DNA from: the human T2T-CHM13v2.0 reference genome, Homo sapiens
Reading direction: 5' to 3' (one strand)
NCBI RefSeq assembly: GCF_009914755.1
Contig: NC_060935.1
Length of the DNA: 64,000 nucleotides
Numbering within the stretch: the first letter of the stretch is position 1; each line of letters opens with the position of its first letter. Shown here piece by piece: positions 1 to 64,000 of this stretch. The notes below the pieces were generated by a model that worked only from the letters and a program-made list of their open reading frames with translations, was not told the DNA's origin and searched no databases. The position numbers and the translations under genes were made by a program.

Positions 1-220
1 TCAGCCTCTCACTTACCACATGCTCTCCTTATAACCTAAACTTTTCCTTGGAAGCATTTACCACAGCTGTAATCAAAAGGTTTTCTGCATAATTAATGAT
101 CCAGATTTTTTTTCCTCCCTAGACAAACATGATGGCATTGGCACAGTTATATTAACAACACATGGCATACCCAGAACCCAGCAGACATTCAATAAACAGT
201 TGCTGAATAAATAAGTAAAG
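1..220 (+). mobile_element. L2 3' end relic
   Basis: 'cagcagacattcaataaacagttgctgaataaataa' resembles the L2 3' terminus (ctcaataaatatttgttgaatgaatgaa). Confidence 0.5.
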
Positions 221-1279
221 TATCACTTTTGAGTGTAGAATATTTCTTTTGGAAATAATCCAAAACTCACATTTGATAGGTAGAAGACATTTTCCCTCCC
301 TTTTATTTTTAGAGAAAGTTGCATTTATAATTATGATCCCATTATGTGGCTGGGAAGATGTTGATTATAACTGCTCTCAAATTACTGAAATCAATATAAT
401 AATGAAACATTTATACTGAGTGCAAAATGAGTACTTTTGTTTATTTGTATATGATGTAAGCAGAAGCCCTGACCTAAGCTTGACAATCTCTGCAAGCCAT
501 ATGGAAAATATCACTGTCACTGATGTTTCATGAGCCTAAATAATGCTATAACTTCTCTCTAAGAAATATCAGTGTGCTGACCCAGAGGCTTAGTTTTCAT
601 TATACATATAAAGATATAAATCACAAGGTTTCCCTTTTAATACACTCATGTAAAATTGCAGAATTTGTCACCTGACTGTTCTGGGTTAAGTCATACACAG
701 AGAGACCTAATTATTCAGCTGGTGGCAGGGTAGCAGGGTGCAGAAGATGCAGTGAATATAGACATGCTGCTTCACTTTAAGACATAAATAATAATATTTC
801 CTTTTTTAATACACCTAAGCAAAACTCAGTTCTTACCACCCTAGTTGTTTAAGTCCTCATTCTCAGACCAATGGTGGGACAAAGGCAGATGAAGAAAAAG
901 GATGTAATGAATATAAATGTGCAAGGGAAAAGAAAACTTATTTATAAGATTTTATTTTTCCTTATATAATTTGCTTTCAAATTTTAGCCAGTGTTCTTGA
1001 AATACTGGATTCAACCAGAATTGAAATGAAACTCTCATGAAAGCTAGCATTTAATGATCTCTGGAATGTCCTATACATTTTCTTGAAAACAGCTGAAAGT
1101 TCTAGTAATGATGAATAATGTACTTTCTCAGCAATCAAAGGGAGACCTAGTCTCAAGCTTGAAAAAGCTCACATCTGAAGCCATCACTAAGTTGTTTGCC
1201 ACTGGGATTATTGGGCAAAAAATTAAATGAGGGTACCCCTGTAAAATCTTTTAAGTTAAGACAATCTAGGATACCACTT

Positions 1280-3395
1280 AACTTTCCTTTAGCAGCAACG
1301 CAGACCCTAGAGTCACTGTCTCTCCCTGCATACCTATCCTCCCAATCCCAACTTCATGGCTGCTCAGTATGTATCACCATCTCAATCACTGGAACCGCAA
1401 CCACTGTGGGCTGGCTATCCTGTGCCCTGGACCCTATGGCCACTGTCATTCTACAGGTGTCTATGCTCCTAACCCCAGCTCCATGGCTGTTCCATGTGCA
1501 CTTGCATGTCACGCCCTGAAGCTATCACCACTGTGGGCTAGCTACTGAAACAATGGGCTATCTAGCACAATGCCACCTATGAGCTGGACCTGGCACCAAG
1601 AGGAATCCCATCAGCCATGAAATCCCCCATAAGAAACAAACAACAACAAAAAGAGATCAGGAAGTCCTCAGCAGCCTTCCACCAATTACACCAACAGCCC
1701 TTGCTGCTACTGAAGATACCCAGAGCCTTGGCCATTGAGGACTCCTAAAATCTTCAAAGATGCTGATCAAAGGTGACAGACAGGCACAGATACTATACCA
1801 CTGGGCCTTTCCCAGAACTGTAACTGCCACACTCCACCCAGCTGGCACCCTCACATCTACCCACAGATGAAGGTCCTTCCCCACCAAAACCAGTCCATAA
1901 AACCTGGAAGAGGTAACTGGCTCCATCAAATATGCAGACATCAACACAAGACTATAACAAAAATTTTGTTTAAATCAAGAAAGATGACAACACCAAAGAG
2001 ACACAATAATTTTGTAGTAACAAACCCAAAGATGAATACCTAAAATTTCATGGACAAATAATTCAAAATAATTGTTTTAAGGAAGCTCTGTGAGCTCTAA
2101 GGGAAGATAAGCTGATAACTCAATGAAATCAGGAAAATAATAATGAAAGAATATACAAACAAAATGAGAAGTCCAACACACAGAAATCATTAAAAAGAAC
2201 CAAACAGAAATTCTGAAGCTGAAAAATATAATGAATGAAATGAGAATTGCAATAGAGAGCATCCACAACAGACTTGATCAAACCGAAAAATCTTTGAGCT
2301 TGAAGACAACTCATTAGAAATTATCCATGCAGAAGAGAAAAGAAAAAAAAAAGAAAAGCAATGGAGAAACATATGTGAATTATGGGACTCCACCAATGTA
2401 AACAATCAAATTATGAGAGTTCCAGAAGGTATAGAGAAGGAAAAAAAAACAGAAAGCTTATTTTAAAAAACGTAAATTACATTTTTCCAAATCTTGCAGA
2501 ATTATGGACATCCAGGTACCTGAAACTCATATGTCCCCATACAAGGTCAATTCATAAAGAACTTCATAAGGCACATTATAATAATAAAATCGTCAAAAAT
2601 CAAAGGCAAAGAAAGAATTTTGAAAGCAGCAAGAAAAAAAAGAAAACTCATCTCACACAAGGAAACTTCCATAAGACTATTAGCAAGTGTCTCAGAAGAA
2701 ACTTTGCAGGCTAAGAAAGAGTGGGATGATATCTTTAATCATTAAAATGAAATAACTGTCAACTAAGAATAATTTACACACAAAAAAGCTGCCCTTCAGA
2801 AATAAAGGTGAGATAAAGACTTTCCCAGACAAACAAAAGCTGAGGAAGTTCATTACCAGTAAACCTGCCTTACAAGAAATACTAAAGAGAGTTCTTCAAG
2901 TTAACATGAAAGGATGCTAACTAACCACATGAAAACATATGAAAGTCTAAAAGTCCCTATAAAGGTAACAGTATAGTCAAATTCAGAATACTCTAATATG
3001 GTAATATTGGTGCTTAAATCACTATTAACTCTAATATAAAAGTTAAAAGACAAAAATATTAAAATAACTATAGCTACAATAATTTGTTAATAGATATACA
3101 ATATTAAAAAGTATAAATTATGACATCAATAACATAAATGTGGAGGGAGAGGTAAAAGTGCAGTTTTTGTTAAGTGTACAGTATCTAGATGAAGTTATAT
3201 ATTATTAGCATAAAATACTGGTATAATTATAAATATTTTATGTAAGCCTCCTGGAAACCACTAAGAAAAAACCCGTAGTACATTCAAATAAAAAGGAGAA
3301 TTAGATCGAAGCATAACACTATTTAAAAACTCATCAAATCATAAAGGATGACAGCAAGGGAGAAAGTAAGAAACAAAGAATGTATAAAACATTCA
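1280..3395 (+). mobile_element. Old L1M (L1MA/L1M2-like) 5'UTR + decayed ORF1 + inter-ORF region
   Basis: ORF1-like motifs 'aagactttcccagacaaacaaaagctgaggaagttcattaccagtaaacctgccttacaagaaatactaaagagagttctt'; A-rich coiled-coil-coding tract; many stops. Confidence 0.8.
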
Positions 3396-3703
3396 GGTCC
3401 GGGCATGGTGGCTCACACCTGTAATCACAGCACTTTGGGAGGCCTAGGCGAGCAGATCACCTGAGGTCAGGAGTTCAAGACCAGCCTGGCCAACATGTTG
3501 AAACCCTTCTCTACTAAAAATACAAAAATTTGCCGGGCATGGTGGTGGGAGCCTGTAATCCCAGTTCCTCAGGAGGCTGAAGCAGGAGAATCACTTGAAC
3601 CCAGGAAGTGGAGGTTGCAGTTAGCCGATTGTGCCATTGCACTCCTGCCTGGGCAACAGAGCAAAAACTCCATCTCAGAAAAAAAAAAAAAAAGAAAAGA
3701 AAA
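3396..3703 (+). mobile_element. AluS (Sx/Sq-like)
   Basis: Dimeric Alu with 'cacctgaggtcaggagttc' and A-tail. Confidence 0.95.
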
Positions 3704-3705
3704 GT

Positions 3706-4011
<306 letters not shown>

Positions 4012-4342
4012 TAGAGAGAGAGAGAAAATGCAGGGGAGAAAGAAACCCTAATTGTGGTCTCTGCAGAGTGAGCGAGACAGGCAAATTTTGATGAGACTTC
4101 AAAACTTGGGCAAAGAAATTGGGATGGAATGGGATTTTAATTTTTGTTCCTTTGGCCTGAGGACAAATTACAATGATCACATTATGTAGGCAGGCTAATT
4201 CCCTGAAAGAAAGCCTTCCACCAGGCAGGGACTGAACAATTGAGCCTGGAGGATTCACAGTCACCAGAAAATGAAGAGGCAGTCTTAGAGAGTAGAAATC
4301 TAAAGAAGGGGGCTCCAAATGATGTGTAAGATTTCTAATACA

Positions 4343-4634
4343 GGCCGGGCGCGGTGGCTCATGCCTGTAATCCCAGCACTTTGGGAGGCCGAGGCAGGCG
4401 GATCACCTGAGATCAGAAGTTCGAGGCCAGTCTGGCCAACATGGTGAAACCCCGTCTCTACAAAAATACGAAAATTAGCCAAGTATGATGGCGGGTTCCT
4501 ATAATCCCAGCTACTCAGGAGGCTGAGGCAAGAGAATTGCTTGAACCCAGGAGGCGGCCAAGATTGCGCCACTGCACTCCAGCCTGGGTGACGGAGTGAG
4601 ACTCCGTCTCAAAACAAAAGAAAACAAAAAAACA
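4343..4634 (+). mobile_element. AluS with small right-arm deletion
   Basis: Full Alu lacking 'aggttgcagtgag' at ~4557; degenerate TSD agatttctaataca/agaattctgaaaca. Confidence 0.93.
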
Positions 4635-4639
4635 GAATT

Positions 4640-5895
4640 CTGAAACATATGTGCTGGATATACTCAAAAAACAACCCCTCTAAAACTAAACTAATCTGAG
4701 ATCTAAACCTCCACTGCAAGTGAGACAGACTCACTTTCTTATCTGAGTTTAATCAAGTTAAGTGCCTAGTAATACAAAAACATCACCACTCTTCAGATGA
4801 TTAAAATATACATAGCATCCTGACACATAAATTCACAACATTTAGGAGACAATCCCAAATTACTCAAATTATAACATGCTAGGAAAGTATGAGCCATTCT
4901 CGTGAAGAAAGACAAACATTAGATGTCAACCCAAAATGACCCAGATTTGGAGATTATCAGGCAATGACTTTAAAGAAGCTATTAAAACTATGCCCACAAG
5001 TTGAAGAAAAATATGTTTAAATGAAACAAAAGAGTAGGAATCTTGGCAGAGAAATAGAAAATTAAAAGTAAATTGGAATTTTAGAACTAAAATATACAAA
5101 ATCTGAAATGAAATTAGCTAAATGGGCTTAAAAACACAAATGAACATAATGGAGGAAATATTCAATAAGCTTGAAAATAAATCAATAAAAATTATTCCAT
5201 CTGAAAAAGAGAGAAAAGATTGAAAAATAATATGCAGAACCTCAGGAGCATGTGGGGAGATCTCAAAACTACAGAATATGTGTAATTTTTGTCCAAAAGA
5301 AGAAAAGAGAGAACAAAGAAAGAAAGATTATTTGAAGAAAGAATAGCTGAAAACCCCCAAATATGGTAAAGGACATCTATACTGATTCACACATTCAAGA
5401 ACCATAGCTGAAAACCCCTAAATATGGTAAAGGACATCTATACTGATCCACACATTCAAGAACCTTAGCAAACACTAAGCAGGATAAGCATTACTAAAAC
5501 CACATCTAGGCATATCATAGTCAAACTGCTGAACCCAAACACAAAAAGAAAAAAAATGAAAACAACCAGAAATAAGCATATTGCAGGAAGGGAACAGAGA
5601 TTCAAATAACCGTGAACTTTTCAGAAACTATGAGATCCAGAAAACAGTGTGATTTGTTTTAAATTGCTGAAAGAAAATTGTCAGCCTAGAATTCTATATC
5701 CTTTACAAATAAAGGTTTAAAAAAGTCACTTTCATATAAAATAAACTAAGAGAATTTATTGCCAGAAGACCCACACTAAAAGGCATGCTAAAAGGAAATT
5801 CTTCAGACTAAATGAATTTGACAGAGTTAAACACAGATCTTTTAAGAATGAACAAAAAGCATCCAAAATAGTAAAAACTTGGTTCATATAAGAAC
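4640..5895 (+). mobile_element. Old L1M (L1MC/MD/ME-like) decayed ORF1
   Basis: 'tcagcctagaattctatatcc', 'agagaatttattgccagaagacccacactaaaa', 'aaaaccacatctaggcatatcatagtcaaactgctg'. Confidence 0.75.
5343..5464. repeat. 61-bp tandem duplication (2 copies, 2 mismatches)
   Basis: 5343-5403 and 5404-5464 both read atagctgaaaacccc(c/t)aaatatggtaaaggacatctatactgat(t/c)cacacattcaagaacc. Confidence 0.97.
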
Positions 5896-5897
5896 CA

Positions 5898-6188
5898 TTT
5901 TTTTTTGAGACAGGGTCTCACTCTGTCATCTTGGCTGGAGTGTGGGGGTGCAATCATAGCTCATTGAAACCTAGAAATCCTAGGCTCAAGTAATCCTCCC
6001 ATCTCAGCCTCGTGAGTAGTTAGGACTACAGGCACATTGCACCATGCCAGGAGAATTTTTTCTAGTTTTTGTAGAAATGGGATCTCACTGTGTTGCCCAG
6101 GCTGGTCTTAAACTTCTGGCCTCAAGCAATTCTCCCACTTCAGCCTCCCAAAGTGCTAGGATTACAAGAATGAGCTACCATGTCTAGC
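5898..6188 (-). mobile_element. AluJ
   Basis: Antisense Alu with J-type 'gcaatcatagctca', 'ggctcaagtaatcctccc'. Confidence 0.92.
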
Positions 6189-6244
6189 AAATTTTTCTTT
6201 CTTAATGTCTTTAAAATATATACAAATACTTAAAGCAAAAGTTG

Positions 6245-6780
6245 TATTATATTTACCATGTGATCCAGCCATTCAACTCCTAGATATATGTACCCAAGAG
6301 AAATGAAAACATGTCCACAAATGTTTACAGCAGCATTATTCACAATAGCCAATGTCCAAAAACTGGATACATATAAATGCTTACCAAACAGTGACTAGAT
6401 AAATAAAATGTGGTGTATTTACACAACGAACTACTACTCTGCAAATAAAAAGGAACAAATTTCTGATGCATGCACCATGCATAAGTATAAAAAAAATCAA
6501 AGAATACACAGTGTGTGTGACTCCATTTATAAAAAAATTCTAGAAAATGTAAAATAATCTACAATGGCAAAAACAGATCAGTGGATTTCCTAGGCTGGGG
6601 CAGAGGGATGTTTGGACTGCAAAAGAGCACAAGGAAGCTTTTGAGGTGATGGGAATGTTCTGTAACTCGATTTTGACTGTGGTTTTCCTGATGTCAAAAT
6701 TCATCTATGTACTATATACCTCCAATGGCTGCAGTTTATTGTATCTAAAATATTATTCAATTAAATTGATGAAAAAATTT
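6245..6780 (+). mobile_element. Old L1M ORF2 end/3'UTR
   Basis: 'ccatgtgatccagccattcaactcctag...acccaagagaaatgaaaacatgtccac'; 'aaatgtggtgtatttacacaacgaactactac'. Confidence 0.8.
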
Positions 6781-7160
6781 CAAAGTAAAAAAATAGTAGG
6801 AAGAAATGAGTTGTCTAAGAAACCAAGCACAAGAGAGGGTGGTAAAAATGAAAAGTGTTTAAGTGTTTGTAAGAAATAAAATGTGATGGCTTACATATGC
6901 CCACAAATGAGACTAAAGTGCATTTGAGGAAGGCTTCCTCTTTCCCAAAAGATGATTTTACACTGACTGCTACACACTTACAGGTCAGTGTGTTCCTTTT
7001 CCCCTACCTCTGATCCATAGTCATCAAATAACTGTTGTCTCAGGACAAAATTTCCTGCTCAAGAATATCCCAGACATTATAGAAAACCAGTATTTTGGAA
7101 GTTGAAAGATTCTGAAACATTTAATCATAATTGCATATTTGTAAATTTATAAAAAAGACA

Positions 7161-7596
7161 TTGAGCCAACCCAAATGCCCATCAAGGATAGACCAGATAA
7201 AGGAAATGTGGTACATATACACCCTATGCAGCCATAAAAAGAATGAGCTCATGTCCTTTGCAGGGACATGGATGAAACTGGAAGCCATCATCCTCAGCAA
7301 ACTAATACAGGAACAGAAAACCAAACACCACATGTTCTCACCTATAAGTGGGAGTTGAACAATGAGAACACATGGACACAGGGAGGGGAACATCACACAC
7401 CAGGGCCTGTCAGGGCATGGGGGGCAAGGGGAGGGAGAGCATTAGGACAAATACCTAATGCATGCGGGGCTTAAAACCTAGATGATGGGTTGATAGGTGC
7501 AGCAAACCACCATGGCACATGTATACCTATGTAACAAACCTGCACGTTCTGCACATGTATCCCAGAACTTAAAGTAAAATCAGAAAGAAAAGAAAA
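7161..7596 (+). mobile_element. L1PA (PA7/8-like) 3' end, 5'-truncated
   Basis: ORF2 C-terminus (MKLEAIILSKLIQEQKTKHHMFSPISGS) and 3'UTR 'gcagcaaaccaccatggcacatgtatacctatgtaacaaacctgcacg'. Confidence 0.92.
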
Positions 7597-7784
7597 TACT
7601 TTATAATTATATTTAAATATTTGATATAATTGTATTTGAATATAATTTAAATACTAAATAATTTGAATATTAAATACAATTATATTTAACATCTATTCCA
7701 TAAAATTATTTTGGATGAGTTAATTTGTCTCATTGTTACCAGGGTTGACTGAAGAGCACTAAGTATTTCTTAGATTTTTAAAAA

Positions 7785-8500
7785 GTAAACTAATGTATGA
7801 TTCAGCAATTGCACTCCTTGGTGTTTACTCTGATGAACTGAAAACTTATGTCCATACAAAAACCTGCACGTGGATATTTATAACAGCCTTATCCATAATT
7901 GCCAAAACCTGGAAACAACCAAGATGTCCCTTGTAAGTGAATGAATAAATAAACTATGGTACATCAGACAATGGAATATTACTCAGCACTAAAAGGAAAT
8001 GACCTATCAAACCAGGAAAAGACATGGAAGAAACTTAAATACATATTACTAAGTGAAATAAGCCAACCTTCAAGAGCTACCTACTGTATAATTCCAACTA
8101 TACGACATTCTGGAAAAGGGATAACTATAGAAATAGAAAAGAAAAAAAAAAGATCAGTAGTAGCCAGGGTTTAGTAGGGAAGAAGGGAAAAATTGGTGGA
8201 ACACAGAGGATTTTTAGGGAACTATATGATACTGTAGTAGTAGATACATGCCAGTAGACATTTGTCAAAACCTATAGAATGTACAATACCAAGGGAGAAC
8301 CCTAATGTAAACTTTAGGTGATGATATGGCAACACAGGTTCATTTAATGTACCATTGTGGTGCGGGATGTGGATAGCGGAGTAGATTGCATGTGTGTGGG
8401 GACATGGGATTTACAGGAACTCTCTGCGCTTTCTGCTCAATTTTGCTAAAACTAAAACTTCTATAAAAATAGAATTTCTTGATTAAAAAATAATAATAAA
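7785..8500 (+). mobile_element. L1MC/MD-like 3' end
   Basis: 'gattcagcaattgcactccttgg', 'gaaaagacatggaagaaacttaaatacatattactaagtgaaa'. Confidence 0.8.
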
Positions 8501-9399
8501 ACTGTCTCTAAGAGCACATTTACTAAAAGAACATTGGCTTTAGATCTAATGGAAAGACAAAAACAGCAGGCTCTAGTATTGTTAAAATTACCAGAAGGAT
8601 TTTGCTTTTTAATATTTCATTTTACTCCCTGAAGAGCTAAGTTTGAGCCAACCACTTAAAAAAGAATTTGGACTGAATCAGAATCAAAATTTTATTGGAA
8701 AAGTTTTGAACAGTTTTCATAATTTCATTTTTTAAAAATAAATGCATTACTTAACCTCTCTTGTATTTTCTATTTTGGGAGTAATAGGCAGAGAAATGTG
8801 TTTAGGCTACTGTATGATAATCAGTTCTTACTAATATGGGAAGAAGGAAGAGAAGGATGAGGAAGAAAAGGAAAAAGATGACAGAATGTGGAAGGAAGAG
8901 AGGAGAAGAAGAAGAACAAGCTCTCTTTTTATAATTTTATCCTGTACTTCTTATCTATATCATCCTGTCAGAAAACCTCTCTCTGTAGAATCACAGTAAA
9001 TGGAACCAGCATGTGTTGTGTTTTATGTGGTTTATATAATTTATTTTGAAGGGACAAAAATTTTTAAAAAGTAACTCAATAGAACCAGAATGGAAAGGTT
9101 TTATTGTGATTTTATGTGATCTTAAATGCTACATAGAACTATCTGGACCTAAAATAGAGGAGAAAGAGATTATACCAGAAGGCTCCAAATTTAATAAAAT
9201 AGACTCCACATACAGAAATTCTGGCAGGCTAGCAGAAAGTGACTTAGAAAACAGTTATGTCTCCATCACAATATGCAACCCTCCAAGATCCCTGAGCTTG
9301 GTTTGCATAAAACAGGACAGTTCTCTTGATGCAGGGATTGTTGGCCATTTCTGTATAAAGGGACTTCTCTTTCCTGGGATAGCTAAGGCATTTACTAAG

Positions 9400-11851
9400 T
9401 GTATTAGTCAGTTCTTGCACTGCTATAAAGAAATACCTGAGACTGGATAATTTATAAAGAAAAGAGGTTTAATTGGCTCATGGTTCTACAGGCTGTACAG
9501 AAAGCATGATGCTGGCACCTGCTTGGCTTCTGAGGAAGCCTCAGGAAACTTAAAATCATTGCAGAAGTCAAAGGGGGAGCAAGCACTTCACATGGCCAGA
9601 GCAGGAGAAAGAAAGCAACAGGGGATGTGCTACACACTTTTAAACAACCAGATCTCATGAGAACTCACTCACTCTTGTGACAACAGTACCCTCGGAGAAA
9701 TCTGCCTCCGTGATCCAATCACCTCACACCCGGCCCCACCTCCAACACTGGAGATTACAATTGAACATGAGATTTGGGCAGGGACATATATCCAAACCAT
9801 ATCATTCTGCCCCTGGCCCCTCCCTAAACTCATGTCCTTCTCACTTTTCAAAATCCCTTCTCAACAGTCCCCCACAGTCTTAACTTCTTTAAGCATTAAA
9901 TCAAAAGTCCAAAGTTCAAAGTCTCATCTGAGACAAAGCAAGTCACTTCCACTTCTAAGCCTGTAAAATCAAAAACAAGTTAATTACCCCCCAAGGTAAA
10001 ATGCGAGTATCGGCATTGGGTAAATATTCTCATTCCAAAAGGGAGAGATCAGCCAAAAAATTAAAAAAAAAAAAAAAAAGGAGGGCTCCTGGCCCCATGT
10101 AGCCTGAAACCAAGCAGGGCAGTCATTAAATCTTAAAGCTCCAAAATAATTTCTTTTGACTCCACGTCTCATCCCGGGCACACTGTGGCAAGGGGTGGGC
10201 TTCCAAGGCCTTGGGCAGTCCTGCCCTGTGGCTTTGCAGGATTTAGCCCCTGCAGCAGCTCTCAAGGGCTAGTGTTGAGTGGCTATGGCTTTTTCAGACC
10301 GAGGGTACAAGCTGCTGGTGGCTCTACCATGCTTTATCATTCTGGGGGCTGGAGGACGATGACCCTCTTCTCACAGATCCACTAGGCAGTGCCTCAGTGG
10401 GGACTCTGCGTGCGGGCTTCAACCCCACACTTCCCCTCTGCACTACCCTAGTAGAGGTTCTCCATGAGGGTTCTACCTCTCATTCAGGCTTCTGCCTGTA
10501 CATCCATGCATTTCCATACATTCTCTGAAATCTAGGTAGAGGCTCCCAAGTCTCAATTCTTGCATTCTGTGTGCCCACAGGCTTAACACCATGTGGAAAC
10601 AGCCAAGGCTTATAGCTTGCACCCTCCAGAGCAGCAGCCCAAGGTTTACATGGGCCCCTTTTAGCCATGGCTGAAGCTAGAGCTTCTGGGACACAGGAAG
10701 CAGGGTTCTGAGGCTGTGCATTGCAGTAAGTCTTGGGTCTGGCCTACAAAACCATTCTTCCCTCAGAGGCCTCTGGGCGTGTGATGGGAGGGGCTGCGAA
10801 GAAGGTCTCTGAAATGCCTTCAAGACTTTTTCCCAGTTGTCTTGGCTATTAGCATTTGGCTCCTCTTTACTTATGCAAATTTCTGCAGCCTGTTTGAATT
10901 CCTCCCCTAAAAATGGGCTCTTCTTTTCTACCACATGGCCAGGCTGCAAATTTTTCAAACTTTTATGCTCTTCCTCCCTTTTAAATACAAGTTCCAGTTT
11001 CAGACCATATCTTTGCTTACACATATGAGGAAAGGTTGCTAGAAGCAGCCAACCCATATCTTAAACACCTTTGCTCCTTAAAAATTTCTTCCACCAGTTA
11101 CCTTAAATCATCTCTCTCAAGTTCAAAGTTCCACTGATCCCTAGAGCAAGGGCACAATATAGCCAGGCTCTTTGCTAAAGTACAGCAAAAGTGAGCTTTA
11201 CTCTAGTTCTCAGTAAGTTCCTCATTTCCATCTGAGATCTCCTCAGCCTAGATGGACTTCATTGTCCACATCACTATCAGCATTTTGGTCACAACCATTC
11301 AACAAGTCTCTAGGTAGTTCCACACTTTCCCTCATCTTCCTGTCTTCTTCTGAGCCCTCCAAACTGTTTCAGCTTCTGCCTATTACCGAGTTCCAAAGCT
11401 GCTTGCACATTTTCAGGTATCTTTATAGAAATGCCCCACTCCTTAGTACCAATTTTCTGTATTAGTCAATTGTTACACTGCTATAAAGAAAGATCAGAGA
11501 CTGGGTAATTTATAAAGAGAAGAGGTTTAGTTGGCTCACAGTTCTGCAGGCTGTACAGGAAGCATCTTCTCAGCTTCTGGGGAGGCCTCAGGAAACATAC
11601 AATCATGGCAGAAGGCAAAGGGGGAGTGAGCACTTCACATGGCTGGAGCAGGAGGAAGAGAAAGAAAAAGGAGTTGTTACACACTTTTAAACAACCATAT
11701 CTCACAAGAACTCACTCACTATTAAAACGACAGTACCAAGGAAGAAATCTGCCCCCATAATCAAATCACTTCCCACCAGGCCCCACCTCCAACATTGGGG
11801 ATTACAATTGAACATGAGATTTGAGTGGGGACACATATCCAAACCATATCA
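9400..11851 (-). mobile_element. Complete MSTA (ERVL-MaLR) element: LTR 9400-9804, MST-int 9805-11457, LTR 11458-11851
   Basis: Two homologous LTRs (tgtattagtc...aaaccatatca) around a MaLR internal region; perfect 5-bp TSD ctaag at 9395-9399 and 11852-11856. Confidence 0.95.
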
Positions 11852-11929
11852 CTAAGCAATGAAAGGGAAGATTCCAGAGGTAAAGCAGAAGGTCCAATCC
11901 CCCAACCAAAGTTAATTTTACATCTTCCT

Positions 11930-12260
11930 AACATACTCGACACTTACTTCTTCATCCTGTCTCCTAAGAGTTCCACTATCCATCCCATTGCTGAAGTCAG
12001 TAACCTATGAGCAATCCACACTTCTTCCAGTTCCCCACTCTAGATATCCACTCACCAAATCCCTTTGGTTTCATATATACAATGGTACTAGATTCTGCGT
12101 ACCCTACTCCATTCCCACAGTCATTTTCCAAGTAGAGATCCTACTATCTCTTCCCTAGACTAGTATAATACCCTCCTCCCTAGCCTCCCTCTAATCTTAT
12201 GGGAATGCCTCCCATCCATTCTGCCCTTGACAGCCAGATCAACTTCCAAAATGCAAATCC
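11930..12260 (+). mobile_element. L2 fragment
   Basis: 'catcccattgctgaagtcagtaacctatgagcaatcc' resembles the L2 ORF2 NLGVILD region. Confidence 0.55.
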
Positions 12261-13115
12261 TACTGATCCATAGCCAGTAAGTACCCATATTGCCACACAA
12301 TTGTTTAAGTCTGTGTGGTTAAAATACATACCACCTGCTAAATATTAAATGTTATCCTGGGAGTTGATCTTGCCACTCTCTTCCTTAAAACCACTCTCTT
12401 ATTTAAAATGTGTTGCCTTCAGGATATAATTCAATGCAAAGCAGGAGAGATAATTTCCTAAAATACCATTTTTGTTTGTTATCTCCTTTACCATCTAATG
12501 CTGCTTCCAAACTGGTAACCAAGACTTGCAATTCTTTGCCCTAGAGATTCTGATGGGAGAAAATTAGAAACTGGGGTCTTTTATAAATGTCTACATCTTT
12601 TGAAGAGTAGACAGTACTTAGATTACATTAGATCACCTGGAAGATGAGGAGACAGAACTGATGAGGTCATAGGAAACAATTGTAGGGCATTGGGGGTGAA
12701 ATAGAAAAATGTATGCACAGTAGGAATCTAAACGCTACACCTCGAACAGTGCAGTAGAAAGGTAGAGAAGCCTCAGAATAAAAGGCGGAATGGTCCACCC
12801 AGAGAATCTAGATCCTAGACACTAGAGTTCCCACTTCAGCAAAGAGTCTCATAGGTGACTACAAAGCCACAAACCTGCAGGAACCAAAAGGATATGAAGG
12901 CTGGAACAATGGGCTCTCCATGACAACCACTGTGGTCAGATGATTGATGCGCTAAAGGGTCTCTCTAAATGTGTGAACTTAGGAGCATGGGAAGCTCCAA
13001 GAATAATGAAAGTGTTGTCTGTCTCATGAGCTCCTAAGGCATCCTATCGTGGATCTTATTATGCTCAATGTAGCTACCATTTTTTGTTGCCATTTTTGGC
13101 TACCATTGTCAGCCC

Positions 13116-13338
13116 AGGTGATAGTAAACTTTTTCTGTAAAGGGCCAGACAGTAAATATTTAACCCCAAATTGTGACCAATACAGTCTGGCACAGCCACT
13201 CAACTCTACCATTATACGACAAAACAGCCAAAGACAATATGTAAATGAATGGGCACATCAGAGTTCCAATAAAACTTTATTTGCAAAAACAAGCAGTGGG
13301 GCAGATTTGGCCCAAGGGCCGTAATTAGCCAACTTCTA
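13116..13338. mobile_element. MER58A (hAT-Charlie)
   Basis: 'aaactttttctgtaaagggccagacagtaaatattt' ... 'gttccaataaaactttatttgcaaaaacaagc...gatttggccc'. Confidence 0.88.
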
Positions 13339-13898
13339 GTCCAATGTATTAAATTATAAGCTCACTGAGGTCAGAGATCATATCTTTTACTAAACCAGCA
13401 AAAATTTACTGAGAATTTACCATCAAAATCCGTGAAAAGCAGCCATCAGGACTTAGTAGTGATTAAGACAAAATATGTTCTCTAATGTAGCTTAGATTCT
13501 ACTACAAAAGGGGAGATAGCACATAAATAAAATTAATATCTGAAAGCAATCAATCTTATTCACCAATGAGTCTCTACTGTCCTGCACAATATTCACTACC
13601 CACCAAGTACTGAGTATAAATTTGCTCAATGAATTTGCTCATGTCTAGTACTGTAACATTTTTGGCCCACCCTCAGCTCTTTCCTGCCTAAGCAGTTAGG
13701 GGCTTAAGCTGCTGAAACTTCCAAGAGGAAGTGGAGTTACAAGCTAGTCCTAAAGCAGCTGGCTCAATCACTCATTATTTTTAATGAAACCACAAGCCAG
13801 TGCCTGCCTCCAGCTCCTACCAGGAGCTGAAGAACTTCTTCAGTGTGGGCTCTCCTACAAGGACAAATCTGCTGAAGTAACAGGGAATGAACAGCTCT

Positions 13899-14384
13899 TG
13901 TGGTAAGCTGAGTAATGTCCCTCAAGGATATCCACATCCTTATCCCCTGAATCTGTGAATGTGTTGTCTTACATGGCCGAAAGGACTTTGCAGCTACAAT
14001 AAAGTTAAGGATTTTCACATGGGGACAGTATCCCGTATAATCCAAACAGGCCCAATATAATCACAAAGGTCCTTATTAGAGTGATACAGGAGAGTCAAAG
14101 AGAAGCAAAGGTAAGAGGGGATGGGGTCAGGGGGGAGATTTGAAGATGCTGTATGGCTGGACTTGAAGGTGGAGAAGGAAGTCATGAGCCAAGGAATGTA
14201 AGTGGTCTCTAGAAGCTAAAAAAGGCAAGAAATATATTCTCCCCTAGAATCTCCAGAAGGAATGCACCCGGCTGATATCTTGATTTTAGCCCTTGTAAGA
14301 CGCATTTCAGATATTTGACCTCCAGAACTACAGGATAATAAATCTGCGATAAGTGGTTACTGCAGCTAATAGAAAACTAACACA
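13899..14384 (+). mobile_element. MLT1D-like solo LTR
   Basis: tgtggt...'gatatccacatccttatccc', 'aaggactttgcag', ends 'agaaaactaacaca'. Confidence 0.85.
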
Positions 14385-15392
14385 GTCCCTTGCCCCACAA
14401 CTGTCACAATTGAAGAGGCCTGCAAGCCTTTTGAGTCTTACGGTAGATGCCTTGACCTACCTGCACAAGCTTTGTGTTTGCAGCTCTCTTCCCAGAGGCA
14501 GCCTTGCAGAGATCCCCAGGCACCACCTGGGAGGCTGAGTGAAGCTGGGGCAGCCAGGATTGTTGCCCACTCTGTTCCTTTTTCCCCCTTCATGGGCCTT
14601 CTCCAGCTGCCCCATCAAATCCAGGCAAGGCTCTACAAGACTACCCTCCCCCACTTTCCACCTATGCCTCAACCTTAATTCACCCCAGGCCAGCAGAGCT
14701 GCATGTGTCTTTGTGAGAAATCACTGTTCTCAGGTACTTCTCCGTTGAGCAACTGGATATACCCAGACAGCCTAGGGAGTAAGTTCCCAGGGAGGTAAAT
14801 GCCCACCTAGGACACATCAAACACACCTGTGTCAATTCCAAACTTTGAGTACAAAAAAAAAAAAAAGGATTACTCAAGAAGGTGCTGATAAAACTTTAAA
14901 TGTGTAGGTCTCCCAATCAGCATGTGCTGCCAAGAACACTTTCCTGTGGCTCCACCTCTCTCTACTCCCATCACTGAAATTGCACCTTTTTCATCAATGT
15001 AGGCCTTATTTCACAGATCTATAGGAAGAAGATTGGACTAGATAATTATTCTAAGGAATCATCTACTGCACCATGACCTGTGACCTAAATAGGCCTAAAA
15101 AACGGTTTTTCTTAATGGGTTTAAGCTGCTTTCCATTTTTTACCTCAGAGCACTGAGGGTCCTCTGCCCTAGAGTTCTTTCCATAGAGTTCTGCAAGGCC
15201 TGGTTTAGCCAGTTAGGCCAAAATTGTTTTCATGTGATGGGCTAAAACATAGAATTCCTAATATTGCTCAGTACACATTCTCTTTAACTGATTTGATTTT
15301 TATAAACCTAAACCTGTACCCACTTTTGTATCATTTTAGCTAGATTTATTCTTTGACTCTTTTATTCTTTTGGTGTTAACTTTTCTACTGTA

Positions 15393-15684
15393 TTTTTTTT
15401 TTTTTTTTTTTTTTTTAGACACGGTCTTGCTCTGGCACTCAGGCTGGAGTGCAGTGGCATGAATTCTCAACCTCCTGGGATCAAGTGATCCTCCCACCTC
15501 AGCCTTCCAAGTAGCTGGAACTACACGTGCATGCCTCCACACAGAGCTAATTTTTTAAATTTTTTGCAGAGATGGGGTTTTGCCTCATTGCCCAGGCTGG
15601 TCTCGAACTCCTGGGCTCAAGCAATCTTCCCACCTCAGCCTCCCAAAGTGCTGGGATTACAGGTGTGAGCCACCACGCCTGGCC
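15393..15684 (-). mobile_element. AluJ
   Basis: Poly-T plus antisense Alu with 'ctcctgggctcaagcaatc'. Confidence 0.92.
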
Positions 15685-16395
15685 TTTTACTCTATTTTCA
15701 TTGTTCTTAGTTTATTTTGCCTCCTTATGATTATTTATACTGCTTTCTTACCTCCATTCTTCTTAGGGCTTTATCAAGATTCCATTTTACTTGTTTTATC
15801 CTGTTTTTATACTAATTTTAGTTGCTTTAGCATTTTTAAATTTTTCTAACTAATTAATTTTTATTATATCTTTTCTGATTATTTAAATTACATAACTGGA
15901 AAGCATAAAGAGATAATCTGCAGGAATAGCCCATAACCCAAGCAAGAGAAGTAGAATGTTTTCTTCTTCAGAAAACCACCAATTTGTTCTCTTGGTAATT
16001 TCTAGACATTAGTAAGTATTATTAGTAGTCTGTGGATCGGGGACCTATAGCAAGTACAATTCGGAGTCTCTCTGAGCACCAGGGGCTTAAATCTCCCTGT
16101 GGTAAGCTAAGATGTTAGTAGGGGTTAGAATAAAGGGGAGTATAAGATAAAAGCTTAAGTACTTCCCCCATGTGTGGCCCAGGGAGCTCAAAGTCAGTAA
16201 AGAGCTCTTCTAAGCCTAATAAGGAAGGCTTCTTGGGAGAAGTGGGTCTTATTAAGACCTACTTCTTAATATTTCTTAATATTGTTAAATATATTTGCTG
16301 ACCAACAAATTGTGCTTTTATTACAAGGTAATAAAAACTTCACTATATTGACCTAGAAAACAGATCAATTTAAAAAGTAAAATAGTTGTTTAACT

Positions 16396-16466
16396 ATTTT
16401 TATTTTATTTTATTTATTTACTTACTAATATTTAGAGATTGAGTCTCTCACTCCATCGCCCAAGCT
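16396..16466 (-). mobile_element. Alu extreme 3' fragment (last ~30 nt + A-rich tail) fused to L1 ORF2
   Basis: 'ttattttatt...gagattgagtctctcactccatcgcccaagct' matches the antisense Alu 3' end; the rest of the Alu is absent. Confidence 0.8.
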
Positions 16467-16783
16467 CTTCTTGTTGAATTGATCCCTTTACCATTATGTA
16501 ATGGCCTTGTCTCTTTTGATCTTTGTTGTTTTAAAGTCTGTTTTATCAGAGACTAGGATTGCAACCCCTACCTTTTTTTGTTTTCCATTTGCTGGTAGAT
16601 CTTCCTCCATCCCTTTATTTTGAGCCTATTTGTGTCTCTGCATGTGAGATGGGTCTCCTGAATACAGCATGCTGATGGATCTTGACTCTTTATCCAATTT
16701 GTCAGTCTGTGTCTTTTAATTGGAGCATTTAGCCCATTTACATTTAAGGTTAGTATTGTTATGTGTGAATTTGATCCTGTCAT
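16463..16783 (-). pseudogene. L1 ORF2 endonuclease N-terminal remnant
   Basis: MTGSNSHITILTLNVNGLN...QETHL...WRKIYQ, then a 1-nt deletion near 16593 (taccagcaaat vs consensus taccaagcaaat) and truncation. Confidence 0.92.
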
Positions 16784-16846
16784 TATGATGTTAGCTGGTT
16801 ATTTTGCTTGTTAGTTGACGCAGTTTCTTCCTAACATCGATGGTCT

Positions 16847-17863
16847 TTACAATTGTGCATGTTTTTGCAGTGGCTGGTACCGGTTGTTCCTTTCCATGTT
16901 TAGCGCTTCCTTCAGGAGCTCTTTTAGGGCAGGCCTGGTGGTGACAAAATCTCTCAGCATTTGCTTGTCTGTAAAGTATTTTATTTCTCCTTCACTTATG
17001 AAGCTTAGTTTGGCTGGATATGAAATTCTGGGTTGAAAATTCTTTTCTTTAAGAATGTTGAATATTGGGCCCCACTCTCTTCTGGCTTGTAGAGTTTCTG
17101 CCAAGAAATCAGCTGTTAGTCTGATGGGCTTCCCTTTGTGGGTAACCTGACCTTTCTCTCTGGCTACCCTTAACATTTTTTCCTTCATTTCAACTTTGGT
17201 GAATCTGACAATTATGTGTCTTGGAGTTGCTCTTCTTGAGGAGTATCTTTGTGGCATTCTCTGTATTTCCTGAATTTGAATGTTGGCCTGCCTTGCTAGA
17301 TTGGGGAAGTTCTCCTGTATAATATCCTGCAGAGTGTTTTCCAACTTGGTTCCATTCTCCCCGTCACTTTCAGGTACACCAATCAGACGTAGATTTGGTC
17401 TCTTCACATAGTGCCATATTTCTTGGAGGCTTTGTTCATTTCTTTTTATTCTTTTTTCTCTAAACTTCTCTTCACACTTCATTTCATTCATTTCGTCTTC
17501 CATCGCTGATACCCTTTCTTCCAGTTGATCGCATTGGTTACTGAGGCTTGTGCATTCGTCACATAGTTCTTGTGCCATGGTTTTAAGCTCCATCAGGTCC
17601 TTTAAGGACTTCTCTGCATTGGTTATTCTAGTTATCCATTCATCTAATTTTTTTTCAAAGTTTTTAACTTCTTTGCCATTGGTTCGAACTTCCTCCTTTA
17701 GCTCGGAGTAGTTTGATCTTCTGAAGCCTTCCTCTTTCAACTCATCAAAGTCATTCTCAATCCAGCTTTGTTCCATTGCTGGTGAGGAGATGCGTTCCTT
17801 TGGAGGAGGAGAGGCCCTCTGATTTTTAGAGTTTCTGATTTTTCTGCTCTGTTTTTTCCCCAT
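16847..17863 (-). CDS. LINE-1 ORF1p (RNA-binding/chaperone trimer), full-length open 338 aa
   Basis: MGKKQSRK...; coiled coil; RRM 'KRPNLRLIG', 'RATPRHIIVRFT'; CTD 'REKG', 'ARREWG', 'YPAKLS' all retained. Confidence 0.93.
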   Translation of the reverse strand: MGKKQSRKIRNSKNQRASPPPKERISSPAMEQSWIENDFDELKEEGFRRSNYSELKEEVRTNGKEVKNFEKKLDEWITRITNAEKSLKDLMELKTMAQELCDECTSLSNQCDQLEERVSAMEDEMNEMKCEEKFREKRIKRNEQSLQEIWHYVKRPNLRLIGVPESDGENGTKLENTLQDIIQENFPNLARQANIQIQEIQRMPQRYSSRRATPRHIIVRFTKVEMKEKMLRVAREKGQVTHKGKPIRLTADFLAETLQARREWGPIFNILKEKNFQPRISYPAKLSFISEGEIKYFTDKQMLRDFVTTRPALKELLKEALNMERNNRYQPLQKHAQL

Positions 17864-18360
17864 CTTTGTGGTTTGATCTACCTTTGGTCTTTGATGATGG
17901 TGACGTACAGATGGGGTTTTGGTGTGGATGTCCTTTCTGTTTGTTAGTTTTCCTTCTAACAGTCAGGACCCTCAGCTGCAGGTCTGTTGGAGTTTACTGG
18001 AGGTCCACTCCAGACCCTGTTTTCCTGGGTATCAGCAGCGGTAGCTGCAGAACAGCGGATATTGGTGAAGCGCAAATGCTGCTGCCTGATCATTCCTCTG
18101 GAAGTTTTGTCTCAGAGGAGTACCCGGCCGTATGAGGTGTCATTCCACCCCTACTGGGGGGTGCCTCCCAGTTAGGCTACTCGGGGGTCAGGGACCCACT
18201 TGAGGAGGCAGTCTGCCCATCTCTCAAGCTGCGTGCTGGGGGAACCACTACTCTCTTCAAAGCTCAGTTGGAAATGCAGAAATCACCCGTCTTCTGCATC
18301 GCTCATGCTGGGAGCTGTAGACTGGAGCTGTTCCTATTCGGCCATCTTGGCTCCCAAGCC

Positions 18361-18518
18361 ATGATCACAAGTTCCAACAATAGGCTGTCTGCAAGCTGGA
18401 GGAGCAAGAAGAGCCAGTCTGAATCTTAAAACTGAAGAACTTGGAGTCTGATGTTCAAGTATTCCTGGAAGCATCCAGCACAAGAGAAAGATGTAGGTTG
18501 GGAAGCTAGGCCCATCTC
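18361..18518 (-). mobile_element. Internal fragment of MLT2A1 (ERVL LTR), approximately TSS to splice donor
   Basis: Minus strand gagatgggcctagcttcccaacctacatctttctc...ctccaagttcttcagtttt...gcagacagcctattgttggaacttgtgatcat; no U3 or LTR termini present. Confidence 0.85.
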
Positions 18519-19207
18519 CATTCTTGCTTTCTTATACACAAAATAAAAGAAAGTAAGCTCTGTGAATTGTTGATTGACTTGTATATCTCAAGTGTGAAGA
18601 TTTATTTGATGAAAATGTTAAATATTTGTGAGTGTATAGCTTATGAGATGCAGCTATAATACGTTTAAACCAATGGAGTTTTATTGGCAGAGTAAACGTA
18701 CACTTGCTTCTAATAATACTCACAATAAAAAATAAGGCCTGTCCCAAGTGCCTTAGCTATGGAGTAATCTGTATCAGTCAGAAAAACTTAACTCCACCCC
18801 CAGAAAAAGAGGTTAGCTACCTTCAGATTTGTCTCTGTTTATTTACTATGTAGACTCTAAATCCCATACTGGGGAGATTACCTGTGTTGTCAAGGTTTCC
18901 TTTCAAGAAACAACAAACTCTTCACAGGTCAGGTAGCACTTAAAGCTCATGAAATGGAGAATAAAGACAAAGTTGGCATTCTGGCATTCAGAAGGGAAAA
19001 GTCTTTAAAGAGTAAAAAACATTCCTATAGTTAGTTGTATAAGTGTACGGAACCATGGGGCATTGCATGACCCAATTTTGGGGCAATTCATGAGTAAGAA
19101 AGTGGAGAATTGACAAAGCGGTTAGAAAGGAGGCGTGTTCTACAACAAGACAAGATTACAGAGCCTTTTGGATAAATTAGGATTTCAGCTGGTGCCCCCA
19201 ATTGACG

Positions 19208-19391
19208 TTTTTTTGTTTGGTTGGGTTTTTTGTTGTTGCTGTTTTTTGTTTTGTTTTGTTTTGTTTTGTTTTAGTAGAGATAGGGTTTCACCATGTTAGC
19301 CAGGATGGTTTCGATCTCCTGACCTCATGATCTGCCCACCTATGACTTCCCAAAGTGCTGGGATTACAGGCCTGAGCCACTGCTCCCGGCC
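19208..19391 (-). mobile_element. Alu left monomer only (AluSc/Y-type) with tail and TSD
   Basis: 'gttagccaggatggt', 'gacctcatgatc'; TSD ccaatt(g/c)acgttt at 19198-19210 and 19394-19406. Confidence 0.88.
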
Positions 19392-19464
19392 TTCCAATTC
19401 ACGTTTGGAAGAGGAAACTTGCAGATCGGAGTGACTCATTCTTCAAGTGTGTTCTTTAGGCAGG

Positions 19465-19483
19465 GCCTCCATCTAGTGGTTTG
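19465..19483 (-). promoter_or_regulatory. Candidate CTCF site
   Basis: Minus-strand CCACTAGATGGAG, one mismatch to core CCASYAGRKGGCR. Confidence 0.45.
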
Positions 19484-20017
19484 CCCTGGAAATTAACCCG
19501 CAGCCTTTATTAAATACACACTACTTCTTTTCACAAACTTTATGAAAATAGAAAATTAGAGCTCCCTCATGTAGCATGGCAGAGGAAAATTTCCCTCCTG
19601 AACTCATGAATTCTGTCCTTTCATTGCTTGCTAAGAAGTGCAGCATTCTTAACCTCTAGATTTTGTCATGCCCTCTCCATTCATGGAGTTTTCATACCCA
19701 GTGTATCTCTTTGCACATAGAAGAAAACTGTGATTTCTAACAACCAAAGAAACAAAACTGTGTGTGTCTATGTGTGTCTGTGTCTCTGTGTGTGTGTAGA
19801 GTGTGCTAAGAAAGAGCTCAGCTGTAGAATAGACAATAGCAATTGGTAAAGGTGTGGACATATCATAAGTATTAGTAAGAACAACAGGAGAATGGATGAA
19901 TGTTAACTGGACAGTGAGATAAAAGCAGATGAACAAACTTGCAAGGGAGGAACAGCATGTCTCACCAGGAAGCAGAATGGGGCCAAAACAAGCTGAATCT
20001 CAGCTGGGACATACATA

Positions 20018-20038
20018 GTCACTGAATCAGTGACGTCA
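20018..20038. promoter_or_regulatory. Palindrome with overlapping full CRE (TGACGTCA)
   Basis: gtcactga-a-tcagtgac inverted repeat; TGACGTCA at 20031-20038. Confidence 0.4.
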
Positions 20039-20104
20039 GATTTTCAGAGCTCTCCTGCTCCTATCTGTAACTTTGAACAAGTCCTTCTCCATGTGAGCTT
20101 CTGA

Positions 20105-20424
<320 letters not shown>

Positions 20425-21065
20425 TTATCACTGGATCTTAAAGCTGCTTTAGCCACATACCCCTTGGCAGGTCTGATAAGCAATATGGACCCTCTTCTCT
20501 CACTTACATTTAATTTTTTACACAATTTTTATGATTTAAGGACATCCCTGATTCCCAGTTTTACTATTTTGTAGAAAATAGGCCTGTGACAATTCTTAGC
20601 ACTGGTGCAGTTTTTTCTTTTGTTTAATATTTCCTTATTTTCACTCTTAAACATTTTTCAGTCCCTTCTGTGTGTGCTCTCACATATTTTTCAGTGCCAC
20701 TGACTCTGTTTTCCCCATCGTTGTTCATTTTTCCTTCTGTTTTCCGTTACTCATTTGTGTCATCTCTCTCCGTTTATGTGTTTTATTAGACATGTCGTCT
20801 TTCAGCCACACTAAGAGCAAACAGCCCACTTAAAGAAAATCTTTATGTCCCTCAAGACAGAATCAGAAAACATGACATGGGAAAGTAGATGAGTGATAGT
20901 GGGTAAGAAAGAAATTCTAAGAAGTCATGACAGTGAGAAATAAAGGAAGAAATGTACAGAAAGACACCAGATAAAGACCCTTCCAATTTAGGGCAGCACC
21001 TTTCAGCTTTTATGAATGTATGCCATATTTTCAAATGCTAGAAATCTTGGGAGCATATGTGAATG

Positions 21066-21627
21066 TGTGGAGGATTTTTTCCCCCAAAGATGCTCAGAAC
21101 AATGACTCTCATCCCAGAGACTCTTGTTAAAATGCAACTTTGGCATTCTGCCCATCGAGAGATGGGTCTGTATCCCCTCCCCTTGAATCTGAGCAGTCTG
21201 TAACTCACTTGTAACAAATAGATTGCAGTGAAAGTAAATTCTAAAGTGAGGTCAGAAAGGGTGAGGGTCCCATGGAACACCTGCACTGGGGTCTTTGGTT
21301 CCCATGTGAGCACTCCAACTGCTCTGAGGCTGCCATGCTGTGAGGAAGCAAGCTAGTTTACATGAGGAGACGACATGGAGAAGCCCTGAGACTATCTGAA
21401 GAAGAGATATAAGTGAGAGATCTAGCTGTCCCCAGCTGCTCCATATCTCTACTGTTACAGCTGTAGCCACCAGCTCACTGAAACTTCATTAAAGACTCCA
21501 GAACCATCCAGCAGAGCCTTTCCCCAAATCACTAACCCACAGAAACCAAGAGAGATGATAAAACAATTGTTGTATTAAGCCAGTAAGTTCTGGAGTAATT
21601 TGTTACACAGCAATAGATAATTGGAAT
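21066..21627 (+). mobile_element. MLT1 (H/G-like) solo LTR
   Basis: 'cccctccccttgaatctg', 'gctgccatgctgtgaggaagc', end 'gtaatttgttacacagcaatagataattgg'. Confidence 0.8.
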
Positions 21628-21728
21628 GAAAAGAAAGCATCGAAACAATTCTAAAGAAGTCAGGGATCATTAGAATGTAATCACCACTGCAGAATCATTG
21701 TGACTCACACTGCCTATAAAAACATCCT

Positions 21729-21762
21729 TGATTTCTTCCACAGACTGATTTCTTCCACAGAC
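21729..21762. repeat. Perfect 17-bp tandem duplication
   Basis: tgatttcttccacagac x2. Confidence 0.95.
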
Positions 21763-21944
21763 TCTCCTCAGCAACATTCCCTTCTGGGTATACTCAAGTT
21801 CCAGTAAACACTCTCATTCCGTGACTCTGGCTTGATATAACTATTCTATACCCTGCCCTGCAGTGCCTCCCTGACCAGCTCATCTCAATGTGTCATTTCA
21901 CAGACACCAACATAATACAAAAGTATTTGGATCAAAATCTAGTG

Positions 21945-22230
21945 GCTCACCTAGTACCCAGATCTTGATGTCTAATACTATTTTTCAATAAAAGGAACCA
22001 GGGATCCTTGGAGAAATGGCTGATTCCAGAGCTGGGGCACAGAAAATACAAAGTGAGCCTGGAGCATCTTTCAATGCTAGAAAGTAAGGAGGTATTCAAA
22101 AAGCAAAAGGATGATAAAAGTATACACGAGTCAACCTGGAAAAGCACCTGATGGCCAAAGCTAAAATAATTTGAAGAACAAAATAATGTAGTATTAGGTT
22201 ATTATCCAAAGTATAAATAAATATTTATCC
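21945..22230 (+). mobile_element. L1MC/MD 3'UTR fragment
   Basis: 'caataaaaggaaccagggatccttggagaaatggctgattcc'. Confidence 0.75.
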
Positions 22231-22269
22231 ATCTCCCTTTTATAGATAATATTTGGAAAACAATTATAG

Positions 22270-22400
22270 CTGATAACAATAATTACTTACATATATTACT
22301 ATGTGGTAGGTCCTATTCTAAACACTTTGGATATATTAATTATTTTAAGGTAAATACTATTGTTATAATCATTTTACAGATGAGAAACACAAGGCTTGTC
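22270..22400 (-). mobile_element. MIR fragment
   Basis: 'cattttacagatgagaaacac' core. Confidence 0.6.
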
Positions 22401-23149
22401 ATGTCAAGGCACAAATCGAAAAGAATAACATTTGTACAGCACTTTGTAGGTCCTGGCAGGCATAAGAAACCATCTGTGGGGGCACTGGCCACCTCAGGCC
22501 CTATCTAGCCATCCAACAGTTGACTATACTAGTGAATTGTTTCAAGGCACACCAAGAAGCTCTGGTATAATTTTCTCAATGTACACAGCCTATAATTTAA
22601 ACCTAGGTCTACCTGACACCACAATGTGACCTCTTGAGCTCTCTGCCCTATAACCAAAATACTAAATTCCAACACTGTGCTAATAATTATATTAAGATTA
22701 TATGATCATACTGATTCAATGTAGAGTCTCAGAAGCTATACAAACTCTTTCAAGGCCCTGAAGAAAATGTAGCTATTAACCTATTGAATAAAAAGTAAAG
22801 TATCTGCCCAAGCAAGACACCCAGGACTAACCTGCTCAATGGAGAGACACAGAAAAACCTCTCAAGCAGAACACAGCTAACCTGAACTCTCTGTTCCCAG
22901 AACTTTAGCTGAGTCTCACTTCTAGGGGAAAAAAACACACACACACGGGAACAAGCTGATTTATTTTCCTTGACCTAGAACAAAAATCACAACATCTAGG
23001 GGTTTTTTGAGGTCAGAACAAACTCAATGTTCAGCCTCCACCCTCTTCCACCACAGGAACATTATTAGAAAAAAGGATAATGGCATTGTAAAAACAGAGC
23101 AGAGAGCAGACAGGGGAGGGGACAAGGGAGGGAGTGGAATATTCTTTGC

Positions 23150-23352
23150 AAACACCTGCTACGTGCTAAGAACTGCGCCAGACGCCATCTAGCATCACTT
23201 CATTGCTTTTCATAGCAACAGTTTGAGAAAAGTGTCATGAACTCCATTTTACATGTGAACCCAAGGTTTAGAGAGGTAAAATAATTTGCCTAAGATCAGC
23301 TAATCAATGATGAAGATAGTATTTGTGTCCAACTTGACTGGCTCCAAAGCCC
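23150..23352 (-). mobile_element. MIR
   Basis: 'ccattttacatgtgaacccaaggtttagagaggtaaaataatttgcctaagatca'. Confidence 0.7.
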
Positions 23353-23661
23353 ATGTCTTGGATAGTTAAAGGGATAGGCAGACCCCTAAGCTCAAAGAAA
23401 GGCTAGGCCCTACAGATGGAGATCCAGAAAGGTCCTCATGATGCTGACAGAATGCAGGTCCCAAACTCCATGTTTGTTAAGTAGGGATAAATCTAAAAAT
23501 AGAAATGAATGGCATATCCCTCTTAGTACAGGTAGGTATGACAGTGGGAAATGACTCAATAGGGGTATACTAGGGTGTCACAGAAGGCTGGATTACAGAG
23601 GCAGGCTTCCTGTCTCACAGAAGCAGAGAATGCCAGCCATAAGCTAACATTTATTGAGTGA

Positions 23662-24037
23662 TGCTATAATCTAAGTGAGTCCCCCAAAATTCATGTGTTG
23701 GAAACTGAATCTTCAATGCAATACTGTTGAGAGGTGAGGCTTTTTGGAAGATGTTTAGGTCATGAGAGCTTCTCTCTCATTAATGGATTAATGCCACTAT
23801 AAAAACGTTGCAGAAGTGGATCCTCTCTCTTCTGTTCTTCTGCCATGTGAGGACACAAGGTTCCTCTTCTCCAGAGGATGCAGCAACAAGGCACCATCTT
23901 AGAACCTGAGAATGAACCTACTGGTGCCTTGATCTTGGACTTCCCAACCTCCAGAACTATAAGAGATAAATTTCTGTTCTTTACAAATTATCCAGTGTCA
24001 GGTATTCTGTGATGGTAGCCCAAAATGGACTAAGACA
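23662..24037 (+). mobile_element. MSTD-like solo LTR inserted in a MIR
   Basis: 'cccccaaaattcatgtgttggaaac' ... 'aatggactaagaca'; MIR halves on both sides. Confidence 0.82.
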
Positions 24038-24528
24038 GATACTTACAATATGCAAGATACTTTTCTTAATAAGTATTTTCTTATTTAATTCTTGCAGCAG
24101 CGCTATGAGGAAGACACAACTATTATCTCCAGTCTACAATGTGAAACTGAGAACTAAATTGCTTACCTAACTAATCTAATGTCCCTTAGAAAGTCAGGAT
24201 AGAGCCAGGAACTCTGATTCCAGAACCTAAGTTCTTAACCATGAAGAGGAAAGAAACTAAATTCAAATACTAAGGTTCATACTATGTTATTCAGTCTAAT
24301 TAGAGTATTAAGTTGTATTGCCATTACAATAATGAATTTCACTTTAGTAATGAATTTTATTAGCATTAATTTTTATTACCATAGTTTTGAATTTTATTAT
24401 AACCCTTGGCTTAATATTTATAATATATTGCATGTATTATTTTAGTACTGGGTTTTATGGTGATGGTTATTATTGTCACAGTTCAGGATTTTATTATTGC
24501 TATGTTTAGTGTTTTAATAATTACTTTT

Positions 24529-24834
<306 letters not shown>

Positions 24835-25270
24835 TTACTTTTAAGGCCTACATAGAAGAGGGGGTGGTGGGGAATGACAATCATGGTATGAAACCAATCT
24901 CATGTTTGCATGTGTCAAATGAAGAATGGGTAAATGTAGTACTCTGTGGCCAATGCTGCAAATTAGATTACCCAACAAATATTAAAAAGCCCTTCTAATG
25001 TGTGTTCCTATACAATCGCTCCCAGAAAAGGCGGGAAACTACTTTTCCCACAGGCCTTTGCTGCTGGATACTCATGTGACTTATAGTCTGTGAGATCTTC
25101 TGGGCTTCTTCTGCGTAGCTATGATTAAGGTCCCGGCATCACAGGTAATAACAGGTGGACATCATTGGTGGTGGGATTTCATAATGCAGTTGAGGGTTTC
25201 TCCTTCCTGTGTTGTTCTATATTGTGGTATTAAAACAGGTTCCCTGGCCCTCATTTAAACTGAATAAACT

Positions 25271-25662
<392 letters not shown>

Positions 25663-25863
25663 CTAATATACCCTTCTATTGACTGACAGACTTTTTAAGT
25701 GGTAAAGAATATATAGAGGCTAGCAAGTCCAAACTATCTTCTAATGTGGGAGACCTTCTTATTAATCTTGATATTCAGCTTCACTTTTAGCTCTCCTAAG
25801 AGGATTCACTTTTGTTACTTGAAGCCCCTTGTAGCTCAAGATGCTTTCATATGGCATTTTCTA

Positions 25864-26219
<356 letters not shown>

Positions 26220-26679
26220 GATTCCATGGTAATAAATTTGGGGAATAAATGCTAGGTAAATAAAGTTCTTTAGATTTTTTTTTCACTGCAGGATTTCTCA
26301 AGTCTTTCATCTGCTAAAGTTTATAGATAATCTTTAAGAAGTGAACTGTCCAATTCTTTCTCAAACATTAAACAAAGATTTTTCTTTTGTGGTGGATCTC
26401 CCAATGTTACTATTACACTAGATACCCTCTATGGTGCTTGCCTTAAATTAATAGATTACCTAAAGGATGGAATTTCAGGTTTGAGATAGATAAGTGAAAA
26501 TGTTGTTTGGTAAGCAAATACCTGATGACCCTTCCAATAACATCGCAGAAAAAGCTACCGACTTCTCAATCATGGGATCAGTCCTGTTTTCTAACAGGAC
26601 TCCCCTGTTTCTCTCCAACCCAGGAGAAACTCTGCAGGATTATCTGAGCTGCTGCCTCTTCTATAGATGTTCCAGGAAC

Positions 26680-27615
26680 CTACTGCTGCATTACAATCAC
26701 CCTGAAACTTGGTGGCTTAAGACAACCATGGCACAATTCCTCATGATTCTGGGTCAGGAATTCAGGGAAAGCTCAGCTGAGAAGCTCTTCTGCCCCACGT
26801 GGCATAGATTGGAGTCACTCACTGACTATATCCAGACAGCCAAATCAGGCTGGCTGATCCAGAAGGGTTATACTCACATGTGTGGCACCTCACTGCTCCT
26901 CCATGTGGCCTTTCTCTCTTCTCTCTTTAAGGCTAATTTTGGCTTTCTTTCAACACAGAGACGTCAGGGTGATCAGACACTTCCATTTTTTTTAACTTTT
27001 TATTGTGAACTAATTTTAGACCAACATAAGAATTATAAAAAAAGTAGAATTCCTGTATACTCATCACCCAGGTTTCCCTGATGTTAACACCTTAGACTCC
27101 TTAAAACATCATGACAGCTAAGAAATTAACATGGTACATTTACTACTAACTAAACTATAGGTTGTACTAAATTGCACCAGTTGATCTACTAGTGATCTTT
27201 TTCTATCCCAAGATCCTATTCAGCATCCCACATTTGTACTTAGTTGTTATTTCTCCTTATTCTCCTCCAATTTATTGCAGTTCATCAACTTTGTCTTTCA
27301 TGGTCTCGACACACAGACAAGTACTAGTCAATTACTTTATAGAATATCTCTAAGTTTGGTTATGTCGGACGTTTTTTCATAATTGGATGAAGTTCTGGTC
27401 AGACTATTCACATGATGGCTGGCTTCTAAGAGGGAAGAGAGGAAGCTGTCTTTCCTCTTAAAGCCTGTAGCCATCAAACACTTCAGCTGCCTTCTGTTGG
27501 TCAAAGCAAGGTATAGGGCCAGCCCAGATTCAAGGGGAGAAGCCATAGATTCCACTTTTGGATGCAGAAAGGAAGTAATAGATGGTGACCATCTTTGAAG
27601 ACTATCTAACCATCA
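26680..27615 (-). mobile_element. MLT1 solo LTR split by an L1MC 3' fragment (~26985-27395, minus)
   Basis: 'cctgaaacttggtggcttaagacaacc...gggtcaggaattcaggg' and 'ggccagcccagattcaagggg'; L1MC-like 'gtatactcatcacccaggtttccc' in between. Confidence 0.7.
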
Positions 27616-27821
27616 CAATTGGATTTACAAAAATACTTGTAAAAACCTACCTAGTAAGACAACTCTGAACTCTAAGAATCTGCCATTATCACACTGATTA
27701 TTTTTAACTATCTGAAACTTCTTAAAGTAGAGTTCATAGTTCTTGCTTTGCCTACTTCACAGAGTGTGGCAGCCATGAAGGATTGGATTCCTGCTAAGAT
27801 CTCCCTTAAAGAAGAAAAACG

Positions 27822-28215
<394 letters not shown>

Positions 28216-28489
28216 CTAGGACCACACTGTCCCCAGTTTGCTTCTCCCCAGTGACTAAGTATGGCAGTAGAACAAGAACCAAACTGTTTCTGCTTGTCAC
28301 AGAGTTCCTCTAGCAAGCCTTCTTCATTCAGAAGCTCCCCATCAACCTAGTAGAGACTTAGAGCTACACTGCAATCTAAGGCTTTTTCTACCCAGTTCTC
28401 CCTCTTCTTGTCCTTCCATGCGTGTGAAACCTGCATTGAACCTAAAAGCCATCCTTTTCAAGTTCTTGTTCCCTCTTCCCTTTATCTTT

Positions 28490-30725
28490 TTCAATTCATT
28501 TTTTGTTCTATTTTAAAGTGACATATAATAATTATATATTTATGGGGTATAATGTGATGTTTTGATACATGTATACACTGTGGAATGATCCAATCAGACT
28601 AATTAGCAAATCCATCACCTCAAATATTTATCATTTTTAGTGGTGAGAACATTTAAAATCCTCTCTAATAGCTCTTTTGAAATATACAATAAATTGCTAT
28701 TAACTATAGTCACTATACTGTGCAATAGAACACCAGAACTTATTCCTCCTAACTTAAACTTTGTACCCATGACAAACTTTACTCTAGTAATGAAGTTTAT
28801 TAGAATTAATTTGTATTACCACAGTTTTTAATTTTAGTATTACTATAATACTTTTCCCATCCAACCCCACCACTACCTCTGCTCCCACCCCAGCTTCTGG
28901 TAACCACCATTCTACTCTCTAGTGTTATGAGTTTAAATGAATGAGACCATATGGCATCTGTCTCTCTGTGCCTGGTTTATTTCACTTAACATATCATCCT
29001 CTCTAGGTTCATCTTTGCTGTTACAAATGACAGAATTTCCTGTTTTTTGCACGACTGAATAGTATTTCATTGTGTAAATATGCCATATTTTAAAAAAAAG
29101 TCTACCCTCCCTTGATAGACACTTAGGCTGATTCCATATCTTGGCTATTGTGACTAATGCTGCAATGAACATGGGAGTATAGGCATCTTTTTGACATACT
29201 GATTTCAATTCCTTTGGGTATATACCTAGAAGTGGGATTGTTGGGTCATCTGGTAGTTCTATTTTTAGTTTTCTGATGAACTTCCACACTGTTTTCCAAA
29301 ATGGCTATACCAATTTACAATACCAACAGTGTCCAAGGATTCCCCTTCCTTCAGACTCTTGCCAACACTAAATTTTTATTTTAGATTCAAGGGATACATG
29401 TGTAGGTTTATTACATGGGTATACTGCATGGTGCTGAGGTTTGTGGTACAAATGGTCCTGTGACCCAGCTAGTCAGCATAACACCCAGTAGGTAGTTTTT
29501 CAGCCCTTCCTCCCCTTCCTTACTTCCCCCTTCTAGTACTTCCTAGTGTTGCTTCTTTCTGTCCATGTGTATCCAATATTTAGCCCCTGCTTATAAATGA
29601 GAACATGCAGTATTTGGTTTTCTGTTCCTATATTAATTCACTTAGAATAATGGCCTCCAGCTGCATCTATCTTGCTACAAAGGATGTAATTTTGTTCTTT
29701 TTCATGGCTGCATAGTATTTTGTGGTGTATATGTACATTTTCTTTAATCCTCCATCCATAGTCACCTAGGTTAATTCTATGTCTTGGCTATAGTGAATAG
29801 TGCTGTGATGAACATATGAGTGTATGTGGGGTTTTATGGTAGGATAATTTATTATCCTTTGGGTATATACACAGTAATGGAATTGCTGGGTTGAATGGTA
29901 GTTCTATTTTAAGTTCTTTAAGAAATCTCAAACTGCTTTTCACAGTGGCTGAACTAACTTACATTCCCACCAACAGCATATAAGCATTCTCTTTTCTCCA
30001 CAGCCTCACCAGTATCTGTTATTTTTGACTTTTTAATGACAGCAATTCCTACTGGAGTGAGGTAGGAATTCATTGTGGTTTTGATTTGTGTTTCTCCAAT
30101 AACTGGTCATGTAGAACTTTTTTCATATGTTTCCTTGCCACTTGTGTGTCTTCTTTTGAGAAGTGTCTGTTCATGTCCTTTGCCCCCTTTTTAATAGGGT
30201 TATTTGTTTTTTACTTCTTGAATTTTTCAGTTCCTTACAGATTGTGGATATTAGACCCTTGTCAGATGCATAGTTTGTAAAATATTTTCTCCCATTCTGT
30301 AGGATGTCTATTCTGTTGCTAGTTTCTTTTGCTGTGCAGAAGCTCTTTCATTTAGTTAGGTCCCATTTGTTAATTTTTGGTTGTGTTGCAATTTCTTTTG
30401 AGGACTTAGCGATAAATTCTTTGCTAAGGCTGATGTCTAGAATAGTCTTTGCCAGGTTTTCTTCTAGGATTTTCATAGTATGAGGTCTTCTGTTTAAATC
30501 TTTAATCCATCTTAATTTTTATACGGTGAAATAAGCAAAGGGAAAAGGACTCCCTATTCAATAAATGGTACTGGGATAACTGGTTAGCCATATGCAGAAA
30601 AATGAAATTGGACCCCCTACCTTTCATCACCTTTTTGAGAATAACCAATCTAAGAAGTTTGAGGTAATATCTTATTGTGGTTTTCATTTGCATTTCTCTG
30701 ATGATTAGAGATGTTGAGCATTTTA
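28490..30725 (-). mobile_element. L1MA 3' end (28490-29369, resuming 30631-30725)
   Basis: 'gtggtgagaacatttaaaatc', 'gtgcaatagaacaccagaacttattcctcc'; ORF2 remnant [20 protein letters not shown]. Confidence 0.85.
29370..30630 (-). mobile_element. L1PA15-17/L1PB-like element nested in the L1MA, with 5' inversion (~30528-30630)
   Basis: 3' end 'ttttagattcaagggatacatgtgtaggttt'; orientation flips at ggtgaaa|taagcaaagg...cctacctttcatca. Confidence 0.85.
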
Positions 30726-31042
30726 TATATATTCATATATAATAATGCTTATTTATATATCTTCTCCTTTATCTTTCACAGGCATTTCCCACAATAACTC
30801 TCTTGCACTTTTCATTTTATCTTAGCATCTGCTTCCAGGAGGACCTGACATGACACAGGAGGATGCTGTGAGGATCAAATGAAATCATGAATACAAACAT
30901 TTTTTGAAAGCCATAGAATGAGAAACAAGTATTAGTTATTAATTACTTTTAAAATACAGGGGCAAATTGTTTTGACAACCCAATAACAGTCTTCTGAAAT
31001 GTGCTGCACTGCCACCAAGTACTTTAGTCAATATTAATATTC

Positions 31043-31091
<49 letters not shown>

Positions 31092-31598
31092 CTTTAAGTT
31101 TTAGGATACATGTGCACAACGTGCAGGTTTGTTACATATGTATACATGTGCCATGTTGGTGTGCTGCACCCACCAACTCGTCATTTAGCATTAGGTATAT
31201 CTCCTAATGCTATCCCTCCCCCCTCCCCCCACCCCACAACAGGCCCCAGTGTGTGAAGTTCCCCTTCCTGTGTCCATGTGTTCTCATTGTTCAATTCCCA
31301 CCTATGAGTGAGAACATGCAGTGTTTGGTTTTTTGTCCTTGCGATAGTTTGCTGAGAATGATGGTTTCCAGCTTCATCCATGTCTCTACAAAGGACATGA
31401 ACTCGTCATTTTTTATGGCTGCGTAGTTTTCCATGGTGTATATGTGCCACATTTTCTTAATCCAGTCTATCATTGTTGGACATTTGGGTTGGTTCCAAGT
31501 CTTTAACAGACACTTCTCAAAAGAAGACATTTATGCAGCCAAAAAACACTTGAAAAAATGCTCATCATCACTGGCCATCAGAGAAATGCAAATCAAAA
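31043..31598 (-). mobile_element. L1PA4/5-like 3' end with 5' inversion (31505-31598) and (TTA)n tail
   Basis: Young L1 3'UTR; plus-oriented ORF2 piece [15 protein letters not shown]; TSD atatta(a/g)tattctt at ~31031 and ~31598. Confidence 0.93.
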
Positions 31599-32999
31599 TA
31601 TTAGTATTCTTAAATAGAGCCCTCAGTTTAAAAATAGATATATTTAGTAGCCCCCAAAGTAAGAAGGCATGTAAATTTGAACTGAAAGAGATTTTCATTA
31701 GAAAGAGAATTTAGTTTTTAAAGAGATAAGTTTCAGTTATCTGGGATATTCATTCAATGTGAAAGCCTAGCAGTTTTTCTGTGTTTAATCCTCTGCCTGA
31801 GACAGCACATGTTCCAGGAACTGGGTGGGGAGCTGGTTACCCTAGAGAAGCAATCTTTATGGCTAAAGCCCCCACTAAGAGCTCCTAAAATGATCAACAT
31901 TCTGCCTCCTTTTTACAATAATTACCCACAAAGCAGGAATCCTCTAAAACCTGCCTCTTCTCTGAATCCGCTAAATTTTATCTTGCTCCTATTCTATCTA
32001 TTCTCCACTCAGCAGCAAGGGTTATCATTCCTCTGATTAGTATCCTTGTTAGCTTAACAAACACTTTGTGGGTAAGTCAAAATGCCTTAAGATGTTTGAG
32101 CTGATGATAAGCTACAGATTACTCACCTCACCCCGCCCACTGCAACAACACACACTCATGAGTGTGCATGCACACACGCACACACCCTCTCTGCTTCAGC
32201 CATATTCCATTATCCTTGAAGATGCACAATGTTGACACATCCTAATACTGCTGAGATTGAGATTACCTGGAAATCAGTGTAGAACAAACAAGAGATTTAA
32301 CTAATTGTTGTGGCTTTGCATGCACAAGCATAAAAAGCACCAGCTTCAAAACTGTCAGAATGAATGTTTGCTTGGAAGAAAATCTCAGAAACAACACTGG
32401 ACAATCCTTTTTACCGCTAGGAACCCAATGGGGAGGTGGTGGTGGGCAGCAAAACAGAGGTGTTTAGCAACACTGCACAAGTGGGAATCAAAAGTAGGTT
32501 CATGCCACATACTCACAAACCCAGCTTAAAAGCCCAGTCCTGATGGTTTTCAGATCTTCCATAAATTCTGTTAAGAAATGCTGCCTCTGCAATGCTCTTG
32601 CCCATATTGTGTGGAAAAGCATTACGTCAATGCCTCTGAATCAAGTCTTTCAGAAGAATCTGATTCTAAAAGTAAAGTTTCAGGAATACTGAGAGAAAAT
32701 TATTTCATATATATTTTTATTTTGCCATATTTTATATTTATTTTGTTATATTTGATAGAGTGACGTATAATAAAATACACATCCAATTGAGGATTAAAAA
32801 TGCTCTTTCAGAAAGTATTAAAACCCTAAGTGATAAGAAAATCTTGTGCCATAGTTTAACTGGTAATGTTTTTTCTTTCTTATGGGTATATGAAATGATG
32901 GTGTAACTTAAAATCCATGATATCTTGAACTAGATTAAATACAGTGGAGCCACCTTATTCTCTTGCTTTCTCTGACCTCTGATTTTCATGTATTCTGTT

Positions 33000-33330
33000 C
33001 TCCCTCCTAGAACACTTTTTTCTCTCTCTTTGCTTGGGTAACTATTACCAACCTCTGGATTTTGGCTGAATCAACATTTCTCAGAAGTCTTCCTTATCCT
33101 CTTCACCTCCACTCCCAAACTATGTGAGTTACCCCTGCTTTCCACAGCACCCCATGCTTGAACTATCATAACAATTATCATCCTTTAACACAACTACTTG
33201 TTAATTTTCTGTCTTCCCCCACAGGCTGTAAAGTCCTTGAAAACAGAGAACTTGTCAGTCTTGCTCACATGATGCCTGGCAGAGCTGGCATGCGGTAAAT
33301 ATTCACCCATCAATGAATAAATTAAATGAA
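33000..33330 (+). mobile_element. L2 3' end
   Basis: 'gtaaagtccttgaaaacagagaacttgtc' ... 'taaatattcacccatcaatgaataaattaaatgaat'. Confidence 0.65.
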
Positions 33331-33489
33331 TTACTGTCTCCATTGCACAGCATCTAAATAAACTCATTTCAGTTTTGAATGGCAAAGAAATAAGAATTTT
33401 ATCTCACAGATGAGGAAGCTGAGGCACAACAAATCTAGTTTATGACAGAGCCAAAACTAACATTTCTCAAGGTTCAATGTAAGATTAGC

Positions 33490-33730
33490 AATAAATAACT
33501 TGACATTTATTAGGCATTTGCTAGGCACTTGGCACATTCTAACTTCGGTTATATGGATAATCTCGATTCTCACAACTCCTTTAGGTTGATATCAGAATCC
33601 CCATTTTATGAAAAGGAAAACTGAGGTACAGGGCGGTAAACAAAACTTCCTAAGAGAATAATAGAGCTGGTAAGGAGTGCAGCTGAGATGCAATACAGGC
33701 AGACTCTAGAATGTGCACCCTTAACCACAT
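33490..33730 (-). mobile_element. MIR
   Basis: 'ccccattttatgaaaaggaaaactgaggtacag'. Confidence 0.65.
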
Positions 33731-33821
33731 CCTTACAGGTGCTGGCAAATTGAATCAGAATATTTAACAATAGTAAATACTGTTATTTACCAGCAGATTA
33801 CTTCTTAAGAATGTGTCTTTT

Positions 33822-34124
33822 AGAAAACCAAATACCACATGTTCTCACTTATAAGTGGGAGCTAAGCATTGAGCACATATGGACCCAAGTATGGGGACAA
33901 TAGACACTGGACTATTGGAGGGAGGACAGAGGAGGGAGGATGGGGTGGCTTAAAAAACTACCTATCGGGTACTATGCTTACTAGCAAGGTGACAGGATCC
34001 ACACTCCAAACCTTAGCATCACATAACATTCCCATGTAACAAATCTGCACACGTACCCCACTGGTCTAAAATAGAAGTTGAAATTTTTAAAAAAAATGGT
34101 TTAAGAAAACCTGGAAAAAAAAAA
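33822..34124 (+). mobile_element. L1PA16/L1PB-like 3' end, 5'-truncated
   Basis: 'aaaaccaaataccacatgttctcacttataagtgggagctaa'; A tail; TSD aagaatgtgt(c/t)tt. Confidence 0.88.
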
Positions 34125-34658
34125 AAGAATGTGTTTTCAAGTTGATCCAAGTCAAATAGCTTTATTTTAATGGATACAGATTCCAAAACAAACAGAATTA
34201 AACCTCATACAGTTGAAAGGGCACTGTAATATGAGTTAGGAGCCTGGGGTTCTCTAGAGTCCATTTTTCAAGTAGCTATATAATCCTAGGTGAATCACTT
34301 CACGTCTCTGGGGCTCAGTTTCTTCACTAGTTAAAAAAGAGGTGGAGTAATGCATACAAACTCCTAAAATCCTCTGATAGTGCCTATTGCATTATCTCAA
34401 AGCAATTAACAGGTACACTAAGTGGGAGAAATCACCTATGCCAAATATTGAATTTGAGGATGTAACTTAAACTCCAGTGTTTGTTCTACAAAATTCAAAT
34501 AATGTTTGGCAAGGTAAAGGGCTCTTGATCCTCCATCTGAAAACACAGGATTGCAAATTTCAGCCATCACCTTGTTCTCCTTTCCTTCTATTGACAGTGT
34601 TTGCTTTAGTGGCAGAAGGAAGCCCAGACTTGTGTTGACAGAGTTTGACTGTTGGGGA

Positions 34659-34686
34659 AAAGTACATACCTGAAAGTACATACCTG
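34659..34686. repeat. Perfect 14-bp tandem duplication
   Basis: aaagtacatacctg x2. Confidence 0.9.
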
Positions 34687-35227
34687 GAGGGAGAACAGTG
34701 TTGAACAAGAAACAAGGCATCAGTCTTGGCCTGACTCATTCCAAGCTGGGCTTCCCTTCGCCATTGCTTTGTTCCAACACTAGATCAGAGGCTCGTGTAG
34801 AGACTTGCTGAAGTCGAACACTATCAAAAAACTCCAGCCCAGCCATGCTGAGGAGAAAAAATTCTCGCCAGATGAGTGTTGGAGCCAAGGCTACTGGGAA
34901 GAGCTGGAGATCACACCAGGGCTCCAGAGAGCGCAACCGGCCCCCAGCCCTGGCCCTCAAATTGTTCCTCATTCTTCAGGGTCACAGGCTGCTGAAACTT
35001 TTCTTATTTATCCAAACCTTTTGGGAATTGCCTTTCCAATAGGCAGTGGTACACATTTTCTTTTCTTGGCTTGGTAGGAAGTGAAAGGTTATAAGTTATT
35101 CCCAAACTGTGCCTCCAAGGCTATATTCACATTTCATTTTTTCAGATATTTTTAAGTTTCGTGATTGCATTTAGAGCTAGATAAATTTGAGTAAATTGCT
35201 CAACCTCTTAAAGGTTAAGTTCACTCA

Positions 35228-35614
<387 letters not shown>

Positions 35615-35880
35615 ATAGGGAACTCTTCTATCATTCCTTTCACGAAGGTCATCCAAGCACAATCATTCTTAGACCCACTTAAACCAACCAAATTTTGGGA
35701 GGAAGTTCTCCTACTAAAAGATTTTCTTAAAGATTGTTTTTCTGTGGCTTAGACAATTTCTTCACACAATTGGGACCTTAAAAATTATCAATATATAGAG
35801 AGAGAATGCATTCCCAATTAAGTATGCATGCATTCAGCAAAAATTTTAAAGTACCAGGCTTTGAACAGGGTAATAATTGC

Positions 35881-37206
<1,326 letters not shown>

Positions 37207-37339
37207 TTAGCTTATAATTTTGTTTTCACAAACATTCATTCATTTGATCCCCGACCATACTCTGTGAGGAAAATAGGAATCAATCCTTATTCATCTCTTA
37301 TAGGTGGGAGTGACAGTCATAATCAGCAATAGAATTAGT

Positions 37340-37520
37340 ACAATAAAAGCATAGTCCTGATGTTAGACAGACCTGGGTTTGAGGACTGGGTCTAATATCA
37401 GCTGTATCTCCTTGAGCAAGTTACTTTTTGCATCTCATTTGTGAAATGGGAATAATATGCCTATCTCGCAGAGTTATTATGAGTATTAAATTAAGTAGTA
37501 CATATAAGGTACTTATTACA
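37340..37520 (+). mobile_element. MIR
   Basis: 'gttagacagacctgggtttga...ccttgagcaagttact...ctcatttgtgaaatgggaataat'. Confidence 0.75.
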
Positions 37521-40316
37521 TATACAATCTCACACTCAGTTTAACATATAATATCAATTAGTGACCATCAGGATCATTACAGTTTTTAATTAGTGTTCAA
37601 GGTCATGTGGCTGAAATAGCAGAATCGGCACTAAAACTCCTGTTTGCTGACTTCCAATACAATCTTTTCTGCCATACTAAAAGTTTTCAAACATTTCAAA
37701 GGATCAAAATCCCTCTTTCAGGAAAGAATATATTTACATGGCACATCAAGGCGTAACAGTAGAACTGCCCTTGTTACAGTTGGTGGAGGGGACCTAAAAT
37801 GCCTGCTGCCTACCCTACTTCCCACTGCCACAGATAAATGTCTCCCCACACGCCCCCACCCCCCACTCCATTGTTACCAAGGCAGCTGCTGGTGGTCAGC
37901 ATTGCCTGACATTCACCAGGGACTTGACCTCAACAAGAGGAACACTGGACAATACTTCCATTTGCCTTGTTAGTACCATGTGTTCCTTCTCGTTTGTCTT
38001 GCCTTGCTTCTTATTTCCTGTCAATCTCCCCGTCCTTTGACCAGCCACCTTTTTGTGGCTAGGGGACTCCATCAGCTTTATCAGCTCCTAACTGCCTTCT
38101 AGGATCTGAGCCCACCCCTGTCCCCCATTGTTTTCTGCCAACCAGAACCTGTGTCTTTCTGGTTCATAGAGGTTCCCCCAACTTTTCAGCCACTGCTGCC
38201 TGTCATCACAGGAATGCTCCCACCTTCTCCCTACGTCATGCAGACCTCTGCCACCCCTTCCTAGCTCCCACCCTGACCTCTCAAGAGAGGGAAAGTGACT
38301 GATGTGATTGATCAAAATTCTAGAACATTTTTCATGTCACATTTTCTTTGGGGGTAAGATCGCTATGTGTTAAAGGCACAAAGCTATCTGTCCCATTATC
38401 TTCATATGGCTGGGAGTATACATCCAAGTAGGCCAAATGTATTACATCTCCATATGCTTGTCTGAGCATGCTGCTGTTTGCCACTATATAGAATTGAGCT
38501 GGTTAGAAGGATTCAGATTCAAGTCTTTTGTGAGATTTAAAGCCCAACTTAGTCTTCAAGCTTAAGACAGCACTTTCCCCAGCATTCTGCACTGAGGGCT
38601 ATTGGGTACATGTGGGACTAATTACATCTCCATTTAGGTTCTATTCCTTGACTCCATTTTCATCAAGAAATCAACTGGGAAAAGAACTGACTGGTGGAGT
38701 AGATCTAAGCCTTCCCAGGTCTCTGGGCATAAATGCATTAAAACCTCATCTCAAGTCCTAACACCTCTCTGAACTTCCTCCTTGATGCCTGGTCCCCTTT
38801 CCTCTGTTCCCAGCCATTCACAGGTTCCTCACCCTACGGACATCCCCTGGTGTGACAGAACACAGAAGACAGGCTTCTGCTCCTTTGGGCCATGACCTCA
38901 GCATGCTTTTCTCCTGCTTTCTTCTATCTAAATCCTACTGTCCCTCAAGGCCCACCCCAAATCCCTCCTCTACCTGAAGTCTTCCATTTTCTCTGTCGTG
39001 ATCCTCTGGTTCACATAGCACTTAATTTTTCATTCAGTTATGGCATTTATTTCATTCTGCCTCATGTTCCAAAAAGTTGTTTACAACAGGTCAGTCTTTT
39101 CCACAAGACTGGAAGCAATTCAAAAGCAGGAAGCCTGCTTTAATCATTTCTGATACCCCCACCTCTACCATGGTGCTTTGCAAACCACAGATACACAATC
39201 CTGTATGTATATGGGTCAAGTTGAATTGTTCAAAGAACCCAGTATTAGAAATTCCTGGAGGGCTAGACATCGTGTGGGCCTTCTGAAGCACAAATGGAAA
39301 ACACTTTGCCCACAGTAGGAAGGAATTCATCAGGAATTCATCTTGGGCCTGCCTGTGAGTCCACTTGTTTTCCTCATTTTTAATTACAAACAAGCTGCCT
39401 CATGTGTTTTCTTTTTCTGCTACCAGAACGTACTGTCAATGAGCTTTGTTTTGGTCCAAATATTGATGCAGCAAGTGTTCGTCAGCAAGTCTGAGCCCTG
39501 GTTCCAGCAGCGTGTTGAGGGATTCCAACACTTTGGGCCAATAGTCAGACTTCGTTATGACTTCCTGCTCCTCTCCAAAGGCCTGGTGGGGCACGTAGGA
39601 TGTAGTGGAAAGAACACAGAGTGCAGAGACTGAAGATCCAAGTTGCAGACCTCCCACTTGCTTTTTATTTGACCTCATGCAAGTTCCTTGAGGTCTCTGA
39701 ACCTTGCTTTCTTCATCCATAGGTGAGTTCATATGAAAAAGCAAGTATGGAAATATTTTCTAGACCCTAGGTCTCTGGAAAGTTAAGGTGCTATCTTGTA
39801 TATCAAACAACTTGGTCTGCTAAAGGAATAAATGTGTCCCTCCCAGGCAGAAAACTGCTGTGGCCCACTTTTGGGTGAAAGTTAAGTAACCACTGCTAAA
39901 AGGCAGCTATGAAGAAAAGGTCAGCTATTGTCTCTTCTGGGAACTCATCAAAAACATAATTGCTCAATGACTGGAAAATATGCCCATTTGTAAATGGGTG
40001 GCTGCTGTCTTCCCACTCTTTGCCAAGACTCTCTCATCATCAGCTTGACTGTAAGGAGAGAAACTCCGAGCAAAAATGAGTCCTGCCTCAGGGTACCTCT
40101 GGAGAGACTTCCACATTGCTGTTGGCTCCTCTGCCAAAGATATTCTGTCAAGTTCAGTTAAGGAGCCCCAGACAGTATGGCTGTGTTACCACACAAGATT
40201 TCTGCGCTTGCCATATGCACGCAGGTCTGCAGAGCCAGCAGCCAGCAGCTGTGTTTACAATTTCCCATCACCCTTGTTAATTAATGAATTCATTTTGGGC
40301 CTATTACTTACCCTGA

Positions 40317-40706
<390 letters not shown>

Positions 40707-41896
40707 TGATTGGAGGCAGTGCAGGGTATGTCCCGGGGATGGGTGAAAAGGTGGTTAAGAGAACATAAAGCAATTTTTATGCACCAGGGCTAAGCATTGC
40801 CTTCCTCCATTACTAAGACCCAGTCAGCTTTAAAGAGGCTCTCAGCTTTTGTTTCCATGATTTTGAAGATAATGGTTTCCAAATTGCCAATGTGCAGCAC
40901 ATTTCAGATAAAATCCCAAACAAAATGTCTGTGAAGATATGAACTAAAATCATAACCACTTCCATTGAAATATTACTTATCCCCTGCATTGTAAAATTTT
41001 CCCATAAACCTGATCCCAAGGGTATAAAGAAGTGACTACCAGATCCCATGGCAATTCCAAGGGAGAAGAGAATCCTGTCTTATTTTCTAATAAGTCCTGC
41101 TTTGTAGTAGACTTTATTTTTGGAAGGCTCTAAAATGGGAAGCAGGGGAATAGGGAACTAGGAAATGAATTCAGTCTTTTACAGTTTTACTCTCTGGAAA
41201 CAAAAGTGTCTACTTGTGTGGTTGTGATGGCAAATGAGTGGTATCCTCAAACCCCACTGCTCTGTGGGACCAGAATCAAACAAAAATAACAGAAAAGGAT
41301 TACTATCAAAATATTCATGAGGTTATATAAAAAAAAAAGTACCATGATTAGACAGTCTTTGTTTTTCATAAGAGACTATTCCTGTCTTTTAAAACAAAGA
41401 TCTAACAAAGTCTTTGTGATTATCTAATAGAAAAAAATTTTTTGCAATACCAGAGGCTTAGTGAGCAGAATTGAACCCAAAGTTTTGCATTCTAATTCTG
41501 GCTCTATCACCAACCATCTGTGTAACCTTTGACTACTCCTCTCCCCTTTGGTTTTTACATTTCTCATCTGCACAATAACACTAAAAATAATTGGGCTCCT
41601 TCCCTTTTCAGGACTCTTGATTTCAAACAGAGGATGGAGGGGAAACTGATTTATAAACATAAAGGATGGCTATGATAATGAAGATTATATTCTAGGGCAG
41701 AATTTTAAACATTCTGTTTGTTGTTTTCCTTCTTAGAAAGATTTCTATAAAGCTATTTGTTTCAAAACTTAAAAAAAAAAGAATGTTAAATTTTATCCCA
41801 TTGTATAATGTCTGGTGGATTGGGGTATGTATGTATTTAAGTTTTCCATCCAAAACATGATTTACAAAGACAGGTAAGGAATACATCCTTTAAAAA

Positions 41897-42311
<415 letters not shown>

Positions 42312-42536
42312 TGAATGAGCATTTTATGAAGTACAGCAAATACCAAGTGACAACAGATTGAGTGTGCCTAGGAAGTAAACTCCATATACACTGTCACCCC
42401 TAAATGAGCATAGATACCCTGGAGGGAATATATTGATATATTCCTAGGATCATCTAGACTCAACATTTATGTCAGTGAAATCAGCATTTTTCGATGGAGT
42501 CACAGAATTTACTCTACAGTATTATCTTTATAGCTG

Positions 42537-42648
42537 GGAAAGAAAGAAAGAAAAGAGAAAGAGAGAGAAAGAAGGAAAGAAAGAAAGAAAGAAATAGAAA
42601 AAGAAAGAGAGAGAGAAAGAAAGAAAGAAAGAAAAAAGAAAGAAAGAA
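42537..42648. repeat. (GAAA)n / purine-rich tract
   Basis: ~110 bp of almost only A/G. Confidence 0.92.
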
Positions 42649-42649
42649 A

Positions 42650-42970
42650 TTAAAACCTAGTTATGAAAGTTATTATGCTGAATGAAAAAAGCCAGTCTCA
42701 AAAGGTTGCACAGTGTATGGTTCCATTTATAATGACATTGTAAAAAAGACAAAATTACAATAGCAGAGAATGATCAGTGGTCAGCAGTGATTAAGGGTGG
42801 AAGCAGGTGTGCCTACTGAGGAATAGCACAAGAGAGTTTGGGGGCTTACTGAACTGTAGTGCATCCTAATTGTGATGGTGGTCACACAAATCCATACATG
42901 TCTTAAAATTCATAGAACTGTACAGCAAAAAAGTCCATTTCACTATACGATAATTTAAAAATAAAATTAA
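42650..42970 (+). mobile_element. L1MC/MD 3' fragment
   Basis: 'attatgctgaatgaaaaaagccagtctcaaaaggttgcac...gtatggttccattt'. Confidence 0.8.
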
Positions 42971-43888
42971 CAAAAGTGATAAAATGCAAAAATAATCACA
43001 TTGTTCAATTACATGCAGCAGAAGTCCAGCCTTGACCTCTGATATGTCACTAGATTTATTAAAAAAAAAAAAAAAAGTTTTACAGTGGCTCTTTTCTAAC
43101 TTTAATAAGCACATAAAATCCTTGGGGCTTTGGTTAGGATGAAGATTCTCATTCAGTGGATCTGAGATGGGACCTGAGTATAATAACTAGGTGATGCCCT
43201 TCTGTGTCTGTAGACAACACTGAGAGATGTGTAGGCTTTGTATTATTTAATTCATTTAAAGCAATTATGGCAAGTATGTGTTGTTTAGAGCAATTATGGC
43301 AAATATGTGTCATATGCCAATCACCCCCATTCCTCACCCATAGCAGAGATCACTCATTGTTCAAACATAAGTTCCTCCTGAGCCTAAATATGCCCATTAG
43401 ATAGAGCACTGTAGAAGGCAGGCGCTGCTTATAGGAGTGGTCATGTGAGATGGAACGTGGAGGACTGATGTTAGTCCCATCCAGCGGCATTACAGAGAAA
43501 TCCACCGAGAAAACTCACATCCTTTCTGGGGTCTTACTGTCCTATCTCCAAAACTCTGTGTGTTCTAGACAAACTAGCCACAGTCAATAACAGATATATC
43601 TTTCCTTCCAGCTAAGATAAGCAAGCTTGTCTTTCTGACCAGTCTGTCAGAAGCCTAATTGAAAAATAAAATTAACAAATGTGGTAAAACGCAAAAATAG
43701 CCTAAATGACTTGAGGGCAGGGACGTATCATCCACTTCTTTTGGTAATTCCCTTCTTACTACTTTGAGCCTCAGTTTCTGCATTTATAAAATAAGAATCA
43801 TAATCTTATCTCGTAGACTTGTTGTGAGGACTAATAAGATAATCAACACGAAGCTCTTAGAATAGTACCCAGCGCAGAGTAAGACTCA

Positions 43889-44277
<389 letters not shown>

Positions 44278-44595
44278 CACTGCTATAGAGAAGCCAAGAG
44301 AATGAAGCAAACACTGAATTTGAGCCAAAGGACAGAGGTCATAGTATCAGCCTTCTCCCTATACCTCTCTGAACTTTCGTTTCTTCTTAGGTATAATAAA
44401 AATTGGATAGTTTTTTTATTAATTTCAGCTCTGACATTTTGTGAATTGATAAAATTCTATAACACTCCTGTGAAGCGTCCAAGCTGTTTTCGAAATCCTG
44501 AATATCCAGTTGAGAGCAAAAGAAAAAAATTATAATACTTCCAAAAATTAGTTGAGGCAAAAATTGAGTTAATTACCACTTGACTTATTGGTTTT

Positions 44596-44614
44596 CTGCC
44601 ACTGGAGGGCGTGC
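44596..44614 (+). promoter_or_regulatory. Candidate CTCF site
   Basis: GCCACTGGAGGGCGT, one mismatch to core CCASYAGRKGGCR; CpG retained; unique DNA. Confidence 0.5.
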
Positions 44615-45789
44615 AGTACTTGTTTGTAAAATGGCCTTCTAGGTTTTAGCTCTCTTGCACACAACTTCAATTTCAGTCCATTGAATTGGAATCAAAGAAT
44701 CAAAGAAACCACCTCCTTCCTTTGACAGAGTTAATAGGTAAGGAGGTACAGCCTGCAGAGACGATGTGAGTTAGAAAACTCAACAGAGAGAAGTGTGCTT
44801 AATCTTTCTGATGCCAATTCTACTACCTTTATTTCTCCATAATATTATCCCTAAACAGCCCTTCATGCCACATCCTCTCTTAACTTTTTTAAAGAGGAAC
44901 TCTTAGGAGATTGTGAGCCCATCTCTTCTCCTCACTCCTGCACATGGCTTCTCCAAGTTCTCTTTTCTTTTTCGCAAACCTCCAGCAGAAAGCAGGGCCT
45001 GGGCCTCTTTAATACGGCCCTGGCATACTGAATGGGGTTAGTACATAAACAGCAAGGATCCATTTAATGGGCTCTGGCAGATTCGCTTCATTCTTGATCT
45101 GGGATGTGAATGGTGCAAAAGGTAGAAGAGAAGGTGCTTTCCAGACAGCCATTTTTTACTGAAACTTATTGTCCATTAGCCTTGAGAAATGGAAATGGGT
45201 GGTACAATGGAAGTGAGACATAGTTCCTTCATTTAAAGAACTCCCAAAATAATTAGGGTGACTAAATATAAAATTGAGGGGTGAGAAGGGAAAATTCTTG
45301 AAGGGCCTTCAGAGATCAAGTTTTAGGAACACAGACTTACTCTCTTTTGCTACATGTGACTACCTGAAGTTCTATGTTGAAATCAATTGGGATGCCTCTT
45401 CCCAATTAAGAAAGAATGTGTGTTGCAATGAATCATTCATGTCTGCCAGGAGCATACGATGCAGTAGGATATGCATGCATTTACTAACCCTGACCTCTAA
45501 TCCAGGACCCACTATTTTTCTCTTTTTTTCAGATTGGGAAACTAAGGCCCAGAGAAGAAAAAGGAAGTGGTCAAGGTCATTCAGCTAAAGGACAAGAGGT
45601 GAATTTTCAAAGCATTGTAACCCTGAGGCTGCTCGGTTCAGGGTACAGGGTCAACAGACAAGGAACACTCCTGTGTTTCTGTTCTCAAAGCCACGGGTGA
45701 TTCTCTCACCTCAGCTAAGTAGTCCTGACACATTTTGGACCAATTTGTTTCTCTTTCTACAAATATTTTGTAATTCCTTCTCCCTTTTT

Positions 45790-47225
45790 AACTTTTTTCT
45801 AATAAAATTGTTGTTATGTATAAAAGAATGTGTGTAGCACACAAAGAAATAAAGTGTAAAAATAAAATAAACACAAATGATCCACCCCTTAATTTAAAAA
45901 AATAGGAACTACACATGTGTGCTTCCTTGACCCCACTCCCTACCTCCCTGCCAGGAGGTATCCACTCTCTTAAATTTTGCTTTCTTCATTCCCTTAGTTT
46001 CTCTTTCAAGCTTTAATACATGCATACATATCTTTAGACATTGCATTTTTTTGTTTCACTCATTTTTAGATGTTATACAAATGCAATCATGAAGCTTGCG
46101 TTCTTTTGTAGTTTCATTTTTCACTTAAAATTATATTTCAAAGATTTCCAAAGTTGTAGCTCATTCATCTATAATAGTATTTCATTGTGTAAATATTCCA
46201 TAATTTATGTATCCATTCTACTGTTGATCAATATGTGAATGGTTTCCAGGGTTTTTTAATTGTTAAGAATTTTGCTATGTTTTTTTTAATATTTCCTGGC
46301 ACCCATGTGCAACAGTTTCTCTAGAGCAGTGGTTCTTCATCAGAGCAATTTTCCCTCTTCAGGGACATTTGACAATACCCAGACACATTTTTGATCATCA
46401 CAACCAGAGGGACCCCTGGAGAGAAATGGGGACAAAGGGCTTCCTCTGGCTAGAAGCTAGCGGCCAAGGATGCCGTTAACCAGCCAAGAACAGCCCTGCA
46501 CAACAAAGAATGATCTGGATCAAAATGTCAGCAGTGCGGAGTCTGAGAAACCCAGCTCTGGAGGATACACATGGGTTGAAATTTCTGAGTTATAAGTGTG
46601 CCAACTTCAAATTTACAAGATAGTATCACATTGCTTGCCAAAATGTACCAATTTCTACACCAACAAGGAGTATGTAAATCTCATCGCTCCATATTTTATC
46701 CAACACTTGGTACTGTTAGCTTTTAAAAATATATATATTGGCCAATCTAGTTGGAATAAAATGGGTGGAATATAGTATCTACTACTAATGAGATGAGCAT
46801 CTTTTATATGACTGTTGGCTATTTATGTTTCCTCTTCTGTGATTTGCCTGTTCATGTAATTTTCCCATTTCTCTTTTAACTATGTTTGTTTGCATTGTTT
46901 GTATAGATTTCTGGATTTTTAAAAATATTTTGTATATTAATCACAATTAATTAATTATATCACAAAAATCTTCTCCCAATTTGAGGAATTTGAGGTTCAT
47001 CTTTTTTTAATTGTGCCTTTTGAGAACAGAAATTAATTCTAATTTTGATGTGGTTGAATTTATCTATTTTACATCAAGTACTTTATGAGTCTCATTTAAT
47101 AAATCATTTCCTACCTCTGGGTCATATGGTTATTCTTCTATATTTTCTTCTAAAATGTTTAAGGTTTTGCCTTTCACATTAATGCCATCTGGAATTGATT
47201 TGGGCTATGATGTAAGTAAGGTAGA
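45790..47225 (-). mobile_element. L1ME-like old L1 3' region
   Basis: 'tttcctcttctgtgatttgcctgttcatg', 'tattcttctatattttcttctaaaatgtttaagg'. Confidence 0.75.
46327..46555 (+). mobile_element. MER20 (hAT-Charlie) inserted in the L1ME
   Basis: cagtggttct...gagaaacccag; 8-bp TSD ctct(a/g)gag at 46319-46326 and 46556-46563. Confidence 0.9.
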
Positions 47226-47844
47226 ATAGAATCTTTCAGAACTGTCCTGCACCTCCCTTTGTCTAAGTCAATTTTCTAGGCTCATTCACTAGGACAAAGT
47301 CTTTTAACCACAGGCTTTACCCAAGGACTTCAGGGGAAGAAGAATCTAATTGGCCTCCTCCCCTATTCTTTTGGAGGCCTCACTAAATGAGCAGATTGTG
47401 AGGAATGAGCACACTGACCCCAGACTATCTGAGTTCCTTAGCTCCTACCTATGCCTGTTCAGCTTAAGATCTCTCTCCAGTGTGCCAAACAGGCTCACAT
47501 CAAAATGCTGGGAACTTACTGCACCCAACCCATGAGCTCTCAATTTCTTAAAGAACTTCAGAAAGAAAAGGAAAGAAGTATTTACTAATGGTAGAACTGC
47601 AGGCACAAATAGAGGCAGTGGGGGCTGATTTAAAAAGGTCCCACCCACACTCACTCCAGAAAGAATAGGAGGTAGCTGCCTACTTGTAAGGAGAAAGGCC
47701 CACCTCTCCACATGTCCTGTGACTGTAGAGGAGAGTGTTACAACTGAGTCTGGTTCCACTCTACTCCCTGCTATGGCTTCAGCAGCCCAGTTCTCAAAGT
47801 TTAGTGCAGTAGCCAGAGCCAGCAATCGATGTGAGGAAGGTGCT

Positions 47845-48039
47845 CAGTGGTGGGCTGGGGTCAGTAGCACAGGTTCTAAGGAGTCAATTTTATGTACCCC
47901 CTCCCCACTTCGCATCACCTTGGCAGCTTGAAATCAACAACTGTGGGATCATTTGCAGTGTTTAATTGGCAAACACCACAAATCCAGCCTTCTCCCTCCT
48001 CCTAGTGCCTGCTGTTAAACATTTACCAGCACACCACTG
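47845..48039 (+). mobile_element. MER63-like (hAT-Blackjack) MITE
   Basis: TIRs cagtggtgggctgg / ccagcacaccactg; internal 'cagcttgaaatc...aattggcaaac...gttaaacattt'. Confidence 0.8.
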
Positions 48040-48269
48040 AAAGCACTGCAATCCCACTCACTTGAAGCCCCCAGTTAGCAGATCCCCTGTGATTAGCTCT
48101 GACCCTGAGGCAACCCTAAGTGCAAGTCGGTGGCTCCACCTATTCAGTTATCTGCTGCCTTGGCCAGTCCTGATGCACTTCCTCCAAAACCTAGGGCTTC
48201 ATGCAACCTATGTTGAAAACTCTTAGTTTTCCCCCAGCTCAGATACTAAATTGCAACGCCTTTAGCCTG

Positions 48270-48985
48270 TGCCCCTGTCATTTTGTCCTTGCCTGGACCA
48301 CTATTGTAATAGATTCCTAACCAATCCCCATATCCACTCTTTGTGTCCTTCAATCTATTCTCCTCATTCTCTTCAGTGTGTTCTTTTACCCTGCACCGCA
48401 ACACTCTTTTACTCAAACCCTCCAAGGGCTTTCTATTTGACTTAGAACAAAATTCAAACCTTGATCATTGGCCCTCAAGTCCCTAATCTGTCTATTCCCT
48501 GAATATTTCTCCAAACATGTTGTCTACTCTTCTCCTTCGCACTAAGCTCCAGCCACATGGACTCTTTTCATTTCTCAAACTCAACAGTCTTTGCAGTTGC
48601 AGCTTTGTAAGCCTGATAGCTTCCCTCTCCAGATCTGTATATGGCTGGCTCCTTCTTATCTCAGTACAAAGGTTATCTTCTCAGAAAAGCCTTTCTTGAT
48701 CACCAGTAAAACTCTACCAATTCCCAACCCCACCCCAAGGCATTCTCTATCCGGCACTCTTTGTGCTTGTGTTTGTTTTCTTCCCATTCCTTATTACTAT
48801 CTGAAATTACATTATTAATTGCTTTTTTGTTTACCTGTTTATTGTCTGTGTTTACCTCTAGGATCTAAGTACCAGGAGGTCAAGGACTCTGTCTGCTTTG
48901 TTTCAATCTGTGCCTCCAGCATTCAGCACAATGCCTAGCACATGATAGATACTCAGTAAATATTGTTGAACTAATGAATGAACTT
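48270..48985 (+). mobile_element. L2 3' region
   Basis: 'cttgcctggaccactattgtaatag' ... 'cacaatgcctagcacatgatagatactcagtaaatattgttgaactaatgaatgaa'. Confidence 0.8.
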
Positions 48986-49595
48986 AATGTTGTTATCTTG
49001 GCATTAATGGCAGCACTAGAGCCCAACCAGACCTAGCAGGGACGTTCACAAAGGCTGCATTTTCTTAATGTTTTTATCCTTCAGTGAGAGTGTTCTCCTT
49101 GGTACTTATACTGCTATCCCCTAAAAGAGACATTAACTTCACCCTGGACTGACTTGAGGAATTCAAAGAAACTCAAATGCCCCTACACTGCAAATAAAAC
49201 CATCCATGTCCTTAACTCTTTTCTTTTCCAAGTGCATTATTTTCCTGATTTGTAGGATACTGGGAAGGGTCTGGGACCTAATTAGAAAAACGTTGGTCCT
49301 CCATAAATAAAACTACTCTCATGGAAGAATTCCAGCGTGTGATCTCTTCCCCACAAAATCTCATTCTCCAGTTCCAGTGCTGCGAACTTCTCTCTGTGAT
49401 CTGCGTCCTGTTCTCTGTCTCCCTAACTGTGCATGTGTGTCCTTCTAGTTCTCTGCAGTGATTGCCAGAAATCTGTTAATCTCCTTTGGATATAAACTCC
49501 TGTTCTATTTTGGTCTTCAAGGTTTTTCTTTTCTTTTCTTTTCTTTTTTTTCAATCTCAAAAGAAACGTATATTTGGCAAACAGGTTTGATCAGT

Positions 49596-49914
49596 TTATT
49601 TTCTTTATTTCTTTCATTTTTTCTTTAAGATGGAGTTTTGCTCTTTTGCCCAGGCTACAGTGCAACGGCATGATCTCGGCTCACCACAACCTCCACCACC
49701 TGGATTCAAGTGATTCTCCTGCTTTCTACCTCAGCCTCCTGAGTAGCTGGGATTACAGGCATGTGCCACCACGCCTGGCTAATTTTGTATTTTTAGTGGA
49801 GGCAGGGTTTCTCCATGTTGGTCAGGCTTGTCTTGAATTCCTGACTTCAGGTGATCCACCCGCCTCTGCCTCCCAAAGTGCCAGGATTACAGGCATGAGC
49901 CACCTCGCCGGGCC
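49596..49914 (-). mobile_element. AluSp
   Basis: 'ggtttctccatgttggtcaggct', 'ctaattttgtattttt'; TSD gatcagttt. Confidence 0.92.
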
Positions 49915-50155
49915 CAGATCAGTTTTTTTCAAATTCACCTGAAGGGAAATCTTGATGCTAACAGATTAGAAGATAACAGTCTCCTTCCCTCACTCCCAAA
50001 AAGAACCCCAGTCCCTAGTCAGGACCCCAAAAGCAAGATCTAGTCTTTAAAGCCTAATATGATATTTGGTGCCCTCAAGATCCCCCTCCTGGATCTTCTC
50101 TCAAAAGATACTGTTAATGAAGATGAAAAAGGTACCTGATAACTCTGCTGTGACC

Positions 50156-50299
50156 GTCAGGTGATGGGTGCACCAAAATCTCAGAAATCACCACTAAAGA
50201 ACTTATCTATGTAACCAAACACCACCTGTTCCCCAAAAACCTATTGAAATTAAAAAAAAAAAAAAAGAGGAGCTAAACATCAGGAAAAAAAAATGAAAA
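50156..50299 (+). mobile_element. Very short L1PB/L1MA 3' end with poly(A), short extra tail and 31-bp TSD
   Basis: 'gtgatgggtgcaccaaaatctcagaaatcaccactaaagaactt...ccccaaaaacctattgaaat'; TSD 50125-50155 / 50300-50330. Confidence 0.88.
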
Positions 50300-50699
50300 G
50301 AAAAAGGTGCCTGATAACTCTGCTGTGACCATAAAGGCAATATACCAATATACTCTGCCCTGTCCACACGGCTCTAGATTTTCCAAAGAGCATGTTCCCT
50401 GAATTCTCTCCCTCCTTACTTACGAAGCACTTTGATAAGAACTTTGTGTTCTGTGTGAGTTGTCCATTAGGTAATCTCAACTGGAAAAGGAGTCCTAACT
50501 TTGTCCCAAGTGCTACCCCCACCACACCAATAACCTGGCTAGGTTGAGAAGTGTTTTAAACGGCTTTTATATTCTATAAACTAACAGTCAATCCTTACTA
50601 TTTGCCCAATATATGTCCTGAGACTTTTTCACATCTTTAATTTTGTGACTACCCAAGGCATATAACTTTCCCTAGTAAGTGCATATTTAACCTTATAAT

Positions 50700-51890
<1,191 letters not shown>

Positions 51891-52800
51891 CAAATAAATA
51901 CAGAGGAACCTTAATGAATTAGAATGCTGTCATTAACCGAGGAATAAGCAAGACAAGGTTCATTATTCTACTATTTTCCGTTGAAGCTCTTTCCAGAAAG
52001 TGTGAATCCAGCGTAGCGCTCTGGAAGTCAAAGTCAGCAAACATGACAGTAATGTTCTTTGTAACCTGAAAATCTGATGGGGCCTTGGCACCATTTTCAC
52101 CAGTAACAACATTCAGTTGCTACTGTTCAGGGCAATAAGTGAAGATGAAAAAGGTATGGGATTGAGTCTTGACTGTTTTCACAAAATTCACTGAGATTGA
52201 CTTGTTCATTATTGTTTTTTAGAAAACCTATGCTATTTACTTGTCTGTCCACTAATTGGCCTCTAGGTCCTAACAGTGGAGTATGGAGATTCTCAGTGGC
52301 TTATTCGTGCAATTTTTCCATCCCGTATGCATGTGTATTTGTGTATGCAGTTCTATGCCACAGGCAAGTTATTTAAATTCTCTGACCCTCAGTTTTCTCA
52401 TCTGTAAAAGGAGATGGTACAATCAAGGTTGTTGCAAGTCTTTGCAAAGCATTGAGAGTTGCAGGCCCTCACATTGATAGTTGTTATTAAGAAATGAGGA
52501 GGGAATATTCATAAAGAAATCTCCCTCCACATATTTAATCTCACTTTCTCCACAACCAAGATTATCTTACTTTGTTATTACCAATTGCTAAAATTTTAGA
52601 CTCATAAGTACTATATAAATTTCCTTTTCCCAACCACCTTGTGGTACTCTCCAAAACAGACCTTCACGGTTGGGCAATGGTAACAAGACCCAATTAATGC
52701 CACAAAGGCCATGCTGTGGCACCTTGCTAAATTCCTCTTTCTGGGTGTAAATGCTTTAAAAACAGTGTGCTGTTATCTCGAGGACTGGTCCTTGGGTTTT

Positions 52801-53214
52801 AGATAAGCTGGGACTTTCCATCGGTCTTCTTTCTGCTCATGGTAAACATCACCTTTCTCAGAGGTGCCCTGTCTCTGTTATATATATAACGCTCCACACA
52901 GGTCAGATATTCAGACAGAAGGCTCCTGACACTGCCATGAAGAAGGATGGCTCTGGGAGGGGTTTTCCATGTTACATTAGTTTTGAAGGTCAAAAGGTCA
53001 GCTCTGGGCAACTTGGGTCCTCCATCAGTAATCCCATCCAGGACAGGACCATCAATTCCCTTCATCTCAGCTGAGACCTAGCATCCCACTATCAGAGCCT
53101 AAGCCAATGACCTCTTATAATCTAACGGTCTTTCCCCTTACTAGGTTAGCCTCAAATAGGACATCAGGGGCCTACCCAAAGCCAGCAGGATTTGAAGAAA
53201 GTTGGGGAGTTTCC
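52801..53214 (+). promoter_or_regulatory. Candidate NF-kB/nuclear-receptor enhancer or promoter
   Basis: GGGACTTTCC 52810-52819, GGGGTTTTCC 52959-52968, GGGAGTTTCC 53205-53214; AGGTCAaaAGGTCA 52987-53000; GTAAACA ~52842; TATA-like palindrome 52877-52890. Confidence 0.55.
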
Positions 53215-53275
53215 AGCTGTACACAGAAAATAACTTCTTCACAATATGAGGGATTAAAATGTGGGGGAGGGGTAG

Positions 53276-53611
<336 letters not shown>

Positions 53612-54973
53612 TGAACTGTTTAAAGGAGTGATGGTTGAGAGGTTCAAATGTCTAAAGCAGGAGCCCAGAAAAGAAAATCACCTGGATATTTTTTTAATTT
53701 TCATAATAAACTTATGCTATGTATCTGCGTAAATAAATGTCATAAAACAACAGTGCAAAAAATGACCCTTCCATTTCTACAAAATGAGAGATTTATGCTA
53801 GCAGATTATAGGCCACTGACCAGACACAATGTTGGCCCTATCAGAAATTCTTGAACAGAAAGATAATGTCATTCCTATTTATATTATTATTTATTTTTAA
53901 ATAAGAGTCAATAAAACTTCTGGTCAACATGTAAGATATTGTAAGAACAATTAGTAAACATTATTTTTACCAAAGTAATCATGAGTATACTTGATTTTAG
54001 CTACTGGGGCTGGGGATGGGGATGTGGAACGCACACACGTGAAACAAAACAAGTATGGTCTATATCTCTGGAAGAACTGGAAACAGATATTTAAGAAAAA
54101 CTGCTTGTCATCTGCACAGCAAGATTAGTGCAACAAATACCACTTGGAATTCATTCTGTATTGGTGACAATGTGAGAGAGATGGGGTATGTTACCAGGAG
54201 ATTTCTGTGCTGGAAATAGATCACCGTTTCACTGAGTCATGTGTGTGTCTCAATGCATTAGTTAAACTAATCTAAAAAACAACAACAACAACAACCAAAC
54301 AACAAAAAACCATTTTTTAAAAGACGTGATAATTGTAAAGAATTTTTTTTTATCCTCCAGAGCACTCCCATATCTGTTATCTTACATCTTCTTCAGGGTC
54401 CAGGAGTAAAGATCAAAAGTGAATGAGGTTCCAGGTTTTGGATGCACTCTGGCCACGTGTCATGTCAGAGGGCGGAATTTTATGGCTCTTGAGTTGCCTT
54501 CTGTATGATCTCAAATAAGGGAATACAAAGTTACAGATACCAGAACTTAATGTGATTATGAGTTTGCTATAAATTTCAATTTGTTTCTAACAGATTATGC
54601 AGAAAGGGAGGAAAAAAAAATTCTGCAGGGAGCCTGTGCTTCAAAAAACGACTTGAGAAAACATGCTCAAGCTTTCCACTTCCCTTCTTTCTTCCTTCAC
54701 CTTTTCCCCTTCCTTCTTTCCTTTGAGTTGCTCTTTCTTCTTTAATATCCAAATCTAACTCATCAGGTTTTCAAATGCAACATTCTTTGCAGAACTAGAT
54801 GACTGTAGTATTGATTTATCTTTATACATAATAAAATGCATAATATTTAATTTCCTGAAACATTAATCAAACTATTATTTAACTTTTTTTAATGATGAAT
54901 TTTTAACTATAAATAGAAAATGTGCCTTTTTTAAGAAAAAAAGCTAAATGAATAATTTTTCCAAAATTAATCT

Positions 54974-55005
54974 CTTTTTTTTTGGTTCCAGAACCAAAAA
55001 AAAAG
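54974..55005. repeat. Perfect 15-bp inverted repeat, 2-nt spacer
   Basis: c-t9-ggttc / ca / gaacc-a9-g. Confidence 0.9.
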
Positions 55006-55127
55006 TGGAATATGATATTAATTTTGCATTATGAGGTGATCAGCACTTCCAACCAGCCCTCTGTTTTATTCTTAAGATCCTCTAGTTTTCCACATGGACA
55101 CTAACACAACAAGAAAATTCCTCTGTA

Positions 55128-55262
55128 TAGAAACTGGAATATAATCCCATAAATTATCATGTTTTATGACTGGAAAATATTTGCCAATGAAGAAATTGTC
55201 TGTAGGTATTTGTCTTAAGATTTTTGGCTGTTTAATAAAAATATAACTTTATTAAAAAAAAG
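55128..55262 (+). pseudogene. Short polyadenylated retrocopy (5'-truncated processed pseudogene or orphan 3' transduction), source unknown
   Basis: Perfect 16-bp TSD agaaaattcctctgta (55112-55127, 55263-55278); AATAAA 55234-55239; A tail 55254-55261. Confidence 0.8.
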
Positions 55263-55949
55263 AGAAAATTCCTCTGTACCCCCAACTTTCAATTTTAAGA
55301 AGTAAATAATCCATGCAGACAAAAACAAACACGAATTTTCTCAACCCTATCCTCTTGCTTCCTAAAGCAAGCAAAAGCAAACAGGTGATAAAGAGGTGAA
55401 GGGCTAAGAAGAGAGAGAACTAGAAAGATTTTTCAAAAAAATCAAATCTGCTCACAACATTCCCCTTCTCACAAGCTTTCATGTCTGTCTACAGCCAACA
55501 GAATGGTCCAGCTTTTTAGAGAAGTCAAGAGCCCCACACTTACCCTTCTTTCCCCATCCTAACACCATCTTCTTATGCTTTGCTCCTGCCATGCCAGTCT
55601 GCCAGCATTTCTCCAGACACACTCTGCACTTCCACGTCTAATTCCTTTGGTATTCAGTGGGCTTCTTGCAGACAGTGGCTGGTCTTAGTGGTATTTGTGT
55701 TCTCACCAGCTTGCAGGATGCCTCACTACTTATAGTCTATGAGTGTTTCTTAAATTGAGATTCCTGAATGTATTTAAAGTCTCCAACTTTGTCAGCTTTC
55801 TTAACATGCCATTTATTAGTAGGCTAAGAAGTCTCTGGGTAAGTCACAGGCACACACACAAAAAAACAAGTTTCTATGATCAGACGAAAGTACAGGGAAA
55901 TGCACACTCATGGATGAAGCGTAAATAGTATAACTTTTCTAAAGAGTAA

Positions 55950-56210
55950 TTTAAACATACCTTTTCAGAAGTAGGAATGCCACTCTTGACCTAGCAGTTC
56001 CACTTCTGAAAATTTAATCTAAGAATCTTGTATATGTATAAGCAAGTTTATCACAGCAATGTTTATAGTTTCAAAATATTGTAAACAATCAAATTTCTTA
56101 ACAATGAGAGATGTATTAACTAAATAATGGTTCATTCATATAATAGAATGAGAGTGTGTGCTCAATAAATGTGAGAAAATGAAAGAACCATATCATAGAA
56201 GTATTTGCAG
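55950..56210 (+). mobile_element. L1ME-like 3' relic
   Basis: 'cttgacctagcagttccacttctgaaaatttaatctaag', 'aagtttatcacagcaatgtttatag'. Confidence 0.6.
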
Positions 56211-58107
56211 CCTTGGAACAAGGACAATGTTATACTAACAAATAAAAAATATAGTCTGCTCTCATAATCAAATTTTTTAAATAAATGTTTTCTTTATAGA
56301 AAATGTCTAAAAGAACATGTGATTATTTTTAATTATTTGAGTGACTGTAAAAGTTTAAAATGAGAAAAATAAAATACTGTGAAGTCAGGTAAACACTGTA
56401 TCTTAATAGGAACATGTCAAACTGCCCTGGGCAAGCTTCGTTCTTCTGAATAAAGTAATACAGAAAAAGTCCATTAGCTTAATGTGTTAGTTTGCAAGCC
56501 ACTGAAAAATCTTAGCCATGTCAGTGGATCAACCCAGACACATACTGGAAGACACCCCACCATGGAAAGCTGAGATGCCCACATTACATAAGCAACATTG
56601 TCCTTACATCAGCTAATGCATTTTTAAAGAACTGAAATTTTTATTGCTTTTTTTTTTTTTAGAATTCCTCCTCTTACTGCACCTATCTCACCACCCACAT
56701 GCTCAGCTCAATCATCTCATCAAAGAGAGAATGAAACTGTTTTTCTATGTCCTCCCCCTATTCTCATCTGAACAGAGTTTGCTTGAAACCCATTCATCAA
56801 CCAGAAAAATCTCTAGTTGAGACTAGAACATCTTAAAAACACACAGAGAAAGATAAACAGAAAACTGAATTACACTTTCTTGGACATTTCAACCCCCAGT
56901 GGGCTTTCAAATTCCATTTTGGGTCATTATTGGGTAGCTTCATTGATTCACCTCATGGTTTCAAACAGAGCTCTCAGTCTGCAAGAATGAAGATGTTATC
57001 ACCAAGAAAGTGAAGGGCCTGGGAGACAGCTGCTTGCTTTTACAGGGACTGACGTATCTGGAAGAAGAATCAGCCTGGCTTCTGAATATAAATAGGAATT
57101 AGTTAGGTAGACGTAGAACAAATAAGCACAGTGATTGAGAGACCTTTCCCACAAAGCAAGTCCCCGTAGAGGAGGGGAAAAGACCAGACACCTGAACCCT
57201 CCCTAGGGTCTCTCCCAGACTCAGAGTTAAAAGGAAAACAGGCTTTGGAGTTGACAACCCTGATTAAGAATGCTGATTTGGCCACCTCGTAATGGTATGT
57301 GCCAGGCAAGTTACAAAATTCTAAGTCTCCGTTTTCCTGCTGGGGAAGTGGGTGCAGTAACACCTACCTCACAGAGTTGTTGGGTGTAATTTGAACTAAC
57401 ACAGGAATTCATGCCTTGCCAATCTTGAGGACTAAATAAATGGTGATATTCTTTGAGGAGGGGAAGAGAAGCCAGGCAGGGTACAGTGAACATTTTTAGG
57501 ATGGAGATTTCCAAATATTATCTTTTAGTCCCAGAGGATCAGGCAACATCCACCAACCAGAGCAGGAGGGACCAGTTGAATTCTCTGTCTAGCTGTCTCC
57601 ACCCAGCTAGAGGTCAGGGTTACTCTGGTCTTTCCAAGGAAGAAAGCAAGGATCCTGTTTTTAGGATCAGCTTATCTCCCTCACTAGCCTCATGCTCTTT
57701 GGTGTCTTTTTCTACAATTTTCAGGATAGGTAACGTAGATGATTACCCATGAGGGTAAGCGTCTACATGTCATCAGAAAATTTGATTAAACACCCACCCA
57801 TGGCTGTGGTTTGAGGGATTTTGAGGCACAGACCAGAAAATAAACAGGGGAAGGGATTAAAGAGAACAAGAATTACCAGATGGAACTGGCATCCTTCACG
57901 GATGGTGCATTTGAGTTATTGGAGTTTAATCATAAACCCATCATTTGGAAATGCAAAACTCACTGATGTGCAGGGCTTGACATTTTTCAGCTGATGCACT
58001 CCCTGCCAAATGAGATCTCACTTGCCTGAATGAGGCAAGCAGGGAAACCAAGGTCGTTTCCAGGGGCCTCCCTGGGTCATTTCCCATCACCTTGCATGCC
58101 AGCACAC

Positions 58108-58160
58108 TTTCTGTCTCTCTTTTTCTGTCTCTCTCTGTCTCTCTCTCTTTCTTTCTGGTG

Positions 58161-58205
<45 letters not shown>
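58108..58205. repeat. CT-rich tract followed by (AC)21
   Basis: (AC)21 at 58163-58204. Confidence 0.95.
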
Positions 58206-58206
<1 letters not shown>

Positions 58207-58409
58207 CCACAGATCCCCGTAAGAATGATAAAAGCAATGGCTAAAGCAAAGTGACAAACAGCCTTCCTGAAGTAAAAGGCTCATTGGCCTGGAAGGAATC
58301 TCAGACATCATGTCCCCTATCTGTCTGATAAGATTTCATCTGAAATCTTTCCCGGCTGAGTGGAGATCAGGCCAGTCCAAAAGATCACCATAAAATCGAT
58401 TCCCACATA

Positions 58410-58840
58410 TTAATTCATTCATCCATCACAACAACAGATACGTATTAAATGGTAAAGATATTAATAATAGAAGTGTGCATTTATTAAAACCCTACAGTGC
58501 ACAAAGCTTAAGGGTGAGCAAAGCAGGCACTTTGCACAGAGCTAAAGACTTTCCATAGGAGGAAGATATTAAATAAATAACTACAAATAAAAGTGGATAG
58601 TTACAACCTCTAGCAAGTGCTGTGAAAGAGAGGAGGTTCAGAGAGCTCTAAGAATGGCCAATGTGGAGACCTGCCTACATCTAGGGATAATCTTGGTTTG
58701 TTCAAGGAACTCAATGAAGGCCAGGGTACTCAGAGCAGGTGGAATAAGAATCTAGAGAGATGGGCAGGGGCTAGACAATACTGGTCTCCCTGAGCTTGGA
58801 AGGATTTTATTCTTTATCCTGAGAGCAGTAGGAAGCTTAT
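58410..58840 (-). mobile_element. L2 fragment
   Basis: 'attcattcatccatcacaacaacagatacgtatt', 'ggattttattctttatcctgagagcagtaggaagc'. Confidence 0.6.
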
Positions 58841-61339
58841 CCATGGAATTAAATCTTAAATAAGGCAGACAGAACAGGGCTAGTTTACATCCACTTCATC
58901 AGAGTATGGGTCTCTGGAGTCCAGGGCTGCAGACTTAGACCCCCTTAAAGCTAAACAGTATCACAGAGAGAAAACATTATCTATCCATCCCCCACACCAG
59001 GAAGACGCCCTTTCTCAGAGGCTGCTTATGGGTTACCATCATTTGAATCTGACACATTTATTGAGTTACCCCCACCTCCACCCCATGTCTGACCTAGTGT
59101 TGGCAGCTGGGAAGACGCAAGTAGACACAGATAAACAACCTAAAATCCAGGACAAAATATTACAGGTGCTAATAAAGGAGGTACTGAAAATGCAGCCAAG
59201 AGGGGCAGCAAGGTTCAACCAAAAGATACAGGGCCTGGACCCTGGGCTCAAGTTATGACTGTGCCACTTATGAGCCATGTGACCTCAGGAGGACACCTCT
59301 TTGAATCTAAGTTATTTTGCGGCCCTGAGAGTAAGTTGTGTGCATTGATAAGACTAATGAAGAGTTTATCTTGAATTTTAATAGTCAACTTACTAAAGTT
59401 ATAAATCTAAGAACATATTTTATCTTTGGGTTTCACATTCAACTTATGAATCTTTATTTTCCCATTTAGAAATGGAGCAAATTTTAATGTCACCTTTTTT
59501 AGTCACTTTTAAAGAGTCTTTAACCAATGCTTGATTATATTTGCAGACTTAGGTAATTACATTTCTTCAAATTGTCTAAACTACATTTAGAAATTCAATT
59601 TCACTTTCAGGGCCCCAATTGTCTGATCAATAATGTTCCCAAATACTTAATCTAATAAATTATACTTATAAATATGATTGATATGAATTTCCATTTAAAG
59701 TTGTATGTCAATAATTTATTAGTATGCATTTTAAATTAGAATAATATAAATATTCTTTTATCTTAAATATTACAAGTATATAGAAATGCCAAATGTAGTC
59801 TGGCTCTTAATACAAAAATATTTTTATGATGATTTGAATCATCATTTGTATATATAATCTAAGCTTTCCAGGAAATTAAAGATACTTATCCAGTAAGAAA
59901 CACAAACGTCATCCTTGTTAATTGAAATTACCTTTCAAAGAGCTGTTATACTGGACATAAGATTTGGAGATTCAGACTTCCTTGTGACGGCTTTTACAAA
60001 AACTAAGAAAACTATCAAATCATCCAGAGAAATGTGGGGCGTTGTAATTATCAGAGATGTTGGTGGCCTTGATGTGACAATTGAACTCTATTTTTAGTGG
60101 TTATATCAATGGTTTTATAACTTCAAAGGAGGCATGATCAAATCACGGGACTCAAGTTATACACAACCCCTGATTCGTCCATCTATTCACATATATCTGA
60201 AACTGCAGCCCAGCTCAATCTCTTGATTAGATTATGTATTTTCTTTGGTTCCTAAGATCTTTGTATGTCTCTTCTATCTCATGTTATAGACTTTTGAATG
60301 CAATAGAATCTAAAAATATGTGAACGTCTTTTCAGTCTAACTCTAAAGATCTTTGTGCTTAATGGAATCCTGCATTCTATCTAAGAAGCTGTTGCAAGTG
60401 TATAATGACACTTCGGGGTACATTTGAACTTCGGTCCAGATGATTCAGGTATGCAGGCAGACTACTTCTATTCCTTGAGGTTTGTAGCAAATTACAAAAT
60501 ATATATATGCCAAAATAGTTTTTGAAATTATGATATGTGTTAAATTTTTGTGTTTAACAAAGGTATACTTCTAATGTTCAAAAATACATGCTATGTACTT
60601 ACGCTGTTCAAAAATTAATTTAGGATTTATGTAATACGTTAATTCACAGTATACTGTAGGCATTTTGTTCAGTAATGGCATATAGGTTTAATTATGAACA
60701 TCTTCCTCTTTCAAACCTATGTGTGCATTTCTAGACAATGTTAAAAGCCCAACTTAGAAAGCTTTAGGCCTCTGTGCAGCTGAAAGCCAAATGACCTCCC
60801 TAACTCCCAAGGTCCCTCTAACTCTGATAGGCCCTAAGCAAGACTTTCACAGGTCAGCAGTCTACTAAGTGGAAACATTATTCATTCATTTTTATTGCAA
60901 GTGTTGTTCATCTGTCTAGTGAAGCTTAATTGTCATTATTTACAAAGAATAAATGACTGCTTGGGAGCTCTGTGTACCCCAGTGAGCCTTGGACTGATTA
61001 GCAGGCTTCCCTGTAGGATGATCAGTCAGGGGGATCCCCTAAGTTCCTCAACGGGGAAGTCATTTGTCTAGGGCCATCCAATTTCTTTAGAGAATAGCCT
61101 TTCAATGTGCCTGCCTTGGGGATAGAACCTAGCTCCCAGGAGTTTCACTGCAAAGGTAGAGGGCCACCTGCTCAGAAAGCAGACTTTCTATTAAACTTCT
61201 TATTTCCAACACCACTCCTTACTCCTACTCCTACTCCTTATACCTCTGTTTTTAATTTCCTGATCTTTGCCCACATTCTAAAGGAAAGATGAGCCCTCTC
61301 TTCAGCTGAAGTGTGTAAGCTATAGTTTCCTGTCTCTTG

Positions 61340-61716
61340 TAGCTTCAGCCTTCCTTACACCTTCTAGAAATGTGTTCTCTCTCTGCCAGGAACATGCATT
61401 CCCAGAGATCTCATGACTGGTGCCCTCTCATCATTCAAGTCTTAGCTCAAATATCACCTCCTCAGGAAAGTCTCCTATCTATAGTAGCTCTCCATCCCCA
61501 GCCCCCTCCACCTCCACCTCCACACCCTGACTCCTGTTTTTCATAGGGCATTTGTCAATTACATCTCGCTCATTCATTTGTTGATCCTCTTCACTCCCCA
61601 AACAGAATTCATTTTCCAGGAGAATACAAATCTTGTTTGTAAAGTTGTGCATTATCATCAGACTTTAGGCACCTGGCAAACAGTAGGTATTCAATAAATG
61701 CTGGTTAAATGAATAG
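61340..61716 (+). mobile_element. L2 3' end
   Basis: 'cattcaagtcttagctcaaatatcacctcctcaggaaagtc' ... 'gtaggtattcaataaatgctggttaaatgaat'. Confidence 0.78.
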
Positions 61717-61865
61717 AATCACTCATTTGTTCATTCAACAAACATTCATCAAAAGTGTATTTGGTACCAGGAATTGTGCCTATAAAGGAGAATTTCATTC
61801 ATTTATGAAGTGTCTTCCTGCCTCTCTACCACTTCCTGCCTCCTCTGCCCGTACTCCCCCTCAGT

Positions 61866-61866
<1 letters not shown>

Positions 61867-61896
<30 letters not shown>
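61867..61896. repeat. (CA)15 microsatellite
   Basis: Read directly from the sequence. Confidence 0.95.
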
Positions 61897-61899
<3 letters not shown>

Positions 61900-63177
61900 G
61901 CTGGCCTCTGTCTTTGCTGCCATGTGGCTGGCCCAAAATAAAGAAACCCAAAAATGGGTTGACCTTGTACCCATGGCCAACTGTAATGCAGAGCAGACGG
62001 TGGCAGCCAGCCAGACAATGGAAGCTGAATGTTTCCTGGGCTCAGCCTAGCAAATATTCAACTGTAATAAAAGCCACGGTCCAGTGAGCAATTAGAGAAA
62101 GATGCCCAGGTGTCACTGGAGAGGGTAGTTCTTATTTACAAGAACACATGGAGCCTGGTGAGCAGGCAGCCCTCCTCCTTGGCCTTGACTTTATCACAGC
62201 AAACAGGCCTGACCAAGAGCTTTCCTTCAGACACTTGCAGCTGGCTGGGAAATGAGTGTGATAGTAAACACATGTTGCTTCGCTTGTGACCTGACAAATC
62301 AGATTACCTGCCTCAGACACACACAGGGGCTTTATAGTGAGGCTATCTAAAAATCAAGCTCTCTGAATGTACAACTGGTTTGTTGTTGTTTGTTGGGGTC
62401 TGAAATTACTCAGAACGCCTTGCAGTCACGTGGAACAGAATATATTTTATTTTATTGTCTCCCATTCCAACGGAGCTAACACTAGCCTTGTTTGTGTCAA
62501 GGAACCCAAACATTATCATTCAAAGGCCGTATTCACAAACGAAGCGGGATGGCCATAAAACTGATGACCTTGCTGCTTCTGGAATCTCATAAAAAGTTTC
62601 CAAGCTGCTCCTCCCCAGAGCAAATAAGGGCGTTGCAGTTGCTAGTCCCCTGGCAGGGTTCCAGCTGGGGCTATTACATTCCTCCCTCATAAATACAGAC
62701 TTGTCGGCCTGACAGGGTGCTTAACTCTGGAGGTGCTGCTGTGTTTGGAGCATTTAAACCCAGAGGCAGGGGCGACGCAGAAAAAAAAAAGGCATCAGAG
62801 TTGTCGGGGAGCAGGTAGGGAATGGTGAAAAGAGGCAACACTGATTGAGAAGATGTCATGTGCCAGGCACTGTGCAAATGATTATGTATGCATTTTCTCA
62901 TTCAAGCTTTGTAACTTATTCATAGGCCAGCCCTCAGTGGAAAGCGTTAACCCATGTGCCCATGTATTGAAGGTCAAAAGACACATGCCAACTACATTTG
63001 GCATTTTTGTTGGGGTCACAGTGGATATTGTTTATTAACTGTGTGTGTTTCCCAATGGTCTTTGTGGTGGAAATGGCCCACTGATACAAATGCAAGAGCC
63101 AATGGGCCATGTGTCTGGGTAGGGCTTCCAGGAATCTATTGTTTGAAGCTCTTTGAATGATGATGATGTGAAACTTA

Positions 63178-63511
<334 letters not shown>

Positions 63512-63637
63512 GTGGGGTGAAAAATGGCAAAACACACAGAAGAGGCTGAAATATGGATAGCACCATGGATACGTTCCCTCACCCCAATCTGCCTGTGCTG
63601 GGCTCCTTGTCACCATGAAAAAATAAACCCTTCCTTG

Positions 63638-64000
63638 TTATGCTGGACACTCTAAGGTGGCCCCCATGATCCCCACCTGCTGGTGGTCATGTCTGTATGT
63701 GCTCCACTCCCCTTGAATATGGGTAGGGCCTGTGACTTGCTTCTAACCAGTGTGGCAAAGGGGACGGAATGTGACTCTGCTGCTTATGTCATGTTATGCA
63801 AAGCTTCTTCTTAGCAGGCTTACTCTCGAGATTCTCCCTGCTGACCTGATGAAGTAAGCAGCCTTGTCGGGAAAGCCTACATGGCAAGGAACTGCAAATG
63901 GCCTCTAGGAACTGTGAGTGGCCTTTAGGAGCTGAAGTTGGCCTCCAATCAGCAAGAAGCCAGGGCACTTAGTCCTACTGCAGCAAGGAAATACATTCTG
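63638..64000 (+). mobile_element. MLT1E/F-like LTR, runs off the window end
   Basis: 'ctctaaggtggcccccatgatcccccacc', 'gcctgtgacttgcttctaacc', 'catggcaaggaactgc'. Confidence 0.8.

What the first reader, a model, noticed from the sequence alone, without database searches (positions are those of the whole stretch)
16396..18533. Fossil of an MLT2A1-promoted, spliced LTR-L1 chimeric mRNA that was retrotransposed
Seen (minus strand): a 158-nt MLT2A1 piece (18518->18361) is joined directly to the L1 5' end (18360->18263), which is joined to L1 nt ~622 onward. From my recalled MLT2A1 consensus, the piece starts at 'gagatgggcc', about 30 nt downstream of where the LTR TATA lies. It ends at 'gatcat', exactly where the consensus continues into the splice donor (gatcgt|GTAAGT). 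U3 and both LTR ends are missing, so it has the shape of an MLT2A1 first exon, not of a decayed LTR. Just outside lies attcttgctttctt|at (18520-18533), a 14-15 bp stretch ending in an L1-endonuclease-like TCTT/AT site, as expected for the 5' TSD copy; c18519 could be a cap-derived untemplated G. Established: MLT2A1/2 LTRs act as promoters at human embryonic genome activation and splice into downstream sequence. Inference: an embryonic LTR promoter drove a source L1 through splicing, and the three-exon mRNA was inserted by TPRT. This would be a spliced 5' transduction in which an ERV promoter stands in for the L1 promoter, and heritable evidence of LTR-driven L1 mobilisation in the early embryo or germline.
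Basis: partly seen in the sequence, partly recalled or inferred. Interest (0 to 1): 0.88.

Follow-up and report, generated by a model that had tools for sequence, protein, structure and literature searches.

The report
LTR exon fused to spliced L1
A 158-base piece of an ancient retroviral LTR that matches that LTR's first exon from start site to splice donor sits directly on the front of a spliced, dead L1 copy, most likely the DNA fossil of a fused RNA copied back into the primate germline some 10-20 million years ago.

Summary
On the minus strand, 18518->18361 is a piece of an MLT2A-type HERV-L LTR. In 29 related copies, TATA lies 30 nt before its first base (16 of 29) and GT follows its last base (28 of 29; 22 GTAAGT). 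This fits print: MLT2A1 is 444 bp, with start sites at 205-215 and donors near 350 (PMC8559712). No U3 or LTR tail lies anywhere in the window.

The piece abuts an L1 5' end. That L1 lacks exactly a GT...AG intron, so it is a known SpIRE97/622-type element (PMC5860796). It carries the ~129-bp block of L1PA3 and older subfamilies and is roughly 10-20 My old.

The TPRT claims are not supported. There is no target-site duplication and no L1 poly(A). The L1 stops early in its second frame and is joined to an Alu-type 3' end. No source LTR or sibling junction was found.

An RNA-derived chimera is the best reading (about 0.7). It belongs to the exon/L1 chimeras described in 2025-26 (Law & Burns), here with an LTR exon. 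How the two were joined is unresolved. The orthologous empty site could not be checked.

The parts
18520..18533 (-).
   Evidence: No matching copy within 250 nt beyond the tail. The best shared stretch is 9 nt with one mismatch, and 265 of 300 shuffles do as well.
18519..18519 (-). Single G between the flank and the LTR piece. It differs from most copies at that column. It could be cap-derived or simply flank.
   Evidence: Alignment. One base carries no statistical weight.
18361..18518 (-). MLT2A-type (MLT2A1 by length and landmarks) HERV-L LTR piece equal to the LTR's first exon, from the predicted transcription start to the last base before the GT donor. No U3, no LTR tail, no poly(A) signal.
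   Evidence: Print: PMC8559712. No U3 or tail in the whole window.
18263..18360 (-). L1 5' UTR, first 98 nt or so, from within about ten bases of the usual L1 start to the last base before the L1 donor (SD97 of print)
   Evidence: L1 5' ends match from query positions 61-68 onward. Nine of nine full-length copies continue with GT.
16463..18262 (-). Rest of the L1: 5' UTR from the SA622-type acceptor onward (with the ~129-bp block), a first reading frame open over 338 codons, the inter-frame spacer, and a 107-codon stump of the second frame (2 stops, at least 1 frameshifting indel), where the element is cut off
   Evidence: Nearest relatives are 94-95% identical over 1401 nt.
16431..16462 (-). 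About 32 nt of an Alu-type 3' end joined to the L1 stump with about 2 nt of microhomology
   Evidence: Local alignment score 44 against the 3' end of the repeat at 25278-25598; the best of 200 shuffles scored 30. That repeat gives two sub-threshold Metazoa_SRP hits. Junction read.
16396..16430 (-). Interrupted A-rich tail that belongs to the Alu-type piece, not to the L1
   Evidence: Sequence. There is no A run between the L1 stump and the Alu-type piece.

Best explanation
This is a dead, RNA-derived chimera. A transcript that began at the start site of an MLT2A1 LTR contributed only its first exon, cut at the LTR's own GT donor. That exon became joined, in sense, to the very 5' end of an L1 RNA of L1PA3-to-L1PA4 type. 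The L1 RNA lacked the 97/622 intron of its 5' UTR. The joined RNA was reverse-transcribed into the catarrhine or hominoid germline or early embryo about 10-20 My ago.

Shown: the exon shape of the LTR piece, the exact GT...AG loss in the L1, the sense orientation, the age class, and the absence of the rest of the LTR.

Inferred: that the LTR piece and the L1 arrived together. How they were joined is also inferred. The options are cis-splicing to a cryptic acceptor at the edge of a source L1, trans-splicing, or a jump of the reverse transcriptase from the capped L1 end to a free 5' exon. The timing in the cleavage-stage embryo is inferred too.

The 3' end was either lost later, by one deletion running into a downstream Alu, or never entered. 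In the second case the cDNA would have patched a break in an Alu without the endonuclease.

The copy carries no LTR promoter and only a weak spliced L1 5' UTR, and its donor GT is gone. It has no evident present function inside the BBOX1-AS1 intron.
For: Both ends of the piece fall on landmarks. TATA lies 30 nt upstream in 16 of 29 copies, and GT follows directly in 28 of 29. The piece starts at LTR position 203 (IQR 201-206) of a median 442-nt LTR. Print gives 444 bp, start sites at 205-215 and donors near 350 for MLT2A1, and all nine cloned transcripts were spliced within the LTR.

There is no U3 homology upstream. No U3 or tail lies anywhere in the 64 kb: the exon part hits in 29 of 29 copies at the piece only, the tail part in 0, and the U3 part gives 5 scattered single hits.

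The L1 junction is an exact intron removal. All 39 of 39 other scored loci carry the same junction, in line with the 116 SpIRE97/622 of print.

The same architecture is published for 17 gene-exon/L1 insertions. Six of them end exactly at donors, and several join within the first ten bases of L1. A SpIRE driven by an outside promoter is also published. MLT2A1 makes chimeric RNAs with LINE1 at human genome activation.

The sequence just before the join is not A-rich, so it is a poor endonuclease target for an L1 landing in an LTR already in place (read).
Against: No TSD, no L1 poly(A), and no endonuclease site that can be checked.

No source LTR. The best non-self hit is 88% identical, with 40 of 1477 candidates scored. 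A 25-nt private stretch finds only itself plus one unrelated 34-nt similarity. Of the piece's 13 rare columns, no copy among the 29 shares more than 2. A source copied 10-20 My ago should be about 95% identical.

No second locus has the same LTR/L1 junction: only the window covers both halves, with 40 of 753 candidates scored. None of 29 other SpIRE loci has this LTR within 500 nt upstream (5 of the 29 LTR copies were used as queries).

Co-arrival of the LTR piece and the L1 could not be tested, because no other primate genome was at hand.
Confidence: 0.7

Rival explanations
1. Coincidence in place. An old MLT2A1 LTR sat here. It lost its U3 by a deletion that happened to end at the start site. 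An unrelated SpIRE-type L1 later landed exactly at the donor. A further deletion then removed the L1 3' part and the LTR tail.
For: It needs no source LTR, and none was found. The piece is as diverged as any copy in place, with a terminal branch of 7.4% against 2.5-6.7% for the 29 copies, which are a biased sample. The 3' side has indeed suffered a loss, so a missing LTR tail alone is weak evidence.
Against: Two independent breakpoints would have to fall within a few bases of two functional landmarks in a 442-nt LTR. My rough estimate puts that at about 1 in 10,000 for random breakpoints. The L1 would be in sense and full-length at its 5' end. The bases before the join are not an A-rich endonuclease target.
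Confidence: 0.15
2. Plain unspliced 5' transduction. The source L1 had itself inserted into an MLT2A1 LTR exactly at the donor position. Transcription from the LTR start site read straight into it.
For: It explains the start-site end of the piece without any splicing. 5' transduction is an established L1 outcome (recalled).
Against: It needs the source L1 to have landed within a base or so of the GT donor by chance. No locus with an LTR interrupted there by an L1 5' end exists among the scored hits. No source LTR was found.
Confidence: 0.05
3. A DNA-level join. A deletion or end-joining event brought an LTR fragment and an L1 5' end together, with no chimeric RNA involved.
For: The same locus shows one end-joining-like junction, between the L1 stump and the Alu-type end, with short microhomology.
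Against: It does not explain why the LTR fragment runs from start site to donor, nor why the L1 partner begins at its very 5' end.
Confidence: 0.05

Closest known systems
Gene-exon/L1 5' chimeric insertions (Law & Burns; bioRxiv 10.1101/2025.02.02.635956; Cell Genomics 2026, PMC13174262)
   Same: First exon(s) in sense orientation on the 5' end of a near-complete L1 5' end. The exon ends exactly at its splice donor. The join falls within the first ten bases of L1 with no acceptor there.
   Different: Here the exon comes from a repeat, an ERV-L LTR, and not from a unique gene. The main texts name no LTR or ERV case. TSD, poly(A) and arrival at the same time, which define their set, cannot be shown here. 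The source transcript locus is missing.
SpIRE97/622 (PMC5860796, PLoS Biol 2018)
   Same: Exact loss of the intron between the 5' UTR donor after nt 97 and the acceptor before nt 622. The subfamily range is L1PA1-L1PA6, with a peak in L1PA3.
   Different: Extra LTR exon in front. The 3' 4 kb or so and the poly(A) are missing. Whether it is one of the 116 listed elements is unknown, because the supplements are closed.
RAP1GDS1-promoted SpIRE L1PA2 with offspring (Law & Burns, section read)
   Same: A spliced, promoter-poor L1 mobilised from an outside promoter, through a donor spliced to a cryptic acceptor just upstream of the L1.
   Different: There the source locus, the acceptor 15 bp upstream, four offspring and RNA reads are documented. 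Here there is none of these, and the promoter would be an LTR.
MLT2A1-initiated chimeric RNAs at human genome activation (PMC8559712; review PMC13690279; comment PMC13579372)
   Same: The same first exon: start sites at 205-215 and a donor near 350. LINE1 is a frequent 3' partner.
   Different: Those are RNAs. This is a heritable DNA copy, and its join is at the L1 5' terminus rather than at a mapped acceptor.
U6/L1 and other template-switch chimeras; SVA with a spliced MAST2 first exon (both recalled, not read here)
   Same: Two RNAs in one L1-made insertion. In the SVA case, a retroelement acquired a foreign first exon by splicing.
   Different: U6 partners are whole small RNAs joined to truncated L1s. 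The SVA case founded a subfamily, whereas this is a single copy.

Membership tests
MLT2A1 (HERV-L LTR) | Length about 444 bp (MLT2A2: 549 bp) as given in print | tested here: met
   The 29 nearest copies span a median of 442 nt (IQR 424-480). Print figure. The window holds only 158 nt of it.
MLT2A1 (HERV-L LTR) | TATA box with start sites at consensus positions 205-215 | tested here: met
   The piece starts at position 203 (IQR 201-206) in the copies' own numbering. TATA lies 28-33 nt upstream in 22 of 29 copies.
MLT2A1 (HERV-L LTR) | Canonical GT donor near position 350 | tested here: met
   The piece's end corresponds to about position 356. GT follows in 28 of 29 copies. In the window itself the GT is replaced by the L1 join.
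MLT2A1 (HERV-L LTR) | Match to the curated Dfam/Repbase model, and A1 told apart from A2 | not testable with these tools
   No repeat-model library is at hand. The RefSeq mask carries no names and is patchy over the LTR copies. The name rests on print landmarks.
SpIRE97/622 | Junction of the base before the 5' UTR GT donor with the base after the AG acceptor | tested here: met
   Nine of nine full-length copies show GT after the break. Ten of eleven relatives show AG before the resumption. All 39 of 39 other scored loci share the junction.
SpIRE97/622 | More than 95% identity to the 100-nt L1.3 junction probe; TSD and poly(A) curated | tested here: inconclusive
   The L1.3 probe is not at hand. 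TSD absent. Poly(A) absent.
Exon/L1 chimeric insertion (Law & Burns) | The 5' piece and the L1 arrive in the same interval in multi-species alignments | not testable with these tools
Exon/L1 chimeric insertion (Law & Burns) | One TSD flanks the 5' piece and the L1 3' end; endonuclease motif; poly(A) | tested here: not met
   Best shared stretch is 9 nt with one mismatch, and 265 of 300 shuffles do as well. The L1 3' end and poly(A) are missing.
Exon/L1 chimeric insertion (Law & Burns) | The 5' piece is the first exon, in sense, ending at its donor | tested here: met
Exon/L1 chimeric insertion (Law & Burns) | The 5' piece maps to an identifiable source transcript locus | tested here: not met
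   Best non-self LTR hit is 88% identical. No copy shares more than 2 of the 13 rare columns. The private 25-mer finds no relative.

The most novel reading that the evidence does not exclude
The join is not ordinary cis-splicing. A free MLT2A1 first exon was attached to the capped 5' end of an L1 RNA. That exon would be either cut at its donor inside a spliceosome or trans-spliced. This happened in a cleavage-stage embryo, where MLT2A1 transcripts abound. The product was fixed in the germline, possibly by endonuclease-independent repair of a break in an Alu. On this reading the locus would be the first ERV-LTR member of the donor-to-L1-terminus class. It would also be a dated fossil of genome-activation-stage LTR/L1 RNA fusion entering the germline.
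Probability: 0.2. Interest if true: 0.75.

Novelty: new variant of a known kind. Interest (0 to 1): 0.5.

Why it matters
If the LTR piece and the L1 did arrive together, the locus links two things that are each in print. One is MLT2A1-initiated chimeric RNAs in cleavage-stage embryos. The other is L1 insertions that carry foreign first exons ending at their donors. It would show that LTR-initiated transcripts can also end up on L1 5' ends in heritable DNA.

It would add a case to the unexplained set in which an exon's donor is joined to the L1 terminus with no acceptor. It would also give a rough date, 10-20 My, for such an event.

It is one dead copy, with no offspring and no source found. 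Its weight is that of a well-shaped example, not of a new mechanism.

Tried and rejected
A decayed LTR in place was considered and put at about 0.15 (see rivals).

I looked for remaining LTR parts. U3 homology upstream is no better than shuffles. The rest of the LTR is absent below the tail and anywhere in the 64 kb.

I looked for a TSD between the 50 nt before the piece and the 290 nt from the tail onward. There is none.

I looked for a source or a sibling in four ways:
- the whole piece;
- the LTR/L1 junction;
- a private 25-mer with up to 3 mismatches, whose one extra hit on C23 is only a 34-nt, 82% similarity;
- rare-state sharing among the copies.

The upstream flanks of 29 other SpIRE loci hold no such LTR within 500 nt. 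Longer flanks were not fetched. With no LTR copy above 88% anywhere, an upstream LTR there could not be the source.

Rfam finds nothing in 16200-18800. No RefSeq transcript on chr11 uses the three chr11 LTR copies.

The Alu-type piece matched only 1 of the 8 masked repeats tested at score 30 or above. A blastn-short search against the whole window found only the piece itself.

The terminal-branch comparison of the piece was set aside as biased, because the 29 copies were picked as nearest.

Literature searches for an LTR-exon/L1 insertion found no such report in listings or in the passages read. The supplementary tables of PMC5860796 and of Law & Burns may list this locus. They are closed and I did not open them.

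An exhaustive census of U3-less MLT2A1 exon pieces, or of LTR-exon joins to other L1 positions, was not possible. The genome search scores only 40 candidates per call.
Full report
ANATOMY. Read on the minus strand, the locus is, in order:
- unique flank down to 18520;
- a single G at 18519;
- a 158-nt LTR piece, 18518->18361;
- an L1 5' end, 18360->18263;
- the same L1 from a later point of its 5' UTR, 18262 onward, through a first reading frame and a stump of the second, ending at about 16463;
- about 32 nt of an Alu-type 3' end, 16462->16431;
- an interrupted A-rich tail ending at 16396.

The whole lies in sense inside an intron of BBOX1-AS1 (gene table). The RefSeq soft-mask covers the L1 (16444-18133 and 18144-18357) but not the LTR piece. 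That mask is patchy over other copies of the same LTR as well, so it says nothing about the family.

THE LTR PIECE. Searching the reference with the piece gave 1477 first-look candidates. Forty were scored, and the 39 non-self hits were 85-88% identical. The 29 fetched copies are 82-89% identical to one another (per-copy median); the piece's median identity to them is 86.7%. So the piece is an ordinary member of an old family.

The copies share homology over a median of 442 nt (IQR 424-480). The base matching the piece's first base is LTR position 203 (IQR 201-206).

In the copies:
- the first T of TATA lies exactly 30 nt upstream of that base in 16 of 29, and 28-33 nt upstream in 22 of 29 (6 of 29 have no TATA within 45 nt);
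- GT follows the base matching the piece's last base in 28 of 29 (GTAAGT in 22);
- AATAAA starts 14 nt further on in 22 of 29.

One paper (PMC8559712, Genome Res 2021; passages read) gives the matching landmarks. MLT2A1 is 444 bp and MLT2A2 is 549 bp. Embryonic start sites lie at 205-215, in an AG-rich stretch below a TATA box. Donors lie near 350. All nine cloned transcripts were spliced within the LTR. MLT2A copies occur in simian primates only. On these landmarks the piece is an MLT2A1-type first exon, start site to donor. The name rests on print, not on a repeat-model match, which I could not run.

LTR homology does not continue past 18518. The 242 nt upstream score no better against the copies' U3 than dinucleotide shuffles: 95 of 100 shuffles reach the observed median, and 93 of 100 reach the observed maximum. 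The A-rich 30 nt just upstream match 10 of 30, which 57 of 282 control 30-mers equal or beat. Across the whole 64 kb, the exon part of 29 of 29 copies hits only at the piece. The tail part hits nowhere. The U3 part gives five scattered single hits.

THE L1. L1 5' ends from elsewhere match from the second to the eighth base after the LTR piece. Nine bases lie between the LTR's last base and the conserved L1 motif that follows. That is within about ten bases of where other copies begin. I had no L1 reference numbering, so this is approximate.

After 98 nt the element jumps. Nine of nine ordinary full-length copies continue there with GT. Ten of the eleven nearest relatives read a pyrimidine-rich stretch ending in AG just before the point of resumption; the eleventh has the same jump. 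This is the SpIRE97/622 splice of PMC5860796 (passages read). That paper lists 116 such elements in hg38, in subfamilies L1PA1 to L1PA6, with 53 in L1PA3, and finds only weak promoter activity left. In CHM13, all 39 other scored loci (40 scored of 3939 candidates) carry the same junction at 89-93% identity.

The distance from the junction to the start of the first reading frame is 399 nt here. It is 403-411 nt in 26 of 29 other SpIRE loci, 378 nt in one and 277 nt in two. The 128-nt difference matches the 129-bp block that print places in L1PA3 and older. So the element is L1PA3 to L1PA6.

The nearest relatives are 94-95% identical over 1401 nt (40 scored of 8990 candidates). The element's own terminal branch is 2.5% over all sites and 1.55% with CpG columns masked. 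At a recalled rate of about 0.17% per My that is at least 9 My. The estimate is biased low because the nearest copies were chosen. I put the age at 10-20 My, and under about 27 My from the print limit.

The first reading frame is open over 338 codons. The second is cut off after 107 codons, with two stops and at least one frameshifting indel.

THE 3' END. The relatives go on in the second reading frame where the window switches to a sequence that aligns with the 3' end of the repeat at 25278-25598. The alignment score is 44, against a best of 30 in 200 shuffles, and only 1 of 8 masked repeats tested reached 30. That repeat gives two sub-threshold Metazoa_SRP matches, as an Alu dimer would. The name Alu is otherwise recalled.

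The join has about 2 nt of microhomology and no A run. No TSD links the flank before the LTR piece with the flank after the tail: the best shared stretch is 9 nt with one mismatch, and 265 of 300 shuffles do as well.

Two histories fit. In one, a normal insertion was followed by a single deletion into a downstream Alu. In the other, the cDNA entered at a break in an Alu without the endonuclease; such events lack a TSD and poly(A) and show microhomology (recalled). I cannot tell them apart.

SOURCE AND SIBLINGS. A source LTR copied 10-20 My ago should be about 95% identical to the piece.
- The best hit is 88% identical.
- A private 25-mer with up to three mismatches finds only itself and an unrelated 34-nt similarity.
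- Of 13 columns where the piece's base is held by at most 3 of 29 copies (9 held by none), no copy shares more than two.
- No other locus carries the LTR/L1 junction (40 scored of 753 candidates).
- None of 29 other SpIRE loci has the LTR within 500 nt upstream (5 of the 29 LTR copies used as queries).

Matches in closed regions are not shown by the tool, and only the best candidates are scored. These are therefore strong but not absolute negatives. The missing source is the main fact against an RNA origin.

WEIGHING. For a decayed LTR in place, two unrelated breakpoints would have to fall within a few bases of the start site and of the donor of a 442-nt LTR. My rough estimate puts that at about 1 in 10,000. 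The L1 would also have to land in sense with a complete 5' end, at a site that is not A-rich. A lost source is unlikely but far less so. I put the RNA-derived chimera at about 0.7, coincidence in place at about 0.15, unspliced transduction from an L1 sitting exactly at the donor at about 0.05, and a DNA-level join at about 0.05.

HOW THE TWO RNAS WERE JOINED. The published RAP1GDS1 case has one 15 bp upstream.

Law & Burns (sections read) describe 17 insertions in which gene first exons sit on L1 5' ends. Fifteen are in sense. Six end exactly at donors. Several join within the first ten bases of L1 where no acceptor exists. Fifteen of the genes hold no intronic L1. The authors propose trans-splicing or recombination of two RNAs. 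The present join has that same shape.

A jump of the reverse transcriptase from the capped L1 end to a free 5' exon is a third option, and it is my inference. The G right after the LTR exon could be the donor's G, an L1 base or a cap-derived base. Whether the 97/622 splice happened in the same RNA, or the source was already a SpIRE, cannot be told.

WHAT IS KNOWN AND WHAT IS NEW. In print:
- the L1 part (SpIRE97/622);
- the architecture (exon/L1 chimeras; an outside promoter rescuing a SpIRE);
- the RNA side: MLT2A1-initiated chimeric RNAs at human genome activation, 71-80% of them with other repeats, notably LINE1 and Alu (review PMC13690279, passages; comment PMC13579372, first part of the text; PMC10616205, passages).

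I found no report of an LTR-derived exon on an L1 5' end as a genomic insertion. This rests on the searches, and on term searches in both versions of Law & Burns. Their supplementary tables, and those of PMC5860796, are closed and may hold this locus. I rate the finding a new variant of a known kind, with interest 0.5.

LIMITS. No other primate genome, no repeat-model library and no RNA reads were available. Co-arrival, the exact model coordinates and the embryonic timing therefore remain inferences.

Noticed in passing
window 11540-11642 (within masked repeat 11442-11726): The only BBOX1-AS1 exon in the window lies wholly inside a masked repeat, so it is a repeat-derived lncRNA exon.
   Followed up: no
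L042 (G000:C18:9334078-9335282): A SpIRE-type L1 whose 5' end sits inside another, older L1's second reading frame in sense orientation. Its flank by chance resembles the window's LTR/L1 join over a few bases.
   Followed up: partly
L047 / L073 (G000:C12, about 69.79 Mb): One element is both SpIRE97/622-type and among the three nearest relatives (95% over 1401 nt) of the window's L1. It has no LTR in its 500-nt upstream flank.
   Followed up: partly
L048 and L068: Two of 29 SpIRE-type loci have a junction-to-first-frame distance of 277 nt instead of about 405 nt. They lack the ~128-nt block and belong to a younger L1 subfamily.
   Followed up: no
window 18361-18518 against L002-L030: The LTR piece has the longest terminal branch of the 30 aligned sequences: 7.4% against 2.5-6.7%. 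The comparison is biased because the 29 were chosen as nearest. An excess from the copying step cannot be judged.
   Followed up: partly
L084 (G000:C23:144711265-144712289): A 34-nt, 82% similarity to the piece's private stretch on the X chromosome, with no further LTR homology. Taken as chance.
   Followed up: yes
It is not above chance.
   Followed up: yes
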